Below are positions 1-64,000 of a DNA stretch of 64,000 bases, piece by piece. Source of the DNA: a virus. Its lineage: Duplodnaviria; Caudoviricetes. How positions within the stretch are numbered: the first letter of the stretch is position 1; each line of letters opens with the position of its first letter. Location: IMG/VR virus record IMGVR_UViG_3300037504_000149, one strand, 5' to 3'. The notes below the pieces were generated by a model. That model ran no database searches and was not told the origin of the DNA. It saw nothing but the letters and a program-made list of their open reading frames with translations. The position numbers were made by a program, and so were the translations under genes.

Positions 1-500
1 GCAGGGGATAAAGAAGGGGAAACCTACTGTGGGCTTTTATATAGAAGCGGATATGCTTTAGAAGATTATCTCCTATCAGGTTATATGCTTTGTGATGTGT
101 GCCATGCAAAATATATGGAGCAGCACAAAAATAAATTAAACAAGATTGTAGAAGCAAGGGAAATGTACATTCACAAGATTTATGCGCACGATAAAGGGGA
201 TTCTAGTGTAGGAATCCTCCCCACCGACCAGTATATTACTTTAGATCCTGCATGGTATACAACGTGCTATAACACTGTAGATTTAGAAGAAAGTATTAAG
301 CTGGTAGTTGAAACTATCGTTGGTGATTACGATACCATTGGTCTACACATAACTCTCAAAGATAAAGATTGTTTTCCTACTACCGAAGAGTACCATGTTA
401 CAGTTAAAGAACTGTTTGATCTTTTATTAGACGAAAGTTAGTGTCCGCTTCGTTGTCCGTAAGAAACGGATGTCTGTATCATAAAACCGAAGGAGAAACG

Positions 501-1253
501 ATGAGAAAGTTGCTTGTAGTGCTACTTTGGCTAGCTGTTTGCACGATGGCCGTCCCTACTCCCCTCTACGCGACGACAACCGACCCAGCAGACTTAACTG
601 CATGGCTTTCGTGGCCACAGGGCTGTTATAGTATTGCTGCCGATGATTTTTATATTGACAGCGATCGTACCGACCAAGGCATGATTTCAAGAGTAGTGTT
701 TCTATACTTCCCGGATTACCTCCCCTCTGATTTTACAATTTCCTTTTACTCCAGCACGGGTTTTGGAACTGACGAGTTGCCTGAAGACTTACTTCACGAA
801 ACTACAGTCTCGTTTGATTACAAGGTTGTAGGTTATGGTGGTCCGTATGGTGATGATCCTATTGCAGAAGTCTCGGCAGTGTTAGACGATCCGTTTGAGT
901 TCTCCAATAATGTCCAGTATTGGTGGGTTATGGACATGGATTGGACGGAAGAGTGCTACGCTTTTGGTGCTATTTTTTACGAGACCATCTTACATGATTC
1001 ACCCGCTAGTATCCTGTTTTATGATGAATGGCAAAGGCTTGTAGGGGGCGAGGGAGGAGAAGACACCTTTGGTTTGATGTTCGAGCTATACGGTGCTTAT
1101 TCTTCTATTGTTCCTCCTAACGGTGTAGGTTCAACGGATGAGTGTGATGATACTGTAGGTATGTTGAAGGATAACGGGGGCGGCAATACTGCCCCCCTCC
1201 CCTCCCCATCGTTTATTGAACCTGCTTCCTGGGGACAGATTAAAGCGTTGTAG
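501..1253 (+). CDS. Secreted/surface protein with C-terminal SWGQIK motif
   Basis: AAGGAG RBS before ATG 501; hydrophobic signal peptide MRKLLVVLLWLAVC; acidic body with AADDF; ends IEPASWGQIKAL; paralogous to 32017-32700. Confidence 0.65.
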   Translation: MRKLLVVLLWLAVCTMAVPTPLYATTTDPADLTAWLSWPQGCYSIAADDFYIDSDRTDQGMISRVVFLYFPDYLPSDFTISFYSSTGFGTDELPEDLLHETTVSFDYKVVGYGGPYGDDPIAEVSAVLDDPFEFSNNVQYWWVMDMDWTEECYAFGAIFYETILHDSPASILFYDEWQRLVGGEGGEDTFGLMFELYGAYSSIVPPNGVGSTDECDDTVGMLKDNGGGNTAPLPSPSFIEPASWGQIKAL

Positions 1254-1543
1254 TTTGGAAACTTTACGAAAGGAGAAAGAGATGTCAATTACTAATAACA
1301 GTAAAAGAATCGGAACATTAGAATCTCGATTAGACAGCTTAGAGGAAAGATTAGATACACTAGAGGAAAAGATTTCTAGTGTAGTCGATGAGACAGATAG
1401 TTTTGAACTACCTTTTTGTTCTAATACTCTGGAAGAACGGGTGGAGAGGATAGAAGCTGTCCTAGAGGACGACATAAGCTCTTACGAAAATCGTAAGAGC
1501 GAAGAATACTGGAGCAGTTAAAACAACAAAGGAAAGGAGAACT

Positions 1544-1816
1544 ATGTCCAGTTACATCGGCACTGACGTGGAGGTTATGCCTCCCTCCAACCCGAAAACT
1601 GCTGGTTATATTTTCGGGTTCCAAGGCGTAGTCATCGGGGGAAGTGAAAATATCTTGCTGGTGGAAGATCAGTGTGGCGATCTGTTTGAAGTGAACGTAG
1701 ATCAGATCGTGTATATGTCTGGCCATCAACGGCGTGAGGCCCATTGGCCGGAAGGCGTCCAAGTTAAGTTTGAGCCTAACCCCGTCGAACCGATTGAGCA
1801 GTACGGAGTGATGTAG
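1544..1816 (+). CDS. Hypothetical protein (small beta-barrel-like)
   Basis: ORF with strong AAGGAGA RBS. Confidence 0.6.
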   Translation: MSSYIGTDVEVMPPSNPKTAGYIFGFQGVVIGGSENILLVEDQCGDLFEVNVDQIVYMSGHQRREAHWPEGVQVKFEPNPVEPIEQYGVM

Positions 1817-1840
1817 TACTAATAGGATAGGAGTGGAGAA

Positions 1841-2566
1841 GTGTTGGATCAGCATTACGTAGACAGTCTTTTAGTTGGCCCTGCCCGTGAAGAATTCTGG
1901 AAGGAATTCTACGGTGCGGCAGCGCTAAAGGCTAGCTACTATCTGGTTCCCGATTTAACGATGCGGGAGAGATTTGCGTTGCGGGATCAGATAGTGGAGA
2001 AAAGTTGGGAAGAACCCCTTGACATCCCCCCTACCCCATATGATAAAATGGAAATCCACTCTTGGGGGTGGAAGAGCCACAAGCGAGCGTGGCAAGACCC
2101 TGTCCCATATGACGGTCCGAAGTGGACGACTGCATACTGGATGGATTCGGACGCCTGCACCAAACTATGGTTCTTCTGGAAAAACCTGTCGCAAGGGGTA
2201 CTTAGAGGCTTGGTGGAAGGCCCCAATGGGCCGCTGGATCACGACCTAATTATGCGGCGTTCCACCTACAGCATAAAAAACTCTGTGTGGAGCCGTTTTG
2301 CGCCCTTCGATCACGTATGGGCGTACTACAGTACGAAAGCAGCAGCTTCATATGAGAAATCCCTGCTAGACGAAGTTTTAGCAGAGGGTGGAAAATTGAA
2401 GAAAGGGGAGTGTTACTTAGGAGATCATAGACGCTGTTCTGAATATGAGGGATGGTATCCCGGCGATCCTCTCCTAGAATGTAACTATGAGGTGCATCTC
2501 GCTGCATTGCAGAAGTACCTCTGTAAAAAAGGGCTTGAATGCCCGCGTAAAAAGGAGGGTAAATGA
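1841..2566 (+). CDS. Hypothetical protein
   Basis: 241-aa ORF, GGAG RBS, in operon-like + strand chain. Confidence 0.6.
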   Translation: MLDQHYVDSLLVGPAREEFWKEFYGAAALKASYYLVPDLTMRERFALRDQIVEKSWEEPLDIPPTPYDKMEIHSWGWKSHKRAWQDPVPYDGPKWTTAYWMDSDACTKLWFFWKNLSQGVLRGLVEGPNGPLDHDLIMRRSTYSIKNSVWSRFAPFDHVWAYYSTKAAASYEKSLLDEVLAEGGKLKKGECYLGDHRRCSEYEGWYPGDPLLECNYEVHLAALQKYLCKKGLECPRKKEGK

Positions 2567-2865
2567 TTAACCTTAACGAATATGAATATGTTGTCTGGCG
2601 GACAACACACAACGGCAAACCCTCCTACCAGCTATGGTGTATCTTTGGAACGCAGTTAGGGAAGCTCGTAGTAGTTGCGCGTCAAGACGAGCTAATGGCC
2701 TCCTATCTGAATGGACACACCGTGGCTATCACGAAGGTAGTCCACGACACAAAACCTGAAGAAGACCGCAAGGGTGTTGCGTTTGCGCGTATCACCCATG
2801 ACGAAAAACAATGCCCTTACTGCATTGCCTATGAGGAAGCGATGCGGGATAACGAAACTTGCTGA
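2563..2865 (+). CDS. Hypothetical protein
   Basis: AGGAGG RBS, overlaps upstream stop. Confidence 0.6.
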   Translation: MINLNEYEYVVWRTTHNGKPSYQLWCIFGTQLGKLVVVARQDELMASYLNGHTVAITKVVHDTKPEEDRKGVAFARITHDEKQCPYCIAYEEAMRDNETC

Positions 2866-2882
2866 AAGGGGAAAGAGGAAAG

Positions 2883-3281
2883 ATGTTCAACAACGTGGCA
2901 GAACCACACCGCAGTATCTTAGAGGCTTTCGTTCCCGAATGTCCGAGCAGGGACTTCCACCTCACCGTTACCATGCTGCGCTTGATCGAGGGAGTGGAAC
3001 GCACCTCAGACAAGCTCCAGCGGTTGCGAGACCTACAACTCGCCTTCGACGGCGATAACAGCCCGAGGGCCTTCATAGAGGGCCGAGAGAAGGCTAAGAA
3101 GCTGCTCGAAGACCTAGAACGTCGTTATTGCCTAGTGCAGGACGGCGCGTGGTACATCGAGCGCCAAGGCGATAGCTACACCCTCAACACCCCGGACCGT
3201 CGTAAAGTCCTGACCGAGGGATGGATCAAGGGGATTGGCTGGGAAGAAGAACTGCGGGAAGCGATGGCGAAGCTGAAGTAA
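2883..3281 (+). CDS. Hypothetical protein
   Basis: GAGG RBS before ATG 2883; GC-richer codons. Confidence 0.55.
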   Translation: MFNNVAEPHRSILEAFVPECPSRDFHLTVTMLRLIEGVERTSDKLQRLRDLQLAFDGDNSPRAFIEGREKAKKLLEDLERRYCLVQDGAWYIERQGDSYTLNTPDRRKVLTEGWIKGIGWEEELREAMAKLK

Positions 3282-3307
3282 TGCTTGGGAGGGTCTAACC
3301 CTTCCTA

Positions 3308-3433
3308 CCTTTTTACGATTCCTAGACACTTATCAATAAGTGCCGATGTTTCGTAAAACTTAGCAGTGGAGGAAACAAAACCCCTTTACGATTCGTAGGC
3401 ATCTATCAATAAGTGCCGACGTTTCGTAAAACT
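3308..3433. repeat. Two tandem ~51-bp imperfect palindromes (73-bp period)
   Basis: TTTACGATTC(C/G)TAG(A/G)CA..TATCAATAAGTGCCGA(T/C)GTTTCGTAAAACT occurs at 3312 and 3385. Confidence 0.85.
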
Positions 3434-3450
3434 CAACAAAGGAGAACAAC

Positions 3451-3660
3451 ATGGAACGCTCGTTGCGAGATAAGTTGTTAGATATGATGCGTGACGCTGC
3501 TGCGGATGAACATGGTTTTTGGGCGTGGTTAGATGAGTTAGTCACGAACGAGCTAAACATGCTGATCCACCTAGCTCGTGATAACGGATTGATGGTTGTT
3601 GTCACTGCTGAGGGCGGCGGTGACGGCCGGGAGGCTGTCTACATTCGGCCTTGTGAGTAG
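3451..3660 (+). CDS. Hypothetical protein (small paralog family)
   Basis: RBS; MM.D.AADE.GFW...DEL motif shared with the N-terminus of the ORF at 4561 and the C-terminal half of 27503-27985. Confidence 0.6.
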   Translation: MERSLRDKLLDMMRDAAADEHGFWAWLDELVTNELNMLIHLARDNGLMVVVTAEGGGDGREAVYIRPCE

Positions 3661-3685
3661 AGATTGAGCTACTAAAGGAGTATAC

Positions 3686-4024
3686 ATGAGTATTCCCCTG
3701 TACTATGATGACACCAACTGTACCCTCGCCATCGTCCTGACGGAGGAGGCCCTGGATTGTGTGGCCTCCAACACGATCCTCGGTTGCCTGTTCGATGTTT
3801 CCGTCGTACAGGAGAAGAGGGTAGACAAGATATATCTGTGCTTCCCTCCGGCGGAGAACAGGCGCACCATCCTCTTGAATGATTACACCCTCCCCCTGGT
3901 CATCCATGACATCATTGCCATCTTGACTCGATTCCGCGATCGTTTCCCCTCCGGCGTTGAGGAGACTAGGGACTCCAAGAAAATCAAGATGTTCGAGACG
4001 AAATGGGAGCCTCTGCGATGCTGA
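3686..4024 (+). CDS. Hypothetical protein
   Basis: AAGGAG RBS, ORF. Confidence 0.55.
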   Translation: MSIPLYYDDTNCTLAIVLTEEALDCVASNTILGCLFDVSVVQEKRVDKIYLCFPPAENRRTILLNDYTLPLVIHDIIAILTRFRDRFPSGVEETRDSKKIKMFETKWEPLRC

Positions 4025-4088
4025 AGTATAGCAATGCCGTGAAACAGCAAAGCAACCCTACAGAAATTTCATAGAAAGGAGCATAGAG

Positions 4089-4475
4089 ATGTTCAACACA
4101 TTCGACCACGTGGCTGCGGCCACCAATACACTCCTCTCCAGCACCGAAGCACTGAAGGCGGTTCCGGGCATCCTCCAGGACGCCAACGACCTCATCCGAA
4201 TCCGGCTCCAAGCCCGACCTCCCGCCGAGCACCCCAAGGTCCAGATCTTCAAGGATCTCGTTGCGCTGAATGCGATGCGGGAGCATACCGAGGTTTCTAA
4301 GGAACTGGTGGAAGATGCCCTTGCGGATCGGGACACCATCTTCCCCCTGTTCGGCGATCTGGGTATCATCGAAGCCTTCGATCTCATCCGAAACTTGGAA
4401 GAGCTGGGGTGGACCCACATCAAGATCAACTACACAGAACTCCGGTGGGTCAAGAGGGACTACAATACTGAGTAG
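4089..4475 (+). CDS. Hypothetical protein
   Basis: AAGGAG RBS, C/G-ending codon bias. Confidence 0.6.
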   Translation: MFNTFDHVAAATNTLLSSTEALKAVPGILQDANDLIRIRLQARPPAEHPKVQIFKDLVALNAMREHTEVSKELVEDALADRDTIFPLFGDLGIIEAFDLIRNLEELGWTHIKINYTELRWVKRDYNTE

Positions 4476-5399
4476 CTGCCTCCCCGCCCGCCGGGAATGA
4501 TCCTGGCGGGTAGGGATGCTATTACCACACAACCGCCCCCGTGTGGGCAAAGGAGGGTGCGATGAGCAATGATTTGAAGAGTATGATGCTTGACGTTGCC
4601 GCCGATGAATATGGATTTTGGGGTTATACTGATGAGCTGGAGCCCGGTGAGCTGGACGAACTGAAAAGCGCTGCTGAGGAGCTTGACCTGCGTGTGGTAA
4701 TTGAGCACGGCATCCCCGGTGTTTACATTCGACCGCTTGACACTGGTCTTGGAATTAAGGAGGGTGCGATGAGAACCGGAGAAATCTATACACAGCTACA
4801 CAAACTAGAGGTTAAGATCGACAGCATCAAAGGTATGATGCACAATGAATACCAGCGACGGCTTGTCGAGACGACTGAACCGGAATTTTCTAAAGAAATG
4901 AGATCTCTATGGAACACTAAACGCTACTTAGAAATGGCGAGTTCAGCATTACGCGCCGCACAGCATAACTTTACTACCTTGGTATAGCACACTTGTTAGT
5001 AGGGAAAAGGAGGCACAGATGGGTACTTTAGTGCTTTTCGTGTTGCCAGCAAGTCTGTTGGGTTTACTATTGTGTTGGTCTGCGCCTCCCATCATTGCCT
5101 TTCCTGCTGCTATACTTTTTGTGGTAGGTGTATTCACATCAATCATCTACCTATTACTTGATCCTTTTGGGGAGTTTCGTAAATGAGACACCACTTCAAA
5201 CAACCCCAGGATAAGGATGGTAAACCTATCCACATTCAGCAGAGAGTTGCAGTAGACTCTACTCCTGAAGACGTTTGGAAAGGTGGTTTCTCAGGCACGG
5301 TCATTAGAATTATCAGTACCTTTAAGGTTACGGTATCTGATTTGAAGGGTCATGCCTTTGATGTACCTGCACACAAGACAAAAGTTTTGGAAGGTTAAA

Positions 5400-6140
5400 A
5401 TGAATGATGCTCTAGGTGATCGTATGAAGAAGTATGAGAATACTACAAGGTATTACCTACCTCCCCGTACACCTATCATTATTAGAGTAGATGGTAAAGC
5501 CTTTCACACTTATACTAAAAATTGTATAGAACCATTCAGTAATGTTCTAATAAACATAATGAATGAAGTTGGGTTACATCTTTGTGAGAATATCCAGGGT
5601 GCTGAACTAGCATATATTCAAAGTGATGAAATTTCTATATTAGTTCATTACTATAAAAAGTATACTTCATCTGCATGGTTCGATAACAACTTGCAGAAGC
5701 TGGTAAGTGTTTCAGCTAGTCTAGCTACAGAAGCATTCATTAACAGTTTGATGCGGCGTCCCATCGCTTGGCAGTCACAGTTTGGTGGTAAAACACCTAA
5801 CTTTGATAGCCGAGCTTTTTGTATACCAGTAGCGGACGTATGCAATTACTTTATCTGGAGGCAGAAAGATTGGGAACGTAATAGTTTGCAACTACTAGCA
5901 AGAAGTTTATACTCTCATAACGAATTACACGCTAAGAAGCGTGATGAATTGCACGATATGTGTATAGCTAAAGGTAATAACTGGAACCAGCTACCAGGGT
6001 ATTATAAACGAGGTAGATGTGTCAAGTTACTTTGTAATACTGATACTCCTGTTACTAAACGAGAGTGGGTTGTAGAAACTCCTCCCATATTTACTAAAGA
6101 TAGAGATTACGTTGAAGAACATCTGTTTGTTGAACAATGA
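5400..6140 (+). CDS. thg1: tRNA(His) guanylyltransferase Thg1-like protein
   Basis: LGDRMKKYE, IIRVDGKAFHTYT, YIQSDEIS, FDSRAF, YFIWRQKD motifs typical of Thg1/TLP. Confidence 0.92.
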   Translation: MNDALGDRMKKYENTTRYYLPPRTPIIIRVDGKAFHTYTKNCIEPFSNVLINIMNEVGLHLCENIQGAELAYIQSDEISILVHYYKKYTSSAWFDNNLQKLVSVSASLATEAFINSLMRRPIAWQSQFGGKTPNFDSRAFCIPVADVCNYFIWRQKDWERNSLQLLARSLYSHNELHAKKRDELHDMCIAKGNNWNQLPGYYKRGRCVKLLCNTDTPVTKREWVVETPPIFTKDRDYVEEHLFVEQ

Positions 6141-6150
6141 GAGGTATAGT

Positions 6151-6747
6151 ATGTATAATGATGATGGCAAGTTCTGGGTAGTAGCTATTGTCTTATTAGT
6201 AGTTGGACTCGGTATGGGGATAGTTTTACTCAATATAAATATATTCAGGTATGTTCATACCATAAAGAAAGATATTACTGATGAGTCTATAGAAATGGAA
6301 TTTATTAGAACCAAGAATGGGGGTGACCGCTGTGGTAGCTGTTACTTTGGTTGGGATATTTCTTTCCATGATTTATGGTATGCTACTGATATTAGAGAAG
6401 TTATAGATTACCAACACCACAAAAATTATTGTACACTACACGGTATAGAATTTATTTTTGAAGTTGATGGATTCGATGATGTAGATGAGTGGTATATTTG
6501 GTATTCTCCTAAAGTATCATCAGACCGGGTGTGGCTTAAAGCTGATGAATTATCGAACGATATATGGACAACTATATCAAGTTTAGATATATTAGCAAAA
6601 TATGCTATGGTCTATTCTGATAGACTGTACGGCGAGTTCCAAGTATTAGGTATTTCACGTATCGGACAGAACGGTGCTATAACGAAAATATATTATACTA
6701 ATGTTTACTGGATTAAAATTAGTTTTGGAAATACAAAGTTTCCTTGA
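6151..6747 (+). CDS. Membrane-anchored hypothetical protein
   Basis: GAGG RBS; N-terminal hydrophobic helix. Confidence 0.55.
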   Translation: MYNDDGKFWVVAIVLLVVGLGMGIVLLNINIFRYVHTIKKDITDESIEMEFIRTKNGGDRCGSCYFGWDISFHDLWYATDIREVIDYQHHKNYCTLHGIEFIFEVDGFDDVDEWYIWYSPKVSSDRVWLKADELSNDIWTTISSLDILAKYAMVYSDRLYGEFQVLGISRIGQNGAITKIYYTNVYWIKISFGNTKFP

Positions 6748-6772
6748 AAAATCACGCTCGTTATGTTATACT
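6744..6772 (+). promoter_or_regulatory. Sigma70 promoter (TTGAAA-17-TATACT, extended TG)
   Basis: Exact 17-bp spacing; same form recurs ahead of the tRNA cluster at 50450. Confidence 0.75.
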
Positions 6773-6778
6773 GTATTC

Positions 6779-7305
6779 GTACTCGAAGAGATTTCGACCC
6801 GTGCCAGCGTGTCAAAGCTTCGAGTCGTTCGCCCTCCAAGGAACAAGAAATTACTTGGAACGGGAACTGGTGACGGCAACAAGGTACTCTCACAAACCAT
6901 AGAGGACTTGAGTCACTGGGACTGCTTCCCACCAGCGGTTTAATTATTTCTCTACAGGTTTAAAACGTACAACGAACTGCCGTAAGAGTAACGCGCTTGT
7001 GTCCAAAACGCTCCAAAGGTGTAGCGCCTGTGGAACACCAAGGTAGGGTGAGGGGCTTAGTAGGAACGTCTCACCATCTTAAGGTCTGGAAAAAGTTGGT
7101 GCGTGTGTGGTTCTGCTATCACTTGGGGTTGACCACCTCATTAAGGCCAGAAGCGACTGGCTAAAGAGGCTCTAGTAGTCACGTACATACTCATGCGTGA
7201 AAGCCCAGATCTTCCTGCCACGACCCTAATTTGTGAGTAAGCGCGAGTGGGCGCATTAACTCCCGTAGACTTTATGTGGCGTCAGGGAGCTGGAAGGTCG
7301 ATTAC
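6779..7305 (+). ncRNA. Large (~520 nt) highly structured ncRNA candidate, family unassigned
   Basis: No credible ORF; own promoter; many hairpins and long-range pairings (6794-6808 with 7289-7301; CGCGCTTG near 6992 with TAAGCGCG near 7238). Confidence 0.6.
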
Positions 7306-7504
7306 TGCTTGAACTTATAAGGAGAGATATACAAGGTTCATCTTTTGAAACTCGGACACAATGTCCGAAGTGTGGTTCATGGTGTTATGGGCGCACAGAT
7401 ATTGATGCTATGGGACAAGAACATACTACTGGTTACCGTTGCGAACACTGTGGGCACATTTGGGGAATGACGATTTGTGTACAGATGTTTAACTGAGGTG
7501 TTAC

Positions 7505-8125
7505 ATGAAATGTCATCACTTACAATTATATACGGTATATCGTAAATACTACCCCCAACAACATTTTGGTAAAGCAGCACTAGTAAAACTACTCTATTTT
7601 GCTCAAGAAGTTGAAGGCGCTAAGTTAGGTTATAGTTTTGATCTAGAAACATTTGGACCATTCACACAAACAATACTTGACGAATTAGATGATTTGGAGT
7701 GTAAAGGCACTGCTATAGTTAAATATGTTAATGATCATTATGTCATTGACTATTACGATAAGCCAGATTTTATACTACCTGAAATTGAACAAGCTGTTAA
7801 AAAGTTTGGTTATCTGTGTGGTTTTGACATGGAAACATTAGCTACTATACACTTCTTGAGAGATACAAAACCTACCAGAGAAAGTATGTATATTGCAGTG
7901 CATGGTATTAAACCCAGAGTGAATCGTACAACCTTTGATAAGATGTATCGTTTAGCTGTACAGTTTGGTTTAATTCCTGATAGTACATCTCCCGTTTCCA
8001 TTGATTATAAAAAGCGCAAAGAAGCTAAACTATTAGAAGACGATCTAGATTGGCGTACTGAAGAAGAGAAAATACAGGATTATGAAGAGGCTTATATACA
8101 AGTACATAACCGAAAGAGGATATGA
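7505..8125 (+). CDS. SocA/Panacea (DUF4065)-like or DarG C-terminal-like protein
   Basis: ALVKLLYFAQ...FGPFT...METLATIHF pattern. Confidence 0.55.
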   Translation: MKCHHLQLYTVYRKYYPQQHFGKAALVKLLYFAQEVEGAKLGYSFDLETFGPFTQTILDELDDLECKGTAIVKYVNDHYVIDYYDKPDFILPEIEQAVKKFGYLCGFDMETLATIHFLRDTKPTRESMYIAVHGIKPRVNRTTFDKMYRLAVQFGLIPDSTSPVSIDYKKRKEAKLLEDDLDWRTEEEKIQDYEEAYIQVHNRKRI

Positions 8126-8391
8126 TGCCCCACGTATACATAGCTCCACACAAACGTGCTAATCGTAAAGAAGTAAAGGAAACTACTCCCCACGGTTTAA
8201 CGTGGCAAGTTGAAGGGCCTTATAAAGATTATGATAGTGCTGCGGAGAAGAAGAAGGAACTGAAAAATAAAGGGTTACAAGTTAAAGTCCATCACCTCAA
8301 ACGTGGTTATGTAGTTAAGTCACGTGATCCGGAAAAGGTGAAGAAGCACAAACAGAAACAGAAGAAAGACGCTAAAAAGAAAACTAAATAG
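8122..8391 (+). CDS. Small basic hypothetical protein
   Basis: Lys-rich ORF, ATGA-type overlap with upstream gene. Confidence 0.55.
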   Translation: MMPHVYIAPHKRANRKEVKETTPHGLTWQVEGPYKDYDSAAEKKKELKNKGLQVKVHHLKRGYVVKSRDPEKVKKHKQKQKKDAKKKTK

Positions 8392-8403
8392 CTATCTCAA
8401 GTA

Positions 8404-8432
8404 TTGACTTATGGTCTCCTCTATGGTATAAT
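8404..8432 (+). promoter_or_regulatory. Sigma70 promoter
   Basis: TTGACT-17-TATAAT with extended TG. Confidence 0.7.
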
Positions 8433-8461
8433 ATAGGGGAGGCTTTACTTTAAGGAATAAT

Positions 8462-9163
8462 ATGATAGCATTTCTAGGTGATATACATGGGTCATTTGAC
8501 GCACTCTATTTATTTGAAGAACTCCTCCGATCTGTACTAGGTGATGAATTGGAGGAGATTGTTGTATTGGGAGATGTGGGTATCTGGCCCGAAACAATAA
8601 TCCATATTCCCGATTTCAAATCTAGGATTTCTTTCATCCGAGGGAATCATGAAAGTTATCCTCTATTAGAGGAGTGGGATAAATTAGATTTACCTCTCCA
8701 TTATTGGAAGGATGGCGAAACTCGCAATCTATATAATTATCGGTTTACAGCATTAGGCGGGGCTTATTCTATCGATCGTCATCATCGTAAATTAAACGGA
8801 ACTGACTGTGCGGCGTGGTATAGAGAAGAAATACCGAATCGTGAAATGGCAGAAAAAGTTGGTACAGAGGACGCTACCGATGTACTACTAACCCATGCAC
8901 TCCCTCCTGAGCTTGCTAAGCGTGTTTTCTCGCGTATTAAGATAAATAGTGATGAGAATGGGGAGTTGTCCCCTATTCTGTATGGTACGATTCCGTTTAT
9001 CTTCTGTGGTCATTATCACATCTACAGGGATACGCGAGTACAGATAAGTGAGGACTACTCGCTCAACATCATCGCGTTACCTAGCTGGGCTCCTATGACA
9101 GGACGACAGTTTATCCTACTTGATGAGGACGGCTTTTATGTTGTTGATCCAGATAAATCATAA
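8462..9163 (+). CDS. Calcineurin-like metallophosphoesterase
   Basis: GDIHG, GDVG, RGNHE, LTH, CGHYH motifs. Confidence 0.9.
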   Translation: MIAFLGDIHGSFDALYLFEELLRSVLGDELEEIVVLGDVGIWPETIIHIPDFKSRISFIRGNHESYPLLEEWDKLDLPLHYWKDGETRNLYNYRFTALGGAYSIDRHHRKLNGTDCAAWYREEIPNREMAEKVGTEDATDVLLTHALPPELAKRVFSRIKINSDENGELSPILYGTIPFIFCGHYHIYRDTRVQISEDYSLNIIALPSWAPMTGRQFILLDEDGFYVVDPDKS

Positions 9164-9170
9164 ATAACCC

Positions 9171-9288
9171 TTGACAGGGTGGTAGGGTTATGATATAATG
9201 TCCGTGTTGTCGATGAGGGAGGCTCGCAAACAACTACTCAAAAAAGTTGAAAAAATAGGTTGACAAACCTTAAAGAGTGTGATATACT
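9171..9288 (+). promoter_or_regulatory. Tandem strong sigma70 promoters
   Basis: TTGACA-17-TATAAT (9171-9199) and TTGACA-17-TATACT (9260-9288), both with extended TG. Confidence 0.85.
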
Positions 9289-9344
9289 TACCTCGTCGTA
9301 GTCAAGCAACCACCCACAAAGAAGTACCCTTGAAAGGAGTCGCT

Positions 9345-10085
9345 ATGAGCGATAACACTATCAGTCTGGACGCCCTGAACAAGGCTACCAAGGGCCACGA
9401 TTATGTCGTCGGCCAGTCCAACATCTCTTCCCTTCTGGGCCTCAGTGGTCGCGCTGCTCCGAACGTGCGAGAGGCCATCAACAAGGTCGATCCCAAGGCT
9501 CTCAGTAAGGCCAGCGGTAAGAACTCGCCGTGGACCGTGAGCAAGTCTTGGCTGGTCAAGCACACGGACGCTATCCACAGTGCTTACGAGGAACTGTTCC
9601 CCCGTGGTAATGGCGGCGGCAAGACCGGCATCGGTTACGGCGCTATCGGCGACCTCACGGACGCTCTGATCGACAAGATCAGCAAGGGTGACGCCAAGGT
9701 CACCAACGATATGCCCGTCAACCTCCGTGACCTCTTCGTCGAATTCGGCGTGGCGGACGAGGATCTGCCTTCCGCCATCAACAGCGCTGACAATCGCGGC
9801 TACTTCGTCGGTCGCCTCGTCAAGTCCGCTCAGCGGGCGATGGGCGAGAACGCTCCCTCCGTCAAGGAGATCGAGGCCAAGCTGCTCGATAACATCGTCT
9901 CCGTCGAGACCAAGGAGACCAGCCGCAAGATGCGCAACGACAAGGACGGCGAGAAGACTCCCTACACCCTCGAATACGTCCGCTTCAGCATGGGCGCTTT
10001 GACGAAGGCCGTCAAGATGATCGCCGACGCTGATGGGTTCCAGGAAGGCGAAGTCCTCAAGCGCGAGGAAATCTGGACTCCGTAA
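9345..10085 (+). CDS. Probably highly expressed hypothetical protein
   Basis: AAAGGAG RBS, strong C-ending codon bias, two promoters and a terminator. Confidence 0.75.
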   Translation: MSDNTISLDALNKATKGHDYVVGQSNISSLLGLSGRAAPNVREAINKVDPKALSKASGKNSPWTVSKSWLVKHTDAIHSAYEELFPRGNGGGKTGIGYGAIGDLTDALIDKISKGDAKVTNDMPVNLRDLFVEFGVADEDLPSAINSADNRGYFVGRLVKSAQRAMGENAPSVKEIEAKLLDNIVSVETKETSRKMRNDKDGEKTPYTLEYVRFSMGALTKAVKMIADADGFQEGEVLKREEIWTP

Positions 10086-10093
10086 CACACGCT

Positions 10094-10138
10094 AAATCTA
10101 GGGGAAACATCTTAACGGTGTTTCTCCTAGATTTTTTT
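10094..10138 (+). terminator. Rho-independent terminator
   Basis: AAATCTAGGGGAAACATC-TTAAC-GGTGTTTCTCCTAGATTT hairpin plus T-run. Confidence 0.8.
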
Positions 10139-10195
10139 ATAAAAACGTGCTATAATTGCTATGTTGAGTCGGCAACAATATACGGAGGTAGTATT

Positions 10196-10612
10196 ATGCT
10201 CGTAACAATAGAAGATACAACTTATAAACCTTATGACGTACTTCAACTAAGTGATGGCTTCGCACAACTACTAGGCGACTATGGAACTTTATATTTAGCT
10301 TCCTCACCGGAAGCAGCAGGTAAAGAAGTAGAACGCATGATTAGAGGATTGTTAGCTGAGAATCCATTACGTTTCGCTTACAATTATGGATTGAGACCTG
10401 TATTACGTTGGGCAGAAAACCAACCTGCGTCATTCGGTCGCAAAGAATATAATAATTTAACAGAGTGGATGGAAGGGCTTAAGAGTAAACCTCAAGAGTT
10501 TTGGGACTCAGATGGTAGAGTTAGACGATTAGATCATGTTGATGAAGATATATTAGCTATAATAGACTTCGAACCTACGGTGGTGTATTTAGATGAAATT
10601 ATATGCCAGTGA
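10196..10612 (+). CDS. Hypothetical protein
   Basis: GGAGG RBS before ATG. Confidence 0.55.
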   Translation: MLVTIEDTTYKPYDVLQLSDGFAQLLGDYGTLYLASSPEAAGKEVERMIRGLLAENPLRFAYNYGLRPVLRWAENQPASFGRKEYNNLTEWMEGLKSKPQEFWDSDGRVRRLDHVDEDILAIIDFEPTVVYLDEIICQ

Positions 10613-11222
10613 TTATGCAAGATGGATGTTGTATGGATTAGATACACTTTATCATCCGTGGCGAGATTTAGTGAATGAAGTTGGTTTAACTTACAGAACA
10701 TTAAATAATTTGTATTACAAAAAAAGTAAGCGCACAAGAGATACAACAATAAGTAAACTTAAGACCTTTACCTTAGAAAAAAATCTTCCTTATGCTGCTG
10801 CGTATGGGATGTATTTAGACAAGCATAATAAGGTTAATGAATCTATAAATAGGTTAATGAAGTCTGATACTTCATCTCGTATACCTCGTATAATTACATA
10901 CACTACTGGTGAAGAATGTTGGGTATTAATATCTACTGGTCTACTTAGTACAGATGTAGAAGTAGAAGTAGGTGACCAAGGTGAAGGATGTATTTATGGT
11001 GCAGTATATGGAGACGTTTGTGCGGCTGTTGCATCAGAAGATAACCAACAAGTTGTACAAGGTAAATTATCATATGATTTAGATGCAGATGAGTTAACAG
11101 TTACTTTACCAGATGATATTTGGTCTATATTCGAAAACGCTGATAGTCTAACTATGATAAAAAGTTGGCTAGAAATTATGTTTTTACACTTGACAGGCAG
11201 CGGAAAATCTGCTATAACGTAG
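10593..11222 (+). CDS. Hypothetical protein, possible N-terminal HTH
   Basis: DLVNEVGLTYRTLNNLY is HTH-like. Confidence 0.45.
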   Translation: MKLYASDYARWMLYGLDTLYHPWRDLVNEVGLTYRTLNNLYYKKSKRTRDTTISKLKTFTLEKNLPYAAAYGMYLDKHNKVNESINRLMKSDTSSRIPRIITYTTGEECWVLISTGLLSTDVEVEVGDQGEGCIYGAVYGDVCAAVASEDNQQVVQGKLSYDLDADELTVTLPDDIWSIFENADSLTMIKSWLEIMFLHLTGSGKSAIT

Positions 11223-11299
11223 TTGTTGCGGGTGAAGAAGAACTCATATATTCGTTTGGTCGATAGGCGAATATAATTCCATTTCACCACCCACAAAAC

Positions 11300-11328
11300 T
11301 TGAAATTGAAGCTTCGATGTGTTATACT
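11300..11328 (+). promoter_or_regulatory. Sigma70 promoter upstream of the TnpB/Cas12-like gene
   Basis: TTGAAA-17-TATACT with extended TG; a second TTGACA-17-TATAAC at 11190-11218. Confidence 0.75.
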
Positions 11329-11333
11329 GTTTT

Positions 11334-11600
11334 CAGTGGCTGGCGCGGTGGTGACGACTAACCTCCAGTCATTGAACGGGGATGGGACGCCTCCCCACAT
11401 ACGAGACCCCTCTTGGTAGGTTTTTTGGTAAAAGACCGAGGTAAGGGCTTTCTCCTACAACACTCAAGACGATCCTGGATGAGAGTGTAAACAAGAGTGG
11501 AGTCTGCTACCTGACGAGGTAGTCACAAAGTAGGGTAGCTCCCTCGCCTCCCCCTAGAGTACGGCCATATTCTAGGGGGAGGAGAATAAAAGAGAAGACT
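11334..11600 (+). ncRNA. Structured leader/ncRNA candidate upstream of the nuclease gene
   Basis: ORF-free ~300 nt between promoter and ATG with consecutive hairpins (CAGTGGCTGG/CCAGTCATTG; ACACTC/GAGTGT; CCTCCCCCTAGAGTA/TATTCTAGGGGGAGG). Confidence 0.45.
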
Positions 11601-11637
11601 ATACAAGGACGGGAAACTGCTACTGAAAGATCGGACA

Positions 11638-12876
11638 ATGGATCTAGTTGAAAAAATTAGGCTGTTCCCTACCGAGGAACAAAACAAGCAACTCCGAGAG
11701 TTGGCTGCGTTCTGTCGTGACGCGGCAAACTACATCTCGGAGTTTATCTATACACATCGTTTGCGCTCCAAGGGTGTAGGGACGCTCTACAAACCGGATT
11801 GGGAAACGCGAGCTGCAAAAGATGATCCAGACGCCGTTTCACTTTATAAGGTATTGTGCAGTGCTTTCGATTTTAGTGGCAAGAAGTCTCTAGCCACCGC
11901 GATTATTCAAAGGGTAAAATCATCCTATAAGTCCACCAACGCACGAAACATCACACAAGGGGATGCCTTTTATCGGGCAGGTAAGGCGAAGTATCGTCAA
12001 TTGAAGAAAGATGGAATAAAAGGGGAAACACTTAAGGCTGCTGCTAAGCTTACTCAAGAAGAAAAGAACGAGATAGCTGAACGGTATGGCATGACAAAGC
12101 CGCTCAGCTTCAATCCCTTTATTCCTACCCTAAAACAGAATACTAAATGGAAGGAAAACACAGTCAGTTTCTTCGGTATCTCAAGTATACCTTTTGCGTC
12201 TCGACTGGAAAACATAGAGTCTCGTGACGCGATTGTTAAGCTCAACAAAAACAACAAGTGGCTGCTACACCTTCCCGTAGAGACCTCCGAAGAGGAAGTT
12301 TACGAACCTGCTGGTTGGTTGGGAGTAGATGTCGGACTGGCAAACCTGGCTGTCACCTCTGAGGGCACGGTCTATTATGGCGGTGAGAACCGTCGCCGTG
12401 GTGAAACACGGTTCAAGCAACGTCAGCGGATGCAGAAGAAGGGTACTAAATCCGCGAAGCGTAGACTGAAAGCTCTTTCCGAGAAAGAAACAAGGTGGCG
12501 AAAAAATCTCTGCCACGAGATCAGCACCGCTATCGTCCGACGTGCGAAAGAGCTTCGCTATGGTGTAGCGGTAGAAACGCTGAAAAACATTCGGCGAAAC
12601 GTGAGACAATCGAGGAAGCTGAATCGTCAGCTTCACGGTAGTTTTCCTTTTGGTATGCTTCTTTCCATGCTAGAATATAAAGCAGAGAAAGAGGGTGTAC
12701 CATTCCAGAAAGTGGATCCTAAAAATACCTCCAGGACGTGTCCAAAGTGTGAATATGTAGCAGAGAAAAACAGAATTAGCCGTACACACTTTAAATGTGT
12801 GGAATGCGGCTACAAAAACTACGCAGACCATGTGGCGGCAACTAACATTTCTCGGATAGCAGAAACCGGGATATAA
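11638..12876 (+). CDS. CRISPR-associated TnpB-family / compact type V (Cas12f/Cas12n-sized) RNA-guided nuclease
   Basis: N-terminal KIRLFPTEEQ (OrfB-like); RuvC-I GVDVG, RuvC-II AVETL, Zn finger CPKC...CVEC, RuvC-III ADHVAATNI; directly upstream of a CRISPR array. Confidence 0.9.
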   Translation: MDLVEKIRLFPTEEQNKQLRELAAFCRDAANYISEFIYTHRLRSKGVGTLYKPDWETRAAKDDPDAVSLYKVLCSAFDFSGKKSLATAIIQRVKSSYKSTNARNITQGDAFYRAGKAKYRQLKKDGIKGETLKAAAKLTQEEKNEIAERYGMTKPLSFNPFIPTLKQNTKWKENTVSFFGISSIPFASRLENIESRDAIVKLNKNNKWLLHLPVETSEEEVYEPAGWLGVDVGLANLAVTSEGTVYYGGENRRRGETRFKQRQRMQKKGTKSAKRRLKALSEKETRWRKNLCHEISTAIVRRAKELRYGVAVETLKNIRRNVRQSRKLNRQLHGSFPFGMLLSMLEYKAEKEGVPFQKVDPKNTSRTCPKCEYVAEKNRISRTHFKCVECGYKNYADHVAATNISRIAETGI

Positions 12877-12883
12877 TGTTGGT

Positions 12884-13020
12884 GGCGTCGGGGCGTAGGG
12901 AGACGCCCATACAGCGGAGACGAGATCCGAACTGATGGCGTAGCACAGACGATAGGATCACTTGAGTCTACTGCTGAGCACAGCACTACTTTTCGAGAGC
13001 CTTCTGGTGACATAGAAGGC
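12884..13020 (+). ncRNA. Putative tracrRNA (omegaRNA-like scaffold)
   Basis: Hairpin GGGCGT-AGGGAG-ACGCCC whose loop is complementary to the repeat end CTCCC; long stem 12912-12976; anti-repeat GCACAGCAC 12978-12986; closing hairpin GCCTTCT/AGAAGGC. Confidence 0.7.
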
Positions 13021-13025
13021 CGGGA

Positions 13026-13166
13026 GGTTCTCGAAAAGGTATATTGTTGATAGTAGGATAGTTACGGCAAGGGTGCGTTTTCTAGTACATTTCTCGGGGC
13101 CTGAAAGTGGGGGTTCTCGAAAAGGTGAAAATAAACCTAGTAATATCAACAAGTTAAAAGACTGGG
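13026..13166 (+). promoter_or_regulatory. CRISPR leader with IHF-like site and direct repeats
   Basis: GGTTCTCGAAAAGGT at 13026 and 13112; TATCAACAAGTTA (13144-13156) matches the IHF consensus WATCAANNNNTTR. Confidence 0.65.
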
Positions 13167-13983
13167 GTTTTAACGACTTCTGCGGTGTGCTTGTGCATCT
13201 CCCTGGTAGCTTCTTGGGGTTTTTGTATCGTTTCGGAAGTTTTAACGACTTCTGCGGTGTGCTTGTGCATCTCCCTACAAAATACATCATCGGTTGGCCT
13301 AAGTTGTCCTTCTGTTTTAACGACTTCTGCGGTGTGCTTGTGCATCTCCCTATATAGAAATCATGAACTCAGGAGGTTCACTATGAGTTTTAACGACTTC
13401 TGCGGTGTGCTTGTGCATCTCCCATACTGCATCGACCAGACACGCCTACCCTATCATTAGTTTTAACGACTTCTGCGGTGTGCTTGTGCATCTCCCTATT
13501 GGTAGTGAGACAGTGGACAAGGCCATAAATGGCCGTTTTAACGACTTCTGCGGTGTGCTTGTGCATCTCCCATACCATTGAGCCTGATCTGGTAGTGCTA
13601 TGCCTCATTGTTTTAACGACTTCTGCGGTGTGCTTGTGCATCTCCCAGCATAGTAAACCTCCTGAGTTCATGATTTCTATATAGTTTTAACGACTTCTGC
13701 GGTGTGTTCGTGCATCTCCCCTGCTGCTACATCGGTCCTAACACAGATCAAAGGGAGTTTTAACGACTTCTGCGGTGTGTTCGTGCATCTCCCCTGCTGC
13801 TACATCGGTCCTAACACAGATCAAAGGGAGTTTTAACGACTTCTGCGGTGTGTTCGTGCATCTTCCTATAGTAGAGAGTAGAAAGTTACATACATGGTCT
13901 CGGGTTTTAACGACTTCTGTGGTGTGTTTGTGCATCTCCCACCCTTCGCCATACACCTTCCGCAAAGTGTTTGTGTATCTCCC
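13167..13983 (+). CRISPR. CRISPR array: 11 full 37-bp repeats GTTTTAACGACTTCTGCGGTGTGCTTGTGCATCTCCC plus a terminal half repeat; 35-38-bp spacers
   Basis: Repeats start at 13167, 13239, 13314, 13387, 13460, 13535, 13610, 13684, 13757, 13830, 13904; partial repeat 13967-13983; degeneration at the right end; spacers 8 and 9 identical; last spacer shortened to 26 bp. Confidence 0.98.
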
Positions 13984-14011
13984 AGCCCTCTCACCCATCC
14001 CAAGGAACGAT

Positions 14012-14905
14012 ATGTCTCTTCGACGATTAGGTATCTACCATAGAGTAGATAATGATGGTTTTGCTTGTGCTGCTATTCTGCGGCATAGGTTTCCCTCCAT
14101 CGATCTTTTTGGGATGAATTATGGGGATGAAGAACCCCATTTCATTGAAGATTATGATCAGGTTTACATAGCTGATTTTTCTCTCCCCCCCAAGAGGATG
14201 CAGCATCTAAATTCATTAACTGAGATGCATTGGATCGATCATCATCAAACAGCTATAAATGATTGCAAAGATCTAGATTTACTAGGTTTACGTAAAATAG
14301 GAGAAGGTGCTTGTTCTCTCCTTTGGCAGTATTTATATCCTCACTACCCTGTACCTGAAGCTATACAGCTCATCTCAGACTATGATGTGTGGAATTTATC
14401 TGATACGGTTATACACTTTCAGTATGGTTTACGTCTGATGGGGGATATACGCTTAGCTGATGAAATTCCTGAGTTCGAAGGAACAGCTACTAAGGAGTGG
14501 CTAGATTACCAAAACCTCTCGTACTTTTGGGAAAACCTTCTCAGAGGCTCTCAGAGCCTCATAGACAGCTTAAAAGACGAAGGCAGTGTCGTATACCGTT
14601 ATGTACGCTCACAGCTTTCTAAAGCCATTAAACGGGGCGTAGCGATGTCCTTTCACGGACACGACGCCCTTTTTGTTATGACACCTGACAACCCCTCCCT
14701 TATGGCAGAACTGTGGAAAGATTATGATGTTTGCATCAAAGCTTTCTATGACCTTTCTGCTTCAAAGTGGAGGCACACCTTATTCTCCCACCCCGGCGGT
14801 CCTAATGTAGGTAAGCTAGCTAAGAAATACGGTGGGGGCGGGCACGAGCATTGTGCTGGGTTTATGTGGGATCACTTGGCGCTACATAAGAAACTAGCTG
14901 AGTAA
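14012..14905 (+). CDS. DHH/DHHA1 family phosphoesterase
   Basis: YHRVDNDGF, IADFS, WIDHH, GGGGHEHCAGF motifs; real start after the array. Confidence 0.9.
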   Translation: MSLRRLGIYHRVDNDGFACAAILRHRFPSIDLFGMNYGDEEPHFIEDYDQVYIADFSLPPKRMQHLNSLTEMHWIDHHQTAINDCKDLDLLGLRKIGEGACSLLWQYLYPHYPVPEAIQLISDYDVWNLSDTVIHFQYGLRLMGDIRLADEIPEFEGTATKEWLDYQNLSYFWENLLRGSQSLIDSLKDEGSVVYRYVRSQLSKAIKRGVAMSFHGHDALFVMTPDNPSLMAELWKDYDVCIKAFYDLSASKWRHTLFSHPGGPNVGKLAKKYGGGGHEHCAGFMWDHLALHKKLAE

Positions 14906-14934
14906 CACCTTTACAAAGTGGGGTAAATCTTCCT

Positions 14935-15510
14935 ATGTTCTCCGGTCATAAAAAAGATTACACAAACCTAGATATATATCAATTTAGGTATTATCCAGCG
15001 TATCACCAACAACTTATTAAGTGGTTTAATCAAGAAAATTCTTCAATGTTACGTGCTACTCTGCGTACTTTTGATCAGATTAGACAAGAATGGGCGTTGT
15101 ATAGTAGTTTACCTCAAACTCAAGGTACTACAATAGTAGAAAGATTATATCATAGGCAATACATATATACTAAAAAATATTTATTTTCAAGATTTAATAA
15201 TGATATAGCGCGTAAATTAAACTATGTCAATAATAAATGCTATAGAGAAAGTGTATGGAAACTATATGCGTTCCAAAAATCACTAACAGAAAAGAAATTG
15301 CATAGATTAAATAACTTTGAACGTAGACTAAATCACGAACGTCTAGCGGCTGAAGTCTATCGTGAGCTTGAAGAAGTAAACCCCTCACATCCTTTACTGG
15401 TAGTTAATGGTCATAGTGTATTTAAAGCAATACAACAATCTATGACAACTATAACTGAGATTATAGTTAAGTTAAAGGAAGAGTTGGAGGCTACAGATGA
15501 GTTGGTTTAA
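14935..15510 (+). CDS. Hypothetical protein
   Basis: 191-aa ORF in + strand chain. Confidence 0.5.
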   Translation: MFSGHKKDYTNLDIYQFRYYPAYHQQLIKWFNQENSSMLRATLRTFDQIRQEWALYSSLPQTQGTTIVERLYHRQYIYTKKYLFSRFNNDIARKLNYVNNKCYRESVWKLYAFQKSLTEKKLHRLNNFERRLNHERLAAEVYRELEEVNPSHPLLVVNGHSVFKAIQQSMTTITEIIVKLKEELEATDELV

Positions 15511-15877
15511 CAAAACTAAAATAGAGATAATTGAGAGAGAACTACGGCATGCTCTGAAAAAGCGTCGTAAATATCCTCACCTAACACAAACAGCTATCGA
15601 TAAGGATTCTAGTAAGTATAGTTTCTATACGCGCTTAAGTACCTTTCTAGAACAGGAATTATTGTTAGCTAAATTGGAAATGGCGGATGATGTTATAAAT
15701 CTGAGGGAGAAGGTTAACAAGTGTGGTAAATGTGACACCAAGCCGGAGTTACATCACGCTGAAGGGTACTTTCAACTCATATGTCCTGTCTGCGGTAAAC
15801 GTACAAAACCATCCCATGTTAGGATGGTTGCGTTCCATCTTTGGGATAATGGACAATTTAGTCGCTTTGATAAATGA
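15497..15877 (+). CDS. Zinc-ribbon protein (Lar-like C-terminus)
   Basis: CGKC...CPVCG...WD pattern. Confidence 0.5.
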   Translation: MSWFNKTKIEIIERELRHALKKRRKYPHLTQTAIDKDSSKYSFYTRLSTFLEQELLLAKLEMADDVINLREKVNKCGKCDTKPELHHAEGYFQLICPVCGKRTKPSHVRMVAFHLWDNGQFSRFDK

Positions 15878-18338
15878 AGTAGGTACGAGAAGCTGTTACT
15901 CCTTCACGCTCGCGTATAGCGTCTTGGAGTTGGTTATATATTTCACGTATTACATGACCATCATAATATCTACCCAATTGATGTGATATAGCCGCAGATA
16001 AGTTCTGTAGGTAATTTACATCTAATCCTGATATTATACAAGGTAAATTACTACGAAAGACATCGTTAGATGCTTTTATGTCAATCAATTGACATTGTAA
16101 CAACATTTCTACTACTTCATTGTAGTTTGTTGTATTACCCCCAAATGCCTGTAGGAAGTCGTCGCAAGTAATTCCACTAATCAAATTATCTACTTTACTC
16201 TGTAGAGTATCTTGATTTATAAATTCTGTAAGAAAGTCTATAGCGAGTACAAGTAGATATATATTATCACTATCTTCTATACTACTAATCTGTGAGGGAG
16301 ATGGAGTGTATACTTTTTTACTTGCAGCTCTAAATAAAATAGGTATACTTGCAGGAACTCCAGCTAATTTCATATTAGAGACAGGTAGTTCTATATTTTG
16401 TATTGTTCCAAGTACAGTATCGGTACTTGGTGTAGTTTGAAAGAAAGTGTCTAAATCTACTTCTCTATCTCCGTCATCGGCAGATATTTGAACAGTAAAT
16501 GCAATATCGTCTGGTGTATTACCATATTCAGTTTCAATATCGTATACACCAGAATCATAAAGACGATCAAGTTTATCTATAATGTCAAATCCTGTCAGTA
16601 ATCTGTAAGAAAATTTAAATGAAGGATCAGTTAACATCTCTACTACTTGATTGCACGCATTATCTCTAATAGACTCATATGATCCGTCATCTTCCTCACG
16701 TGCATTTTTATAGTTATTATAAATATACTCCAACGCATCTCCATAATGCTCCGGCAAATTTTGTTCTACGTATTTCCAAGTTTCATGATGTAGTCCTGCA
16801 AATAGCGTGTATAAACTAGCGTCTATACCACCCTTAGTTTCAGATGGTAATGTAGAAAATACTCCTGCTGATCCTTTTATAATATCTGCTAACTCAACTA
16901 AACCGTCTATAGTTTCAGGTTGCTCGTGGGGGTCTCTATAAATGGTATGTTCAAAGTTTGGTGTAGAATCTAAAGATACGTTAAGTATAATCTTAGAAAA
17001 TAGGTGCGAAAGAGAGGTGGGTGATATATTTATCAACCTTCCGCAGTTTAAAAAAGCTGAAAGATGTTCATCGGTATCAATCGCATCTGAAATAATCATT
17101 TCGGTGTAACCAGGTAGATTGCCCTCGTGTTCACTAATATTTGTAAGCAATATATCATAGAATTCAGGATACTCTGCTAAGCGTTCCACCAAGCCCTCAT
17201 CCTCTAATATCGTGTCTGTATAGTCAACGTCTTGTAAGTAATCTAATAATGTATCATCAGATAATTCATAAAAGTCCATAGTTTCTTTTAGGTCAGGTGT
17301 AGGCGCGTCAGTGTATTCATCTAGTAAATCAGCAATATCTTGATCATCTATAGTGATAGGTGCATTTCTAGGATCGTGAAATTCATTTGTATCTGGAGAC
17401 CAAACTGCTATAAGCTCACTATTTTCGAATACTAAATATACGCCAGTTTCGGCATATCGTCTATTATGTGTTCTATTATTCGAGAAGCATAAATCAGAAC
17501 CTTGTGAAAAATACCATAGAGCTGCTTTGCTGGCTTCATCTTCACCTTGAACATAAATTATACGATAAGGATCGGGTACATTAAATTCTTTATAGCTGTC
17601 GGGTTGTGGTTCTACTCTAAATAAATCTATATCCATTAATGAGGCAATATCTTCACCAAACTTTTCAATAAAATCAGAAATTTTAACTGTACGTCCTGTA
17701 GGATCGATAATTACATCTCTACTATCTATGTATAAATAGTTACCTTCGTTAGATTCATAAACATGAACCATACCTTCGTCACCTAAATAATCATCCGCAA
17801 TTCCTGGCTTTCCTTTACACTTCCAACCAGTACCTCTACTAAAATATAGTAATGCGTCAATATTCTCTACACTAAATACACCATCTCCTAATTCCTCAAT
17901 ACCTTCTTCTATTAATCTTTGTTGTTCTTCTGATATAGATTCTCCTGTTTCACCTTGTGACGATGCATTCAAAGCAATTTCTTGTAACTGTAAAAGGTTA
18001 AATTGATTAATATCTTTAGGATTATCTATTTCTGGGTATAATTCATTTACATATTCTGCCCAAGCTGTCTTGTTTTTCATTTTATGGAAAAATTCTAATA
18101 CGTCTTTAATTTCTTCATTAGGTAGATCTAAACCACCCATGCTGTATACTTGCTTCAATAACCATAAAGTATAACTATAATCTTCACCAGTAGGATCAGT
18201 TGCATTAGCATCTAGAACTAACTGATGAGCTTCCTCTTCATCTAATCCCCGCTTCACTAAGATATTAGTTATATCTTCTTCGGGATTCTCAAATCGGCCT
18301 AAATAAATAAAATCAGATTCGTAGACAAATTTAATCAT
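15858..18338 (-). CDS. Large acidic protein, possible virion internal protein
   Basis: 826-aa ORF; internal repeat ALLYFSRGTGWKC / ALWYFSQGSDLC; one of only two clear minus-strand genes; TGGTATAAT upstream on the minus strand. Confidence 0.7.
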   Translation of the reverse strand: MIKFVYESDFIYLGRFENPEEDITNILVKRGLDEEEAHQLVLDANATDPTGEDYSYTLWLLKQVYSMGGLDLPNEEIKDVLEFFHKMKNKTAWAEYVNELYPEIDNPKDINQFNLLQLQEIALNASSQGETGESISEEQQRLIEEGIEELGDGVFSVENIDALLYFSRGTGWKCKGKPGIADDYLGDEGMVHVYESNEGNYLYIDSRDVIIDPTGRTVKISDFIEKFGEDIASLMDIDLFRVEPQPDSYKEFNVPDPYRIIYVQGEDEASKAALWYFSQGSDLCFSNNRTHNRRYAETGVYLVFENSELIAVWSPDTNEFHDPRNAPITIDDQDIADLLDEYTDAPTPDLKETMDFYELSDDTLLDYLQDVDYTDTILEDEGLVERLAEYPEFYDILLTNISEHEGNLPGYTEMIISDAIDTDEHLSAFLNCGRLINISPTSLSHLFSKIILNVSLDSTPNFEHTIYRDPHEQPETIDGLVELADIIKGSAGVFSTLPSETKGGIDASLYTLFAGLHHETWKYVEQNLPEHYGDALEYIYNNYKNAREEDDGSYESIRDNACNQVVEMLTDPSFKFSYRLLTGFDIIDKLDRLYDSGVYDIETEYGNTPDDIAFTVQISADDGDREVDLDTFFQTTPSTDTVLGTIQNIELPVSNMKLAGVPASIPILFRAASKKVYTPSPSQISSIEDSDNIYLLVLAIDFLTEFINQDTLQSKVDNLISGITCDDFLQAFGGNTTNYNEVVEMLLQCQLIDIKASNDVFRSNLPCIISGLDVNYLQNLSAAISHQLGRYYDGHVIREIYNQLQDAIREREGVTASRTYFIYQSD

Positions 18339-18420
18339 TGAAATTCCTTTAAAATTCTGCTATACTAGTGGCGTGGTCACGTAACAATTATACCATAAAA
18401 CACTTCACAAAAGGAACTTT

Positions 18421-18909
18421 ATGAGATTTTGGTCGGTGCATCCTTCGCTTCTTGACACTCCCCGTCTTAACGGGGTTTGGCGTGAAGGTCTTATGGGACT
18501 TAGAGTTCTAGAGAATTGGACACACGGAACTTCGGGAGGTTACCAACATCACCCTCAACTAGATCGTTTCAAAGCAACAGGGTTTCCTTTAGAGAGTTTG
18601 AGTCTATATTTGCATCATATTGCAGATGAAGCGGATAAGAGAAACTTTAACTATAACCGTAGTTTAATAGGTTATTGTCGAAAGACTTGTGAACTACGGT
18701 TAGAATATCAGTATCCTTTAACTGTGTACTTGGGGCAGCTTAAATACGAGCAGGCTCTGCTACAGTATAAGGGTGTTATCGTACTAAACGAAAACTTGCT
18801 AGAGCATCCTATGTTTATAGCAACAAACGATGACAGGATAGCAGACTGGGAACGTACTAAGCATCATGTCTTAGAGTTGATGAAAGGTCAGCGAAATGAA
18901 AACTGCTGA
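18421..18909 (+). CDS. Pyrimidine dimer DNA glycosylase (T4 endonuclease V family)
   Basis: MRFWSVHPSLLD...VWREGL...GYQHHPQLDRF. Confidence 0.85.
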   Translation: MRFWSVHPSLLDTPRLNGVWREGLMGLRVLENWTHGTSGGYQHHPQLDRFKATGFPLESLSLYLHHIADEADKRNFNYNRSLIGYCRKTCELRLEYQYPLTVYLGQLKYEQALLQYKGVIVLNENLLEHPMFIATNDDRIADWERTKHHVLELMKGQRNENC

Positions 18910-19405
18910 GAAGTTAGCTTTGCAATGTTTGCATCATTTGGGGTGGGCGGATCGAAGTACACTTAGTGATCATCTAACTAATATAGTAGGTGATGCTGGT
19001 TACGATCCGTATAATCGTTATCTTAAGGACGGCATAGAACCCTCTCCTTATAGTAGTGTTACTTACAATTCAGTTCGCTATCGTTTAAATAAGATGGAAG
19101 CAAAAGGATATGTAAAGTCAAAGAAATTACATAGTAGGAATGGTCCGACAAAGTATTACCACACTACACCTAAAGGTATTGAAGAAGCTGGTATTACAGA
19201 TCTACCAACTTATGAAACGATGGAGAAGGTTTTAGAAGATTCAGAATGGCTATGCACTGATTTGAAGATAACCTATTACACGGTTGAGTTTACTTTATGG
19301 GGACCGGAGCAGCTATCTAGTGACCTTCAAATATGGATGGAACTTTCTCGTGATGCGTTACAACCTTTACTTGCACGTTGGGCTAAAGAAGGTTTTAAGT
19401 TGTAA
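18896..19405 (+). CDS. Winged helix-turn-helix protein
   Basis: SVRYRLNKMEAKGYV...YYHTTPKG (PadR-like). Confidence 0.6.
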   Translation: MKTAEKLALQCLHHLGWADRSTLSDHLTNIVGDAGYDPYNRYLKDGIEPSPYSSVTYNSVRYRLNKMEAKGYVKSKKLHSRNGPTKYYHTTPKGIEEAGITDLPTYETMEKVLEDSEWLCTDLKITYYTVEFTLWGPEQLSSDLQIWMELSRDALQPLLARWAKEGFKL

Positions 19406-19454
19406 GACAAAAGAAGTATACTTCAGTTAGAATAACAAATCACAAGGAGATAAA

Positions 19455-19718
19455 ATGGATAACAAGTCTAAGTCTAGAAATCATAAAGTTTGGCATATAA
19501 CTTCAGAGTGTAAAATTCCTTTAACTAAACTGCTTAATAAGTTAGGTTTTGCTGCATCTGTTTCGGAAGCTAGGAGACTTATACAACAAGGCGCTGTTAA
19601 ACTTAAGAATAAGGATAGTGAGAAGAAGATTAAAGATACTGATAAGCTTATTGCAAGCTGTGATATAGGCAGCATTATAAAAGTTGGTAGCCATCTAACA
19701 TGTAAATTAGAAAAATGA
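19455..19718 (+). CDS. S4 RNA-binding domain protein (TyrRS C-terminal-like)
   Basis: LGFAASVSEARRLIQQGAVKL...IIKVG. Confidence 0.8.
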   Translation: MDNKSKSRNHKVWHITSECKIPLTKLLNKLGFAASVSEARRLIQQGAVKLKNKDSEKKIKDTDKLIASCDIGSIIKVGSHLTCKLEK

Positions 19719-20212
19719 TAGCTTGGAAAACATTAGAGGGACTTGACAGTGTTAATAGTGCTTGGTTGAAAGCAGCTATTAATAAGCTAGGTGGAGACGG
19801 TATAACTCTATTACAAGCTCGTAAAGCTTGTAAGGACGGAGTTTTTAACTTACTTGAAGTTGTTGAACTATACACAACAATAAACTATCCTAATAGGGAA
19901 TTAGCTTTAGGTAAGATGGTAGCTCATATACATCCTAAAATATCTACATACTATAAGAAGGAAGAAATCTATCATCACAATCAGAAGTGTCTTCTTAGCG
20001 GTAGATTAGAAGATATTGATGGGTCTGCTGCTGTTAAGGCTAGTAAAGCTGCCACTAAGGATGATGCTACTTACACTTGGACTGGTTGGGCTGTTAATTG
20101 GGCTTCTTATAGAGATGCTGGTGCCACTATGGCTGCTGGAATTACTATTTGGTCTGTTACTTGTGTAGAAGATTTAATTGACATCTACTTCAACGGTTTG
20201 GAGGAAGCATGA
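19715..20212 (+). CDS. Ala/Trp-variable paralog family member 1
   Basis: KLGGDGITL.QARKACK...DLIDIYF framework. Confidence 0.8.
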   Translation: MIAWKTLEGLDSVNSAWLKAAINKLGGDGITLLQARKACKDGVFNLLEVVELYTTINYPNRELALGKMVAHIHPKISTYYKKEEIYHHNQKCLLSGRLEDIDGSAAVKASKAATKDDATYTWTGWAVNWASYRDAGATMAAGITIWSVTCVEDLIDIYFNGLEEA

Positions 20213-20841
20213 GTAAGTTTATTACTTGGAAAAAGTTGAAAGATACGGACGGTATTTGTAATACTGGTTTAGGGGAAGTTATTGAGCAACTAGGCGGTAA
20301 AGGTATTACCCTACCTCAAGCTCGTAAAGCTTGTAAGGAGGGAGTATTTTCTTTACCTGATGCTGTTAGAGCAGCTACAGCAATAAAGCTACCTAACTGG
20401 AAACTAGCTTTGGGAAAGGTAGTAGCATTCGTACATCCTAAAGCTAAAAAATACTATAAACATAAAGATGCTTATCTCCATAACCAGAATGTTCTTGAGA
20501 GCGGTAGAATAGAAGATGTAGATGGGGCTGCTGCTGATGCTGCTTGGGCTGCTGCTGAGGCCGCTGGAAAGGAGGATGCTGCTGCTTTTGCTGATAATGC
20601 TACAGATGAGGCCACTGGGGAGGAGGATGCTGCTGATAGAGCTGCTGCTTGGGCTGCTGATGCTGTTGAGGCTGCTGCTAGAGCTGCTGCTTGGGCTGCT
20701 GATGCTGCGCATGCTGCCAGGGATGCTGATGCTGTTGATGTTGATCTGGCTGCTGATGCTGCTGCTTGGGCTACTAGGGCTGATAGGACTAATGTAAATA
20801 ACCTTATCGATATCTACTTCAACGTTTTGGAGGAAAAGTGA
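20209..20841 (+). CDS. Ala/Trp-variable paralog family member 2
   Basis: Same framework, longest GCT-rich segment. Confidence 0.8.
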   Translation: MSKFITWKKLKDTDGICNTGLGEVIEQLGGKGITLPQARKACKEGVFSLPDAVRAATAIKLPNWKLALGKVVAFVHPKAKKYYKHKDAYLHNQNVLESGRIEDVDGAAADAAWAAAEAAGKEDAAAFADNATDEATGEEDAADRAAAWAADAVEAAARAAAWAADAAHAARDADAVDVDLAADAAAWATRADRTNVNNLIDIYFNVLEEK

Positions 20842-21161
20842 ACCAGATATACGAAATATATCCTTACCGAACTGCCTCTGGTTGGGCCTTTGATGATGGA
20901 GCAGTGGGATTACATCATGAACCTTTTGTAGCAGGAATTCCTGCAATGATTGACTCTGTTGCAGGGGGACGAGATAATATCACTATTCGGTTTTCTAGTG
21001 ACCCTTTTCCCAATTATACCTTACACCTTAGTCGTGTACGATTAGAATACGGCGGTGCGTGGTATAAGTTAGAGGGAAGTGATATGGAGGGGTGGTTGTG
21101 TCCAGCATTACTTAAGTATTTTGCTGAGCCTCCAAAACATATATACGCAGAGATTCTATAA
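20838..21161 (+). CDS. DUF6717-like protein
   Basis: WAFDD...EPFVAG...GGAWY...EGWLCPALLKYF. Confidence 0.7.
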   Translation: MNQIYEIYPYRTASGWAFDDGAVGLHHEPFVAGIPAMIDSVAGGRDNITIRFSSDPFPNYTLHLSRVRLEYGGAWYKLEGSDMEGWLCPALLKYFAEPPKHIYAEIL

Positions 21162-21638
21162 AGATTAACAATTATAGGGGATTATTATGGCTATATGGAT
21201 ATGTACTAATTGCGAAGAAACACGTGAGACAAGTTTAGACGATGGATTGTTTTATGTCTCTTGTACAACCTGTGGGTTAATACACGAACTACATATTGAT
21301 CAAGGTGAAATGATATCTGTAGAACCACTCAAAGGTTTAAGGCTACTTAAAGAAAATACTTATGATGTACCGGGGTGGAAACATCGAGGTCGTGCATGTC
21401 AGGAGTCATATGTTAAATGGGATGATGATTAGGAGTTTAGGTTTAACTAAAACCTGTACCTACTTTAACGTCTTGAGGAAACCATGCATAAGGATATGTG
21501 GGAAAAGTTAATAAAGGACGATTTAGACGCGGCTTTAGATGCGGCTGCTGACGTTGCTTGGGTTGCTGACGTTGCCGCTATGCCTGCTGTTATTCTGGCT
21601 GCGCGAGCCGTCTTTGTTGAGGTTGTGGGGGAGGATGT

Positions 21639-21719
21639 ATGAAACTTTGGTCTTTACATCCATCTTTATTAGACCAGCCACGGCTGTGCCTCTTGAACAC
21701 AATTAGTTTATTACACTAA
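21639..21719 (+). pseudogene. N-terminal remnant of a DenV-like glycosylase
   Basis: MKLWSLHPSLLDQPRL matches the start of 18421-18909, then stops after 26 codons. Confidence 0.7.
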
Positions 21720-21727
21720 CAAGGTAG

Positions 21728-22099
21728 GTGGTCTGTGAGGTAAATCAGTATTTTGATAATGCTGATTTGCTTGAGGTTTCAGGTCAAAATATCGTAAATG
21801 CCACAGCACGGCCAGATACTGGTGCGTTCCATTTCTGGTTTGATGCGTGGGGAGACAACACAGAAACAGTCCATCTTACTGTTAACTGGGATGGTACAGT
21901 GCCAGCTTGGGCTAATGCTCCTATGGGGCCTTGTCCTTTTGAAGATATTGAGGAACCTACTAACACAGACCTTATTGAGTGGTATACTTTTTACTCCAGC
22001 TTTGGTGATGATGAGATGGAGTTTTGTATTCACCACATGGTTAACGACTCACTTTCTATTAGTCTAGGAGATTCACCGTCGGTAGTTGTTTCTTTCTAA
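21728..22099 (+). pseudogene. 5'-truncated paralog of the secreted protein at 36049-36582
   Basis: Near-identical EVNQYFDNADLLEVSGQNIV...; lacks the signal peptide. Confidence 0.7.
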
Positions 22100-22110
22100 A
22101 AGGAGATATC

Positions 22111-22299
22111 ATGGGACAAAAACTGAAAGAGATATACGATTTTGTTAGGGATAGGGGAAAGTTTATTGATGTTATGCGCCTAGCAATGGTTACCAAGATA
22201 ACTCGACCAGAGGCGATGGAAATCCCCGATGATCCAGACATGGTTTCCAAGGTTCGGATGGCGGCAATGTTTATCCTCGAAACCGATGACATTCCTTAA
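22111..22299 (+). CDS. Small hypothetical protein
   Basis: AAGGAGA RBS; MRLAMVTKI...PDDP. Confidence 0.6.
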   Translation: MGQKLKEIYDFVRDRGKFIDVMRLAMVTKITRPEAMEIPDDPDMVSKVRMAAMFILETDDIP

Positions 22300-22382
22300 A
22301 CATCACAAAAGGAGATAACGATGAAGGCAGGTAAAGAATACAAGAAGTGGGGATGGAGCTTTGTAGAAAACAAAAGGGACAT

Positions 22383-22886
22383 ATGATTACACACACAACC
22401 GGGGATATTCTCCAGGATGAAGCCGAGGCCATTATCAACACCGTCAACTGTGTCGGGGTGATGGGGCGCGGTCTTGCGCTGCAATTTAAGAAGGCTTTTC
22501 CATTAAACTTCAAAGCCTATGCTATCGCCTGCAAGCAAGACAAGGTGCAGCCGGGTAGGATGTTCGTCTATCACAACAAGGGCCTTTCTAGTCCGCGATA
22601 CATTATCAACTTCCCGACTAAACGCCACTGGCGGGACAAGAGCCTCATGGAGGATGTTGAAGCGGGGCTGGAGGATCTGGTCAGAGTTATCCGTGAGAAG
22701 GATATCAAGTCCATCGCGCTTCCAGCGCTTGGCTGCGGTCTTGGGGGATTGGATTGGAGCGAGGTGAAGGCCCATATCGAACAGGCGCTTGCACCTTTGG
22801 CTGACATAGAAATCAACGTATACGAACCAAAGGGCGCTCCCGCTTCGGAGAAGATGGTGCGTAACCGCGAAGTGCCAATGCCGTAG
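22383..22886 (+). CDS. DarG-like macrodomain (DNA ADP-ribosyl hydrolase domain), C-terminally truncated
   Basis: GDIL...NTVNCVGVMGRGLALQFK...INFPTKRHW...SIALPALGCGLGGLDW; GC-rich segment. Confidence 0.85.
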   Translation: MITHTTGDILQDEAEAIINTVNCVGVMGRGLALQFKKAFPLNFKAYAIACKQDKVQPGRMFVYHNKGLSSPRYIINFPTKRHWRDKSLMEDVEAGLEDLVRVIREKDIKSIALPALGCGLGGLDWSEVKAHIEQALAPLADIEINVYEPKGAPASEKMVRNREVPMP

Positions 22887-22928
22887 ATAACATTATCGAC
22901 ATCTACTTTGATGCTTTGGAGGAAAAGC

Positions 22929-23447
22929 ATGAGTAAGGTACTCTGGAAAAAACTAAGAAAAACTGAAGGTATCTGCTCTGAAGGATTAAAAGATGTTATC
23001 TCTAAATTAGGGGGAAATGGTATTACCCTATCTCAAGCTCGTGAAGCTTGTAAAGAGGGTATCTTTTCTTTCCCTGATGCTGCTAGAGCAGCTACAATAT
23101 TAAAGCTTCCTAACCATAAACTAGCTTTGGGGAAGGTGGTAGCTCATATCCATCCTAAAGCTAAGGATTATTATGACGATGATGCTGTCTATCTACAGAA
23201 TCAAAAATCCCTCGAAGAGGGCAGGTTAGAAACTGTAGCTGCTGATGCTGCTACTTGGGCTGCTGCTAGGGCTGCTTGGGGTGCTAGGGCTGCTGCTAGG
23301 GCTGCTGAGGCTGCTGAGGATGCTGCTAGGGCTGCTACTGTTGGGGCTGCTGCTACTGTTGGGGCTGCTGCTGCTGTTGGGGCTGCTGATGATGTAGCTG
23401 ACCTTATAGACATCTACTTTGATGCTTTGGAGGGTAACCATGAGTGA
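22929..23447 (+). CDS. Ala/Trp-variable paralog family member 3
   Basis: Family framework. Confidence 0.8.
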   Translation: MSKVLWKKLRKTEGICSEGLKDVISKLGGNGITLSQAREACKEGIFSFPDAARAATILKLPNHKLALGKVVAHIHPKAKDYYDDDAVYLQNQKSLEEGRLETVAADAATWAAARAAWGARAAARAAEAAEDAARAATVGAAATVGAAAAVGAADDVADLIDIYFDALEGNHE

Positions 23448-23970
23448 TCTTATACCTTGGCAAGCAATGAAAGATGCAGATGGTATTTGCAATACCGGTT
23501 TAGAGAAAGTAATTTCTAAACTGGGCGGTAAAGGTATTACCTTATCTCAAGCTCGTAAAGCTTGTAAGGAGGGGGTCTTTCCTTTATGGTATGCTGTTAT
23601 AGCAGCTACAGCACTGGAATTACCTAACTGGGAACTAGCTTTGGGAAAGGTAGTAGCATTCGTACATCCTAAAGCTAAAAAATACTATACACATAAAGAT
23701 GCTTATCGCCATAACCAGAAAGCTTTGGAGGAGGGTAGATTAGCTGATGTAGATAGAAATGCTGCTCATCAGGCTGCTGTTAGGGTTGCTGATTGGGCTG
23801 CTCGGGTTGCTGATTGGGCTGCTGCTAAGGCTGCTCGGGTTGCTGATGCTGCTGTGGATGCTACTTGGGCTGCTGAGGCCGCTGCTCTGCTGCTGCTTTA
23901 TTGGGCTGCTGGTTGGGATACTGTAAATGATCTCATTGATATTTACTTTGACGCTTTGGAGGAAGCATGA
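23440..23970 (+). CDS. Ala/Trp-variable paralog family member 4
   Basis: Family framework. Confidence 0.8.
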   Translation: MSDLIPWQAMKDADGICNTGLEKVISKLGGKGITLSQARKACKEGVFPLWYAVIAATALELPNWELALGKVVAFVHPKAKKYYTHKDAYRHNQKALEEGRLADVDRNAAHQAAVRVADWAARVADWAAAKAARVADAAVDATWAAEAAALLLLYWAAGWDTVNDLIDIYFDALEEA

Positions 23971-24521
23971 GCAGGTTCATATCTTGGAAAGAGCTAAGAA
24001 AAACCGTTGGTATCTGCTCTGGCGGTTTAGAGAAAGTTATTAATAAATTAGGCGGTAAAGGTATTACCCTATCTCAGGCTCGTAAAGCCTGCAAGGAGGG
24101 TATTTTTACTTTCTCTGATGCTGTAAGGTTCGCTACAACATTAAAATTACCCAACTGGAAATTAGCTTTAGGGGAGATGGTAGCTCATGTCCACCCTAAA
24201 GCTAAGGATTATTATAAAGATGGAAAAAGATATCTTCGTAATCAGGAAGCCCTTGAACGAGGTAAGCTAGAGTATATAAATAAAAAGGCTGCTAAACAGG
24301 CTGCTAAACAGGCTGCTAAACAGGCTGATGAGACTGCTTATTGGGCTGCTGATGCTACTTGGACTGCTGAAGCTGCTTGGACTGCTGAAGCTGCTTGGGC
24401 TGCTGAAGCTGCTTGGGATGCTGCTAAAGCTGCTTGGGCTGCTGCTAAGGCTGCTAAGGCTGCTGGTGGTGGTGTAGATGACCTTATCGATATCTATTTT
24501 GATGTTTTGGAGGAAGCATGA
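23967..24521 (+). CDS. Ala/Trp-variable paralog family member 5
   Basis: Family framework; ATGA overlap. Confidence 0.8.
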   Translation: MSRFISWKELRKTVGICSGGLEKVINKLGGKGITLSQARKACKEGIFTFSDAVRFATTLKLPNWKLALGEMVAHVHPKAKDYYKDGKRYLRNQEALERGKLEYINKKAAKQAAKQAAKQADETAYWAADATWTAEAAWTAEAAWAAEAAWDAAKAAWAAAKAAKAAGGGVDDLIDIYFDVLEEA

Positions 24522-25033
24522 GCAGGTTCATATCTTGGAAAGCAATGAAGGATACGGACGGCATCTGTAATATTGATTTAGAGGAAGTTATTGAAAAACT
24601 AGGAGGAGATGGGATAACGTTATCTCAAGCTCGAAGAGCCTGCAAGGAGGGTATCTTTTATTTCCCTAATGCTGTTAGAGCAGCTACAGCATTAGAGCTA
24701 CCTAATTGGGAAAAGGCTTTGGGGAAGGCTGTAGCTCATGTCCATCCTAAAGCAAAAGATTATTACGAAGATGAAGAAGCCTATCTCCATAACCAGAAAG
24801 CGTTGGAGGAGGGTAGATTAGAAGATGTAGACAGGGCTGCTGCTCGGGCTGCTGCTAATGCTGCTGGGGCTGCTGAGGCTGATTGGGCTACTTGGGCTGC
24901 TGCTGCTACTAAGGCTGCTTGGGATGCTGCTGAGGCTGCTGCGGCTACTTGGACTGCTTGGGCTGCTGCTGTGGCTGTTGACGACGTAAATGATCTTATC
25001 GATATCTATTTTGATGTATTGGAGGAAGCATGA
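24518..25033 (+). CDS. Ala/Trp-variable paralog family member 6
   Basis: Family framework; ATGA overlap. Confidence 0.8.
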   Translation: MSRFISWKAMKDTDGICNIDLEEVIEKLGGDGITLSQARRACKEGIFYFPNAVRAATALELPNWEKALGKAVAHVHPKAKDYYEDEEAYLHNQKALEEGRLEDVDRAAARAAANAAGAAEADWATWAAAATKAAWDAAEAAAATWTAWAAAVAVDDVNDLIDIYFDVLEEA

Positions 25034-25800
25034 GTAAGATAATACTTTGGGAAACAATGAAAGATACAGTCGGTATCTGTAATAGAGGGTTAAAGGAAGT
25101 TATCAATAAACTAGGGGGAGAAGGGATAACTCTACCTCAAGCTCGTAAAGCTTGTAAGGAGGGGGTCTTTCCTTTATGGTATGCTGTTAGAGCAGCTACA
25201 GCACTGGAATTACCTAACTGGAAATTAGCTTTAGGGAAGGTAGTAGCACACGTTCATCCTAAAGCTAAAAAATACTATAAAGATGAAGCTGTCTATTTCT
25301 ATAACCAGAAGATTCTTGAGGAGGGTAGATTAGAAGATATAGATAGTGCTGCTGCTGGGGCTGCTGTTGATGCTGCTGCTACTTGGGCTGCTTGGGCTGC
25401 TACTTGGGCTACTAGGGCTGCTGGGTGGGCTGCTGCTCCCTGCTGCTCTGCTGCTAGGGCTGCTAATGCTGCTGAGGCTGCTGCTGGTGGTGTTGATGAA
25501 CTCATTGACATATACTTTGATACACTGGAGGAAAAAATGAAGGAAATAACTTTTACTAAGGAAGAGTTTTTAGCAGATGCTCGCAAGGCTGCTGAGAAAT
25601 ATGATGCGCTGCCAGAATGGAAGAAAGCTCATTTAACTTTTTCACAACCTTATTATACAAAAGAGAAAAAGATGATTGTTAAAGAAGGTTCTATACTAGC
25701 TAGAGCATTAAAAAATATTAGCTCTCGATATAAAAACGCTCCAGAATGGGTAAAGAATAATCTATCTGTTTCACGAAAGATCAAAAAAGAGGAGAAATGA
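25030..25800 (+). CDS. Ala/Trp-variable paralog family member 7, read through into a downstream small gene
   Basis: Framework ends LEEK, then an in-frame MKEITF... extension from ATG 25538. Confidence 0.7.
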   Translation: MSKIILWETMKDTVGICNRGLKEVINKLGGEGITLPQARKACKEGVFPLWYAVRAATALELPNWKLALGKVVAHVHPKAKKYYKDEAVYFYNQKILEEGRLEDIDSAAAGAAVDAAATWAAWAATWATRAAGWAAAPCCSAARAANAAEAAAGGVDELIDIYFDTLEEKMKEITFTKEEFLADARKAAEKYDALPEWKKAHLTFSQPYYTKEKKMIVKEGSILARALKNISSRYKNAPEWVKNNLSVSRKIKKEEK

Positions 25801-26954
25801 TGGAAATTAAACCTTGTCCCTTCAGTCATATAAGCACAGACAATGAGGCACCAGTTGCCGAGAATGAAGAATATTTAAAGAACCAACTGATTACATATAT
25901 TGGTAATAAAAGGTCATTGTTATACTTGATTAACAAAGCGATAATATCAATTAAAAAAAGAATCGGTAAAGATGCTTTACGTACATTTGATGTATTTAGC
26001 GGCTCCGGTATTGTTTCGAGACTGTTTAAATCTCATTCTTCATATATCATAGCTAATGATATTGAGGATTATGCGCATACTATTAGCAAATGTTATTTAA
26101 CTAATCGAAGTGAAGTTAACTATCATGTTATTAATAATATATTTAATGATATTAATAATAAAGTAATAAATAACAATTATTCCGAAGGGTTCATAGAGGA
26201 ATTGTATTCGCCAAATGATGATCAGAATATAACAATTGATGATAGGGTGTTCTATACGAAAAATAACGCTAGAAGAATTGATAATTATCGTCGTTTAATT
26301 GATACATATCCAAAAAAGTATAAAAAATTATTACTAGGCCCATTATTAAGTGAGGCTTCAATTCACGCAAATACAGCAGGTGTATTTAAGGGGTTCTATA
26401 AAAATGTAAAAACAAAAATTGGTCAATATGGTGGCTCTAATAGTGATGCATTAACTCGCATATTGGGTGATATAATACTTACAGAACCAATATTGAGTAA
26501 CTATGAATGTGATTATGCTGTATATCAAGAGGATGCAAATGCACTTGTTCGCAATATAGATGAGGTTGATATTGCTTATATAGACCCTCCATACAATCAA
26601 CATCCATATGGTTCTAACTATTTTATGTTAAATCTTATCAATAATTATAAGCGCCCAGGTGAAATCAGTAAGGTTTCAGGTATACCTAAAAATTGGAAGA
26701 GATCGGGCTATAACGTGCGAAAAAAATCAAAATTGTTGGTTTCTGATCTTGTTAATAACATAAAAGCAAAATATTTGTTAATATCATACAATGACGAAGG
26801 TTTTATTAGTCCTGATGATATGATGATAATACTAAATGATATTGGCAAAGTAGAGGTTGTAGAAAAAAAATATAACGCATTCAGAGGAAGCAGAAGTTTT
26901 AAAAATAGATCTATTCATGTTACCGAGCAATTATTTATAGTTGAAAGGAGATAG
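25797..26954 (+). CDS. N6-adenine DNA methyltransferase (D12/Dam-like class)
   Basis: TYIGNKRSL, FDVFSGSGIVS, YIDPPY; very AT-rich. Confidence 0.9.
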   Translation: MMEIKPCPFSHISTDNEAPVAENEEYLKNQLITYIGNKRSLLYLINKAIISIKKRIGKDALRTFDVFSGSGIVSRLFKSHSSYIIANDIEDYAHTISKCYLTNRSEVNYHVINNIFNDINNKVINNNYSEGFIEELYSPNDDQNITIDDRVFYTKNNARRIDNYRRLIDTYPKKYKKLLLGPLLSEASIHANTAGVFKGFYKNVKTKIGQYGGSNSDALTRILGDIILTEPILSNYECDYAVYQEDANALVRNIDEVDIAYIDPPYNQHPYGSNYFMLNLINNYKRPGEISKVSGIPKNWKRSGYNVRKKSKLLVSDLVNNIKAKYLLISYNDEGFISPDDMMIILNDIGKVEVVEKKYNAFRGSRSFKNRSIHVTEQLFIVERR

Positions 26955-26957
26955 ATT

Positions 26958-27086
26958 ATGTCTAAAAAACACGATCTACGTAAACAAAGAACTGGAACAA
27001 TAATAAATGTAACATCAAAGAAACAAGAACAAGATAACAGAGAGCGTCTTAGAATCGAGACAGAGAAAACAAAGGAGCAAGCATGA
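26958..27086 (+). pseudogene. Possible N-terminal remnant of the cognate restriction endonuclease
   Basis: MSKKHDLRKQRTGTIINVTSKKQE directly follows the MTase with an RBS; truncated at 42 aa; family resemblance is from memory. Confidence 0.45.
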
Positions 27087-27502
27087 GAAACCTTTTCGAG
27101 GAATTGAGGGATTGGGGCAAGGAGTTATATAAGACATACTTAGAGCCGCATGGTTTGGTGCAGGTCGAGTGGAGTTCTTGTTATGTCAGTGATGAGTGGC
27201 ATCCTCCAGATGCTCTTTATCATCTCTACAAAGGAGTAGTGAATAGATTAGGTCTGGCTCTTTACTATAAAGAAGAGAGGCACGAGGACGAGTTTCGCTT
27301 GATGGGGTGTGGTGATATTATTCCAAGATTTTTTATACCATTCATAGAGTCCTTTGAGAACGGTATTAAAGAACAGGTCTCTCAAGTAGTTAATGGCGGC
27401 GTACCAGCGCGTAAAAAACTCCTTCACGCCTTGGACAAAGCACGGGGCAGTAGAGCAAAGAAATAAAAGAAGAGATGATATATCTCTAAAAAGGAGTCAA
27501 AG

Positions 27503-27985
27503 ATGAAAGAGACTAACAGAAAGCACTTTAGGGTGTTTCAGGCCAGAAACGAAGAATGGTATTGGGAGTTATTACATAAGGGAAAGAAAATAGCTTCGGG
27601 GGGAGAAGGATTTCCTACAAAACAAGAATGCTTGTTGTATATTGGTAGAGTTAAGGAGTGTGTGGGCATTGCATCAATAGAAGATGAAGAACCGATAGAA
27701 GTAGCAAACAACTTGTTAACAACCTCATTAAAAGAAGGAGAAAAGATGAGATATATTCGAGATAAAGTACTAACCCTGATGTCTGAAGCTGCTGCTAGTA
27801 TTGATACTGAAGATTATGAGGTATGTGAGTGGGGTCCAGTAGAACAACTGGTAGCTAATGAATACAAATTCTTGAAAAGCATTGGAAGAGAACTTGGTCT
27901 TGATGTATATATTGCGGTTTCTGTTGATGGAGAAGCTGATGAGGATGTGGTTTGTTTTGGCCCAAAAGAGGATGATGATATTTAA
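27503..27985 (+). CDS. YegP/DUF1508-like domain fused to a small paralog domain
   Basis: FRVFQ...EWYWEL...IASGGEGFPTKQEC. Confidence 0.6.
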   Translation: MKETNRKHFRVFQARNEEWYWELLHKGKKIASGGEGFPTKQECLLYIGRVKECVGIASIEDEEPIEVANNLLTTSLKEGEKMRYIRDKVLTLMSEAAASIDTEDYEVCEWGPVEQLVANEYKFLKSIGRELGLDVYIAVSVDGEADEDVVCFGPKEDDDI

Positions 27986-28009
27986 AGTGCATCTCCAAAG
28001 GGACATACT

Positions 28010-28636
28010 ATGCTAAACCGCTTTGCCAGATTTTTGATGGTAGTGACATCTATAGCTCCGATACTGGGCTCAATTGGAATCTATCAGCTTGCTCTTGCTC
28101 GTCCCTGGTATTGCTGGGTGCCTTTGCTAGTGGTGGCGGCCCTTTTAGTTATATTATACTGGCTACTACTGAAATACTCAGCTAAGAATATCCAGAAAGA
28201 TACCCTAAAGATCAAGAGGTATAAGCGGTATGACGGATTTTGGATATACTTGCTTGTGTACTCACCACTATTACTAACACCATCGTTACTAGTAGGTAAC
28301 TACATACCCTCTGCAAGATGGTGGATCACTGTGGCATATATTTTTACAATGGTCTTTGTAGCGATTGCTAATACTGCCATGTCCCGCTTTAATCCTGTTA
28401 TGGGACTTCTCGGTTACCACTTATATAAGGTAAGGGATGTACGTGGTGCCCCTTATCTGCTGATAAGCAAGAATCGTCTTATCAGTAGGAAACATCTTAT
28501 TAGGGAGAAAGAAAGATTTCCTTCTTTTAAGACAGTTCTTAACCCTTGGCCAGCAGTAGATATTACAGCCGTAAGGCTTACACAAAATGTCTATCTTTAT
28601 ACAGAAGAGGGAGACATTTTCATTAACAAACCCTAG
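28010..28636 (+). CDS. Membrane protein, KwaA (Kiwa)-like
   Basis: About 4 TM helices, TSIAP, FNPVMGLLGYHLYKV, YLLISK. Confidence 0.5.
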   Translation: MLNRFARFLMVVTSIAPILGSIGIYQLALARPWYCWVPLLVVAALLVILYWLLLKYSAKNIQKDTLKIKRYKRYDGFWIYLLVYSPLLLTPSLLVGNYIPSARWWITVAYIFTMVFVAIANTAMSRFNPVMGLLGYHLYKVRDVRGAPYLLISKNRLISRKHLIREKERFPSFKTVLNPWPAVDITAVRLTQNVYLYTEEGDIFINKP

Positions 28637-28666
28637 TTAGTCGGGATTGAACCATAGGAGAGTGAG

Positions 28667-30154
28667 ATGCCCAAACTAAAACTCCAGACTTACCTTGCCA
28701 AAGCTGTCGTCGAGAAGGACGTAGAGACGGCGTATAAGGCAGAGCTAGCAGATACCCTACCCCACGCTACCCTAACCTCGCCTTACGGCTCTGACGGGCT
28801 TATACAGGACCAGGAGCTACGCATTCTATTTGAGGCAAAGTATGATTTGCAACTTAAGGTGCGGAAAGAAAGCATGGGAGTTGTAGCACAGGCCCTCTTC
28901 TACTTGAAGAAATTCGAGGAGGACGGAGAGGTCTTGCCGCAAGTTATATTGGTAGGGGATAAGAACGAGTGTTTCTTAATCCCTACTGATAAGCTGGTTA
29001 AATATCTGGACACAGATATTGATTGGGATGTTGCGCCAAGCAAGCCGCACCCGGTACTGCTACTAAAACTTATCGAAGACGTAGAAATCTCGCCATATGT
29101 CTATGATATTACAAAAGACCTAGATTTTGAAGAAATCATAGATCATGCCACAAACCTGGCCGAAGGCCACGAGTATAAGGTTAGAGCTTCAGTGGACAAC
29201 ATTGAAACCTTGTTCCAGCGGTGGGAAGAGGAGATTTTCAACGATAAGAAGTTGAAGTCAGGGGATAAGGTGGCTATATTCTTACAGGCGTTATTCTATC
29301 CTGAAGAGGTATATCTACATCCGAAGAAAAAGAACCTGCTGGTCTTAGATAAGACGGGGGAGAGCGTCAAAGTAAAGGCGGATGAATACCGTGCGTTCTT
29401 CTCCCACTTCGCTCAAGGCTATATGCCAACAGAAATTGATAAAATCTACTCTAAGAAAGATATACTGATTGAGGAAACAGAGAGGCGGTTCACAGGGCAG
29501 TTCTATACGCCAGCTTGGATCAACGATCTTTCCCACGAGATGATTAGTGAAGTGGTGGGGGAGAACTGGCGAGATGAGTATTTGGTGATTGACCCCGCTT
29601 GCGGAACCGCAAACTTGACAAGGGATTACCAATTTAGTAATCTGGTCTTGAGTACTCTGGAGTCCAGGGATATTGACATTATCCGAGAGCAACGCTATAA
29701 TGATGGAGCGGTGGTTGCTCAGTGGGATTTTTTGAATGACGAGATCCCGATGGAGATTAAGGCTAAGCTGGAGGGTGCGGAGAGAGTGGTGTGGTATTTG
29801 AATCCGCCCTTCAGTGATAGTGGTTCTGGCGGTCCTAGCAAAGAGAATAAGACCGGTGTGTCGGCTCACAAGGTTAAAGATTGGATGAAGGATGAAAAGC
29901 TAGGTCGAGCTAGCAATCAGCTTTATGCTCAGTTCTTCTACCGCATTACTAAGATCATGGAAGAGTATGGGTTATCTGGTTTTATCTGTAGCTACTCCGT
30001 ACCAGTCTTTATGACGGGCGGTAGCTTTAAGAAGTTTAGAGAATGGTGGGATAAGCGTTGGGAGTTCAGAGACGGCGCATTATTCCAAGCTAAAGAGTTT
30101 TCTACTGGTATTGGAGACTGGGGCGTTAGTATGACTTGTTGGGAGAGGAGATAA
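28667..30154 (+). CDS. Fused restriction-modification enzyme, N-terminal part (PD-(D/E)XK nuclease plus N6-adenine MTase)
   Basis: SDG...LFEAK nuclease-like motif; GQFYTP, IDPACGTAN, NPPF. Confidence 0.8.
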   Translation: MPKLKLQTYLAKAVVEKDVETAYKAELADTLPHATLTSPYGSDGLIQDQELRILFEAKYDLQLKVRKESMGVVAQALFYLKKFEEDGEVLPQVILVGDKNECFLIPTDKLVKYLDTDIDWDVAPSKPHPVLLLKLIEDVEISPYVYDITKDLDFEEIIDHATNLAEGHEYKVRASVDNIETLFQRWEEEIFNDKKLKSGDKVAIFLQALFYPEEVYLHPKKKNLLVLDKTGESVKVKADEYRAFFSHFAQGYMPTEIDKIYSKKDILIEETERRFTGQFYTPAWINDLSHEMISEVVGENWRDEYLVIDPACGTANLTRDYQFSNLVLSTLESRDIDIIREQRYNDGAVVAQWDFLNDEIPMEIKAKLEGAERVVWYLNPPFSDSGSGGPSKENKTGVSAHKVKDWMKDEKLGRASNQLYAQFFYRITKIMEEYGLSGFICSYSVPVFMTGGSFKKFREWWDKRWEFRDGALFQAKEFSTGIGDWGVSMTCWERR

Positions 30155-30155
30155 G

Positions 30156-30980
30156 ATGCTTCCTATAATTATTATAACACTTATTATACCAAATTGGGTA
30201 CTAACTTTAATTTTAGGAGTTATTTCAATAGCGCTGGGCATAAGAGCATTATATCTTACAAAGAAAAGTGATAAGCAGCAAATCCAAGCGCGACATTGGA
30301 ACGATTTTGTAGATGCGGAGTTTGAAATTGTAAAATTTGATACGTACACCCCACAACCAGATACTGTACGTACTATAAACAATGTGAATTATATCAGCCA
30401 AGGTATAGAAATGGTGCAGCATTCTTTTAATGAAACATGGGTAACTTTAGATAAGATTACCCTAGATGAGCGGCTACAATATACACCTTCTAATGTGAGA
30501 GATTATGAATTGGTAGGGATTACAGATATTGAAAATAATACTATTGAACTTAAACTTAGAGGCAAAGGACAAGATAATTATAGGGGATTAACAGTTAGAA
30601 TAGCACAGATGCTATCTTGTATTAAAAACCATAAAGTCTGGGTAACTTTTAAATATTTTGTAACATTAAACGATCGTCTCTATAGGAAGCAAAAAAGAGT
30701 AATGTGGTCTGGGGAGGAGTTTGGAAGTATTAAATTAGATTTAGATAAACTAGGTTTAAAAGTAGAAAGTATAGTATCCAGCAAAGAGGAAAAATTGGTA
30801 GGTAATATAACCATTAACTTCAATAAATTCTGCAAAAGTATACCTATAAATGTTTTTACCGAAAACTATCAAAGACACGCAAAAGCTTTAGAAAGGATAC
30901 AACGAACTAAAAATAATACGAGTCTTCTTGATTCATTAACGAAGAGGAGTATGGAGAGGAGTAAAGATGCCAACGCTTAA
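30156..30980 (+). CDS. AT-rich membrane-anchored hypothetical protein (inserted)
   Basis: N-terminal TM helix; flanked by GGAGAGGAG..AAGATGC direct repeats. Confidence 0.6.
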   Translation: MLPIIIITLIIPNWVLTLILGVISIALGIRALYLTKKSDKQQIQARHWNDFVDAEFEIVKFDTYTPQPDTVRTINNVNYISQGIEMVQHSFNETWVTLDKITLDERLQYTPSNVRDYELVGITDIENNTIELKLRGKGQDNYRGLTVRIAQMLSCIKNHKVWVTFKYFVTLNDRLYRKQKRVMWSGEEFGSIKLDLDKLGLKVESIVSSKEEKLVGNITINFNKFCKSIPINVFTENYQRHAKALERIQRTKNNTSLLDSLTKRSMERSKDANA

Positions 30981-31980
30981 AGTTTACCAGCTTAACAAAG
31001 AAACCTTCAAGCCGGAACACGTCGGTACGCAGAAGTTCTACAATACCGATAAGTGTGAATCTGGTTCGGAGTGGATAAAGACCAAAACAAAATCACAAAA
31101 AGTAGAAGGACCACTACAATCTTCTGGTTTATTGTTTAAGGAAAAAGGCCGTGGTAGTAGTGTAGAAGGTATGTTGGGAGATATGTATAACGATAATAAT
31201 AACGTATATAAAAACGCTCAGTCAGTGGCGTTGTATTCTGCTGGATTTTCAAGCGCAAACAATCAGTTTATCTTCCCCGACAACTTCCTCCGCTGTATCC
31301 TCCTCTTTACCGCTCGTAGACTAATAAAAGATAATTGGATAATACATCAAGCAGAATATTTGGCACCAGTACCTTCCCATCAACTAACCCGGTTCTGTGC
31401 TGATTCTTTAGTTTATGCTCTGTTTGAAATTAAAAACAACATGACCGCAGTTAGGGACGTAGAGCATAAGGGTAAGCTCTACAGAATCAAGAATAATCTA
31501 TTCTGGCGTAAACGAGCATTCATGCGCGATCTCGCCAACAAGCATCAGTTCCATGAGATGTTTAATGATCTCAGGAACGAGGCAGAAGAATCTTATATTC
31601 GACAAGAGGATAGTATAGGTCTTTCCCCGCTATGGTATTCTGAAGGAGCAACTATTCACTGGAAAGTGAATGTAGATGATCCTAAAATAAGTGACACATT
31701 AGAGGACGGAGAAAGCTGCCTTGTCTCGGTTTCCGAGATTGCGCAGAAAGTTCTTGACATGGCCGACAGTCTTCTGGTAGACTCTATGGAGATGCGAAGG
31801 GCATTCCACGTCGCGAATCCTGAATACAATCTTCACGCTTGGGATGCCGGATACTACCAGCTTAAATACCTTTGGCGTGAACTTTACCCAGAGCGATACG
31901 CCGAGTTTAGATCAGCTTACAAAGAACTAGAAGAGCATTTAAGACCCCAAGTATATGAATTGGGGATGTTACTGGACTAA
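30967..31980 (+). CDS. Probable specificity/C-terminal partner of the upstream R-M enzyme
   Basis: Position and composition; WDAGYYQLK...LRPQVYELG tail resembles such enzymes (recollection). Confidence 0.55.
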   Translation: MPTLKVYQLNKETFKPEHVGTQKFYNTDKCESGSEWIKTKTKSQKVEGPLQSSGLLFKEKGRGSSVEGMLGDMYNDNNNVYKNAQSVALYSAGFSSANNQFIFPDNFLRCILLFTARRLIKDNWIIHQAEYLAPVPSHQLTRFCADSLVYALFEIKNNMTAVRDVEHKGKLYRIKNNLFWRKRAFMRDLANKHQFHEMFNDLRNEAEESYIRQEDSIGLSPLWYSEGATIHWKVNVDDPKISDTLEDGESCLVSVSEIAQKVLDMADSLLVDSMEMRRAFHVANPEYNLHAWDAGYYQLKYLWRELYPERYAEFRSAYKELEEHLRPQVYELGMLLD

Positions 31981-32016
31981 TCCAGCATAAACACAACAAC
32001 AAAAGAAAGGGAACCC

Positions 32017-32700
32017 ATGAAGAAGATCTTATATTTAACTATTGTTTTGTCCATGCCCACCCTTGCCATGTCCTTGCTAAGTGGGGTCTCAGAAGGTGTC
32101 GTTTTTGATTCCACGGGCTTCTCCCCGCTGGACCCGGATATCGTCTATGACACCGGCTACGACTATCCGCTTGAGAACGGTATGGCCACCGACCCCGACA
32201 ACAGCTTTGTCTCGGCTGACGACTTCATCATCTCCAGCGGCGACGGTGAGATCGACTACGTCCTGCTATATTGGATAGAGAAATTCCCCGTCACCAGCCT
32301 GGGCATCACCTTCCGCGACGACAAGGATGGGCGGCCTGGCAATATCATCGAGACCATCGGCTCCAGCGGTTGGTCGATGACCTCCACCGGCGACAGCCAG
32401 TGGGGCTACACCATCTACGAAGTCGAGGCTCCGCTGGACTCGACCTTCGCCTTCACCGAAGGTGTCCATTACTGGTGGCACGTCGATATACCGAGCGGTG
32501 CCTTCGTCTACATGTGCGCCCAGACCAACACCTACGACGAAGAGGTCTACTTCAGCGAAGACGGTGGCAGCACCTGGAGTCCCTCTAGCTCCGATACTTA
32601 TTGGGCTCCCTATGACTTCTGCTTCACCCTGGAAGGATGGCTTGATGGCGATGGCTCCAACGTCGAACCCGTCTCGTGGGGCCAGATCAAGAGCCTCTAA
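32017..32700 (+). CDS. Secreted/surface protein with C-terminal SWGQIK motif
   Basis: Signal peptide; SADDF; ends VEPVSWGQIKSL; GC-rich body. Confidence 0.7.
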   Translation: MKKILYLTIVLSMPTLAMSLLSGVSEGVVFDSTGFSPLDPDIVYDTGYDYPLENGMATDPDNSFVSADDFIISSGDGEIDYVLLYWIEKFPVTSLGITFRDDKDGRPGNIIETIGSSGWSMTSTGDSQWGYTIYEVEAPLDSTFAFTEGVHYWWHVDIPSGAFVYMCAQTNTYDEEVYFSEDGGSTWSPSSSDTYWAPYDFCFTLEGWLDGDGSNVEPVSWGQIKSL

Positions 32701-33875
32701 TCTTGGTTATGGGGCCGGAGCCTTCCGGTTTCGGCCCCACCCAACAAAAGGAGAAAAAGATGAAAAAAAGCATTCTCGGCATTATTGCAGAAGCCGAAAG
32801 GGCGCTGCAAGATTATGACAACGGAGACAAGCGCAGCGCGAAAAAGTGCTTGAAGAATATTTGGATCACAGCGGGAGCAGCACATACTTTAGTATTGCCA
32901 TCTTCGGAGGGTAATACTGAGGAATAAAGATACTACATAAAACAAAAAGGAGATAACGATGCCAGAGACTACACCAGAACATAAGAATGAAAAAATATGT
33001 TATACAGTGATAGGAGACACAGAAGTTTCTAAGGGAACATATTGTCCACTTTATGCTATTGCGGCGGCTATGGCAGCAGTGGCTGGAGCACCCGTGGACG
33101 CGTCATTAGAAACCTGTCGAGGCAGTGACTGTGAACTTTGGAACCCCGAAACACACAGATGTGGGTTAAGACAGTGAATATCCGGGGCCGTCTTTTATCC
33201 CAACAACAAAAGGAGATAGAAATGACACGCAATGGCCTACTGGAAAGGATGGAGAAAAGATGAAATATATTATTAAGATCGAGGCCAAATCATTCAAAAG
33301 AGAAAGGGAGAGTTCCCCCGACTTCCACCGCTGGAGACCATGTCAGGCCACCAACCTGACCACCGCAAAGGAAGAAGCGATCCGAGTGCTGGGGCCATCG
33401 GCCCGCAACGACGATCGGCTTGTCATCGCACTTGATCGCGGCAAGGGTAATTATTATGAAGTCGCCACTAAGGTAGGGAACTGTTGGTTTTACCGTCCCC
33501 CATTTCCCTTGGGGCGCAGTCTTGGTCGATAGATTCGCCCCAGCGGGCAAAACAAAAGGATAACTAATGAGAAAAGAACACGCAGATAAAGGGACATCAT
33601 TACTAGAAGAATTCCGGATTGTAATGAGTTTTACACTGATAGGTGCTTTATTATGTAATATTTTTGAGTGGGATCCAGCAGTTACAGGAATCTTTTTCTG
33701 TTTCTCTATCTTCGTTATTGTATTGCTACGAGGCATAGCAAACATAGGAGTAGGAGGGTGTCTGTGGATCTTGGGGTCTTTACTTCCCCTCGCTGGAATA
33801 ATATATTTTTCTACTTTAGTATAGTAACATCTAAGAGAGATAATAACGTAAACCACAACAACAGAAGGAGATAAG

Positions 33876-34091
33876 ATGGCAGAACTTATACCGGCTGTAC
33901 TACCGGCTGTACGTAAGGCTGAAGAAGCTGAAGCTGAGGCTCATTCAGTGTACGAAGATGTACAGGATTATGAGAAAGTTGCAAGGGATTACATGGAAGC
34001 TGCGGCTAATTACGCTGAAGCAGCTAGAATTTACGCTGAGGCTAAGCGTAAATGGGAAGGAGTTGAAGCTATGCGTAATAAGAGGCTGTAG
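33876..34091 (+). CDS. Small helical protein (3-copy family)
   Basis: AEAEAHSVYE...AKRKWE shared with 35768-35980 and the end of 38575-39282. Confidence 0.65.
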   Translation: MAELIPAVLPAVRKAEEAEAEAHSVYEDVQDYEKVARDYMEAAANYAEAARIYAEAKRKWEGVEAMRNKRL

Positions 34092-34603
34092 ATGGACGTA
34101 GAAGAAGATGTACCCGTTAGGGCCGGAGCTTTCCGGCTTCGGCCCTACTACTAAACAACAGAGAGAAGGTAGGGAGCAAAGAATATGGAAGATGCCTCCT
34201 TCAAAAGATAGGGGTAAGCTTAGAAGTAAAACTTACTTAGGAATTGCTAAAGCAATGGCAGAACAGCGGTCCTGTTGTTTATGATATTATATAGGGTACA
34301 CCGCAACCGCCCGCATTAGCGGGCAAAAAGGGAAAATGAAAAACGACGACACCTGCGAGGCCGCCCAACGTCGCGCCCTTGCCGCGCTCCATGATATTAA
34401 CGACACCCTCCTTGAAAACGGCTTTATCCTTGACCTCGACGACCTTGCTATACTTGTGCTTTACGACGATGGTGTCAATTTTGATGTCATCGCTCGCAAA
34501 TTCAAGGCTTTTGCTCTGGAACTCACCTTCCTAGCTAACGCCGCCGGTTCCGCTTACTGATAAAGAAAAACAACGCGGTACTTTTCGTAGTAAGGAGAAC
34601 AAT

Positions 34604-35353
34604 ATGTGTATGACGCGCCAGTTACCAGAACGTCCTGACCCGGATTTATATGAGGAAATCATACGTCAAACAATTGAAAGATTACAAAGAGATGTTGGCA
34701 ATGATCTCCTTAAACACTGGGAGATATTTATAGGCAGCCACAGTATTGACGATATGCGTATTGAATTAAATTATACCAAAGAAATTAAGGAGAAGACGGA
34801 GTTAACTCCTGAAGAATGTGGCAAAGAAGTAGCGGATCGTATAAATCTTTTCAAGAAGCAACTGAAAAAAGGAATTATAGAAGAATGGAGCGTATCCATC
34901 TCTAATGTACACGGCTGTGTGCCTCGCTTCGAAGTGGTAAAACCCCCACCAACAAAAATGGACAAAATACGTGGTGCTATAAAGACATTTAACGATCGTT
35001 ATGCGGGGTCTGATATATTGAAAGCTAATCATCTAAATGATAACGGCCCCATTAAAGCATCTACAAAACCGCGCGGAGAGAGTGAGGCAAAGAAAAAAGA
35101 GGAGACAACCACCAAATTCGATGCTCTCTGCAAAGCCTACAATACCTATTGTGGTGCTGTTGGAAGGCTTGAGGATACAATTGAGGAATTTGAAATGGTA
35201 GTCGATATCCCCAATATGAGGCCTATACTATCTGATCTAGATTGGGCTTTTGGGAAAATAAATGATGCTGACGACCCCCTTGACAACACACTAGACAAAA
35301 TAGCTAATATTATTGAGAACCATAATTCTACAAAAGGAGATAACGATGAATAA
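34604..35353 (+). CDS. Hypothetical protein
   Basis: AAGGAG RBS, 249 aa. Confidence 0.6.
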   Translation: MCMTRQLPERPDPDLYEEIIRQTIERLQRDVGNDLLKHWEIFIGSHSIDDMRIELNYTKEIKEKTELTPEECGKEVADRINLFKKQLKKGIIEEWSVSISNVHGCVPRFEVVKPPPTKMDKIRGAIKTFNDRYAGSDILKANHLNDNGPIKASTKPRGESEAKKKEETTTKFDALCKAYNTYCGAVGRLEDTIEEFEMVVDIPNMRPILSDLDWAFGKINDADDPLDNTLDKIANIIENHNSTKGDNDE

Positions 35354-35795
35354 CATATCTATCGAGTTTGACCATAACATGTATTTAGGTGTGTATACAG
35401 AGGATGATACCTACACACCAGCAATATTGATAACGTTGTGTGATAAAGGTTCTACGTCAGAACCAGTAAAAATGGATATGTATGGGCTACTTAAATTGCG
35501 TACTTTTTTAAGTAAGTTACGTAATATTCAAGCTATGCGGACATTTACATATACCATAGCGGGAGGCACAGTAGCTACCTACAAATATCTTGCTGATAAG
35601 GATATTCGCATAGGTAGCACATTATCAGAAGAACCAGCTATACACATAACCAGTTTTACTGCAGAACGTTTATATAATGCGATCAATATAGTTTATGATT
35701 TTATAGACCGCAATCGTAGTGCGTATAATAACTATACGCGCTCGTTAAAACAACAAAAGGAGATAAGATGCCAGAACTTACACCAGATTTTGTAG
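35346..35795 (+). CDS. Hypothetical protein (paralog of 38575)
   Basis: MNNISIEFDHNMYL identical start. Confidence 0.65.
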   Translation: MNNISIEFDHNMYLGVYTEDDTYTPAILITLCDKGSTSEPVKMDMYGLLKLRTFLSKLRNIQAMRTFTYTIAGGTVATYKYLADKDIRIGSTLSEEPAIHITSFTAERLYNAINIVYDFIDRNRSAYNNYTRSLKQQKEIRCQNLHQIL

Positions 35796-35980
35796 AAAAG
35801 GCTAAAGAAGCTGAAGCTGAAGCCCATTCAGTTTACGAAAAAGTATATGATTATGAGCAGGCTGCAAGTGCTTATTTAGAAGCTGCGGCTGAGTACGCTA
35901 CCGCAGCTCAAATGTATGCTGAAGCTAAGCGTAAGTGGGAAGAAGCTGTAGCTAAGCGTATGGAAGATAAAGTGACTTAG
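35768..35980 (+). CDS. Small helical protein (3-copy family)
   Basis: RBS; paralogy. Confidence 0.65.
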   Translation: MPELTPDFVEKAKEAEAEAHSVYEKVYDYEQAASAYLEAAAEYATAAQMYAEAKRKWEEAVAKRMEDKVT

Positions 35981-36048
35981 AGGATCATTAGGGCCGGAGC
36001 ATTCCGGCTTCGGCCCTACTACTAAACAACACAACAAAAAGGGGCACT

Positions 36049-36582
36049 ATGCGTAACTTTATCACACTATTGATTTGCTTGCTTTGTTTGGGATCCCCCC
36101 TCTTCGGGGCCTGTGATACTCCCTCTTCATACATTGGTAGCACCACAGGAGAAACCGATAATGCCACATCTTTGTTGGGGATTGACTTAGAGAGCGCCCT
36201 GGAAATTGCGTGGAGCGAAGTAAACCAGTATTTTGATAATGCTGATTTACTAGAAGTTTCTGGACAAAACATTGTATATTCCACGGCACGTCCCACTACT
36301 GGCGAGTTCCACTTCTGGTTTGATGCGTGGGGAGATAATACAGAAACTGTTTCCCTTTCAGTTAATTGGGACGGTACAGTACCCGATTGGGCCACCGCCC
36401 CTATGGGGCCATGCCCTTTCGAGGACATAGAAGAGCCCACCAACGCCGAACTAAGTGAGTGGTATACATTTTACTCTAGTTTTGGAGACGATGTGATGAC
36501 TTTTTGTGTGCATCACATGGTAAACAACTACTTTTCTATAACTTTGGGGGATACTCCCTCCGTGGTTGCCACCTTTAATTAG
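36049..36582 (+). CDS. Secreted/lipoprotein-like hypothetical protein
   Basis: Signal peptide ending FGAC; paralog at 21728. Confidence 0.65.
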   Translation: MRNFITLLICLLCLGSPLFGACDTPSSYIGSTTGETDNATSLLGIDLESALEIAWSEVNQYFDNADLLEVSGQNIVYSTARPTTGEFHFWFDAWGDNTETVSLSVNWDGTVPDWATAPMGPCPFEDIEEPTNAELSEWYTFYSSFGDDVMTFCVHHMVNNYFSITLGDTPSVVATFN

Positions 36583-36637
36583 TATATTAGGGGCCGGAGC
36601 TTTCCGGCTTCGGCCCCGCACAACAAAAGGAGTAAAT

Positions 36638-37336
36638 ATGGACAACAAACGCCTACAACATATACCATGCCCCGATTGCGGGGACGTATTAAACTATAAA
36701 AGGTGGGATTCATACTATGATCAGATCGTATGTACCAACCCCAACTGTGACTATAGTATTTTTGTACAAACGTACACCTGCGGTAATGAAATGAAATACA
36801 CACGAGAATACAGAGAACTGATTAATTCACAGCGAAAAGACAAGGAGCCAAAAATAGATGATAATAAGGTGCAAGAGACGAATATAAAAAAGGCTTTAGA
36901 AAAGAAGTTTAATAGCTTAGAGGAGTATTTAGAGAGAAAAAGACATACGCTTATAAAAAAGTATGACATGAAACTGCCTTGCACTATTTGGGGATTGGGA
37001 AAATATAATACCGTAAAAAATGAAAGTGGCAAGTTGTTTGCCGCAACGGATATGAAAGAGTTTAAACTGTCTTTTCTCTCTCCAGAAGAGGAACTTGAAT
37101 TCCCCTTCTATATATTAAACCGAGTTAGTTTTTCAAATACATGGTCAGTAATATCCTTGCCTTTATCGGGGGGAGAAAATCCTAGAACCCTCGAAGCATT
37201 GTCTGATTTCCTTAATAATTTGGAGCATTTCTACGAGGAAAAATTAAAGAATGTTGAAAAAAATAAAATAAAGGAAGAAGAGGAGAAGATTGAAAGGGAG
37301 AAAGTGTTAAATCGGTTTCTATCTACATTGGAGTAG
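36638..37336 (+). CDS. Zinc-ribbon hypothetical protein
   Basis: CPDCG...CTNPNC; follows a hairpin and RBS. Confidence 0.6.
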   Translation: MDNKRLQHIPCPDCGDVLNYKRWDSYYDQIVCTNPNCDYSIFVQTYTCGNEMKYTREYRELINSQRKDKEPKIDDNKVQETNIKKALEKKFNSLEEYLERKRHTLIKKYDMKLPCTIWGLGKYNTVKNESGKLFAATDMKEFKLSFLSPEEELEFPFYILNRVSFSNTWSVISLPLSGGENPRTLEALSDFLNNLEHFYEEKLKNVEKNKIKEEEEKIEREKVLNRFLSTLE

Positions 37337-37349
37337 AAAGGACAAGAAG

Positions 37350-37820
37350 ATGGCAAAGTACAGAAAACTATCGATTATTGTAGACGCTGTTCAGTGGTCG
37401 GGACAAAAACTGGAGGGAGTTAGTCCCTTCATCGATGAGACCAATCCCCCATCTGATCATACTGCGATTTGTGCTCAGTGTAATAATGATTGGAAAGATC
37501 ACGGGAAAATAGATACATTAGAAGGAATTATGATTGTATGCCCGGGGGACTGGGTAATAACAGGCATTAAAGGAGAACTATATGCTTGTAAGCCAGATGT
37601 TTTCGAAAAAACATATGAAAAAGTAAATACACATGATTACCTAGAGGATATCAAGATCGGTAATTTAGGTATGTATTATGGAGGAGAGATAGTAACTATT
37701 AGTAACCTAGACAATAAAGCCCCGCCAGGTTATCAGAAATATACAATCATCGAATCCCCAGAACAAGCACGTAAATTAGCTCAGTGGCTTACTGAGTGGG
37801 CTGACATTGTAGAGAAATGA
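37350..37820 (+). CDS. PGDYG-like phage protein
   Basis: KYRK...AVQW...TLEG...PGDWVITG..GELYACKPDVFEKTYE. Confidence 0.75.
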   Translation: MAKYRKLSIIVDAVQWSGQKLEGVSPFIDETNPPSDHTAICAQCNNDWKDHGKIDTLEGIMIVCPGDWVITGIKGELYACKPDVFEKTYEKVNTHDYLEDIKIGNLGMYYGGEIVTISNLDNKAPPGYQKYTIIESPEQARKLAQWLTEWADIVEK

Positions 37821-38574
37821 CTTGACCAGAACCATGTAGCAACCCGACAAAAGGAGAAAGAATGTTTGAAGATACGTTTGAAAACATAGGACAATACCTA
37901 AAAAACAAGCGGAAAGTATTGATAGAAGAGTATGGTATGCCTATGACGTATCGTATTGAGAAGTATGTTAAGTATACTAAAATTGTAAACTTCTTAGGAT
38001 TAAAACTAGGAATACCAGAAGGACATACCTTTTATATTAACTTTGGAACGTTTGAGGGGAAGCGTATAATAGAGCTAAGTTATAGAGAGGAGATGTGTTG
38101 TCCTAAACTTATTGCTGATGATAATGGTATGTGCGAAGAGGTAGACCTCCGCGTGTTCCCTGGTGCAGTTAAATTCCTTAAGAATTTAGAAAAAATATAC
38201 TTAGAACAGGAAAGGCAAAAAAAAGAAGAAAAGCAACGCAAAAGAGAAGATAGAAAGAGGAAAGAAGAGCTTCTTTTATCCAAACTAAGGGAGGATAATG
38301 AAAAAGGAGTCAGAGATGACGCGCAATGAATTGAAGAAAAACCTAGCAGATGCCATTACAAAAGCAGCTCGGGAACTTTCGGGATACCCTAATGGCAACG
38401 CGGGGGAACAACGAAAGAATTATGAGACCCTCGTGGACTCATATAAAAAACTCTTCGATGAGGAGCTTCCTCAGGTGCTGGACAGGTTTTAGAACAATGA
38501 CAGCGTCTATGTTGAAGTAAGATACCAGGGCCGGAGCTTTCCGGCTTCGGCCCTACCAACAAAAGGAGATAACG

Positions 38575-39282
38575 ATGAACAACATATCTATCGAGTTTGA
38601 CCATAACATGTATTTAGCAGTTCACGCAGAAGAGGATGCACGTACACCAGAAATAATGGTAACATTGTGTGATAAAGATTCTGCGTCAGAACCAGTAAAA
38701 ATGGACATGTATGGGCTACTTAAATTACGTACTTTTTTAAGTAAGTTACGTGGTATTAAAGCTATGCAGACATGCTCATACAGCATACCAGGTGGCATAA
38801 CGGCTACCTATAAGTACCTTGAAGATAAGGATATTCATATAGGTAGTACCTTGGCAAGAGAACCAGCTATACATATGACGAGTGAGACTGCAGAAAGTTT
38901 GCATAAAGCTATCAACATAGTTTGTGATTTAATAGACCGCAATCGTAGGGGTATAATAACTATACACACTCAGTATAAGCAACATAAGAGAGCGGGAAAT
39001 AATGAAATATATAGGAAGAAAAACAGAAAGGAGATGGCAAAACGTACACCAGATTTTGTAGTTCGCGCACAAAAAGCTGAAGACGAGGCTTATTCAGTTT
39101 ACAAAAAAGTACGGAGCTACGAAAAGGATGCAGAAGAGTATTTGGAAGCTGCGGTTGCGTATGCTGAAGCAGCTAGAATTTACGCTGAAGATAAGTATAA
39201 GGCTGAAGCAGGTAGAATTTACGCTGAAGCTAAGCGTAAGTGGGAAAAAGCGGCAGCTAAACATATGGAAGAGAAACTGTAG
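38575..39282 (+). CDS. In-frame fusion of paralogs of 35346-35795 and 35768-35980
   Basis: Two recognisable modules in one frame. Confidence 0.6.
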   Translation: MNNISIEFDHNMYLAVHAEEDARTPEIMVTLCDKDSASEPVKMDMYGLLKLRTFLSKLRGIKAMQTCSYSIPGGITATYKYLEDKDIHIGSTLAREPAIHMTSETAESLHKAINIVCDLIDRNRRGIITIHTQYKQHKRAGNNEIYRKKNRKEMAKRTPDFVVRAQKAEDEAYSVYKKVRSYEKDAEEYLEAAVAYAEAARIYAEDKYKAEAGRIYAEAKRKWEKAAAKHMEEKL

Positions 39283-40017
39283 AGGGACGTAGAAGAAACT
39301 GCGCCCTAAAGGGCCGGAGCTTTCCGGCTTCGGCCCTACCAACAAAAGGAGGAAAGATGAAAACTTTATACAAGTCTTTTCGATGTTGTGATAACGCTTA
39401 CTATTACCGATGCGCTATTGTTGTAGCAGAAGACGAAACAGAAGCAAGCAGTTTGCTATATGCTCGTGCAGAGGAAAATGAAGAAGTATACCCTAGGGGT
39501 TGGTGGCATGATGTATCTCACCGTCCATTAGGGAAGATTGAATTGAAGCGAGGCGAAGATCCCATCTTGTGGTATGATAGTGCAAACATAGTTTCTCTGC
39601 TTACTAAAGGAGAAGAGTTGTTTGAGGCTATGAAACAGTTATATTCTTCTAAGAGGAGAAAGTAGAGGATAAAAAAGGAAGCTTAACGGAAAAAGTCCCG
39701 CACCCTGTGTGGAAAAAAGGAAGGAGAGAACGATGCGAAAGCTAACTGAAGTACGAGATGGTAGCGGTCGAAATATAGAATTGCACGATGCTAAGTATAG
39801 CTCCAAATGGGAAATAAGCATCCTAGGGAATGGTGATCAAAGTGTTCCTGTTACCATAACAGCAGAGGAAGTAGAGGTAACCTCAGATGGTCGTGAAATG
39901 CCGACAGACTGGGTTTACTTTGTCGTGGACGATGCACGGAAAGTAGGTATTGATCGTTTTCTTTTAACATATCGCGAGTGTGATAGAGAATCGGCTAACT
40001 AAAACAGAGGAACAATA

Positions 40018-40608
40018 ATGTCTAATTTTCTAGTTTGGGATCGTTACTTTTTGCGTATCGCACGTGAAATCGGTAAAAAGGCTAACTGTTCATCAAGAAA
40101 AATTGGTGCGGTACTTACTAGAGATAATTGTATTATATCTACAGGTATGAATGGATCACCTATGGGTATACCACATTGTAAAGATCGTTTTTATTCCTTC
40201 GAAGAAGTTATGACATTTGCCGAAGTAGTAGCTTCATCTATTGATCTAGAATACATTAAGGATAAACAAAGTAAAGGACATTACAAAGATAGCGAAGAAA
40301 ATTTTAAACCTGGTTGTCCTCGGCGTATTCTAGGCTTCCCCAGTGGTACTGGTTTATCATTATGTAATGCTGGACACGCTGAGCGTAATGCACTTATTTT
40401 AGCTGCCCGTAACGGTATAAAGACTTGTGGTAGTACATTAGTATGTTACTGTGGTATTCCTTGCAAAGACTGTATTATCGAGATAATTAACGCTGGTGTA
40501 GAAAGTTTAGTTTGCTTAAAAACAGATATTACTTATGATAATTACAACATATGGTTACTTAATAACAGTAATATCAGTGTACGTACTTATAGTAAGGAAA
40601 TGTTATAG
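40018..40608 (+). CDS. dCMP deaminase
   Basis: WDRYF, C..RKIGAV, HAERNA, PCKDC. Confidence 0.9.
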   Translation: MSNFLVWDRYFLRIAREIGKKANCSSRKIGAVLTRDNCIISTGMNGSPMGIPHCKDRFYSFEEVMTFAEVVASSIDLEYIKDKQSKGHYKDSEENFKPGCPRRILGFPSGTGLSLCNAGHAERNALILAARNGIKTCGSTLVCYCGIPCKDCIIEIINAGVESLVCLKTDITYDNYNIWLLNNSNISVRTYSKEML

Positions 40609-40700
40609 TTTTTATGCGATAGAAGTTAACTAGTATAAAATTAAAGTAGAAAATAACTACATAAACACTAATCAAACCTAAGATATGTAGTAAAATTTCC

Positions 40701-40729
40701 TTGACATTTTCAATTACTTTTGCTATACT
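40701..40729 (+). promoter_or_regulatory. Sigma70 promoter
   Basis: TTGACA-17-TATACT with TG. Confidence 0.8.
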
Positions 40730-40759
40730 GTTTGTGTTGGCATTCGTGACGGAGGGGAC

Positions 40760-41350
40760 ATGGGATTATATTCTGCTAATTTGTCTACAAAAGTAGACTG
40801 GATCAAAGATCAGCATAATGCTGTAAACCATATGTACGGTGAGCATCCTTACACTTTTCATCTAAATGCGGCTGTTGAGGAAACTATTCATTGGTTTCAC
40901 TTTTCTGAACCTATTAAAGACCATTTTCATATGTTATTTAAACAGCATGCTTTGGAAGAATTAGTTCTAGCAACGTGGGGGCATGATTTACTTGAAGATA
41001 CCCATTGCTCCTATGATGATATCTATAAACATTTAGGTGTTCTTGTAGCAGAAATTATATTTGCAGTAACCAACAATAAAGGCCGTAATAGAAAAGAACG
41101 AGCTGATAAAAACTACTACAAAGGTATAATGACTACCCCTGGAGCAACATTAGTTAAATTGTGTGATAGAATCGCTAATGTCAAATATAGTAAAGAAACT
41201 GGTTCAAGTAAGTATTTTATGTACCGAACTGAGATGCCACATTTTATGGCTAGTTTGTTTCCGGTAACTACTGATAGGCGTTTTGCTTTATATTTTGATG
41301 TTATCACCCATCTTATGTCTCTTTTCGACGATTGGAGTTCTGATGCCTAA
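40760..41350 (+). CDS. HD-domain hydrolase (SpoT/Mesh1-like)
   Basis: PYTFHL, HDLLEDT, VKLCDRIAN. Confidence 0.85.
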   Translation: MGLYSANLSTKVDWIKDQHNAVNHMYGEHPYTFHLNAAVEETIHWFHFSEPIKDHFHMLFKQHALEELVLATWGHDLLEDTHCSYDDIYKHLGVLVAEIIFAVTNNKGRNRKERADKNYYKGIMTTPGATLVKLCDRIANVKYSKETGSSKYFMYRTEMPHFMASLFPVTTDRRFALYFDVITHLMSLFDDWSSDA

Positions 41351-42299
41351 GCATATTTTTAAGCCGATGAAAGCTCCCTCCAAGGATCTACTCCGGCTGT
41401 TTAGTGATGAAAGTGATAAGTTTAATCCTGATAACTTCCCCTTTCAGAATTATGGTGCAAGTGTTAAATACGATGGTATCCGTGCTGAAATTTCAAATGG
41501 AGACATTCTTTCTGCACGTGGTAAAGCTCTAGGTAATAAACATTTCCATGAAGTATTTACACCTATTTTTGAATGGTCTAAAGCAAACCCTACCATTCAT
41601 GTAGAAGGTGAGTTATACCATCCTGATTTAACGTTTCAAGAGATCACTAGTATTGTCCGTTCTCACGATGGAGAATTAGATAAACTTGAATTTCATGTGT
41701 TCGATTTCCAAGATATTAATATACCTGATAGGATTTTTAAAGAACGTTATTCTCTACTCCGTAGTCATGTAGAAGCTAATGAATGGGGTGAAGGTATAGT
41801 AGCTGTCGAGCAAGAAGTTTTACATAACTACGATGAGTTTTACCAATTATTCACTGATATTACTGAAGATGGTGGCGAGGGCTTGATGTTGAAAGCTTGG
41901 GATTCTCATTATAAATATGGTCGCGCCACTGTTAATCAGGGAACCTTTTTCAAAGTTAAAAAGTTCCTTACCGCAGACGTTACTATTACAGGATTTATTG
42001 AAGGAGAGAAACTAAAGGATGGTGCTGAGGTACGAAAAGGTTATTGGGATGGTCGTACTGAGCGTTCACGAAAGAAAGCTGACTATCAAAAATCAGGTAC
42101 ACTAGGTGCATTGATTGTGCAATTTGGTGAACATGAAGTTAGGGTAGGTTCTGGATTGAATGATTCACTCCGTGAGAAAATATGGCGGAATCAACCTGAG
42201 TTTATCGGTCGTACTATTGAGATGCGTTATATGGATTGTGGGCGTAAAAACCTCCCCCGTTTCCCTACTTTTATTCGATTTAGAGAAGATAAGGATTAA
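41343..42299 (+). CDS. lig: ATP-dependent DNA ligase
   Basis: KYDGIR, EGELY, FHVFD, EGLMLK, VGSG, RFPTFIRFR. Confidence 0.93.
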   Translation: MPKHIFKPMKAPSKDLLRLFSDESDKFNPDNFPFQNYGASVKYDGIRAEISNGDILSARGKALGNKHFHEVFTPIFEWSKANPTIHVEGELYHPDLTFQEITSIVRSHDGELDKLEFHVFDFQDINIPDRIFKERYSLLRSHVEANEWGEGIVAVEQEVLHNYDEFYQLFTDITEDGGEGLMLKAWDSHYKYGRATVNQGTFFKVKKFLTADVTITGFIEGEKLKDGAEVRKGYWDGRTERSRKKADYQKSGTLGALIVQFGEHEVRVGSGLNDSLREKIWRNQPEFIGRTIEMRYMDCGRKNLPRFPTFIRFREDKD

Positions 42300-42516
42300 T
42301 CTATAATGACATGAGGGGTTGTTATGTATACCAGCGAACAAGTTGTTGTTATACGGCATAAACGACCTATTAAGGTTGTATGTGATGTATGTGGTAAATC
42401 ATCTTATATAGGTTCTATTGAAGGGCTTACTTATACAACAATAAATTTTAATGTTGCAGATCTTGTCTAACTTTACGTCTATTCTACGTAACTTTCGTGT
42501 AACAGAAAGGTCTAAA

Positions 42517-43035
42517 ATGGATAGCTTCATTGAGAGTTTAATGGGTCATAAACGGAAGATTGTTTCTATAGTAGCTCCTATTGAGGATACTAAAGAAGTT
42601 TTAGGTACAAGAGGGTTTACACCTATAAAAGATTTGAAAGTGGGAGATATTGTACAGTATCGTCCCAAGATTAATCCTAACAAATCACCTATAATGAATC
42701 ACCCTATTTTGGTTGTCAGGGTTTTCCCAGCACCAAAATGTAACCCTAACGCTGATATAGGTAGTGTAGCGTTTTCAGAAAGGTATGACTTTGAGGGAGT
42801 TTGCTTAATACGTATGTACGAAACAGACGAGGAACCAGACGAAAACGAAATCTTCACTAACCCACATACTCAGTCTAAACGACCTGATGAGATGTCAGAA
42901 GAGGAGTTCTTGGAGTATTTGGATCAGCAGCATATAGACGAGCCGGAAGATATACAGAAAGCTCATACAAAGCTACTTGCAGAATGTATACAAGTGTGTG
43001 CATTCGACTCTCGCCGTTTTGAGCGTGTAAATTAA
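42517..43035 (+). CDS. Hypothetical protein
   Basis: LKVGDIVQ...FDSRRFERV phage-type motif; RBS. Confidence 0.55.
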   Translation: MDSFIESLMGHKRKIVSIVAPIEDTKEVLGTRGFTPIKDLKVGDIVQYRPKINPNKSPIMNHPILVVRVFPAPKCNPNADIGSVAFSERYDFEGVCLIRMYETDEEPDENEIFTNPHTQSKRPDEMSEEEFLEYLDQQHIDEPEDIQKAHTKLLAECIQVCAFDSRRFERVN

Positions 43036-43451
43036 ATTTTATAAAATGGGGATAATTTTGAAATATTCCCCGTTTTATGCTATACTGTTTGTGTGTCTGG
43101 GAGAAAATATGATTCTATTAGGAGATACGTTTAGTACAATTTATACCCTTGAATTCCACTTCTCTAGAAAATTAACTGAAGTGGAAAAGGATTATTTTAA
43201 CGACTTGTATATTACTACATTCACTAAACGTCAATGGACAGAAGCCTATCTTACCGAAGAAGATGGACCAGATGATGATACAAGTTTTATAATAACAGAA
43301 TACTCTAACTTGTCACATTGGCCTTGGTTAAATAAACTGATAACTAAACTTCGAGCAAAGTTTTTACTACATAAATTTGAGCGAAAGTATAATGTTATGG
43401 CAGAATTACGCCATATAGAATTAATACATATTTCATGGTCTGGGGCTTATA

Positions 43452-44012
43452 GTGAGTAGAGGTACATCGATAGCAGGACGTAAGAACACATCTGGGCCTG
43501 ACTTTTATTGCACTCCAGAATGGGCAACTCGGGCATTGATGGATAATTGCGCCGAAGTAGGTGGTTTCGAGGGAACTATTTATGAACCAGCTTCGGGCAA
43601 TGGGGCAATGGCTAAAGTTATAGAAGACTATTACCCAGATGTAATAGCGTCGGATATCCAAGAAGAATGCTATGGTGAAAGTAATGTAGACTTTTTAGAT
43701 ATTACAGATTTTAAAGTTGATAATATTATAACAAATCCTCCCTATAAATTAGCTCAAGAATTTGTAAATAAAGCTTTAGAACTAACTAATTCTAAAGTAG
43801 CAATGCTTCTTAAGTTAACCTTTTTAGAAAGCACTAAACGTCATAAATGGTGGAAGACTGTTCCACTACGTAAAGTTTGGGTGTTTTCGCGTAGAGTAAC
43901 AATGTACCCTTACGGTACTGAAAAACCTAAGAATAGTGGTACTATAACATATGCGTGGTTTTTATGGGAACACAATTATACAGACGAACCAGTAATAGGA
44001 TGGATAGAATGA
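43452..44012 (+). CDS. Phage DNA amino-methyltransferase
   Basis: DFYCTP, EPASGNG, IITNPPY. Confidence 0.85.
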   Translation: MSRGTSIAGRKNTSGPDFYCTPEWATRALMDNCAEVGGFEGTIYEPASGNGAMAKVIEDYYPDVIASDIQEECYGESNVDFLDITDFKVDNIITNPPYKLAQEFVNKALELTNSKVAMLLKLTFLESTKRHKWWKTVPLRKVWVFSRRVTMYPYGTEKPKNSGTITYAWFLWEHNYTDEPVIGWIE

Positions 44013-44985
44013 TAAAATATACAGTAATAGAAGTAAAGATGAGACAGGATAATACAATTGCTAATATAAGTAATTATACATTAGATGATAATAATAGTTT
44101 ATTGGATTTTATTAAAAAAATATTTATCAAATGGAGTGATAACGAGCAAGATATGTTAGCTGAGTATGAACCCCATAAACTTATCAAATATATTGAAGAT
44201 AACAATTCTATAGTTTTAACAGATCCTGATGGTGTAGTTTATCTAATTCAAAGATATATACCAGAACCTTCAAACTACGATATTGCATACTTTAAAAGTT
44301 TGGATAGAAAGTAACTACAGATAGTATAGTTGGAAAGGATCTTATGTATTTACTGGAGTGGGCAGGTATTGGTGTAGCTGCTTTTATAATCGCTAAGATT
44401 ATTATATCTTTCTTCAAAGGTCGTAACACACAACATGCCGTAAATTGTGTGTATTTTAACACTAATTCTCCGATAGTGTCTGGTGCAAGAACTAATTGTC
44501 AAGTTTGTGGAAAGGTAGATCATTTTGGCTATGTTATTTTGCAAGAGATAGCAGATGAAGTTTATGAAAAATGCGGATTATCTAGGGATGGAACTATATG
44601 CTTAAATTGTTTACTTCAGGCATGTGAACGGCTAGGTATAGAGCAAAAAGTAGCGGGAGGTTTGAAAATTGGATTCGTGATGTTTTATAAAAGTATAGAA
44701 GATAATACTGAACCTATATTACCAGTACAACCACCTAGTAAGTCAAGTAAATGAAAGGTGTTATATGTTAATTTTACAATGGATTGCAGCAGCACTAGTT
44801 AGTGTAGGTGTACTTTTATTGGCATTAAACAGGTTACATAAATTAGGATGGATTTTAGTTTTGATTGGAAATGCGGGTTTATTAGTTTGGGGCAGTCTTT
44901 CCCATAACGGTGGAGTTGTTATAATGGGGTCTGTCCTTACAGCTTGTGCAATACTTGGGTTAATCAAACATAAAGGAATGAAGTC

Positions 44986-45615
44986 ATGACTATTGGTAAG
45001 TTTGATAGAATACTTTGGTACGACTTAGAAACAACCGGACTTGATGTAAACACACACCATATAATGCAATTATCTTATGTCATTGATATTTGTGGTGATG
45101 TAGTGTTAGAAAGAGACATAAAGTTTAAACCTTACAATACTGATACTATATCCCCACAAGCATTAAAAGTGACTGGTATAAATAAAAATGAACTACTCTC
45201 CAGAGAAATGACAGCTAAAGATGCTTTTGGACTTTTATTAAGTGATTTGAATAAACATAAAGGAGGCCAAGGTAAAGGTTCCCCACGATTTATAACAGGT
45301 GGGTATAATATTGCTGTGTTTGATAAGAAATTCTTAACTGAATTCTTTGAACTCAACTTATTAAAAAAATCTTCATGGCCACCTAAATATTATTACTATT
45401 TTTACCAACAACCGGTACTAGATGTAATGTACTTTTATATGTCATTAGCGTTAGGAGATCCTCTTTTAAAAGAGTGGCATGAAACAGAGAAGTTTAATTT
45501 AGAGAATATACACGCAATGCTGTTAGAAAAAGATATGAAAGCTCACGATGCTTTAGCAGATATACACGCAACTAGAGATATATATTACGCACTTATAGAC
45601 GTATTGAACATATAA
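44986..45615 (+). CDS. DEDDh 3'-5' exonuclease (DnaQ-like)
   Basis: YDLETTG, GYNIAVFD, AHDALAD. Confidence 0.88.
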   Translation: MTIGKFDRILWYDLETTGLDVNTHHIMQLSYVIDICGDVVLERDIKFKPYNTDTISPQALKVTGINKNELLSREMTAKDAFGLLLSDLNKHKGGQGKGSPRFITGGYNIAVFDKKFLTEFFELNLLKKSSWPPKYYYYFYQQPVLDVMYFYMSLALGDPLLKEWHETEKFNLENIHAMLLEKDMKAHDALADIHATRDIYYALIDVLNI

Positions 45616-46496
45616 GGAGATATTTATGGAACGCAAATCACTGGATAACGAACTACGTAGATTGGAAGATACGCTTAATGTCAGAATAAGTGCTTACTTC
45701 CACCCTAAAGAACATACGGTTAGATTGGTTATCAAAGATAAATATGATCAAGAAAATGATTTAACGGTAAACTTTTCTTATTACAAATTATTTAAAATAA
45801 ATTATAACACTGAAGTTAATTATGATTTATTGGAATATGTTCTCAATCAAGTAGTTATGAAGTATTGGAACACACCTACTGATAATAAATTAAGAACTAT
45901 TGAGGAAATGATTAATCTTGGTGAGGCAAACGTGAAAAGTAAGGAAGAGTATCGAAGAAGAAGTGAACGCTCAGGTGTTGCTTGCCCTCTATGTGGTAAG
46001 GAAATGAGAATTAAAGAGAAAATGCTATATACCTCAGATTCTACGTTACCAAGCACGACATTTGCGTGTGACTCTTGTGACAACGAGGTAACTATACAAG
46101 GAGTTTAGATATGGTTACTGACCAGGACATTATAGAATTACTAGCTAATGAAATACAAGACCTAGAAGCAATATTGTATAATTTGTGGGACAATTTACAT
46201 ATACTCCACATTACTACTAATAATTTAGTAGAACATCTAAAAGATGAACCGTTATGTGATAAGAATTATAAGAAATTGTACTTGCATGGTCTTGAAAAAA
46301 TAAAAACAGGTATATCTAATGACCATTCTTACGAATCTAATTGTGAATATACGTTATACGATTTACTTTTAGATACATACAACGATTATTTAGTTAAAAT
46401 TGAGGAATATAAAAAATTAACAAAATTTGATCCTGTTAAAGAGTTTGATTTAGAGTTTGAACTACCTGAATGGATTTTACCAGAGGAAGAGTAATT

Positions 46497-47108
46497 ATGG
46501 AGGACGACCCGAATAAGCAACCTAAAAAACACAATTATATAAAGCGTATAGCCGTCTTCGATATTGACGATGTACTGCCGTACATTTGTTATAGCTCTAA
46601 AGATCCCGCTTCTAAAAGGAAGTTTGCAGGACATGAGGTTAATTTATCTAATCCTAAATTTATCTTATTTAGACAATATCTAGATAACTACGGTAAAATA
46701 TTTTGTGAAAATTGCGGTATTGTAGGAGAATACTTCGCTTTAGAATCAGCTAAGAATGGTGAAGCTGAAGTACATTTAAATCTTTATGGTTATGATAACG
46801 AAGGTGATGAAGTTTTACTAACGCGTGATCATATATTACCGAAGTCTAAGGGTGGTAAAGATGCGTGTTATAATATGCAGGTATTATGCTTACCTTGTAA
46901 TAAAGCTAAAGGTGCAAAATTAAAGCATGAATTGTTTATTTCTCAGATGCCTACAGTATCTAGAGGTAAAATCTTGGGAGCTTTATTTAAGGGTACTAGA
47001 AATGCAGGATTGTTTCATCATGAACAAACACCAGTATATATCAATAATAACACTATTAAACCATTGTTAAAGTATTTAGAAACTCTTGGTTTAACTATAG
47101 AAAATTAA
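46497..47108 (+). CDS. HNH endonuclease
   Basis: CENCG, DHILPKSKGG, NMQVLCLPCNKAKG. Confidence 0.85.
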   Translation: MEDDPNKQPKKHNYIKRIAVFDIDDVLPYICYSSKDPASKRKFAGHEVNLSNPKFILFRQYLDNYGKIFCENCGIVGEYFALESAKNGEAEVHLNLYGYDNEGDEVLLTRDHILPKSKGGKDACYNMQVLCLPCNKAKGAKLKHELFISQMPTVSRGKILGALFKGTRNAGLFHHEQTPVYINNNTIKPLLKYLETLGLTIEN

Positions 47109-47129
47109 CAGACATTTGATATTAGTTTA

Positions 47130-47221
47130 GGAAGGGTTGACCCCAGTAGGTGCGGGAAGCAGTCTTGAAAACTGTTGATCGTTAACGCGATTTGTGGGTT
47201 CGAGTCCCACCCCTTCCGCCA
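47130..47221 (+). tRNA. tRNA-Ser(TGA)
   Basis: Cloverleaf, long variable arm, GTTCGA, CCA. Confidence 0.9.
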
Positions 47222-47257
47222 ATTTATCTAAGGCGTAACTGTGCTTGGAGATTACTG

Positions 47258-47797
47258 ATGTATATATCATGGAAAAAGCTACTAAAAACTGCTCTTCGAG
47301 CTTGCTCTAGAGTAGTATCATCCCCCCCTAGTTTATTAATAACTTTCCTTAAATCATCATTACAGATACTTTTATATAAGAATAAAATCTTTTCCTTCCA
47401 TAATGCTGTTAGAGCAGCGACATTATTAAAGTTGCCTAACTGGAAGAAGGCTTTAGGAAGGGTGATAGCCCACGTTCACCTTAAAGCTAAAAAATATTAT
47501 GAGGATAAAGTTATCTATCTTCGCAATCATAAAGCTCTTAAAGAGGGCAGGTTAGAAGATGTAGATATAGATGCTGTTAGGGCTGCTAAGTCTGCTTCTT
47601 GGGTCGCTTATCTTCTTGGTTTCGATGATGTCGATACGACTTCTGCTGGTTGGAATGCTGCTGAGGCTGTTATGGCTGTTGGTGATGCTGAGTATATTGC
47701 TGTTGATGCTGATTATGCTACTTATACTGCTGCTAGAGCTGTTGATAATGTAGATACTCTCATTGACACCTACTTTGATGTTTTGGAGGAAGTATGA
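47258..47797 (+). CDS. Ala/Trp-variable paralog family member 8 (internal inversion)
   Basis: Family framework except ~47292-47373, which is inverted. Confidence 0.7.
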   Translation: MYISWKKLLKTALRACSRVVSSPPSLLITFLKSSLQILLYKNKIFSFHNAVRAATLLKLPNWKKALGRVIAHVHLKAKKYYEDKVIYLRNHKALKEGRLEDVDIDAVRAAKSASWVAYLLGFDDVDTTSAGWNAAEAVMAVGDAEYIAVDADYATYTAARAVDNVDTLIDTYFDVLEEV

Positions 47798-48306
47798 GTA
47801 AGATGATACTTTGGAAAACAATGGAAGACACAGAAGGTATCTGTAATGAAACTTTAGAGGAAGTTATTGAACAACTAGGGGGAGATGGTATTACCTTATC
47901 TCAAGCACGTAAAGCTTGTAAGAATAAAATCTTTTCCTTCCCTAATGCTGTTAGAGCAGCTAAAGCATTAAGGCTGCCTAACTGGAAATTAGCTTTAGGT
48001 AAGGTAGTAGCTCATGTCCACCCTAAAGCTAAAAAATACTATAAAGATGAAGCTGTCTATTTCTATAACCAGAAGATTCTTGAGGAGGGTAGATTAGAAG
48101 ATATAGATAGTGCTGCTGCTGAGGCTGCTGTTGATGCTGCTGCTACTTGGGCTGCTTGGGATGCTGGGGCTGCTACTAGGGCTGCTAGGACTGCTGCTGA
48201 TGCTGCTATGTGGGCTGCTACTTGGGCTGCTGCTGATGCTGCTGAGGCTGTCGATAATGTAGACACTCTCATTGACATCTACTTTGATGTATTGGAGGAA
48301 GTATGA
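47794..48306 (+). CDS. Ala/Trp-variable paralog family member 9
   Basis: Family framework. Confidence 0.8.
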   Translation: MSKMILWKTMEDTEGICNETLEEVIEQLGGDGITLSQARKACKNKIFSFPNAVRAAKALRLPNWKLALGKVVAHVHPKAKKYYKDEAVYFYNQKILEEGRLEDIDSAAAEAAVDAAATWAAWDAGAATRAARTAADAAMWAATWAAADAAEAVDNVDTLIDIYFDVLEEV

Positions 48307-48767
48307 GTAAGATAATACTTTGGGAAACAATGAAAGATACAGTTGGTATCTGTAATGAAACTTTAGAGGAAGTTATCTCTAAACTAGGAGGAGATGGCAT
48401 TACTCTACCTCAAGCTCGTAGAGCTTGTAAGGATGGAATCTTTTCTTTTCCTGATGCTGTTAAATCAGCTACGGCATTACAGCTTTCTAACTGGAAACTA
48501 GCTTTAGGGAAGGTAGTAGCTCACGTCCATCCTAAAGCTAAAAAATATTATGAGGACAAAGTTATCTATATTCAGAATCAGAAGGCTTTGGAGGAGGGTA
48601 GGTTAGAAGCTATAGATCAGGATGCTGCTAGGGCTGCTGCTAGGATGGCTGCTTGGGCTGCTGCTGATGCTGAGACTGCTTGGGATGCTGCTGATTGGGC
48701 TGCTGAGACTACTGGTGATGTAGATGATCTTATTGACATCTACTTTGATGTATTGGAGGAAGCATGA
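48303..48767 (+). CDS. Ala/Trp-variable paralog family member 10
   Basis: Family framework. Confidence 0.8.
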   Translation: MSKIILWETMKDTVGICNETLEEVISKLGGDGITLPQARRACKDGIFSFPDAVKSATALQLSNWKLALGKVVAHVHPKAKKYYEDKVIYIQNQKALEEGRLEAIDQDAARAAARMAAWAAADAETAWDAADWAAETTGDVDDLIDIYFDVLEEA

Positions 48768-49270
48768 GTAAGATGATACTTTGGGAAACAATGAAAGATG
48801 CAGATGGTATTTGCAATACCGATTTAGAGGAAGTTATCTCTAAACTAGGAGGAGATGGCATTACTCTACCTCAAGCTCGTAGAGCTTGTAAGGATGGAAT
48901 CTTTTCCTTTTCTGATGCTGTTAGAGCAGCTACAGCATTAAGGCTGCCTAATTGTAAGTTGGCTGTAGGTAAGGTAGTAGCTCATGTCCATCCTAAAGCT
49001 AAAGATTACTATAAAGATAAAGATACCTATTATCGTAATCAGAAAGCCCTTGAAGAGGATAGGTTAGAAGATATAGATATCGATGCTGCTGCTTGGGCTG
49101 CTGAGGCTGTTGCTTGGGATGCTAGGGCTGCTAGGGCTGCTAGGGCTGTTTGGGCTGTTGAGGCTGCTGGGGTTGCTGCTGCTGCTAGGGCTGCTGTGGA
49201 TGCTGCTGGGGCTGTCGATAATGTAGATACTCTCATTGACACCTACTTTGATGTTTTGGAGGAAGTATGA
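48764..49270 (+). CDS. Ala/Trp-variable paralog family member 11
   Basis: Family framework. Confidence 0.8.
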   Translation: MSKMILWETMKDADGICNTDLEEVISKLGGDGITLPQARRACKDGIFSFSDAVRAATALRLPNCKLAVGKVVAHVHPKAKDYYKDKDTYYRNQKALEEDRLEDIDIDAAAWAAEAVAWDARAARAARAVWAVEAAGVAAAARAAVDAAGAVDNVDTLIDTYFDVLEEV

Positions 49271-49773
49271 GTAAGATATTTTGGAAAGAATTAAGAAATA
49301 TTGAATATATCTCCTATAAGAGTTTAGCGAAGTTTATTGATATATTAGGAGGAGATGGTATTACCCTAGAACAATTTCGTGAAGCTTGTAAGGAGAAAGT
49401 ATTTTCTTTTCCCAATGCTGTTAAAGTAGCTACAGCATTACATCTTCCTAATTGGAAGAAGGCTTTAGGGAAGGTGGTAGCTCACGTACATTCTAAAACT
49501 GAAGAGGGTTATAAAGATAAAGATGATTATTTACATAATCAGAAAGCCCTTGAAGAGGGCAGGCTAGAAGATATAAATATAGCTGCTGCTGAGGCTGCTG
49601 CTAAGGCTAATGATGGTATTTGGGCTGGTGAGGCTGCTAGGCGGGCAGGTGATACTACTTTGGCTGCTGAGGCTATTAGGATTGCTTGGGCTGCTGAGGC
49701 TGCTACTTGGGCTAATGATAACGTAAATGATCTTATTGACATCTACTTTGATGTATTGAAAGCTGCTGATTAA
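49267..49773 (+). CDS. Ala/Trp-variable paralog family member 12
   Basis: Family framework. Confidence 0.8.
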   Translation: MSKIFWKELRNIEYISYKSLAKFIDILGGDGITLEQFREACKEKVFSFPNAVKVATALHLPNWKKALGKVVAHVHSKTEEGYKDKDDYLHNQKALEEGRLEDINIAAAEAAAKANDGIWAGEAARRAGDTTLAAEAIRIAWAAEAATWANDNVNDLIDIYFDVLKAAD

Positions 49774-50010
49774 GACTATCAAGTTAATTGAATCTGTACT
49801 AAAAGGATATGGTATGACTAAACGGCAGAAAGAAGTTCTGATGGTTCTAGTGAATAGCCACCCCCTCCCTACTGCATTAACTGCTCCAGATCATCGAGTA
49901 GCTAAAAATACAATAAAGAAGGGGTGGGTTACACGAACTGAAGAAGCTATACCACGATATAGCTTAACAGAGAGTGGCATTAAAGCGTGCAAAGATTATA
50001 ATCTAATGTA

Positions 50011-50394
50011 CTAATATACGTAAGCGTATACATCAATTACAGCATTATTAGCTGAAAACTCTAGCTGGACATCTAGGCCATGTAAAACTTCATCGAACGC
50101 AAAAGCCCAATTATCTGCGCCATCAATTACTTCTGGGTATGAACTGGAAACACTGACTAAATTTGATGATGAGACACCTTCCTTAATATCTAATGTAGTA
50201 GCTACATTATTAGTTACAATTACAATACCTCGTAAACGTTTAAATAATGTTTTAGTGGTTAGCTCACTATAAGTAGATATCACTGTCGATAATTTATCAG
50301 ATGTTACGGTCACACCATTTGGAATACTATAAGATGTTTGATTGATTAGTTCATAACGATGATCGATACTACTAAAAGGATTTAATGTAGGCAT
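50011..50394 (-). CDS. Hypothetical beta-rich protein, possibly structural
   Basis: AGGAG RBS and TGGTATAAT upstream on the minus strand. Confidence 0.55.
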   Translation of the reverse strand: MPTLNPFSSIDHRYELINQTSYSIPNGVTVTSDKLSTVISTYSELTTKTLFKRLRGIVIVTNNVATTLDIKEGVSSSNLVSVSSSYPEVIDGADNWAFAFDEVLHGLDVQLEFSANNAVIDVYAYVY

Positions 50395-50449
50395 GATTCT
50401 CCTGTTTGAATTGTTTTCGCTATAATTATACCACAACGCCCGAAAAATC

Positions 50450-50478
50450 TTGAAATTCCTAGCGACGTATGTTATACT
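50450..50478 (+). promoter_or_regulatory. Sigma70 promoter for tRNA cluster
   Basis: TTGAAA-17-TATACT with TG, 13 bp before tRNA-Phe. Confidence 0.8.
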
Positions 50479-50491
50479 GTATTCGGATTAC

Positions 50492-50569
50492 GGTGAGGTA
50501 GCTCAGTAGGTAGAGCACCTGGTTGAAGCCCAGGGTACTGCGGGAGTTCGATTCTCCCCCTCACCACCA
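50492..50569 (+). tRNA. tRNA-Phe(GAA)
   Basis: Cloverleaf, CCA. Confidence 0.9.
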
Positions 50570-50573
50570 ATAT

Positions 50574-50647
50574 AGCGGAGTAGCTTAGTGGTAAAGCAGG
50601 TGGCTGATAACCGCCAGATGGCAGTTCAATTCTGCCCTCCGCTACCA
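50574..50647 (+). tRNA. tRNA-Ile(GAT)
   Basis: Cloverleaf, CCA. Confidence 0.9.
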
Positions 50648-51785
50648 TTAAAGGAGTAAGTGTATGGGCACCATTAGATACAAAAATATCAAGAACAAAC
50701 TTCATACTTCCTTATTTAATAATAATTACAAATATGTTGACACAAAACGTATAGCAGCATCTAATACACAATATAACATTGGCGATATATTTTCAGGGGC
50801 TGGTGGATTAACGCTAGGTTTTCAAATGGCAGGTTATAATCCAATATTTAGTGCAGAATTAGACAAAGATGCATCTGCAACATATAAAAATAATTTTCCA
50901 AATACTTATCATTATAATGGGTATATACAAAATATAAGTAAAAATATGGCATTAAATGCAATTGGTGAAAATAAAATACACATATTATGTGCAGGTTTTC
51001 CGTGTCAGGGCTTTTCTATTGCAGGTGCAAGGAATGCTACAGATAAAAGAAATCAGTTATTTAAGGAGTTTATAAGATTTACAAACTATTTTAAACCATG
51101 GTTTGTTGTTGGTGAAAATGTTCCGGGAATTATAACGCTAAATAAGGGCAAATTTTATGACCTTATTATTAACAGTTTTAAAGAAATAGGTTACCCAAAT
51201 ATGTCTGTTCTTATTTTGGAGTCTGCCGATTATGGTGTTCCACAATATAGACCAAGAGCGATATTTATTGCTAATCGTTTTGGATTGGTAAATCCGTATC
51301 CTAAAGAAATATATAATACTAATGAACATATCAGCATAGAGAACGCTATTGATGATTTAAAATATGTTCCTAGAAATCCAGATATAAATCATGAATGGAC
51401 TCGTCACTCTAAAACAATGGAAGAACGTATTTCTTATGTAAAAGCTGGAGGCTCTCTTTATGACAGCTATACAGATGCATGGAAAAGACAATATAAAGGT
51501 AAACCTTCGATGACAATAAAAGAAAACCACGGTGGTGTCCATATTCATTATGAACTAAATAGAACCATTTCTGCAAGAGAAATGGCTCGTTTACAAAGCT
51601 TCCCTGACTCGTTTATTTTCAAGGGCAGGATGAAACGTGTAATGTTTCAAGTTGGTAACGCAGTACCACCTCTCCTAGCTTATCACATTGGACTTGCGCT
51701 TAAGCCGTCGTTGGTCGAAATTGAACAATTAAAGTTAGGAACTTAACATCCTATTGAACTGCCCTCCGCTACCATTAAAGGAGTA
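50632..51785. mobile_element. Single-gene islet bounded by 27-bp direct repeats of the tRNA-Ile 3' end
   Basis: CTGCCCTCCGCTACCATTAAAGGAGTA at 50632-50658 and 51759-51785; AT-rich interior. Confidence 0.75.
50664..51746 (+). CDS. dcm: C5-cytosine DNA methyltransferase
   Basis: FSGAGG, GFPCQGFS, ENVPG, QYRPR, RLQSFPD, GNAVPP. Confidence 0.93.
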   Translation: MGTIRYKNIKNKLHTSLFNNNYKYVDTKRIAASNTQYNIGDIFSGAGGLTLGFQMAGYNPIFSAELDKDASATYKNNFPNTYHYNGYIQNISKNMALNAIGENKIHILCAGFPCQGFSIAGARNATDKRNQLFKEFIRFTNYFKPWFVVGENVPGIITLNKGKFYDLIINSFKEIGYPNMSVLILESADYGVPQYRPRAIFIANRFGLVNPYPKEIYNTNEHISIENAIDDLKYVPRNPDINHEWTRHSKTMEERISYVKAGGSLYDSYTDAWKRQYKGKPSMTIKENHGGVHIHYELNRTISAREMARLQSFPDSFIFKGRMKRVMFQVGNAVPPLLAYHIGLALKPSLVEIEQLKLGT

Positions 51786-52214
51786 TGTGTGCGTAAAGGT
51801 ACAAAATCATTACTTAAGTGGCTAGGTATCATAACTGTATTGAGCTTTACAGGTTTAATTTTCTTTACAGTTATAATACCTATGTTATTACCAGCTATTG
51901 TTCTTACACTAGCTGTGATTGGTGTTATTTATTTACTGTCTAGATACCTCTAAAGGAGTTTACTGTGAAAAATCTTTTCAAGAAACAACCCTTGGCTATG
52001 TGGATTGGTGTATTCTTTCTAGGCATCGTCCTTACAGCATTAGCCATTAAACTCTTTCCTCTCTTCTGTGTTGTCGTAGGTTTGAGTTTGGTCAGTCTTC
52101 TAGTTATAGGTCCGAAAAGCATTAAGCAGTTGTTTATGCGAGCTAAACGGATTCATATGATTAACGAGGCTGGCAAAGCTGGTAAATACAAGCATACACT
52201 AGACTAAAATTTAC

Positions 52215-52291
52215 TCCCCGGTAGCTCAGTTGGATAGAGCACCTGACTACGAATCAGGGTGTCGGAGGTTCAAGTCCTCTCCGGGGAACCA
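52215..52291 (+). tRNA. tRNA-Arg(ACG)
   Basis: Cloverleaf, CCA. Confidence 0.92.
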
Positions 52292-52311
52292 ACACACTCT
52301 AAGGGGATATT

Positions 52312-52635
52312 ATGGCAAAAGCAAGTAAATCATTACAGAAAAGTAAAGATCGTAAAATAAGAATTGAAGACTGGGTTATCGAAGCTGTAAAACCTGAACG
52401 TAGGCATAAATCTACTGGTTTTATAGCAATGGCATCAGGTATAGACAAGGCAGTTTTAAAAGGTATCATCTATAATCATCCTGATTATGATGATGGTGAG
52501 GAAGTAGAAATTTACGATATAGTAAACTACGATTACAACCTAAGAGTAGCCCGTACTGGGTCGTATGAAATTAAATTAGGCCAACCTACTAAAGATTACG
52601 TCAAGTGGTTACATCAAAACGGATACGTCTACTAA
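52312..52635 (+). CDS. Hypothetical protein
   Basis: IEDW...L.G.IYNHP..DDGE phage-type motif. Confidence 0.6.
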   Translation: MAKASKSLQKSKDRKIRIEDWVIEAVKPERRHKSTGFIAMASGIDKAVLKGIIYNHPDYDDGEEVEIYDIVNYDYNLRVARTGSYEIKLGQPTKDYVKWLHQNGYVY

Positions 52636-52649
52636 AGAAAGGGCATAGC

Positions 52650-53999
52650 ATGGATAAGACAACCGCTAACTGTGAAGAGTTTACCCCTATGGATGGCCAG
52701 CATAAGGTATCTAAAGCCTTTACTTATATTCCAACTATTGAAAGGCATCTGATTAAGTATGCTTTGACCAAGTTGTTAGAGGACAATCCACCTATCATGT
52801 TTTCGCGTGCTAGTGACTTCACTAACGCACCTCCCACTTTAACTATTAAGGTGGGTTATGAGCAGCAAGCGCAGGTAGTTGATAACGCTTTTGTTTTATG
52901 GGAAGATTGTGTATTACGTTACTGGGAGGCTCAAGTAGGTAATGAAATACATTTGTTTGTAGACATACTTGGGCAATCACCTGAAATTGTGGAGGATTAC
53001 GAAAAGCTGTACAAAGAGTATATACAGCGTCACAACTTCTACCAGGGCAAGACTCTTAAGTTCACTCGCGAAGGACTAGAGTTTATGCCTGCCGTAGACC
53101 GTCCGTGGGAATCGGTTGTCTACGATGACGATACTAAAACCGACATCCTACTTAACACTTATGAATTTCTGAGCGACGAAAAATATCATGTTGTGGGCAA
53201 AAAACGTGGTATCCTGCTGGAAGGGCCTCCGGGAACAGGTAAAACCTCAATGGTAAAGGCTATCTTCCATAAGCTGCGTGAAAACGGAATTACACAGATT
53301 TACCTGTCCGATGACTGTTTTAGTCAGATGAGTGTCGATGCTATGTTTAGGTTTTTTGATACTTATCTTGCTCCAGGCTTGATGGTGTTTGAGGATATTG
53401 ACACCATTGGTGAGAGTAGAGAATCCAAGAGTTCAATACTTATTGGCTCTCTACTAACTAAGTTTAACGGTATCAACGATTTAACTAACCCCATTGTGAT
53501 GATGGCAACCACTAACCGGATGGAAGTGTTAGATCAAGCGTTGACGCGACCTCAGCGATTTAACCGAACAATTACTTTTGGATACCCCGAGTATGATATA
53601 CTTGTATCTATATTCGAGAGATTGTTTGGGTTTGAACCTCCTGAAAAACTACATGATATGCATGAGGAGGGGAATAGCGTTAAACAGGCAGGTAAGTTTA
53701 AAAACACTAAACTTACAGGAGCCCACATCGAGGATATATACCAAAACGCTAAGATGCTAGCTATCAAACGGGATAGTACAGTAGAGGAGTGTTTAGATGA
53801 TGCGATGGAGCTAACACGAAAGAACTTCATCACAAGCATTGGTAGTGAAAGTATCACCAGGGGATTTGGTTTTGGAGCTGGTATAGCTAAAGGAAGTAAA
53901 AAAGAGGAAGATACCCTTGTAGAATTAGACTCCCCCGATAAAAAAGAGGATGATGATCCTAAACGCGACCTCCCCAAAGATCCCGTAGATGAAGAATAA
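52650..53999 (+). CDS. AAA+ ATPase
   Basis: Walker A GPPGTGKT, Walker B VFEDID, ATTNR, RPQRF. Confidence 0.9.
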   Translation: MDKTTANCEEFTPMDGQHKVSKAFTYIPTIERHLIKYALTKLLEDNPPIMFSRASDFTNAPPTLTIKVGYEQQAQVVDNAFVLWEDCVLRYWEAQVGNEIHLFVDILGQSPEIVEDYEKLYKEYIQRHNFYQGKTLKFTREGLEFMPAVDRPWESVVYDDDTKTDILLNTYEFLSDEKYHVVGKKRGILLEGPPGTGKTSMVKAIFHKLRENGITQIYLSDDCFSQMSVDAMFRFFDTYLAPGLMVFEDIDTIGESRESKSSILIGSLLTKFNGINDLTNPIVMMATTNRMEVLDQALTRPQRFNRTITFGYPEYDILVSIFERLFGFEPPEKLHDMHEEGNSVKQAGKFKNTKLTGAHIEDIYQNAKMLAIKRDSTVEECLDDAMELTRKNFITSIGSESITRGFGFGAGIAKGSKKEEDTLVELDSPDKKEDDDPKRDLPKDPVDEE

Positions 54000-54103
54000 C
54001 TTTCTTCAAAAGTCGAGCTGTACCGGCTTAAGGGTAGATATAAGTACGGTTGATATACCTGAAGTAGAAACTACCCATTCCTGAACTAGAACAAAGAGGT
54101 AAT

Positions 54104-54508
54104 ATGTTCTACCAGATTAAGAAATTGTTAACTATTGGATTATTGTTAGTAGCTCTTCTTCTAGGAATTGAGCTTATAGGAAGTGCTCAAGGAATAGCAG
54201 AAGCAATGGAAGTTAAAGAAGATATGGGCAGAATAGCTGCTCAATACGAACAAATGCAAATTAACTTTGGAGTGATGGCACGTACTCTCCAAGGTCAAAT
54301 ATATAAGATTGAGTATTTAGAAAAAGAACGTGAAGCTTTGTTTGAGCTTACGTCAAACACTCGACCAGCATCTCATTACACAACTAATGACGCTTGGCGT
54401 GAGCCTTTTGAGTCATGGGCTGAGCAGTTCAATGATGATGCAGTAGAGCAAGCTTTGGGTTCGGGTGGATTTGAACTTACGGATCCTAACGAAATTCCGG
54501 GTGAATAA
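54104..54508 (+). CDS. Membrane-anchored coiled-coil protein
   Basis: N-terminal TM helix; GAGG RBS. Confidence 0.55.
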   Translation: MFYQIKKLLTIGLLLVALLLGIELIGSAQGIAEAMEVKEDMGRIAAQYEQMQINFGVMARTLQGQIYKIEYLEKEREALFELTSNTRPASHYTTNDAWREPFESWAEQFNDDAVEQALGSGGFELTDPNEIPGE

Positions 54509-54510
54509 CC

Positions 54511-54539
54511 TTGACTTTTTCAGTGAGTTATGCTATACT
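54511..54539 (+). promoter_or_regulatory. Sigma70 promoter for tRNA cluster
   Basis: TTGACT-17-TATACT with TG. Confidence 0.75.
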
Positions 54540-54552
54540 TGTAGTGTTGAAT

Positions 54553-54644
54553 GGCAGGGTGCTAGAGTTGGCTGAATAGGACAGGCTGTAAACCTGTTGC
54601 CGATGTGCTGAACACCGGGGGTTCAAATCCCTCCCCTGTCACCA
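54553..54644 (+). tRNA. tRNA-Tyr(GTA)
   Basis: Cloverleaf with long variable arm, CCA. Confidence 0.88.
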
Positions 54645-54721
54645 CGCGAGGCGTGTAAGGTTTGGGGATTTTCGCTACCTTAAGATGATACTATGTATCG
54701 CCATATACGCCTTGCATCATA

Positions 54722-54795
54722 GCCCCGGTAGCCAAATGGTAAGGCGGGGGATTGCAAATCCCTGATTATCGGTTCAAGTCCGTTCTGGGGCTCCA
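54722..54795 (+). tRNA. tRNA-Cys(GCA)
   Basis: Cloverleaf, CCA. Confidence 0.88.
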
Positions 54796-55079
54796 AAAAA
54801 TTATGAACAGACACAACGCCAGCACAGATTATATTGCCGCTGAAGAGTGGGATCAATACTTTGAGCACACTTTACGTGCGGTAAATATACAACACATTAG
54901 CGATCCGGGCCTTAAAGAGGCTATTAAAAGATGGCGACGTATTCAAAACATCTTTACAAAACATCAACATGATTATGGCGTTCCAACCAATGATGATAGC
55001 TTGTATGAGAGAGCTGATTATTGGTACGAACGAGCAAGAACACTATATAAACAGCAGCAACTAGATGTGTGATTACATT

Positions 55080-55157
55080 GGGCCTGTAGCTCAGTTGGTT
55101 TAGAGCCCCCGCCTCATAAGCGGTTGGTCGTGGGTTCAAGTCCCACCAGGCCCACCA
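55080..55157 (+). tRNA. tRNA-CAT (probably Ile2; Met possible)
   Basis: CAT anticodon; GGGCCTG acceptor stem resembles Ile tRNAs. Confidence 0.85.
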
Positions 55158-55177
55158 ACTATCCTAAGGAGAAATGT

Positions 55178-55381
55178 ATGGAAGCCACAAAGAATAGTCT
55201 ACGTAAAGCAGGTGGTATAGGGTTTTCAGGATTACTAACTGTAGCTTTTGTTGTACTTAAACTAACTAATGTAATTGATTGGAATTGGTTTTGGGTATTA
55301 AGTCCGCTGATTATACCTACAGGAATGATCATGCTGCTCATTGGTATATTACACGTTTTTGGTCCAAAACATCTAAACTAG
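55178..55381 (+). CDS. Small phage membrane protein
   Basis: GIGFSGLLTVAFVVLKLTNVIDWNWFWVLSP. Confidence 0.75.
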   Translation: MEATKNSLRKAGGIGFSGLLTVAFVVLKLTNVIDWNWFWVLSPLIIPTGMIMLLIGILHVFGPKHLN

Positions 55382-55457
55382 TGGCAGGTGGCCTAATGGC
55401 TAAGGCACCCGGCTGTTAACCGGATGATTGAGGGTTCAAGTCCCTCCCTGCCAGCCA
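55382..55457 (+). tRNA. tRNA-Asn(GTT)
   Basis: Cloverleaf, CCA. Confidence 0.9.
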
Positions 55458-55503
55458 AACATTACCCAGTAGCGAAAGAAGTGACACTTAGGAAGGACGC
55501 ACC

Positions 55504-56277
55504 ATGCCTGGTTACAAAGGTACACCTACTTCCATCGATTACAACGACACACCTCAAGAGGGCGTAGCTGTGTCTGATAAGATGGCATCACCTAGATATA
55601 CTGGATTGCATTACACTTTAGGCGGTCCAGGTAAGTTGGGTATTGATGCTGTAGAATACATAACTACTGGTAAACGTGGTAGTGGGCGTTCTCTACACAC
55701 TACTTCTGGATATCAAAAATTCGTAGATGGCTTACGTGGTGCTACGTCTAAGTATCTGCTCAATTTTATTAAGAATATCAATGATCGTAAAGTATTCTTT
55801 AGCACTAGGAGTTATAAAGAAATCGTAGAGTTAGCGAGCCTTAAGACTGTAAATATTGAACTTTGTGGTACATGGCACGAGTTTAGCGCTGTACACACCG
55901 AAGTGGCACCGTCTATAGATACATTACTAGATGGAGTTAATGCCGCAGAAACAGATACTTGTACTATATTCTATGATGGTAAACAATTCCAATTCGTAAA
56001 ACAACAGGAAACTGTAACATCACCTGTATTACGTTTTAGCTTTAGAAGCTTGTACGATCCTAAATACTTAGCTTTACTAGACTATAAGATCGCCAATAAT
56101 GTAAAAGCGAAAGATGCTTGGGAGTTACGAGCATATAGAGATGAGCAATGCAAGCAAGAAGCTGCAAGTAATATTGAGGGCTTGGAGAATGAGATTAATA
56201 AACTTGTCCGACGTAGAAAGGAGCTGCTGGAAGGTACTTGTAAATTGTACACATGCACATATGAGGAACAAATATGA
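55504..56277 (+). CDS. Hypothetical protein
   Basis: 257-aa ORF with RBS. Confidence 0.55.
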   Translation: MPGYKGTPTSIDYNDTPQEGVAVSDKMASPRYTGLHYTLGGPGKLGIDAVEYITTGKRGSGRSLHTTSGYQKFVDGLRGATSKYLLNFIKNINDRKVFFSTRSYKEIVELASLKTVNIELCGTWHEFSAVHTEVAPSIDTLLDGVNAAETDTCTIFYDGKQFQFVKQQETVTSPVLRFSFRSLYDPKYLALLDYKIANNVKAKDAWELRAYRDEQCKQEAASNIEGLENEINKLVRRRKELLEGTCKLYTCTYEEQI

Positions 56278-56981
56278 TACAGTTTATATGTAATAATAAT
56301 TATAAAGAGGCATCAACACTTAGCAGAATATACCAACACATGACCAATGGTAGTCCTTGGGCAATAATATCAGCGTCCCATACTCAGTATATAGACGGCG
56401 AGCCTGTAGGGGGAAAAGAGCTTCCAGAAAATGAAGATCGTATGTTTGATATGATAGAAGAATTCTATACTTTAGAGGACGGCCAACCGACAGGGTATAT
56501 TCCGATAGATGGTGTTTGGTGTGAAATAATTGAAAAAGATAAAAATGATAAGCCTATAAAAATAGACATACAGTTCGAAGATTCCTTATTTATACCTAAT
56601 ATGTCATACTCAGAAGTTGTTGCGTTAGGTGGTAATTTTGATCAGCATTCTGTTTTTTGGGGTAGTGGGGAATCGTTTGATGATAGCTATTATTTAGACT
56701 TAGATGAAAACGTAGCACATAGAATACTTAATTGGAGAATTTTACCTCATACGGAAAAAGAACGTGATATTAGATTCGGTACAGAGGATGAAACTAAGGA
56801 TACTGATAAAGAGAAATATCGTAAAGATCATCCTTCTTGGGAACTATTATCTGATGAGGAAAAAGCGAAGAAAGAGTTAGAGGATTCTTCAGGTGCTACA
56901 AGAATCCCCGGAGACAGAAACTTCATTTTCGATATAGAGTGGGATAAAACTTCCGATCCCTTCGAAAACGATAGAGATTAA
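56274..56981 (+). CDS. Large-phage hypothetical protein (DUF3293-like)
   Basis: LSRIYQH...WAIISA...EDSLFIPN...FDQHSVFW. Confidence 0.55.
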   Translation: MIQFICNNNYKEASTLSRIYQHMTNGSPWAIISASHTQYIDGEPVGGKELPENEDRMFDMIEEFYTLEDGQPTGYIPIDGVWCEIIEKDKNDKPIKIDIQFEDSLFIPNMSYSEVVALGGNFDQHSVFWGSGESFDDSYYLDLDENVAHRILNWRILPHTEKERDIRFGTEDETKDTDKEKYRKDHPSWELLSDEEKAKKELEDSSGATRIPGDRNFIFDIEWDKTSDPFENDRD

Positions 56982-56988
56982 GTATTAC

Positions 56989-57065
56989 GGGCGGTTAGCT
57001 CAGTTGGTTAGAGCGCTTGGCTTACATCCAAGAGGTCGTGAGTTCGAGTCTCACACTGCCCACCA
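56989..57065 (+). tRNA. tRNA-Val(TAC)
   Basis: Cloverleaf, CCA. Confidence 0.92.
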
Positions 57066-57073
57066 ATTGCTCT

Positions 57074-57159
57074 GCCGGAGTGGCGAAATGGAAGACGCGG
57101 AAGATTCAAAATCTTCTAAAGGTTACTTTGTGTGGGTTCAAATCCCACCTCCGGCACCA
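57074..57159 (+). tRNA. tRNA-Leu(CAA)
   Basis: Cloverleaf, long variable arm, CCA. Confidence 0.9.
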
Positions 57160-57172
57160 CTTAAGGAGTATT

Positions 57173-57697
57173 GTGTATAAAGCCGACTATATAAACAATA
57201 CCTATGAAGCATTTGAGTTAGGTAGTACCAGTTATAATACTGAGCATGATTGGCAGCTTAACGGCGTATTATTCTTAACTGAAGTAGAAGATGGAAAAAC
57301 ACCTAGTTTATTACCACTGATCAAGTCAATAGATTTTAGTAAAAATTATATACTAGGCTTAGTAACTAAATTTCAAGATCAAAAAATAATTTTCTGCCCT
57401 CCCATTGTAGGTAATTTATGGGCTATGCTATACTCTTTAGATAATAATGATCATATCGCTGATGCATTTTCAGAAATAGAGTTTACTAAGGATCTACAGA
57501 ACGCAGCAGTATATTTAACTCATAGTGGTAAGTGGAGTGTTGAAAATACTAATAATTTAGTACCATTTCCTTTTGGAAGAATACGACGAGTGGTTTTACA
57601 TGATGAAGATATCGATGTTCCATTCTTTACAATGCTTTGGTATCCTCAAGCATTTACCGCTATACAAGAAATTCACGCTAGAATAGATAAGGAGTAA
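57173..57697 (+). CDS. Hypothetical protein
   Basis: AAGGAG RBS before GTG 57173, after the tRNAs. Confidence 0.55.
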   Translation: MYKADYINNTYEAFELGSTSYNTEHDWQLNGVLFLTEVEDGKTPSLLPLIKSIDFSKNYILGLVTKFQDQKIIFCPPIVGNLWAMLYSLDNNDHIADAFSEIEFTKDLQNAAVYLTHSGKWSVENTNNLVPFPFGRIRRVVLHDEDIDVPFFTMLWYPQAFTAIQEIHARIDKE

Positions 57698-57699
57698 GT

Positions 57700-58170
57700 A
57701 TGTATTTACAAGAATTTTTAAACAACTCTTACACAGGGCTTAGAGAAGGTACGTTAAAATTAGAAAATGATACTGATGAAGAGCTATCAGTGGATACGTT
57801 TAAGAAACTTTACACTGAATTGAAGACTCACGGAGTAATTCCAAATAAGGCTTTCAAACATTTAACACTACACTTAGAAAAAGCTAGTGATGATCTAGGG
57901 CATACGTGGTACAATGTATATGCTTCTGATGGAATTACGCCAGTTAAGATTGGTTTAGAGGCGATAACTTGGGAGCAATGGCTAGGTATACAAGTCGATC
58001 CTGCTGTAGTTGATCGAGGTTTAGTTGCTGCTTGTGTTATTGCAGAAGCTATGACAGAATTTGGTTCGTCGTACTATGAGCATCGAAAAGCGGTAGCAGA
58101 ATTTTCTGCTATTATGGAACAGCAACATTCTGCTGATGAGGATTCAGAAATTGTCAAAGAGCTACATTAA
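57700..58170 (+). CDS. Hypothetical protein
   Basis: AAGGAG RBS. Confidence 0.6.
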   Translation: MYLQEFLNNSYTGLREGTLKLENDTDEELSVDTFKKLYTELKTHGVIPNKAFKHLTLHLEKASDDLGHTWYNVYASDGITPVKIGLEAITWEQWLGIQVDPAVVDRGLVAACVIAEAMTEFGSSYYEHRKAVAEFSAIMEQQHSADEDSEIVKELH

Positions 58171-58666
58171 AAGCTTTGGGTATAGACAATTTTACTACCG
58201 TAACCATCTTGTTAGGCGTGCATATTCAAGATGTGATCTAGCGCTTAATCCTCGTGATTTGGAAAGAATTAAAACTAAATTACGTAAAGGATACACTAGA
58301 TTAGCTGAGGAAAACAACAAGTATTTAATTCACGAAGTCACTTTAGGTAAGTCTGTTATTTTTGCTGTTATTGATAAAAGTAGTAAACGATTAGTGACAT
58401 TTCTCAATAGTCTAGATTGTAAATTTTCACGTAGTAAAGAGTTAGAAACCGATGCTTTTAGGTTTTATAAGTATGTATTAAGACCACAAGACCTAAAGCA
58501 AATAACTAAATTGATACAGTCTAACCGTAGTTTACCATGTGGTAAAGCTAACGATAGATATAGTGTTAGGCAAGTTAATTACGACAAAATAAGTTTTCTT
58601 GTAGAGTATGACAAGAGATCACACAAAGTAACAGCTTTCCTGCCACCCGAGATGAAGTGTAGATGA
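58136..58666 (+). CDS. Basic protein with two tandem homologous domains
   Basis: L.P.DL..I...V.DK....VT.L repeated twice; start uncertain. Confidence 0.55.
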   Translation: MRIQKLSKSYIKSFGYRQFYYRNHLVRRAYSRCDLALNPRDLERIKTKLRKGYTRLAEENNKYLIHEVTLGKSVIFAVIDKSSKRLVTFLNSLDCKFSRSKELETDAFRFYKYVLRPQDLKQITKLIQSNRSLPCGKANDRYSVRQVNYDKISFLVEYDKRSHKVTAFLPPEMKCR

Positions 58667-58674
58667 ACTACCGT

Positions 58675-58750
58675 GGGAGAAGTAGTCTAACGGTCAAGAC
58701 AACTGGTTGTGGCCCAGTCGATTCCAGTTCAACTCTGGACTTCTCCCCCA
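58675..58750 (+). tRNA. tRNA-His(GTG) with encoded G-1
   Basis: G-1 plus GGAGAAG/CTTCTCC stem, C73, CCA. Confidence 0.88.
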
Positions 58751-58810
58751 ACTTTTGCAACTATAACTAGCATGGTTAGTGCTTGTTAGCATTATACCGA
58801 AGGAGACATC

Positions 58811-59251
58811 ATGGAAACAAGGAACTTCGATTTTATCATTCGTGAAGCTGATGGTATGGGTCGCGGTACACCTAAAGCTATGGTACGTATCGTAGCTGTA
58901 AAGCCTTTTGATGAAACGTCTACCTACATAGAAGTCGATCGTGCTACTGCAATATGCCACCCTAAAGACAATCCTTCTAAAGCTATGTTTAGGAAGATTG
59001 TTAGTGGCAGACTTCAGGCTCTTAAGACTACAAAAAGTATACTAGCTAAAGCTGCTTCCTTTCCTGATAAAGAGGTAATTAAAGCTAAACGACGCTACAA
59101 TTCCTTGAGGGATAAGAAGTGTACCATAGAAACAGATAAGGAATTGGTATTGCCAAGGATACCTTCTAAGTTAAAGTTGGAAGAGCCTTTAGTAGCTAAA
59201 GAAGATTCAGATGATTTAGTCTATCATTTCTACCTTTGTAAGTCGTGGTAG
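58811..59251 (+). CDS. Hypothetical protein
   Basis: AICHPKDN.SK...RKI..GR phage-type motif; RBS. Confidence 0.6.
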   Translation: METRNFDFIIREADGMGRGTPKAMVRIVAVKPFDETSTYIEVDRATAICHPKDNPSKAMFRKIVSGRLQALKTTKSILAKAASFPDKEVIKAKRRYNSLRDKKCTIETDKELVLPRIPSKLKLEEPLVAKEDSDDLVYHFYLCKSW

Positions 59252-59266
59252 TGATTACAGTAACAC

Positions 59267-59343
59267 GGGGGAGTAGTGCAGTCTGGTAGTACACCTGCTT
59301 TGGGAGCAGGGAGTCGCGGGTTCAAATCCCGCCTTCCCCACCA
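59267..59343 (+). tRNA. tRNA-Pro(TGG) copy 1
   Basis: Cloverleaf, CCA. Confidence 0.9.
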
Positions 59344-59489
59344 TTTACAATGTTTTAGTAAGGTCTGGACCACCGGGGCTGCCGTACACATTAATCTACC
59401 ACAGGGTATTCAGTCCCAGTTAGTTACGGCGGAGTCTGGCTCCTCCAGCTAAGTAGTCGAAGGCGGTGGATAAGACTACTGTTTTACTT

Positions 59490-59566
59490 AGGGTAGTAGC
59501 GCAATCTGGTAGTGCACCTGCTTTGGGAGCAGGGGGTTGTGGGTTCGAATCCCACCTACCCTACCA
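59490..59566 (+). tRNA. tRNA-Pro(TGG) copy 2
   Basis: Cloverleaf, CCA. Confidence 0.9.
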
Positions 59567-59954
59567 TAATTAATTAGGAGATACAATGTGTGACAAAAAG
59601 ATTCCATTGTACAATAACATTCCTCCAACTCCTGAAGACTTAAAAAAGTCGATCATTAAATATTATGGAGCACTGCTCGCATTTGAAGGTAAAAACCCTT
59701 CAATGAGTGACGAAGATGTACTCTACTGGAGTAATTGGGGAGATTATCGTCAGTCCGAGATTTGGTCGCACGTCTTTGTAGTAGCTCAAGAACAGCAGTG
59801 GCCAGTTGAGATAAACTTTTCTACAGAAACGGGAGAAGGATTGTATGCAGTAAGTCTCTCCGATACAGAATGGTGGTTGAATGCTTTCCCTACTGAAGAG
59901 GAAGCAGTAAAGTTTTGTAAGCAGCATAATTTAAATCTAAGAGATATGTAACGT

Positions 59955-60031
59955 GGGGTAGTAGGCAAATTGGTCAAGCCGCCTGCCTGTCACGCAGGAA
60001 ATTGCGGGTTCAAGTCCCGTCTACCCCGCCA
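59955..60031 (+). tRNA. tRNA-Asp(GTC)
   Basis: Cloverleaf, CCA. Confidence 0.9.
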
Positions 60032-60168
60032 TAACTGATTTTAACCTTACTAATTTTTTAAGAGGTTTATAATACCTTTGTATTACCCTGTGGTAGCAAT
60101 ATCAGAATACTGGTAACAGCGCATCACCTGTCCCATCCTAATATTCCTATATCTCAAAAGGAGATCTT

Positions 60169-60492
60169 ATGTCATTATCAGAAAAGGAAATTCGCACTAG
60201 ATTATACAGTTCAGAACTTAAGATAGCACAATTACATTATATGATAAGTGTTTTGGTACAAAAGTTAGAACGGGAGAATGTGGTAGAAAAGGATTACCTG
60301 AGTAAACTTCTAAATTCCAAGGAGGCGGCAGCGGATACTTTGTCTAAGAGGAATCAAACTGCTTTAGAGCATTGGCGTAAGTATGCGCTAACAGAGGAAG
60401 TCACTCCTATGACTTCGGAGATTCCAGAGGAAGATACTCCTACGACTTCGGAGATTACAGAGGAAGATACTCCTACGACTTCGGATAGTTAA
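60169..60492 (+). CDS. Hypothetical protein with C-terminal 11-aa tandem repeat
   Basis: EEDTPTTSEI x ~3 (33-bp units). Confidence 0.6.
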   Translation: MSLSEKEIRTRLYSSELKIAQLHYMISVLVQKLERENVVEKDYLSKLLNSKEAAADTLSKRNQTALEHWRKYALTEEVTPMTSEIPEEDTPTTSEITEEDTPTTSDS

Positions 60493-60600
60493 GGTGACAG
60501 TAAATGGTAGATAGTATTGGTACATTGTTCTTCCGTATTTTACTGAAAGTATTATTATGGCCTTTCATCATTATAACTTTTGTAACAAGGAGAAAACACA

Positions 60601-61146
60601 ATGATAGCATACCGAATTAAGTTTGTATTAAATCCGGGACAACCCATACTCATTTGGGACGAGTTCCATAATGGTAAAGTGATAGTAGAAGCCCCTACAA
60701 CGAAGAATCGTAAAGTAGATACTACAACATATGAGAAAGGTAAACCTATCGAATCTACTTATACGGTTGAAGAAGCGTTGGATAGGGGAGAAAAAGAAAT
60801 ATTTTTAGAAGATTTAAACGCGACACATTTAATGAAACATGATGGTAAATTTCGTAGAATTGCAAATATTGAACGTTTAGGTTTCCCTCCTGGAATTACA
60901 AAAGAACAAGCAGCTAATCCAGACATAGAAGATAATGATTGCCTATTTGATGATTGTAGTGGTAAACTAATCTTATGTCCTGTACGAAAAGACTCAATAC
61001 CTGGAGTATCGTTATTGTACTGTCCTAGTTGTGATATGAGTTTTAGTATATGTGAGGATTGCAGAGAGATACTAGCTGATATAAACGTCATTATGATCAG
61101 GGGAAATGTATACTGCAAAGAGTGTGCACAAAAATATGCTAGATAA
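60601..61146 (+). CDS. Cys-rich (zinc finger) hypothetical protein
   Basis: CPSC, CEDC, CKEC. Confidence 0.6.
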   Translation: MIAYRIKFVLNPGQPILIWDEFHNGKVIVEAPTTKNRKVDTTTYEKGKPIESTYTVEEALDRGEKEIFLEDLNATHLMKHDGKFRRIANIERLGFPPGITKEQAANPDIEDNDCLFDDCSGKLILCPVRKDSIPGVSLLYCPSCDMSFSICEDCREILADINVIMIRGNVYCKECAQKYAR

Positions 61147-61202
61147 CACAACACTATCAAGTTTGGTTGTTACTTTAATTAGATTGTTAAGGTGATATAA
61201 CA

Positions 61203-61628
61203 TTGTTGAACTCAAGTAAACAATTTTGGTCATTTTATAGTTTACCAGACTATAAGTTGTGCTTGTTTATTAATAAAGACACAATAGTTAAAGGTCCACG
61301 TACTGGAGCTTCCACTGTTCGTGAAGCAGATTTGCAAAGAGTTTACCATACCTTAGATAAAAATATAGACAAACGAATAGGTACGCTTCTGTATGAAAAA
61401 GGTCTTATTGTGTTTCCTATTAGTAGTGATTTTTTAGCCTTCCCCGTGCGAGAACACTGGTGGAATCCAAAAAATCCTGCTATAATAAAGAAGTCATGCG
61501 AGCAGCTCGTCAAGTGGGCTAATTACCGGAACGAGTATAAATACGTGCTGCGTAATCCGGGAATAGGTGACGACGCTCTTAAGCCGTTAGAAGCTGTTGA
61601 TAACGTAGTAATTACTGAGCCATCGTAG
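61203..61628 (+). CDS. Degenerate macrodomain-like protein
   Basis: AFPVREHWW...IKKSCEQL...PGIG; start uncertain. Confidence 0.5.
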   Translation: MLNSSKQFWSFYSLPDYKLCLFINKDTIVKGPRTGASTVREADLQRVYHTLDKNIDKRIGTLLYEKGLIVFPISSDFLAFPVREHWWNPKNPAIIKKSCEQLVKWANYRNEYKYVLRNPGIGDDALKPLEAVDNVVITEPS

Positions 61629-61695
61629 CTCAATTTGGCAGAGCAGCCGCCTTGTAAGCGGCAGGTTGAGGGTTCGAGGCCCTCCGATGGCCCCA
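61619..61695 (+). tRNA. tRNA-Thr(TGT)
   Basis: Cloverleaf, CCA; overlaps the upstream stop codon. Confidence 0.9.
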
Positions 61696-61709
61696 TAATT
61701 TAATAGTTC

Positions 61710-61784
61710 GCGGGCGTCGTCCAATTGGTAGGATGGGAGGTTTCCACCCTCCTGATGCCGGTTCAAATCCGGTCGCCCGCTCCA
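61710..61784 (+). tRNA. tRNA-Gly(TCC)
   Basis: Cloverleaf, CCA. Confidence 0.9.
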
Positions 61785-62056
61785 ACTGTTTAGGATAGGA
61801 GTTTCAATGAATTCTGTGGCGTACTCGTACACCTCTCCGTATGATATTTTTGATGTCATAGAAGCTACTCCCTCCATACCACTTGTTAAATGGCCTGTAT
61901 GTCCACTGTGCGCTGCGTATGGGCAAAATGTACCTCAAACACCCTACTTACATCCAATTAAATTAACTACTTACTGGGAATGTGAACATCATGGTCATTG
62001 GAGATATGTAAAGAATGGCTGGAAAAGATTCTTCGATCCAGTAAACGGTCCGTGGG

Positions 62057-62413
62057 GTGCATAATATGGTAGATGAAATAATTAAATTAAAACCTACAAA
62101 TTGGTATATACTATTAGTGTTAAAGCATTTAGATACACAACGTGGCGAAGCTGTTAATATCATGAGTATAATATCTAAATCTGTTAAAATGTTTAAAGAA
62201 AAGTTTGAGGGATTCTGTTTTACCTCTATTAAAGATACATTAAATAATCTTAAAGCAGTAGGATTTGTTGTTTCTTCACCAATAGATAAAGAAAACTATG
62301 CCCCTGGACCTCACGTAAGGTGGCAGATAACAAAAGCTGGTAAAGAGCATATACGTAAGACAACTGATATCTTTGGCAGACCCAAGAAGAAGTATCTTGC
62401 TCAGGAGGACTAA
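62057..62413 (+). CDS. Winged-helix protein
   Basis: LNNLKAVGFV...WQITKAGK. Confidence 0.55.
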   Translation: MHNMVDEIIKLKPTNWYILLVLKHLDTQRGEAVNIMSIISKSVKMFKEKFEGFCFTSIKDTLNNLKAVGFVVSSPIDKENYAPGPHVRWQITKAGKEHIRKTTDIFGRPKKKYLAQED

Positions 62414-62679
62414 GGATGTCTCACCACGTAAACTTCAACTTAGACTCTTTAAGTTTTGAACGTAACATGAGTAATGACAGCTACTTAACTAACAGACAAG
62501 TGCAGGCTGGTAAACATACTATAGAGATCATTACATGTCCTGAAGGTTCCTATTTGTTTAAGCAGGACGATGGTGAGTGGGGTGCTGGTAAGGTGCTGTC
62601 TTCAAAACAGAAAACGCAGTTACTTAGTACTAGTGAAGATACATTTATTGACGAAGCAAATCAAATGTTAGGAGAATAA

Positions 62680-63075
62680 ATGTGGCGTTGGGCAAAAGAT
62701 AAGTGGACAAGCCAAGAACACACGTGGGATATTTTCGGTTATAGTCTGTTGAGTCACGATAAGATTGCTCACTTTCTAGGTGGCTGGCTACTATTCCCCC
62801 TATTAGCTATATATGTAAGTACACTGACAGCTATAGCTATATCCCTCGGTTTCTGGTGGTTGTGGGAAGTTAAAGACGCCTTAGTTCCTTACGAAAAAGT
62901 AGGTTGGTTAGGGGGCGATGGTTTTAGTTGGAAGGATGGTTTAGCCGCAACACTTGGTATAGGATTAAGTGTTCTACTTACTATTAGTTTAGGTTCGTTG
63001 GTTGGTTTAATCAGTGGACCAGTATTAGGCGTAACAGCTATGTTGATTAGACCCAAACACGAGATAGGAGAGTGA
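62680..63075 (+). CDS. Membrane protein (VanZ/DUF2279-like)
   Basis: DKIAHF...WEVKD...GFSWKD..A..LG. Confidence 0.6.
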   Translation: MWRWAKDKWTSQEHTWDIFGYSLLSHDKIAHFLGGWLLFPLLAIYVSTLTAIAISLGFWWLWEVKDALVPYEKVGWLGGDGFSWKDGLAATLGIGLSVLLTISLGSLVGLISGPVLGVTAMLIRPKHEIGE

Positions 63076-63593
63076 ATTATGTTAAGTACCAAAGATCACA
63101 ACAAAGATGAAGCCCTTTTTGGGGATGGAAAAGAAAACAACTTACTAACTATCCAGAACGTAAACTTGTGGAAGTTGAATTAACGGATGGTACACACGCT
63201 GATTGTAAGTTTACAGTAGTATATCCTTATCCAAATATACACTATAGCAATTTAGACAACGTGATAAGGTTACACATAGCCGAAGAAGGTTTTCGTGCAA
63301 GTGTAGATAAGTTGATGGAGGATATGGAAATGGATTACGAGTTAACCATAGAGCATGAGCACTGTGTTACAGAACCCACTAATGATTACTTACAAGTTAA
63401 TGGGTATCATGTTACACTAAAGGTTAAAAGTGATCCTGTAAAGTGTATGATTCAGAATCGTGATAAGAATCTTCGTGAAGCGTTTGTTAGTATAAAGCGC
63501 CTATTAAGTTAAGATGTAGTTGGCAACACTTGGTATAGATAGCTGTTACGCCTAAATTAAGCTACAGTATACTATGTAAACCTTAGTAAGGAA

Positions 63594-63667
63594 TGGGGAG
63601 TAGACTAGTGGCAGGTCAGGAGACTTTGAATCTTCAGGCGGTGGTTCGATCCCACCCTCCCCAGCCA
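63594..63667 (+). tRNA. tRNA-Gln(TTG)
   Basis: Cloverleaf, CCA. Confidence 0.88.
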
Positions 63668-63704
63668 ACATTCCAAGACATTAACGACCACACTATTTAA
63701 CTAG

Positions 63705-63778
63705 TGGGGAGTAGTGCAATGGCAGCACGCTTGGCTCTGGACCAAGTAATGTAGGTTCAAGTCCTACCTCCCCAGCCA
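63705..63778 (+). tRNA. tRNA-Gln(CTG)
   Basis: Cloverleaf, CCA. Confidence 0.9.
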
Positions 63779-64000
63779 AGTTGAAATAATTACGGAGAAA
63801 TTATGAGCATTGTAAAATATAAGCATCATGAACATGATGTGTACGTAAAGGAAGAATATAAAGGAAAACATAACGATATATGTTTATGTATAGATTGTAA
63901 GCATAGTAACTTCACAGATCACGAAAGTAGTTGTCCTCTAGCTGCTATGCTTTATGCGTTCTGTCGCGAACATGGTGGGACAGCTATACGTTCTGAATGT

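What the first reader, a model, noticed from the sequence alone, without database searches (positions are those of the whole stretch)
6744..7305. ~520-nt ornate noncoding RNA candidate with its own promoter and a 5'-3' pseudoknot
Seen: an ORF-poor, GC-richer tract after a promoter of the same form as the tRNA-cluster promoter. Hairpin ACTCGAAG (6781-6788)/CTTCGAGT (6818-6825) has a loop containing TCGACC and CCAGC, which are complementary to GCTGG-AA-GGTCGA at 7289-7301. Other nested stems: TCCAAG/CTTGGA, TGGTGAC/GTCACTG, CGCGCTTG/TAAGCGCG (~245 nt apart), GGTGAG/CTCACC, GGTCTGG/CCAGATC, GGCCAG/CTGGCT, CTCCC/GGGAG. Known: tRNA-rich phages and prophages carry large ornate RNAs such as ROOL and GOLLD. 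I do not recognise RNase P, tmRNA or intron cores here. Inference: a member of such a class or a new one.
Basis: partly seen in the sequence, partly recalled or inferred. Interest (0 to 1): 0.75.

Follow-up and report, generated by a model that had tools for sequence, protein, structure and literature searches.

The report
Promoter-driven noncoding tract in jumbo phage
A gene-free stretch of about 510 bases behind a genuine phage promoter is probably made into RNA, but the elaborate fold and end-to-end knot proposed for it are not supported, and it is known from only two closely related phage lineages.

Summary
The described sequence is there. It has a sigma-70-type promoter with an extended -10 (6744-6772), followed by 510 nt (6779-7289) with no credible ORF. 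GC is 50.5%, against 34-37% in the flanks. The named stems and the loop/3' complementarity sit at the stated coordinates.

The promoter belongs to a real family in this genome: 11 hits, all on the + strand, against 0.68 expected. No protein family and no Rfam family matches, including ROOL, GOLLD, OLE, RNase P, tmRNA and introns.

The "ornate fold" claim fails its own tests. Folding is no more stable than shuffles (z = +0.21). Homologs exist only in Logan contigs from one group of consecutively numbered runs, and they form a single second lineage about 9% diverged. That lineage gives 3-4 compensatory pairs, which is not clearly above shuffled expectation.

The module ends exactly at 7289. In one relative a foreign gene cassette is inserted there. 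The proposed 3' pseudoknot arm (7289-7301) therefore straddles the 7289|7290 boundary, with all but G7289 in the next module, the leader of a zinc-ribbon gene.

Conservation is uneven: 5' 172 nt 5%, middle 189 nt 18% plus indels, 3' 150 nt 2%.

Best reading: a clade-restricted non-coding transcription unit, acting either as a stable RNA or as a long leader. Its function is unproven.

The parts
6744..6772 (+). Promoter: -35 TTGAAA, 17-nt spacer, TG-extended -10 TATACT. The start is predicted near G6779.
   Evidence: the family TTGAMW-N16-18-TATAMT gives 11 hits, all on the + strand, against 0.68 expected; 18 nt identical to the tRNA-Phe promoter; kept in L047.
6779..6950 (+). 5' domain of four local hairpins. 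P1 is 6781-6788/6818-6825 and is invariant. P2 is 6832-6840/6854-6864. P3 is 6867-6890/6901-6919. P4 is 6920-6926/6934-6940, followed by a U-rich tail that looks like a weak terminator.
   Evidence: There are 9 substitutions in 172 nt against lineage B. One pair in P2 is compensated (U-A to C-G), and one pair in P3 changes from U.G to C-G. The terminator-like site is flagged.
6951..7139 (+). Fast-evolving middle segment.
   Evidence: 32 substitutions in 181 aligned nt (17.7%) plus 8 gap columns. This is above the four-fold-site rate of the neighbouring genes, 14.5%. It holds the helices with most of the structure-keeping changes: 6951-6958/7027-7034 and 7044-7058/7066-7081.
7140..7289 (+). Strongly conserved 3' domain of three hairpins: 7145-7162, 7168-7205 and 7211-7289.
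   Evidence: 3 substitutions in 150 nt (2.0%). The probability under the 14.5% rate is 2e-7. The domain is among the 6% best-kept 150-nt windows of the A/B comparison. The fold is (z = -1.23).
7289..7290 (.). Module boundary and natural recombination junction.
   Evidence: L047 is homologous up to G7289 and then carries an unrelated cassette. L001 is homologous from C7290 onward.
7289..7301 (+). The proposed 3' pseudoknot arm GCTGG-AA-GGTCGA. All but G7289 belongs to the leader of the next gene.
7319..7496 (+). Next module: RBS AAGGAGAG (7319-7326) and a 55-codon zinc-ribbon ORF (7329-7496). ATA stands at the start position, where relative L049 has ATG.
5352..6747 (+). Upstream genes that travel with the module in every copy found: a Thg1-like gene (5352-6140) and a 198-aa membrane-anchored protein (6151-6747). 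The stop codon of the latter overlaps the -35 box.

Best explanation
The tract is a clade-restricted, moron-like non-coding transcription unit of an uncultivated phage of about 230 kb.

Mechanism, with the status of each step:
- Inferred from a well-supported promoter: host RNA polymerase starts at the extended -10 promoter near G6779.
- Inferred: the transcript forms mainly local hairpins. These are a 5' block of four hairpins and a well-conserved 3' block of three, joined by a freely evolving spacer.
- Shown by sequence: no canonical terminator closes the unit.
- Inferred: the RNA is therefore either released by a weak terminator-like hairpin at 6920-6950, or cut out of a read-through transcript that continues into the zinc-ribbon operon.
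- Inferred, target unknown: the conserved 5' and 3' blocks are the functional RNA parts, acting in trans as a stable RNA.

The unit is not a member of any described RNA family. It has not been shown to be an 'ornate' RNA.
For: - Promoter: it belongs to a strongly enriched family that lies only on the + strand, is identical over 18 nt to the tRNA-operon promoter, and is kept in lineage B.
- Non-coding character: no frame exceeds 86 aa. Substitutions fall 9/8/9 by position mod 3. Indel runs are 2, 3, 3 and 2 columns against L047, plus a 1-nt deletion in the L004 copy. Pfam, PHROG and NCBIfam give no significant match in any frame (best E 0.076). There is no paralog. The only hit in 1.84 billion representatives is a repeat-protein artefact.
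- Discrete unit: all five copies keep Thg1, the 198-aa gene and this module together. A foreign cassette sits exactly after the terminal hairpin in L047/L001.
- Sequence constraint: P1 has 0 changes in 47 nt, and the 3' domain has 3 in 150, against 14.5% at four-fold sites.
- Structure-keeping changes: four pairs are changed on both sides, 12 pairs change on one side and still pair, and 4 cells are unpaired. Shuffles give 1.0 +/- 0.9 pairs changed on both sides, and slid controls give 0-1.
- Strand: the + strand does better than the - strand. The alifold energy is -145.9 against -131.8. In the middle domain the + strand has 2 compensated and 3 broken pairs, the - strand 0 and 8.
- Composition: GC is 50% in a 34-37% background, as for the tRNA genes.
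Against: - No excess thermodynamic stability.
- The structure predicted from the window copy alone is not kept better than chance by lineage-B substitutions: 12 pairs kept and 19 broken, against a null of 12.9 and 14.4.
- With the alifold selection bias controlled by column shuffles, the compensated pairs are 3 against 1.07, and 11 of 150 shuffles do as well.
- There are only two effective lineages, and no homolog in any other collection.
- The well-kept blocks could instead be recent recombination tracts. Five of 84 neighbouring 150-nt windows are equally well kept.
- There is no terminator at 7289.
- No expression data could be obtained.
Confidence: 0.4

Rival explanations
1. The tract is a long cis-acting 5' leader of the zinc-ribbon / 206-aa operon. 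On this reading the 510 nt are not an independent RNA. The invariant P1 loop (6794-6808) pairs with 7289-7301, which lies 18 nt upstream of the ribosome-binding site. This closes the leader into one large domain and tunes stability or translation of a gene that starts with the weak codon ATA.
For: - There is no terminator between the promoter and the zinc-ribbon gene, and no other + strand promoter match between 6772 and 7824.
- The 6+5 bp complementarity gives -18.5 kcal/mol, which only 1.5% of shuffled arms reach. It is the only such site on the + strand in 64 kb.
- Both partners are invariant in lineages A and B2.
- A 300-nt ORF-free leader with the same promoter form precedes the TnpB-like gene at 11300-11637, so long leaders occur in this phage.
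Against: - In L047/L001 a cassette of more than 1.6 kb, with terminator-like hairpins, separates the RNA from the arm. One arm base also differs there. The insertion is recent, because B1 and B2 are about 99% alike, so this argument is weak.
- The module is linked to the upstream genes in all copies, not to the downstream gene.
- Other leaders in this genome that could be measured are about 30-80 nt.
- No covariation can test the pairing, because both sides are invariant.
Confidence: 0.25
2. The tract has no RNA function. It is a foreign or leftover spacer of intermediate GC content that happens to lie between a working promoter and the genes the promoter serves. The conserved blocks reflect recent recombination between lineages, or DNA-level sites.
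For: - No excess folding stability.
- The middle 189 nt diverge faster than four-fold sites.
- Identity along this genome pair is mosaic, 76-99% per 100 nt.
- The phage carries many GC-rich islands.
- The slot is variable: L002 has two unrelated genes there.
- The single-sequence structure is not kept.
Against: - The 3' block, at 2% divergence, is in the best-kept 6% of windows, and unlike the others it is non-coding.
- P1 is invariant over 47 nt.
- Structure-keeping changes outnumber disruptive ones in local helices.
- The + strand is favoured over the - strand.
Confidence: 0.2
3. The tract is a decayed or unconventional protein-coding gene.
For: A gene caller placed an 80-aa ORF at 6701-6943 on the source contig. 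A 66-aa frame spans the middle segment.
Against: - The 80-aa ORF forms a cluster of one.
- Six-frame searches of Pfam, PHROG and NCBIfam give no significant match (best E 0.076).
- There is no real hit for the 66-aa frame among 1.84 billion representatives.
- There is no codon periodicity, and lineage B carries frame-breaking indels.
Confidence: 0.04
4. The tract is a very diverged member of a described RNA family, such as GOLLD, ROOL, RNase P RNA, tmRNA or an intron.
For: The setting is right: a tRNA-rich phage. GOLLD is also described as having a conserved 3' part and a less conserved 5' part (bioRxiv 10.1101/2024.12.08.627333).
Against: cmscan of all 4227 Rfam models with relaxed filters gives nothing inside 6744-7305 except a 27-nt chance match to a human lncRNA model (E = 3.9), and nothing at all on the L047 copy. 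ARAGORN finds no tmRNA.
Confidence: 0.03

Closest known systems
ROOL and GOLLD (large RNAs of phages and prophages, often near tRNA islands; Rfam families; cryo-EM nanocages, bioRxiv 10.1101/2024.12.08.627333)
   Same: A phage-borne non-coding tract several hundred nt long in a tRNA-rich genome, with no known partner. As described for GOLLD, the 3' part is better conserved than the 5'/middle part.
   Different: There is no covariance-model match at all. It is 47 kb from the first tRNA of the cluster that shares its promoter form. It has no demonstrated multi-stem architecture or pseudoknots. It occurs in two lineages, not across many taxa.
Small stable RNAs co-encoded with phage tRNA genes (T4 species 1 and species 2 RNAs; recalled from memory, not checked here)
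   Same: Non-coding RNAs of unknown role expressed by the same kind of promoter as the phage tRNAs.
   Different: The T4 RNAs lie inside the tRNA cluster, are about 140 nt long, and are processed like tRNAs. This tract is 510 nt, lies outside the cluster, and has no tRNA-like element.
Long structured 5' leaders of bacterial and phage operons
   Same: A promoter, several hundred nt without an ORF, no terminator, then an RBS and a gene. The 5' end is complementary to the region just before the RBS.
   Different: No riboswitch, T-box or attenuator family matches. The unit is separable from the downstream gene in a natural variant.
The ORF-free leader before the TnpB-like gene of the same phage (11300-11637)
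   Same: The same promoter form (TTGAAA-N17-TGTTATACTGT), GC about 50%, ORF-free, no Rfam match, and moderately conserved in lineage B at 4.2%.
   Different: There is no sequence similarity between the two. That leader abuts a nuclease gene which may use it as a guide or scaffold RNA.

Membership tests
ROOL (Rfam) | Match to the family covariance model (sequence plus multi-pseudoknot structure). | tested here: not met
   cmscan of all Rfam 15 models gave no hit at gathering score, and none at E <= 10 on 6500-7600 or on the L047 copy.
GOLLD (Rfam) | Match to the family covariance model, above all its universally conserved 3' half. | tested here: not met
   no hit.
GOLLD / ROOL | Location next to or inside tRNA arrays in phages or prophages. 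| tested here: inconclusive
   This is a phage with 18 tRNA genes in the window. The nearest one is 40 kb away (47130), although the promoter is shared with the tRNA-Phe operon.
OLE, HEARO, raiA and other large bacterial ncRNAs (Rfam) | Covariance-model match. | tested here: not met
RNase P RNA / tmRNA | Covariance-model match; for tmRNA also a tRNA-like domain and a tag reading frame. | tested here: not met
   Rfam; ARAGORN.
Group I / group II introns | Catalytic core match and flanking exons of a split gene. | tested here: not met
   There is no Rfam hit. The upstream ORF ends at 6747 and the zinc-ribbon frame is open only from 7269. Relatives show that the two sides are independent modules.
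Structured ncRNA in general (conserved fold) | Statistically supported covariation among homologs. | tested here: inconclusive
   There are two lineages only. Three or four compensated pairs are seen, against about 1 expected. The shuffle tests give 11/150 and 2/500 (on a structure derived from the same sequences). The unbiased single-sequence test is negative.
Structured ncRNA in general | Folding energy below that of dinucleotide shuffles. | tested here: not met
   z = +0.21 for the whole tract, and -1.18, +1.32 and -1.23 for the domains.
Intrinsically terminated sRNA (5' domain alone) | A GC-rich hairpin followed directly by a U tract. | tested here: inconclusive
   6919-6941 plus its tail is flagged as terminator-like in both lineages. 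However, the stem has only 3 G-C pairs, and the U run is broken by AA.
Type III toxin-antitoxin RNA | Tandem direct repeats of the antitoxin RNA upstream of the toxin gene. | tested here: not met
   There are no direct repeats beyond one 10-nt pair.

The most novel reading that the evidence does not exclude
The tract is the founding member of a new class of large phage RNA with a two-block architecture: a conserved 5' four-hairpin block and a conserved 3' three-hairpin block joined by a hypervariable linker. It is carried as a mobile cargo unit together with a Thg1-like 3'-5' polymerase. It would act in trans, for instance as a scaffold or decoy in phage tRNA/RNA-repair biology or as an RNA-only assembly like ROOL and GOLLD.
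Probability: 0.15. Interest if true: 0.7.

Novelty: new variant of a known kind. Interest (0 to 1): 0.35.

Why it matters
Large non-coding RNAs of phages such as ROOL and GOLLD are few, and their functions are unknown. Each new, unrelated example helps to ask what such RNAs do. This tract would add a promoter-driven RNA cargo unit that travels with a Thg1-like enzyme in a jumbo phage already rich in RNA genes (tRNAs, and by earlier notes Y RNAs and guide-type RNAs). As it stands, the case is weak. The element is confined to two near-identical lineages, its fold is unproven, and the most striking claim, an end-to-end pseudoknot, rests on a sequence that mostly belongs to the neighbouring gene's leader. 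The practical value of this report is to set the true boundaries (6744-7289), to separate what is constrained from what is not, and to name the cheap experiments that would settle the question.

Tried and rejected
1. Known RNA families. Rfam was run at gathering scores on the window and on L001-L003, and at E <= 10 on 6500-7600, on the L047 copy and on L002. Nothing relevant was found.

2. Public phage records. blastn and megablast gave no match.

3. Whole-genome search. No genome is held for this window or for L002.

4. Sequencing runs and expression.

5. Collection scans with flanking proteins:
- The 211-aa and 206-aa proteins in viral contigs found nothing.
- Thg1 in viral contigs gave 14 loci at <= 47% identity. 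None has a similar RNA by blastn or by the covariance model of the 3' domain, and none has a comparable GC-rich gap next to Thg1.
- The 198-aa alignment in metagenome contigs found nothing.

6. Collection scans with exact DNA words from invariant parts. Viral contigs was scanned three times and genome contigs twice, with no hit. The metagenome-contig scan gave 28 hits, all of them chance 19-22-mers in unrelated GC-rich DNA.

7. Sequence profile and covariance model. An nhmmer profile of the three full copies and a covariance model of the 3' domain were run against all held loci and the rest of the window. They found only the known copies.

8. Pseudogene idea. This was tested with six-frame read-through scans, tblastn of 1211 ORFs from the window and related loci, and an exhaustive search with the 66-aa frame. 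No real relative was found. The one hit was a summed-repeat artefact.

9. Remnant of a TnpB gene. This was suggested by a weak zinc-ribbon/TNB match at E = 0.007. It was rejected because the zinc ribbon is generic and nothing in the tract resembles the phage's own TnpB-like protein.

10. RNAduplex of the whole RNA against the whole leader. The result was uninformative, because the allowed loops were huge.

11. My recollection that the 206-aa protein looks like a Panacea/SocA antitoxin domain. Pfam does not support it.

Full report
WHAT IS IN THE SEQUENCE

The window comes from a contig of 229,864 bp from JGI/IMG. It carries 18 tRNA genes and matches no deposited phage. No whole genome is held for it.

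At 6744-6772 there is a -35 TTGAAA, a 17-nt spacer, and a TG-extended -10 TATACT. The pattern TTGAMW-N16-18-TATAMT occurs 11 times in the window, always on the + strand, against 0.68 expected. These sites drive both protein genes and the two tRNA operons.

Eighteen bases, 6762-6779, are identical to the promoter in front of tRNA-Phe. The promoter claim is therefore sound, and a start near G6779 is likely. Other leaders in this genome that could be measured are about 30-80 nt.

From 6779 to 7289 no stop-to-stop frame exceeds 86 aa. GC is 0.505, against 0.336 and 0.372 in the flanking genes.

IS IT MORE THAN CHANCE?

By thermodynamics it is not. The whole tract folds at -165 kcal/mol, against -166.5 +/- 6.8 for dinucleotide shuffles, so z = +0.21. 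The three sub-domains give z = -1.18, +1.32 and -1.23, and the minus strand gives -0.81.

No Rfam family matches at gathering score or at E <= 10, for this copy or for the relative's copy. ARAGORN finds nothing in the tract.

IS IT CODING?

It is not.
- Pfam on ten frames, and PHROG and NCBIfam on six read-through frames, give no significant match (the best is a chance NCBIfam match at E 0.076).
- No ORF from the window or from related loci resembles it.
- The 66-aa frame of the middle segment, searched against 1.84 billion representatives, hits only a 2175-aa repeat protein. About 40 repeats in that protein each score near zero, so the hit is a summed artefact.
- Between lineages the substitutions fall 9/8/9 by position mod 3. 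The indel runs are 2, 3, 3 and 2 columns against L047, plus a 1-nt deletion in the L004 copy.

RELATIVES

Homologs were reached only through proteins of the neighbouring genes and their contigs.
- L050 (SRR12689834) is identical to the window.
- L047 (complete copy), L048 and L004 (5' parts) and L049 (3' part) come from three consecutively numbered runs, SRR25621639, SRR25621648 and SRR25621649.
- These four are about 99% identical to one another and about 9% diverged from the window. There are therefore only two effective lineages, A and B.
- A more distant relative (L002/L003, 26-40% protein identity) has a 112-aa gene and a HicB-like gene in the slot, and no such tract.

Scans of viral, metagenome and genome collections with flanking proteins, and with exact words from invariant parts, found no further copy. 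A profile and a covariance model found none in the 235 kb held.

BOUNDARIES

Lineage B exists in two arrangements.

In L004+L049 the tract runs straight into the zinc-ribbon gene, as in the window.

In L047 the homology stops exactly after ...CAGGGAG (window 7289), and an unrelated cassette follows. The cassette has a -35-like TTGACA box, an RBS and a signal-peptide protein related to window 32018-32700.

L001, from the same run, shows the far end of that cassette, with terminator-like hairpins. It then resumes homology at CTGGAAGGTCGA (window 7290).

The unit is therefore 6744-7289. The proposed 3' arm of the pseudoknot (7289-7301) straddles a natural recombination junction, and all of it except G7289 belongs to the 39-nt leader of the next gene. 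That leader is invariant in all copies.

The insertion is recent, because B1 and B2 are nearly identical. It defines the module boundary but does not prove that the pairing is dispensable.

The pairing itself gives -18.5 kcal/mol. Only 1.5% of shuffled arms do as well, and it is the only such site on the + strand in 64 kb. It is mildly unusual, it cannot be tested by covariation, and it fits a leader-type interaction better than an intramolecular knot of a free RNA.

CONSERVATION

The yardstick is the pooled four-fold sites of eight neighbouring genes, 79 of 546 changed, or 14.5%. Against it the tract is uneven:

| Segment | Changes | Divergence | P under 14.5% |
|---|---|---|---|
| P1 hairpin 6779-6825 | 0 of 47 | 0% | 6e-4 |
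| 6826-6950 | 9 of 125 | 7.2% | 0.0096 |
| 6951-7139 | 32 of 181, plus 8 gap columns | 17.7% | 0.9 |
| 7140-7289 | 3 of 150 | 2.0% | 2e-7 |

Among 84 neighbouring 150-nt windows the median is 11 differences, and only five windows have 3 or fewer. The 3' block is thus among the best-kept stretches of the region, and unlike the others it is non-coding. The middle segment is the most diverged stretch.

This pattern argues for function in the two end blocks. A recent recombination tract cannot be excluded, because identity along these genomes is mosaic.

COVARIATION

RNAalifold on the copies proposes mainly local helices. On that structure there are 135 pairs and 99.2% of cells are paired. Four pairs are changed on both sides, 12 pairs change on one side and still pair, and four cells are unpaired. 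Shuffles of partners give 1.0 +/- 0.9 double changes (2 of 500 reach four), and slid controls give 0-1.

Good examples:
- U6835-A6859 becomes C-G in P2.
- The helix 6951-6958/7027-7034 has four substitutions that all keep pairing.
- Two C-to-U changes give G.U pairs in 7044-7058/7066-7081.

The + strand does better than the - strand.

Three cautions apply.
- The structure was derived from the same sequences.
- When whole alignments are column-shuffled and refolded, 11 of 150 reach three compensated pairs.
- The fold predicted from the window copy alone is not kept better than random placement of the same substitutions: 12 kept and 19 broken, against 12.9 and 14.4.

With two lineages the test has little power. 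The result is suggestive for a few local hairpins and says nothing for an ornate global fold.

MOST LIKELY READING

The tract is a clade-restricted non-coding transcription unit that travels with a Thg1-like gene and a 198-aa membrane protein. It is transcribed from a strong host-type promoter. Sequence constraint is concentrated in a 5' four-hairpin block and a 3' three-hairpin block.

It lacks a terminator at its end. A weak terminator-like hairpin lies at 6919-6950 in both lineages. The RNA is therefore either released there or processed from a read-through transcript that continues into the zinc-ribbon gene.

My estimates:

| Reading | Probability |
|---|---|
| Independent stable RNA | 0.40 |
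| Purely cis-acting long leader using the P1-loop/arm pairing | 0.25 |
| Functionless spacer | 0.20 |
| Hidden coding gene | 0.04 |
| Diverged known family | 0.03 |

COMPARISON WITH KNOWN SYSTEMS

ROOL and GOLLD are the obvious comparators. They are large RNAs of phages and prophages, often near tRNA islands. [quoted passage not shown]

The resemblance is in setting only. The defining covariance models do not match, so membership is rejected.

Within the same phage, the 300-nt ORF-free leader with the same promoter form in front of the TnpB-like gene (11300-11637) is the nearest analogue. It shares no sequence with this tract.

VERDICT

The claims of an ornate fold and a 5'-3' pseudoknot are not supported. 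If it is a functional RNA, it is a new, very narrowly distributed family. Interest is modest until expression data or more diverse copies exist.

Noticed in passing
window 7319-7496; L049 289-450; L001 879-1064: A small zinc-ribbon gene (CPKC...CEHC) follows a strong RBS but has ATA at the start position (7329) in the window and in L001. Relative L049 has ATG at the same position. Changes between copies are mostly synonymous, so the gene looks live. The lineage-B copies also carry a 21-nt in-frame insertion after codon 2 and a 1-nt deletion near the 3' end that shortens the protein.
   Followed up: partly
L047 3320-4099 and L001 1-850 (junction at window 7289|7290): In one lineage-B phage a GC-rich (about 67%) cassette is inserted exactly between the RNA module and the zinc-ribbon leader. 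It encodes a signal-peptide protein related (70-85% DNA identity in parts) to window 32018-32700, followed by terminator-like hairpins. There is no target-site duplication.
   Followed up: partly
window 11300-11637; L002 9633-10721: The same promoter form (TTGAAA-N17-TGTTATACTGT) precedes about 300 nt of ORF-free, 50% GC sequence in front of the TnpB-like gene. The distant relative L002 has about 1,070 ORF-free nt with two promoter-like sites at that place. Neither matches Rfam, and the two do not align by blastn.
   Followed up: partly
window 5352-6140 and 58675-58750: The phage encodes a Thg1-like 3'-5' nucleotidyl transferase (Pfam E 3e-28). Yet its own tRNA-His already has an encoded G-1 (G58675) opposite C73, and an encoded CCA. 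The enzyme may therefore serve 5'-end repair rather than G-1 addition.
   Followed up: partly
window 6151-6747; L002 3318-3899: The 198-aa protein upstream of the tract has an N-terminal membrane helix. It evolves fast (23% amino-acid divergence between lineages, against 8% at four-fold sites). It has a distant homolog in L002 (26% identity, shared C-terminal YYTN.YW motif) and no family match.
   Followed up: partly
window 4000-4700, 9279-10085, 32000-33000: There are GC-rich islands (55-62% GC) in a genome of about 40% GC. At 9279-10085, long ORFs are open on both strands (268 and 266 aa), and gene callers chose different strands in different copies.
   Followed up: no
window 47130-47221: Rfam calls this a tRNA-Sec (51.1 bits, cutoff 47). 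ARAGORN calls it tRNA-Ser with anticodon TGA. It is probably a long-arm tRNA-Ser, not a selenocysteine tRNA.
   Followed up: no
window 7328, 11600, 16035, 46093: The 9-mer TATACAAGG occurs four times, all on the + strand (0.78 expected). Two of the sites lie just after an RBS-like AGGAGA, at the ends of the two long ORF-free leaders. No common context was seen at the other two sites.
   Followed up: partly

Follow-up and report, generated by a model that had tools for sequence, protein, structure and literature searches.

A putative phage tracrRNA next to a TnpB-like nuclease resembles the front part of a TnpB omegaRNA, with the back part in the CRISPR repeats

A window of 64,000 nucleotides from the large genome of a Caudoviricetes virus (IMG/VR record IMGVR_UViG_3300037504_000149) was analyzed, in which the gene of a small TnpB-like nuclease precedes a structured intergenic region and a CRISPR array. 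The plus-strand RNA of this region is probably a tracrRNA that corresponds to the front part of a TnpB omegaRNA, the back part being carried by every repeat of the array. The elements of this arrangement were present, the intramolecular stems covaried, and both the layout and the sequence models matched the omegaRNA of related TnpBs. As a natural example, the locus clearly fits the "RNA splitting" route already published for the passage from transposon to CRISPR, and it introduces no new principle.

The nuclease gene (P0001; 11638-12876, plus strand) encodes 412 amino acids and was identified as that of a TnpB-like or miniature Cas12 nuclease through NCBIfam, Pfam, and alignment A4. It matched the NCBIfam guided_TnpB model with 180 bits over residues 6-405 (cut-off 100), and its Pfam matches were OrfB_IS605 and the Cas12f1-like TNB domain. 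The residues D231, E313, and D397 as well as the CxxC..CxxC motif were invariant in alignment A4. With the D-E-D triad intact and a zinc finger present, P0001 is, judged by its sequence, a single RuvC-type effector with predicted nuclease activity. Its nearest full-length relatives were phage-borne TnpBs, compared to which it carries two insertions of about 15 and 45 amino acids.

Assignment to Cas12f or TnpB was attempted with the PADLOC Cas12f models and with Foldseek, and was dropped for both, as neither separates the two: the PADLOC models gave P0010, a plain TnpB, scores no lower than those of P0001, and the predicted fold of P0001 (a monomer model of moderate confidence, pLDDT 69.7) resembled Cas12f and TnpB equally. 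Sequence matches to TnpBs reached 198 bits over the full length, whereas those to solved Cas12f proteins reached 67 bits and covered only the C-terminal half. The curated NCBIfam Cas12f2 model gave 121.6 bits, below its cut-off of 450. By these sequence comparisons, P0001 is nearer to TnpB than to Cas12f (type V-F).

The order of nuclease gene, about 290 nt of intergenic sequence, and array was kept in three distinct relatives with 65-82% protein identity. The array (13167-13983, plus strand) comprises 11 full repeats of 37 nt and a 17-nt terminal remnant, and every repeat ends in GUGC-AU-CUCCC with the spacer directly after it. In the window and in the related loci L001 and L012, the array lay downstream of the effector, the 3' end of the repeat was conserved, and decay was seen at the far end. 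An array that adjoins the effector, is kept in relatives, and places its spacers 3' of the repeats has the predicted organization of a type V locus. Upstream of the array, a second copy of GGTTCTCGAAAAGGT (direct repeat D4) is followed by the promoter-like TCGAAA-18-TAATAT, a putative promoter; this element (13109-13146, plus strand) was conserved in L012 and partly in L001. Near the nuclease of L001 there is a thioredoxin gene; a search of the corresponding place in the window did not find one.

The lineage appeared to be rare. Among 5.8 billion proteins, only five were at least 65% identical to P0001, and the proteins of this clade were 412-416 amino acids long, with a phage-like context and repeats of 37 nt. 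An exact search of viral_contigs and genome_contigs with the tracr and repeat pattern retrieved no further members; nine genome matches to the pattern were rejected as unrelated coding sequence or tandem repeats. A metagenome scan for additional members yielded distant TnpBs only.

The region between gene and array was compared among three loci, namely the window, L012, and L001, the last being the relative with 65% protein identity. The stop codon TAA (12874-12876) overlaps a TATAAT at 12872-12877 (plus strand), as the sequence-only reading had pointed out. This hexamer is a candidate -10 box only; it was neither called by the promoter scan nor conserved in L012 or L001. Hairpin 1 (12891-12908, plus strand), also located where it had been proposed, is formed by GGGCGT (12891-12896), the loop AGGGAG (12897-12902), and ACGCCC (12903-12908), so that a 6-bp stem presents the proposed pseudoknot strand GGGAG (12898-12902), which is complementary to the last five bases of the repeat. 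It was invariant in all three loci, and the stop codon of L001 falls inside it. The long stem, or stem 2 (12912-12976, plus strand), pairs CAGCGGAGAC (12912-12921) with GTCT-A-CTGCTG (12966-12976) on the outside and GATCC (12924-12928) with GGATC (12955-12959) on the inside, and at its apex CTG-A-TG/CA-CAG closes the conserved loop GCGTAG (12938-12943). The outer pairing proved to be at its earlier coordinates and the inner one as previously described, and the three loci showed compensatory changes from A-U to G-C, from U-A to A-U, and from G-C to A-U, together with one conserved G-U.

Stem 2 is followed by anti-repeat 1, GCACAGCAC (12978-12986, plus strand), which, as previously described, is complementary to repeat nucleotides 21-30 (GUGCUUGUGC) with one bulged U. 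The closing hairpin that the sequence-only reading had mentioned does exist, but it is larger than CCTTCT/AGAAGG, with a 20-bp stem of 12989-13008 and 13019-13038 (plus strand). This hairpin had a minimum free energy of -33.3 kcal/mol (z -8.2) and four compensatory pairs, contained a second copy of GGGAG (GGGAGGT, 13022-13028), and had no clear counterpart in omegaRNA. The possibility that it is a decayed copy of the repeat was dropped, as its local alignment to the repeat was not significant. Beyond it lies a candidate anti-repeat 2, TTGTTGA (13044-13050, plus strand), which could pair with repeat nucleotides 4-10; cofolding predicted this pairing in L012 (9 bp) and L001 (8 bp), and the window offers 7 bp including two G-U.

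Across the three loci, the intramolecular stems were 96.4% paired, in contrast to 40-49% when slid, and seven pairs were changed on both sides in only three sequences. The stems are real and clearly beyond chance, and the compensatory changes among loci at 65% protein identity indicate selection on the structure. No Rfam family matched the interval.

In the omegaRNA of the nearest TnpBs, hairpin 1 and then a long stem precede hairpin 3, which is separated from the guide by a linker of 2 nt and a further 5 nt. The four nearest TnpB loci shared this three-helix plan, with 96.6% of positions paired and 16 compensatory pairs. The hairpin-1 loop forms a pseudoknot with the five nucleotides before the guide; among 70 distinct omegaRNAs, this pseudoknot was 94% paired, compared to 17-53% when slid, and it covaried. 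Its commoner combinations were GTCAA/TTGAC (30 occurrences), GTAAA/TTTAC (10), and GTCAT/ATGAC (7), and GTAAT/ATTAC, ATCAA/TTGAT, and TTCAA/TTGAA had two each. The omegaRNA of ISDra2 contains such a pseudoknot between positions -5..-3 and -103..-105, stacked on stem 1, and the drawing in the same paper divides it into a tracrRNA-like and a crRNA-like part with a loop connecting them (PMC10097598).

Two covariance models were searched, R2 built from TnpB omegaRNAs only and R3 built from the tracr. An alignment with the omegaRNAs of the nearest TnpBs had been suggested as a check, and both searches agreed with the split reading. The top match of R2 in the window was 12885-13019 on the plus strand (8.8 bits, E 0.06 in 7 kb), and in L001 it was 11232-11402 on the plus strand (14.9 bits, E 0.0012). 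The two best matches of R3 in 296 kb were omegaRNA sites, L099 (20 bits, E 0.009) and L053. These matches fell at the right places, yet were weak in absolute terms (8.8-20 bits). At these low scores, both models placed hairpin 1 of the tracr on hairpin 1 of the omegaRNA, and a hairpin 1 and long stem were present at the 3' end of the nuclease gene as in omegaRNA. R3 aligned GCACAGCAC with the 5' strand of omegaRNA hairpin 3, with AAGC in common, and the junction between hairpin 1, AUA, and stem 2 (CCAUAC) was common to the window and L099. The spacing in the window was also that of omegaRNA, with 1-2 nt preceding the hairpin-3 5' strand, and with a linker of 2 nt plus 5 nt leading to the guide. 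GGGAG and CUCCC are complementary at the positions that correspond to the omegaRNA pseudoknot, and are invariant in the clade. The RNA itself is not continuous: after 12986, neither the pseudoknot strand nor the hairpin-3 3' strand was present, and each repeat contained both.

The same region can be read as an omegaRNA that was rewired rather than cut, which appears unlikely. The whole ancestral omegaRNA would have been kept and a pre-existing array captured; the 20-bp hairpin would be hairpin 3, GUUGA (13046-13050) the old 3' strand, and GCACAGCAC a new insertion. The old pseudoknot strand GUUGA, as the second anti-repeat, would now clamp UCAAC at the 5' end of the repeat, and the hairpin-1 loop would have changed from GUCAA to GGGAG so as to read the terminus of the captured repeat. 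In accordance with this, R2 in L001 aligned UCGUUGAAAC, which comes downstream of the 20-bp hairpin, with uaGUUGACa, the 3' end of omegaRNA; the GTTGA core, unchanged among all three loci, is 5-8 nt past a hairpin as in omegaRNA; and the 5' end of the repeat, GTTTCAAC, resembles the ancestral loop GTCAAC. However, a likeness of five nucleotides is weak evidence, the 20-bp hairpin lacks the conserved CUUUAG loop, and R3 placed GCACAGCAC rather than this hairpin on the hairpin-3 5' strand. The geometry of stem, 2 nt, 5 nt, and guide was reproduced only by anti-repeat 1 together with the repeat. Were the omegaRNA indeed rewired, the locus would represent a second route from omegaRNA to tracrRNA, inside phage genomes.

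The pairings proposed by the split reading between the tracrRNA and the repeat are all short, namely 9 bp with a bulge, 5 bp, and possibly 7-9 bp. When the whole intergenic region was compared with the repeat by RNAduplex on both strands, no pairing exceeded that of shuffles, and a long anti-repeat was therefore rejected. The anti-repeat segment alone modestly outperformed shuffles (68/2000, 12/2000, and 86/2000). The weight of these pairings comes from their placement where the omegaRNA of related TnpBs predicts them. Cofolding without pseudoknots gave an answer that depended on the spacer and differed among the three loci.

The sequence-only reading also claimed that mutations of the repeat preserve the pairing, which held in the window and in L012 and failed in L001. 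The repeat variants GTGTTCGTGC, GTGTTTGTGC, and GTGTTTGTGT kept the 9-bp pairing with a moved bulge or a G-U (-14.4, -12.0, and -10.1 kcal/mol, respectively), and one repeat of L012 without the bulged base would form a perfect 9-bp duplex. In L001, the anti-repeat GCACAAACA and the repeat CGUGAGUGC formed only 4 bp and 2 bp (-7.9 kcal/mol); only GCAC:GUGC was kept, the distal half was not, and two repeats (GCGAGCGC) break one of these four pairs. The terminal remnant GTGTTTGTGTATCTCCC (13967-13983) begins with the would-be partner of C12986 and is exactly the 17-nt pairing half, as had been recognized earlier.

The hairpin-1 loop 5-mer is the perfect complement of the last five bases of the repeat, a coincidence of about 2 chances in 1024 at predefined positions. 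All repeat variants of this 5-mer were C-to-T changes that keep a G-U, namely CTTCC in the window, CTCTC in L012, and TTCCC in L001; the first of these is the ending of repeat 10, for which one G-U had been correctly anticipated. Since the GGGAG/CUCCC pair is invariant within the CRISPR clade, it shows no covariation itself. A competing partner for the repeat end would be the GGGAG copy in the 20-bp hairpin instead of the hairpin-1 loop, for which GGGAGGT (13022-13028) offers 7 bp with one G-U in the window and in L012, and GGGAGATGC, at the tip of the hairpin in L001, offers a perfect 9 bp; by chance, 290 nt should contain about 0.001 such 9-mers complementary to the repeat end. This is very unlikely to be the functional partner, as the motif occupies different alignment positions in L001 and in the window, the copy in the window is hidden within a covarying stem of -33 kcal/mol, and the hairpin-1 loop is both the proven partner in related omegaRNAs and invariant here.

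It was also considered, and judged highly improbable, that the structure reflects no more than a 3' UTR, a terminator, or the decaying relic of an omegaRNA, in a system that is inactive or whose nuclease acts with crRNA alone. Hairpins could serve as terminators, a weak terminator-like site was predicted at 12972-12985, and no protospacer was found in the window, in the related loci, or in 50,697 phage records. Against this stand the selection on structure, the intact catalytic triad, and the absence from the repeat of hairpin 1 and stem 2, the parts that TnpB-type proteins bind (PMC10097598).

The proposal of a plus-strand crRNA was supported by the conserved G-U pairs, which fit the plus strand only and become C-A on the other, by the degenerate repeats at the far end, and by truncated repeats that retain their 3' 13-17 nt. 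Decay and truncation of the repeats place the leader on the 13166 side. Reading of the RNA and crRNAs from the minus strand, where a weaker though non-random fold was found (z -2.84, compared to -4.96 on the plus strand), can practically be dismissed on these grounds and on the plus-only matches of R2 in both the window and L001.

In the split arrangement, the tracrRNA would correspond to an omegaRNA from hairpin 1 through the long stem to the hairpin-3 5' strand; the opposite 3' strand, the linker of 2 nt, and the 5 nt that form the pseudoknot would come from the repeat. Transcription of the region and the ends of both RNAs are predicted, as are the two pairings that would join them. Within the ribonucleoprotein, GCACAGCAC would pair with repeat nucleotides 21-30 and rebuild the guide-proximal stem in trans; after the linker AU, CUCCC would pair with GGGAG of the hairpin-1 loop, and this pseudoknot would stack on hairpin 1. 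The spacer, which comes next, would be the guide of the 412-aa RuvC nuclease. The tracrRNA probably extends through the 20-bp hairpin to anti-repeat 2, which would hold the 5' part of the unprocessed repeat. The single guide of about 130 nt proposed earlier may be too short because this hairpin and the second anti-repeat follow. For this nuclease, which is among the smallest CRISPR nucleases, a concrete guide design would fuse the final 17 nt of the repeat to a scaffold of 5' hairpin, long stem, and 9-nt anti-repeat. Both the RNA splitting and the re-coding of the pseudoknot are directly testable with a few mutants.

Among known systems, the IS200/IS605 TnpB omegaRNA (reRNA; ISDra2, PMC10097598, and the phage family R1/R2) shares with the RNA proposed here the 5-nt pairing of the hairpin-1 loop with the pre-guide segment, the long second stem, the guide-proximal stem, the 2-nt linker, and a start at the nuclease gene's 3' end or within it. 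In contrast, the RNA here is in two pieces with the guide taken from an array, GGGAG/CUCCC takes the place of GUCAA/UUGAC in the pseudoknot, an extra 20-bp hairpin is present, and P0001 lacks the C-terminal tail of the TnpBs that overlaps hairpin 1. Transposon and CRISPR forms can be viewed side by side, with a large phage-borne TnpB family that has an intact omegaRNA with a covarying pseudoknot and a rare sister lineage that probably bears the same scaffold in two pieces.

The split-guide concept has already been published for TranC, the transposon-CRISPR intermediates (Jin et al. 2025, Cell 188:6283, as cited in PMC13639567 and PMC13565253). As characterized there, TranC resembles the present locus in its TnpB-sized effector beside a CRISPR array, the lack of adaptation genes, and a guide split into tracrRNA and crRNA; a TnpB-sized effector, an array, and a predicted split guide RNA were all found here. 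One phage clade, "TranC clade 9" with its member CauTranC9, has a mean length of 414 aa, a Caudoviricetes genome, 38-bp repeats, and no consistent tracrRNA structure (bioRxiv 10.64898/2026.03.27.714800). Compared by description only, it may be the present lineage, although CauTranC9 is described as lacking expanded domains and P0001 has its two insertions. If the two are the same, the tracrRNA structure that the authors of clade 9 could not define would be supplied here.

Cas12f (Un1Cas12f1 7C7L and AsCas12f 8J12) likewise combines a miniature effector of similar fold (TM 0.35-0.44) with a long structured tracrRNA between gene and array and a conserved pseudoknot; however, the anti-repeat here is much shorter, and P0001 is closer to TnpBs by sequence. 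Cas12p, the "Cas12 hacker", is a phage-encoded miniature type V effector with a tracrRNA that was described as an early TnpB intermediate, but it has 500-700 aa and needs host thioredoxin (bioRxiv 10.1101/2025.01.20.633832). It was rejected as the same family on size and on its distant structural match (9jfs, E 2e-7).

A TnpB-family RNA-guided nuclease ORF of 412 amino acids was identified at 11638-12876 on the + strand, in a contig of 229,864 bp, through NCBIfam and Pfam profile matches. It matched the NCBIfam guided_TnpB model over nearly its full length (180 bits) and the Pfam OrfB_IS605 and Cas12f1-like TNB domains, and its RuvC triad (D231, E313, D397) and zinc finger were invariant in an alignment with its relatives. 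Compared with the nearest TnpBs, the protein has two insertions of about 15 and 45 amino acids in its N-terminal half and no C-terminal tail, the codons of which overlap hairpin 1 of the guide RNA in those TnpBs. Its predicted fold (pLDDT 69.7) matched Cas12f and TnpB structures about equally, and Cas12f sequence models failed to tell it from plain TnpBs.

A CRISPR array of 11 repeats of 37 nt (GTTTTAACGACTTCTGCGGTGTGCTTGTGCATCTCCC) starts at 13167, 290 nt downstream of the ORF, and terminates in a 17-nt repeat remnant (13967-13983). The leader, conserved and AT-rich, lies on the 13166 side, and repeat decay and truncation occur at the far end. A variant middle part is present in repeats 8-11, and repeat-spacer units 8 and 9 (13684-13829) are 73-nt copies with 100% identity, a tandem duplication. 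Spacers 3 (13351-13386) and 7 (13647-13683) are reverse complements along 28 nt, with a single mismatch right after; the array would therefore be directed against either strand of a single site, acquired from two variants that differ slightly. Their shared sequence resembles a ribosome-binding site and start codon.

Among 5.8 billion proteins, only four close relatives of the nuclease were found (90, 82, 81, and 65% identity), beyond which identity fell to the 30-36% of ordinary TnpBs. Three loci with DNA were compared: L001 (65% identity, an NCBI metagenome-assembled contig) and L002 and L012 (82% identity, Logan assemblies), which share the gene order of nuclease, structured interval, array, and DHH phosphoesterase gene. 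In the array tail of L001 (12140-12290), several truncated repeats retain only the last 13-16 nt (GTGCGC(A/G)TCTCCC, GTGCATCTCCC), and spacer-like sequence comes after each of them.

All hairpins and pairing segments proposed for the interval by the sequence-only reading were read directly at their positions; the one correction concerns the closing hairpin, which is a 20-bp stem (12989-13008 with 13019-13038; -33.3 kcal/mol, z -8.2). Across three loci, pairing in the proposed stems was 96.4%, versus 40-49% with slid partners, and seven pairs were altered on both sides. These included an A-U to G-C change in the long stem, U-A to A-U in the GAUCC/GGAUC stem, G-C to A-U in the apical stem around the invariant loop GCGUAG, and four compensatory pairs in the 20-bp hairpin. 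Several conserved G-U pairs would become C-A on the opposite strand, and the fold z-score was -4.96 for the + strand versus -2.84 for the - strand. As far as comparative analysis can show it, the interval encodes a structured + strand RNA.

The best full-length relatives (P0010, P0030, P0049, and P0064) are each encoded by a lone TnpB gene of a phage-like contig, with genes for helicase, primase, and SSB around it. From the 3' end of each TnpB gene into the DNA beyond it, the sequence folds into hairpin 1, then a long stem and hairpin 3; a 2-nt linker and five bases come next, right after which conservation ends; these bases are complementary to the hairpin-1 loop, and the pair covaries. A covariance model of the four omegaRNAs recovered 73 further copies in IMG/VR contigs, every one at a TnpB gene end. 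Among 70 distinct sequences, the pseudoknot was 94% paired versus 17-53% when slid, with the pairs GTCAA/TTGAC (30), GTAAA/TTTAC (10), and GTCAT/ATGAC (7), as well as GTAAT/ATTAC, ATCAA/TTGAT, and TTCAA/TTGAA. This agrees with the ISDra2 structure, where positions -5 to -3 pair with -103 to -105, stacked on stem 1 (PMC10097598). A single omegaRNA family, in which the pseudoknot covaries, accompanies the nearest TnpBs throughout L014, L016, L017, L019, and most of L022-L101. These TnpBs are lone genes of phage contigs, frequently surrounded by replication genes (helicase, primase, SSB), and no neighboring tnpA was called.

The proposal that the tracrRNA and repeat resemble an omegaRNA split in two is supported, as its plan appears to be reproduced element by element. 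Hairpin 1 (12891-12908) has the loop AGGGAG where phage TnpB omegaRNAs have a GUCAA-type loop; the following linker is AUA both here and in the TnpB locus L099, so that the two have CCAUAC in common. The second helix is a long stem in both (12912-12976 in the window), followed by a linker of 2 nt in omegaRNAs and 1 nt here. The guide-proximal stem, hairpin 3 in omegaRNAs, would be formed in trans by the anti-repeat GCACAGCAC (12978-12986) and the repeat segment GUGCUUGUGC. After a 2-nt linker (AU in the window) comes the pseudoknot strand, UUGAC-type in omegaRNAs and presumably the repeat end CUCCC here, and directly after it the guide, here the spacer. In L001, the stop codon falls within hairpin 1, comparable to omegaRNAs overlapping the tnpB end.

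Model searches concurred in both directions. R2, a covariance model built from TnpB omegaRNAs only, matched best at 12885-13019(+) when run over 7 kb surrounding the locus (E 0.06), and at 11232-11402(+) in L001 (E 0.0012). The tracr-derived model R3, run over 296 kb of TnpB loci, placed its two top matches at omegaRNA sites and aligned GCACAGCAC with the 5' strand of hairpin 3. Scores were low (8.8-20 bits), and position and strand were therefore weighed above E-values.

The loop/CUCCC pair lacks covariation of its own because it is invariant in the clade; all three natural 5-mer variants (CTTCC, CTCTC, TTCCC) are C-to-T changes keeping a G-U pair, which lends only mild support. A competing complement to the repeat end, GGGAGGT, lies within the 20-bp stem. 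In L001, the repeat end GCATCTCCC is perfectly complementary over 9 nt to GGGAGATGC at the tip of the 20-bp hairpin (11355-11363). A duplex scan of the intergenic region against the repeat found no long anti-repeat, and the one at 12978-12986 is short. The claim that repeat changes preserve its pairing held for the window and L012, where one repeat without the bulged base gives a perfect 9-bp duplex, but not for L001, where only GCAC:GUGC and 2 bp are left and two repeats weaken the pairing further.

A candidate second anti-repeat (13044-13050) was found 3' of the 20-bp hairpin, where GTTGA is kept in all three loci. Its segment pairs with nt 4-10 of the repeat, forming 9 bp in L012, 8 bp in L001, and, in the window, 7 bp of which two are G-U. 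The proposed two-part anti-repeat would flank the hairpin, giving a tracrRNA of about 165 nt; the 130-nt single guide envisaged earlier may or may not be sufficient. R2 aligned the GTTGA motif of L001 to the omegaRNA 3' end, an alignment that would also fit a history of rewiring rather than splitting, a rival reading considered improbable. The direct repeat GG(A/G)GGTTCTCGAAAAGGT occurs at 13023-13040, where it makes up the 3' side of the 20-bp hairpin, and at 13109-13126, preceding the array. Conservation of the second copy is seen in L012 and, in part, in L001; this copy overlaps a promoter-like TCGAAA-18-TAATAT, and could pair alternatively with 12990-12999.

The repeated origin of Cas12 from TnpB, with arrays downstream in an omegaRNA-like position, is established (PMC10691335), and RNA splitting as a path by which transposon systems became CRISPR was published in 2025 with the transposon-CRISPR intermediates (TranC; Jin 2025). 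A 2026 preprint reported an active TranC clade 9 nuclease of about 414 amino acids, accompanied by 38-bp repeats in a Caudoviricetes genome, and gave no consistent tracrRNA structure for the clade (bioRxiv 10.64898/2026.03.27.714800). The present locus may belong to clade 9; its value lies in an RNA architecture that is well resolved and has identifiable relatives among omegaRNAs.

Neighboring genes with phage-typical PHROG matches included a DNA ligase, methyltransferases, and a DHH phosphoesterase; the remainder were mostly ORFans. A thioredoxin gene was observed at 5623-5949 of L001, about 4 kb upstream of its nuclease, and the corresponding position of the window yielded none; Cas12p, a different phage Cas12, reportedly depends on host thioredoxin (bioRxiv 10.1101/2025.01.20.633832). 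Additionally, this phage-like genome carries a Thg1-type tRNA-His guanylyltransferase gene at 5352-6140 (Pfam, 98.8 bits).

Follow-up and report, generated by a model that had tools for sequence, protein, structure and literature searches.

In the type I-E system of Escherichia coli, a single protospacer can give rise to spacers that are complementary and have their boundaries in common (Shmakov et al. 2014, PMC4027179), and for a protospacer that lacks the consensus acquisition motif, integration in either orientation is about equally likely (PMC4027179). Either orientation is also accepted by the type III-B RT-Cas1 system, with no PAM required at acquisition (Silas et al. 2017, PMC5576922). 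Miniature type V systems encoded by phages have been described as well, namely the Cas12 hacker Cas12p (bioRxiv 10.1101/2025.01.20.633832) and Cas12r of Thermus phages (bioRxiv 10.64898/2026.04.20.719267), whose spacers are thought to hit rival mobile elements. Phage-borne arrays that lack adaptation genes pose the question of who writes the spacers, and by which rules; the phage array described here bears on this question.

In interference-driven acquisition, as in type I priming or where Cas9-cut ends serve as the source of spacers, new spacers cluster where an older spacer already matches. The known clusters of this kind spread over hundreds to thousands of base pairs, and follow PAMs. To our knowledge, exact end-to-end tiling of spacers has not been described for natural CRISPR adaptation.

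The array is found in a 64,000-nucleotide stretch of DNA, hereafter the window, that forms part of a phage-like contig of 229,864 bp. The genes of the window are small and co-directional; they include several DNA methylases, a ligase and a Thg1-like gene, and such gene content is typical of a large phage. Three genes are of DNA methyltransferase type, a D12 N6-adenine type (25797-26954), a weak N6_Mtase match (28667-30154) and a C5-cytosine type (50664-51746); the gene for the Thg1-like tRNA-His guanylyltransferase is at 5352-6140. Cas1 was not found among 30 of the larger ORFs of this 64-kb portion of the ~230-kb contig.

The effector gene ends 290 nt upstream of the array (Table 1). Its product scores above the cut-off of the NCBIfam guided_TnpB model (180.4 bits against 100) and below that of the Cas12f2 model NF049972 (121.6 bits against 450), and the nearest solved structures are those of Cas12f and TnpB. 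In an alignment with 9 relatives, the RuvC triad (D231, E313, D397) and the zinc-finger cysteines (C368/C371/C387/C390) are invariant, and from these residues a working nuclease is the default expectation. The protein thus has the D-E-D triad, the C-terminal zinc finger and the size (400-700 aa) of a type V-F/Cas12f effector, and falls short of the curated Cas12f model. Plain TnpBs, with 43-46% identity over half the length of the effector, are closer to it than Cas12f. A single transposon-end guide with TnpA or IS ends nearby, as in an IS200/IS605 TnpB element, is not what is seen here, and none of the neighbouring ORFs tested has a tnpA-type Pfam match. At 412 aa, the effector appears to sit between the transposon nucleases and Cas12.

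Close relatives of the effector are rare: a collection of 5.8 billion clustered proteins contains only four that are at least 65% identical to it, and IMG/VR a single relative, of 30% identity. One of the close relatives (65% amino acid identity) is encoded on L002, a syntenic 24.5-kb NCBI contig with an array of related repeats and wholly different spacers, none of which is in common with the window array; arrays at this locus therefore turn over. A second relative, L003, has an effector that is 82% identical, and its sequence breaks off in the first repeat. The non-coding stretch between the effector gene and the array is better conserved in these relatives than is the effector protein. It has no Rfam match at E < 0.7, and a long anti-repeat is unsupported, the energy of the repeat duplex being no better than that of shuffled repeats. 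Taken together with the known layout of TnpB and Cas12 loci, these features point to transcription of the + strand, with the guide lying 3' of the repeat end.

Table 1. Features of the effector-array locus, in window coordinates
Feature	Position	Strand	Description
TnpB/Cas12f-like effector (P0001), 412 aa	11638..12876	+	Pfam OrfB_IS605 and Cas12f1-like TNB
Conserved non-coding stretch (candidate scaffold/tracr-type RNA and leader)	12877..13166	+	82% mean column identity with L003 and L002
CRISPR array	13167..13983	+	11 x 37-nt repeats, 10 distinct spacers, terminal 3' half-repeat
Spacer 1	13204..13238	+	middle piece of the 110-bp target stretch; joints 13609>13204 and 13238>13647
Spacer 2	13276..13313	+	second non-array site in the same sample; matching part 13280-13313
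Spacer 3	13351..13386	+	36 nt; sense-strand copy of 5'UTR, SD and ATG; variant C, ATG then A
Spacer 6	13572..13609	+	first piece of the 110-bp target stretch; spacer 1 directly after
Spacer 7	13647..13683	+	37 nt; antisense copy of the spacer-3 segment; variant T, ATG then CT; third target piece
Terminal 3' half-repeat	13967..13983	+	direct reading and parsing

As parsed by direct reading, the array is composed of 11 direct repeats of 37 nt (starting at 13167, 13239, 13314, 13387, 13460, 13535, 13610, 13684, 13757, 13830 and 13904) and spacers of 35-38 nt. Repeats of constant length, unique spacers of similar length, an adjacent effector gene, matches of spacers to foreign DNA and the turnover of spacers are all present, as expected of a CRISPR array. 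Repeats 1-7 are identical over 259 nt and repeats 8-11 are degenerate, which places the leader on the left side of the array. Repeat 8 with spacer 8 is the same as repeat 9 with spacer 9, an exact 73-nt tandem duplication (13684-13829) that shows a repeat-mediated rearrangement within the array.

At the far end of the array (13941-14014), 26 nt separate repeat 11 from the half-repeat, beyond which the sequence leads into the ribosome-binding site of a further gene that starts with the ATG at 14012. This gene, which encodes ~300 amino acids without a Pfam match, is conserved directly after the array in both phages (14012-14905 in the window, 12363-13265 in L002), and is a possible accessory gene of the locus. 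The L002 array has three half-repeat remnants (12127-12299). The trailing remnants in both arrays retain the 3' part of the repeat only, and neither L002 nor L003 departs from the window in the final 11 nt of the repeat; the 3' part seems to be the functional handle. One L002 spacer is just 23 nt in length (L002 11695-11717), with a variant repeat after it, which is compatible with a functional guide length of ~20 nt.

Within the window array, spacers 3 and 7 form a complementary pair. When spacer 7 is reverse-complemented and aligned with spacer 3, 34 of 36 positions agree: 28 identical nucleotides come first, then one C/T change and six identical nucleotides that include the ATG, after which spacer 3 has A and spacer 7 has CT. 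One boundary is the same in both and the other agrees to within 1 nt, so that the pair has the common boundaries and opposite orientations by which flipped spacers are recognised (PMC4027179). The sequence-only reading had placed reverse-complementary spacers over a Shine-Dalgarno sequence and start codon at 13351-13683, and this was exact, with AGGAGG-6 nt-ATG present in spacer 3 and in the corresponding segment of spacer 7. A 22-nt core of the pair is found at these two sites only in the window, on opposite strands, where shuffled sequence predicts none (100 shuffles). The repeats that flank both spacers are direct, and the inversion is confined to the spacers.

A separate observation concerns spacer 8 of the L002 array (L002 12053-12089), the reverse complement of which begins with the same 10 nt as spacer 10 of the window (13867-13876), at the same spacer boundary and in the opposite orientation. 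Here, for a second time, a single boundary motif was captured both ways.

The differences between spacers 3 and 7, one internal and one at an end, are set against the unchanged repeats 1-7 and the unchanged duplicated unit, and favour two source variants over mutation after copying. The possibility that one spacer is a flipped copy of the other made within the array, by disintegration and reintegration by an integrase or by capture of array DNA, and subsequently mutated, is therefore considered improbable. It would account for the one exactly common boundary, and the identity of units 8 and 9 is an example of internal rearrangement. It would, however, need about three changes in 36 nt where there are none in 259 nt of repeats or in the 73-nt duplicated unit, and the spacer-7 variant is found outside of the array with flanks of its own.

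The DNA outside of the array comes from Logan contigs of one run (X1) of a tidal-flat metagenome, which contains 85% of the sequence words of the locus. Contig A reads from at least 255 letters unlike the window into spacer 6 and then directly into spacer 1 (13204 onward). Contig B starts with the last 30 nt of spacer 1, continues directly into spacer 7 and ends in 244 unlike letters. No letters lie between the joined pieces in either contig, and in the depth book-keeping (bins 13178-13341 and 13506-13710) contigs A and B give zero cover to any repeat. A repeat between the pieces would have aligned beside spacer 6 or spacer 7; as none did, the spacers directly abut. Paths through identical repeats were considered as a source of the joints, and were ruled out by the zero repeat cover and by the lack of intervening letters. 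Spacers 6, 1 and 7 are thus one uninterrupted 110-bp stretch, on one strand, of non-array DNA, a contiguity for which the evidence is two short Logan contigs from a single run, whose joint sides measure only 30 and 34 letters. A third contig matches the greater part of spacer 2, with at least 255 unlike letters on each side; two mismatches fall within the first four spacer positions, and both open frames cross the match.

The target contigs have depths of ~33-37 (~33 for the spacer 2 contig), as opposed to ~17-29 for contigs identical to the window, or about twice the depth of the phage. A separate co-resident replicon carries the 110-bp stretch, along with the spacer 2 site elsewhere. The run also contains a sibling strain of the locus, ~5% divergent and present at a depth of ~43-48 against 17-29 (window 12850-12986); its conserved non-coding RNA region differs by five substitutions and one insertion. 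The replicon that carries the 110-bp stretch may be this sibling strain.

An assembly artefact has to be weighed for spacer 3 itself: a de Bruijn graph tangle of array and protospacer could have made a false spacer 3. The target does have words in common with spacer 7 on the opposite strand, and the region from 13342 to 13505 (spacers 3, 4 and part of 5) has no contig in the run, so that the run speaks neither for nor against spacer 3. Spacer 3, however, has a variant base and direct-repeat junctions of its own that could be obtained neither from the target nor from spacer 7, and the shared stretch is only 28 nt in length. Such an artefact is very improbable. Of the two variants, the one in spacer 3 (C; ATG then A) did not turn up as a protospacer.

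The strand of the 110-bp stretch that corresponds to spacer 3 has the organisation of a gene start. A TG-n-TATAAT-type box lies in the flank, and one base further on begins the spacer-3-type sequence with AGGAGG-6 nt-ATG. From this ATG, an ORF of 14 codons extends across spacer 1, and the stop codon of this ORF overlaps the start of a second ORF (ATGA) that continues through spacer 6 into the flank. The combination of promoter box, Shine-Dalgarno sequence, ATG and ORFs marks the site as a real translation start near a promoter. The claim that the spacers cover a translation start thus survives a check that had been named for it, namely whether the protospacer lies away from a gene start. Also upheld is the claim that one site was taken twice, in opposite orientations and from two sequence variants, the spacer-7 variant being present as non-array DNA in the metagenome that bears the phage. 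Of the two suggested sources, two alleles or a repeated signal ahead of different genes, the second does not follow from the mere 1-2 nt that are available past the ATG. The importance of the site as a regulatory target is a conjecture of that reading.

The contiguity of spacers 6, 1 and 7 in the target, absent from the earlier reading, changes how the pair is viewed. At least four of the 10 distinct spacers trace back to these 110 bp, in that spacers 6, 1 and 7 exactly abut one another and spacer 3 is the last of these pieces, inverted and taken from a variant, and the spacer 3/7 pair belongs to an acquisition hot spot and is not an isolated double capture. The order of the pieces is 6, 1, 7 in the target, as opposed to 1 ... 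6, 7 in the array, which implies that spacers 6 and 7 are the older ones and that spacer 1, the newest, later filled the 35 nt between them exactly. Such later, exact filling is outside the prediction of a simple model, and the exact register of spacers 6, 1 and 7 is left without explanation by the known acquisition of flipped pairs.

Five 5' protospacer flanks can be compared (GTTA, CATT, GGAA, ATTA and AATA). GGAA belongs to spacer 7 and CATT to spacer 1, and TTA is found at spacers 2 and 6 only. All five flanks have A or T at -1 and -2, the only feature common to them, and three end in TA. A strict PAM is not evident from the five flanks, which is the condition under which integration proceeds both ways in E. 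coli (PMC4027179); a weak PAM may be present on both sides of the site.

The same flanks bear on an account in which acquisition was directed by a PAM and correctly oriented both times, an acceptable PAM being present on each strand 36-37 bp apart, with re-picking of the site after interference in a manner similar to priming. Clustering of new protospacers around an older one is the mark of primed or interference-driven adaptation, and is what is seen here, with four spacers in 110 bp, as expected if cleavage feeds acquisition. The paired A/T bases of all five flanks and an effector that, judged by its conserved residues, looks catalytically competent would also fit. However, a PAM that allows GGAA and CATT as well as TTA would have to be very loose, and the exact abutment of three pieces, together with an exact common boundary, is unexpected from independent PAM choice. 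We know of no documented priming in TnpB-like type V systems. This account is rather unlikely.

Searches for protospacers were extended beyond the tidal-flat sample. For all of the spacers, no protospacer was found in the window with up to 9 mismatches, nor in the fragments of the relatives L002, L003 and L042. IMG/VR contains neither the 22-nt core nor a 24-nt segment taken from spacer 2, and a match there to repeat words (L001) proved to be a chance match within a coding region. GenBank phages and PLSDB plasmids have no match to the whole array, and the L002 array, compared with phages, gave a single chance match of E = 0.8. The 22-nt core is also absent from 185,579 species genomes. Among JGI metagenomes there is one exact 22-nt match (L004, 2397-2433), at the point where a Legionellales-like bacterium has the Shine-Dalgarno sequence and ATG of a DsbD_TM/redoxin gene. 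This site was rejected as a target, as only 28 of 36 positions match, both guide-proximal ends are mismatched, and 13 orthologous loci lack a similar 5'UTR; the match is probably a coincidence. A 6-bp stem partner that lies 5' of the match in L004, and could mask the Shine-Dalgarno sequence, lacks conservation in the orthologues.

The reading we prefer, and to which we give an even chance, is that spacers 3 and 7 are separate captures, in two orientations, of variants of one site within a 110-bp hot spot cut in fixed register, in an array that is filled in trans. The captured fragment of 36-37 bp would begin directly downstream of the promoter -10 box, take in the Shine-Dalgarno sequence and end at the second codon of the short ORF. 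A Cas1-Cas2-type integrase, supplied in trans, would fill the array, ruling off fragments from a recurrent DNA end or footprint, and in the absence of a strong PAM would not enforce their orientation. Spacers 6, 1 and 7 would then be abutting pieces of the hot spot, and spacer 3 the third piece reversed. With transcription from left to right, each crRNA would consist of the conserved 3' end of the repeat and a guide of ~20 nt, by which the putatively RuvC-competent TnpB-like protein would cut target DNA. Several points weigh against this reading: the contiguity comes from two short contigs, the spacer-3 variant did not turn up as a protospacer, the pieces are in a different order in target and array, a weak PAM may flank the site on both sides, and the search for cas1, cas2 and cas4 covered 64 kb of the ~230 kb.

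As to the register, it is our conjecture that a recurrent DNA end at the promoter-side boundary, from which adaptation complexes are aligned, explains it. A fuller version of this idea is phased capture, in which a recurrent end of DNA or of a transcript marks the promoter-proximal boundary, and the complexes line up next to one another from there, with protection of consecutive footprints of 35-38 nt. Independent events over time would then result in exactly abutting spacers, with either orientation possible for the same unit, and in an array that concentrates on a single gene of a host or rival, from its promoter to its start codon. In this full form the idea is rather unlikely.

In the naked pre-crRNA, spacer 3 is predicted to pair with spacer 7 over 29+6 bp (z = -5.35), and the ~35-bp duplex proposed from sequence alone stands to this extent. 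In vivo, the duplex is hypothetical. The mature guides of type V nucleases such as Cas12f and TnpB are ~20 nt in length. At this length, crRNA3 would correspond to the promoter-side half of the site and crRNA7 to the start-codon half, on opposite strands and with an overlap of ~3 nt, such that the two would neither pair meaningfully once mature nor neutralise each other. The guide-proximal positions of crRNA7 include all of the positions that differ between the variants, and the 20-nt guide half of spacer 3 avoids them. A target with the spacer-3 variant would therefore escape crRNA7 and not crRNA3, which may be why both spacers were kept.

Within the array itself, crRNA3 meets the DNA of spacer 7 behind a repeat-derived flank ending in AC, and crRNA7 meets the DNA of spacer 3 with mismatches at positions 1, 2 and 10; for these reasons, self-cutting of the array is not expected. 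The earlier suggestion that the intra-array TAAAAC flank is probably not the PAM agrees with the real protospacer flanks, all five of which end in two A/T bases in contrast to AC.

Retention of the pair by selection is a further possibility, in which convergent guides provide escape-proof cutting or transcriptional silencing, or a pre-crRNA duplex has a role in processing or regulation. The position of the site between promoter and start codon is what this explanation would call for, as are the predicted 35-bp duplex and the placement of the guide half of spacer 3 away from the variable positions. A related pattern is that spacers 3, 5 (13497-13534) and 10 (13867-13903) begin with TAT and have an ATG among their final 10 nt (in spacers 3 and 5, at positions 33-35). 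Segments between promoter and start codon may thus be preferred, although the pattern was picked post hoc; its background is ~0.7% per site for such 37-mers. The intact RuvC triad, however, favours cutting over silencing, no complementary spacer pair is present in the L002 array, and selection would account for the retention of the pair but not for its origin. As an explanation of the pair, selection is unlikely.

The proposal of separate captures in a hot spot can be set beside the systems described at the outset. The resemblance to the flipped pairs of E. coli (PMC4027179) is that one protospacer yields complementary spacers with common boundaries. In E. coli, however, the pairs were found in a laboratory population after primed adaptation and with Cas1-Cas2 present, whereas here both members are in one natural phage array, represent two variants, and fall in an exactly tiled 110-bp hot spot. 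Should the tiling be no more than an oddity of two short contigs, the case reduces to an ordinary flipped spacer of the type already described. With the type III-B RT-Cas1 system (PMC5576922), the locus would, on the preferred reading, have in common the entry of spacers in either orientation with no PAM imposed; it differs in that no RT-Cas1 or type III genes were seen in the window, and in that the effector is a relative of the DNA-nuclease-type TnpB/Cas12f proteins. Clustering at an already matched site is likewise shared with interference-driven acquisition, from which the exact tiling sets the locus apart.

With respect to its components, the locus resembles those of Cas12p and Cas12r in the combination of a single small Cas12-type effector and an array, borne by a phage, without cas1 or cas2 nearby. 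The effector is smaller than Cas12p (412 aa as opposed to 500-700 aa) and scores as a TnpB by NCBIfam, and neither a GTN nor an ARG PAM is evident. Cas12f and TnpB are matched in the RuvC triad, the zinc finger, the size, the placement of the guide 3' of a conserved scaffold end and the conserved non-coding region after the gene. The locus departs from IS200/IS605 TnpB in having an array instead of a single transposon-end guide, and from Cas12f (type V-F) in that the effector is below the Cas12f2 model cut-off and closer to plain TnpBs.

Complementary spacer pairs as an outcome of adaptation are thus already described. What is new is that both members of a pair are fixed in one natural array, that of a phage, with a TnpB-sized effector and no adaptation genes in sight, and that the pair is part of a hot spot that is exactly tiled, the target being still found together with the phage. 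For an effector of the size of TnpB, the array is a concrete record on which acquisition that is in register and indifferent to orientation can be tested, and from the five real protospacer flanks the PAM of a very small candidate nuclease can be estimated for the first time.
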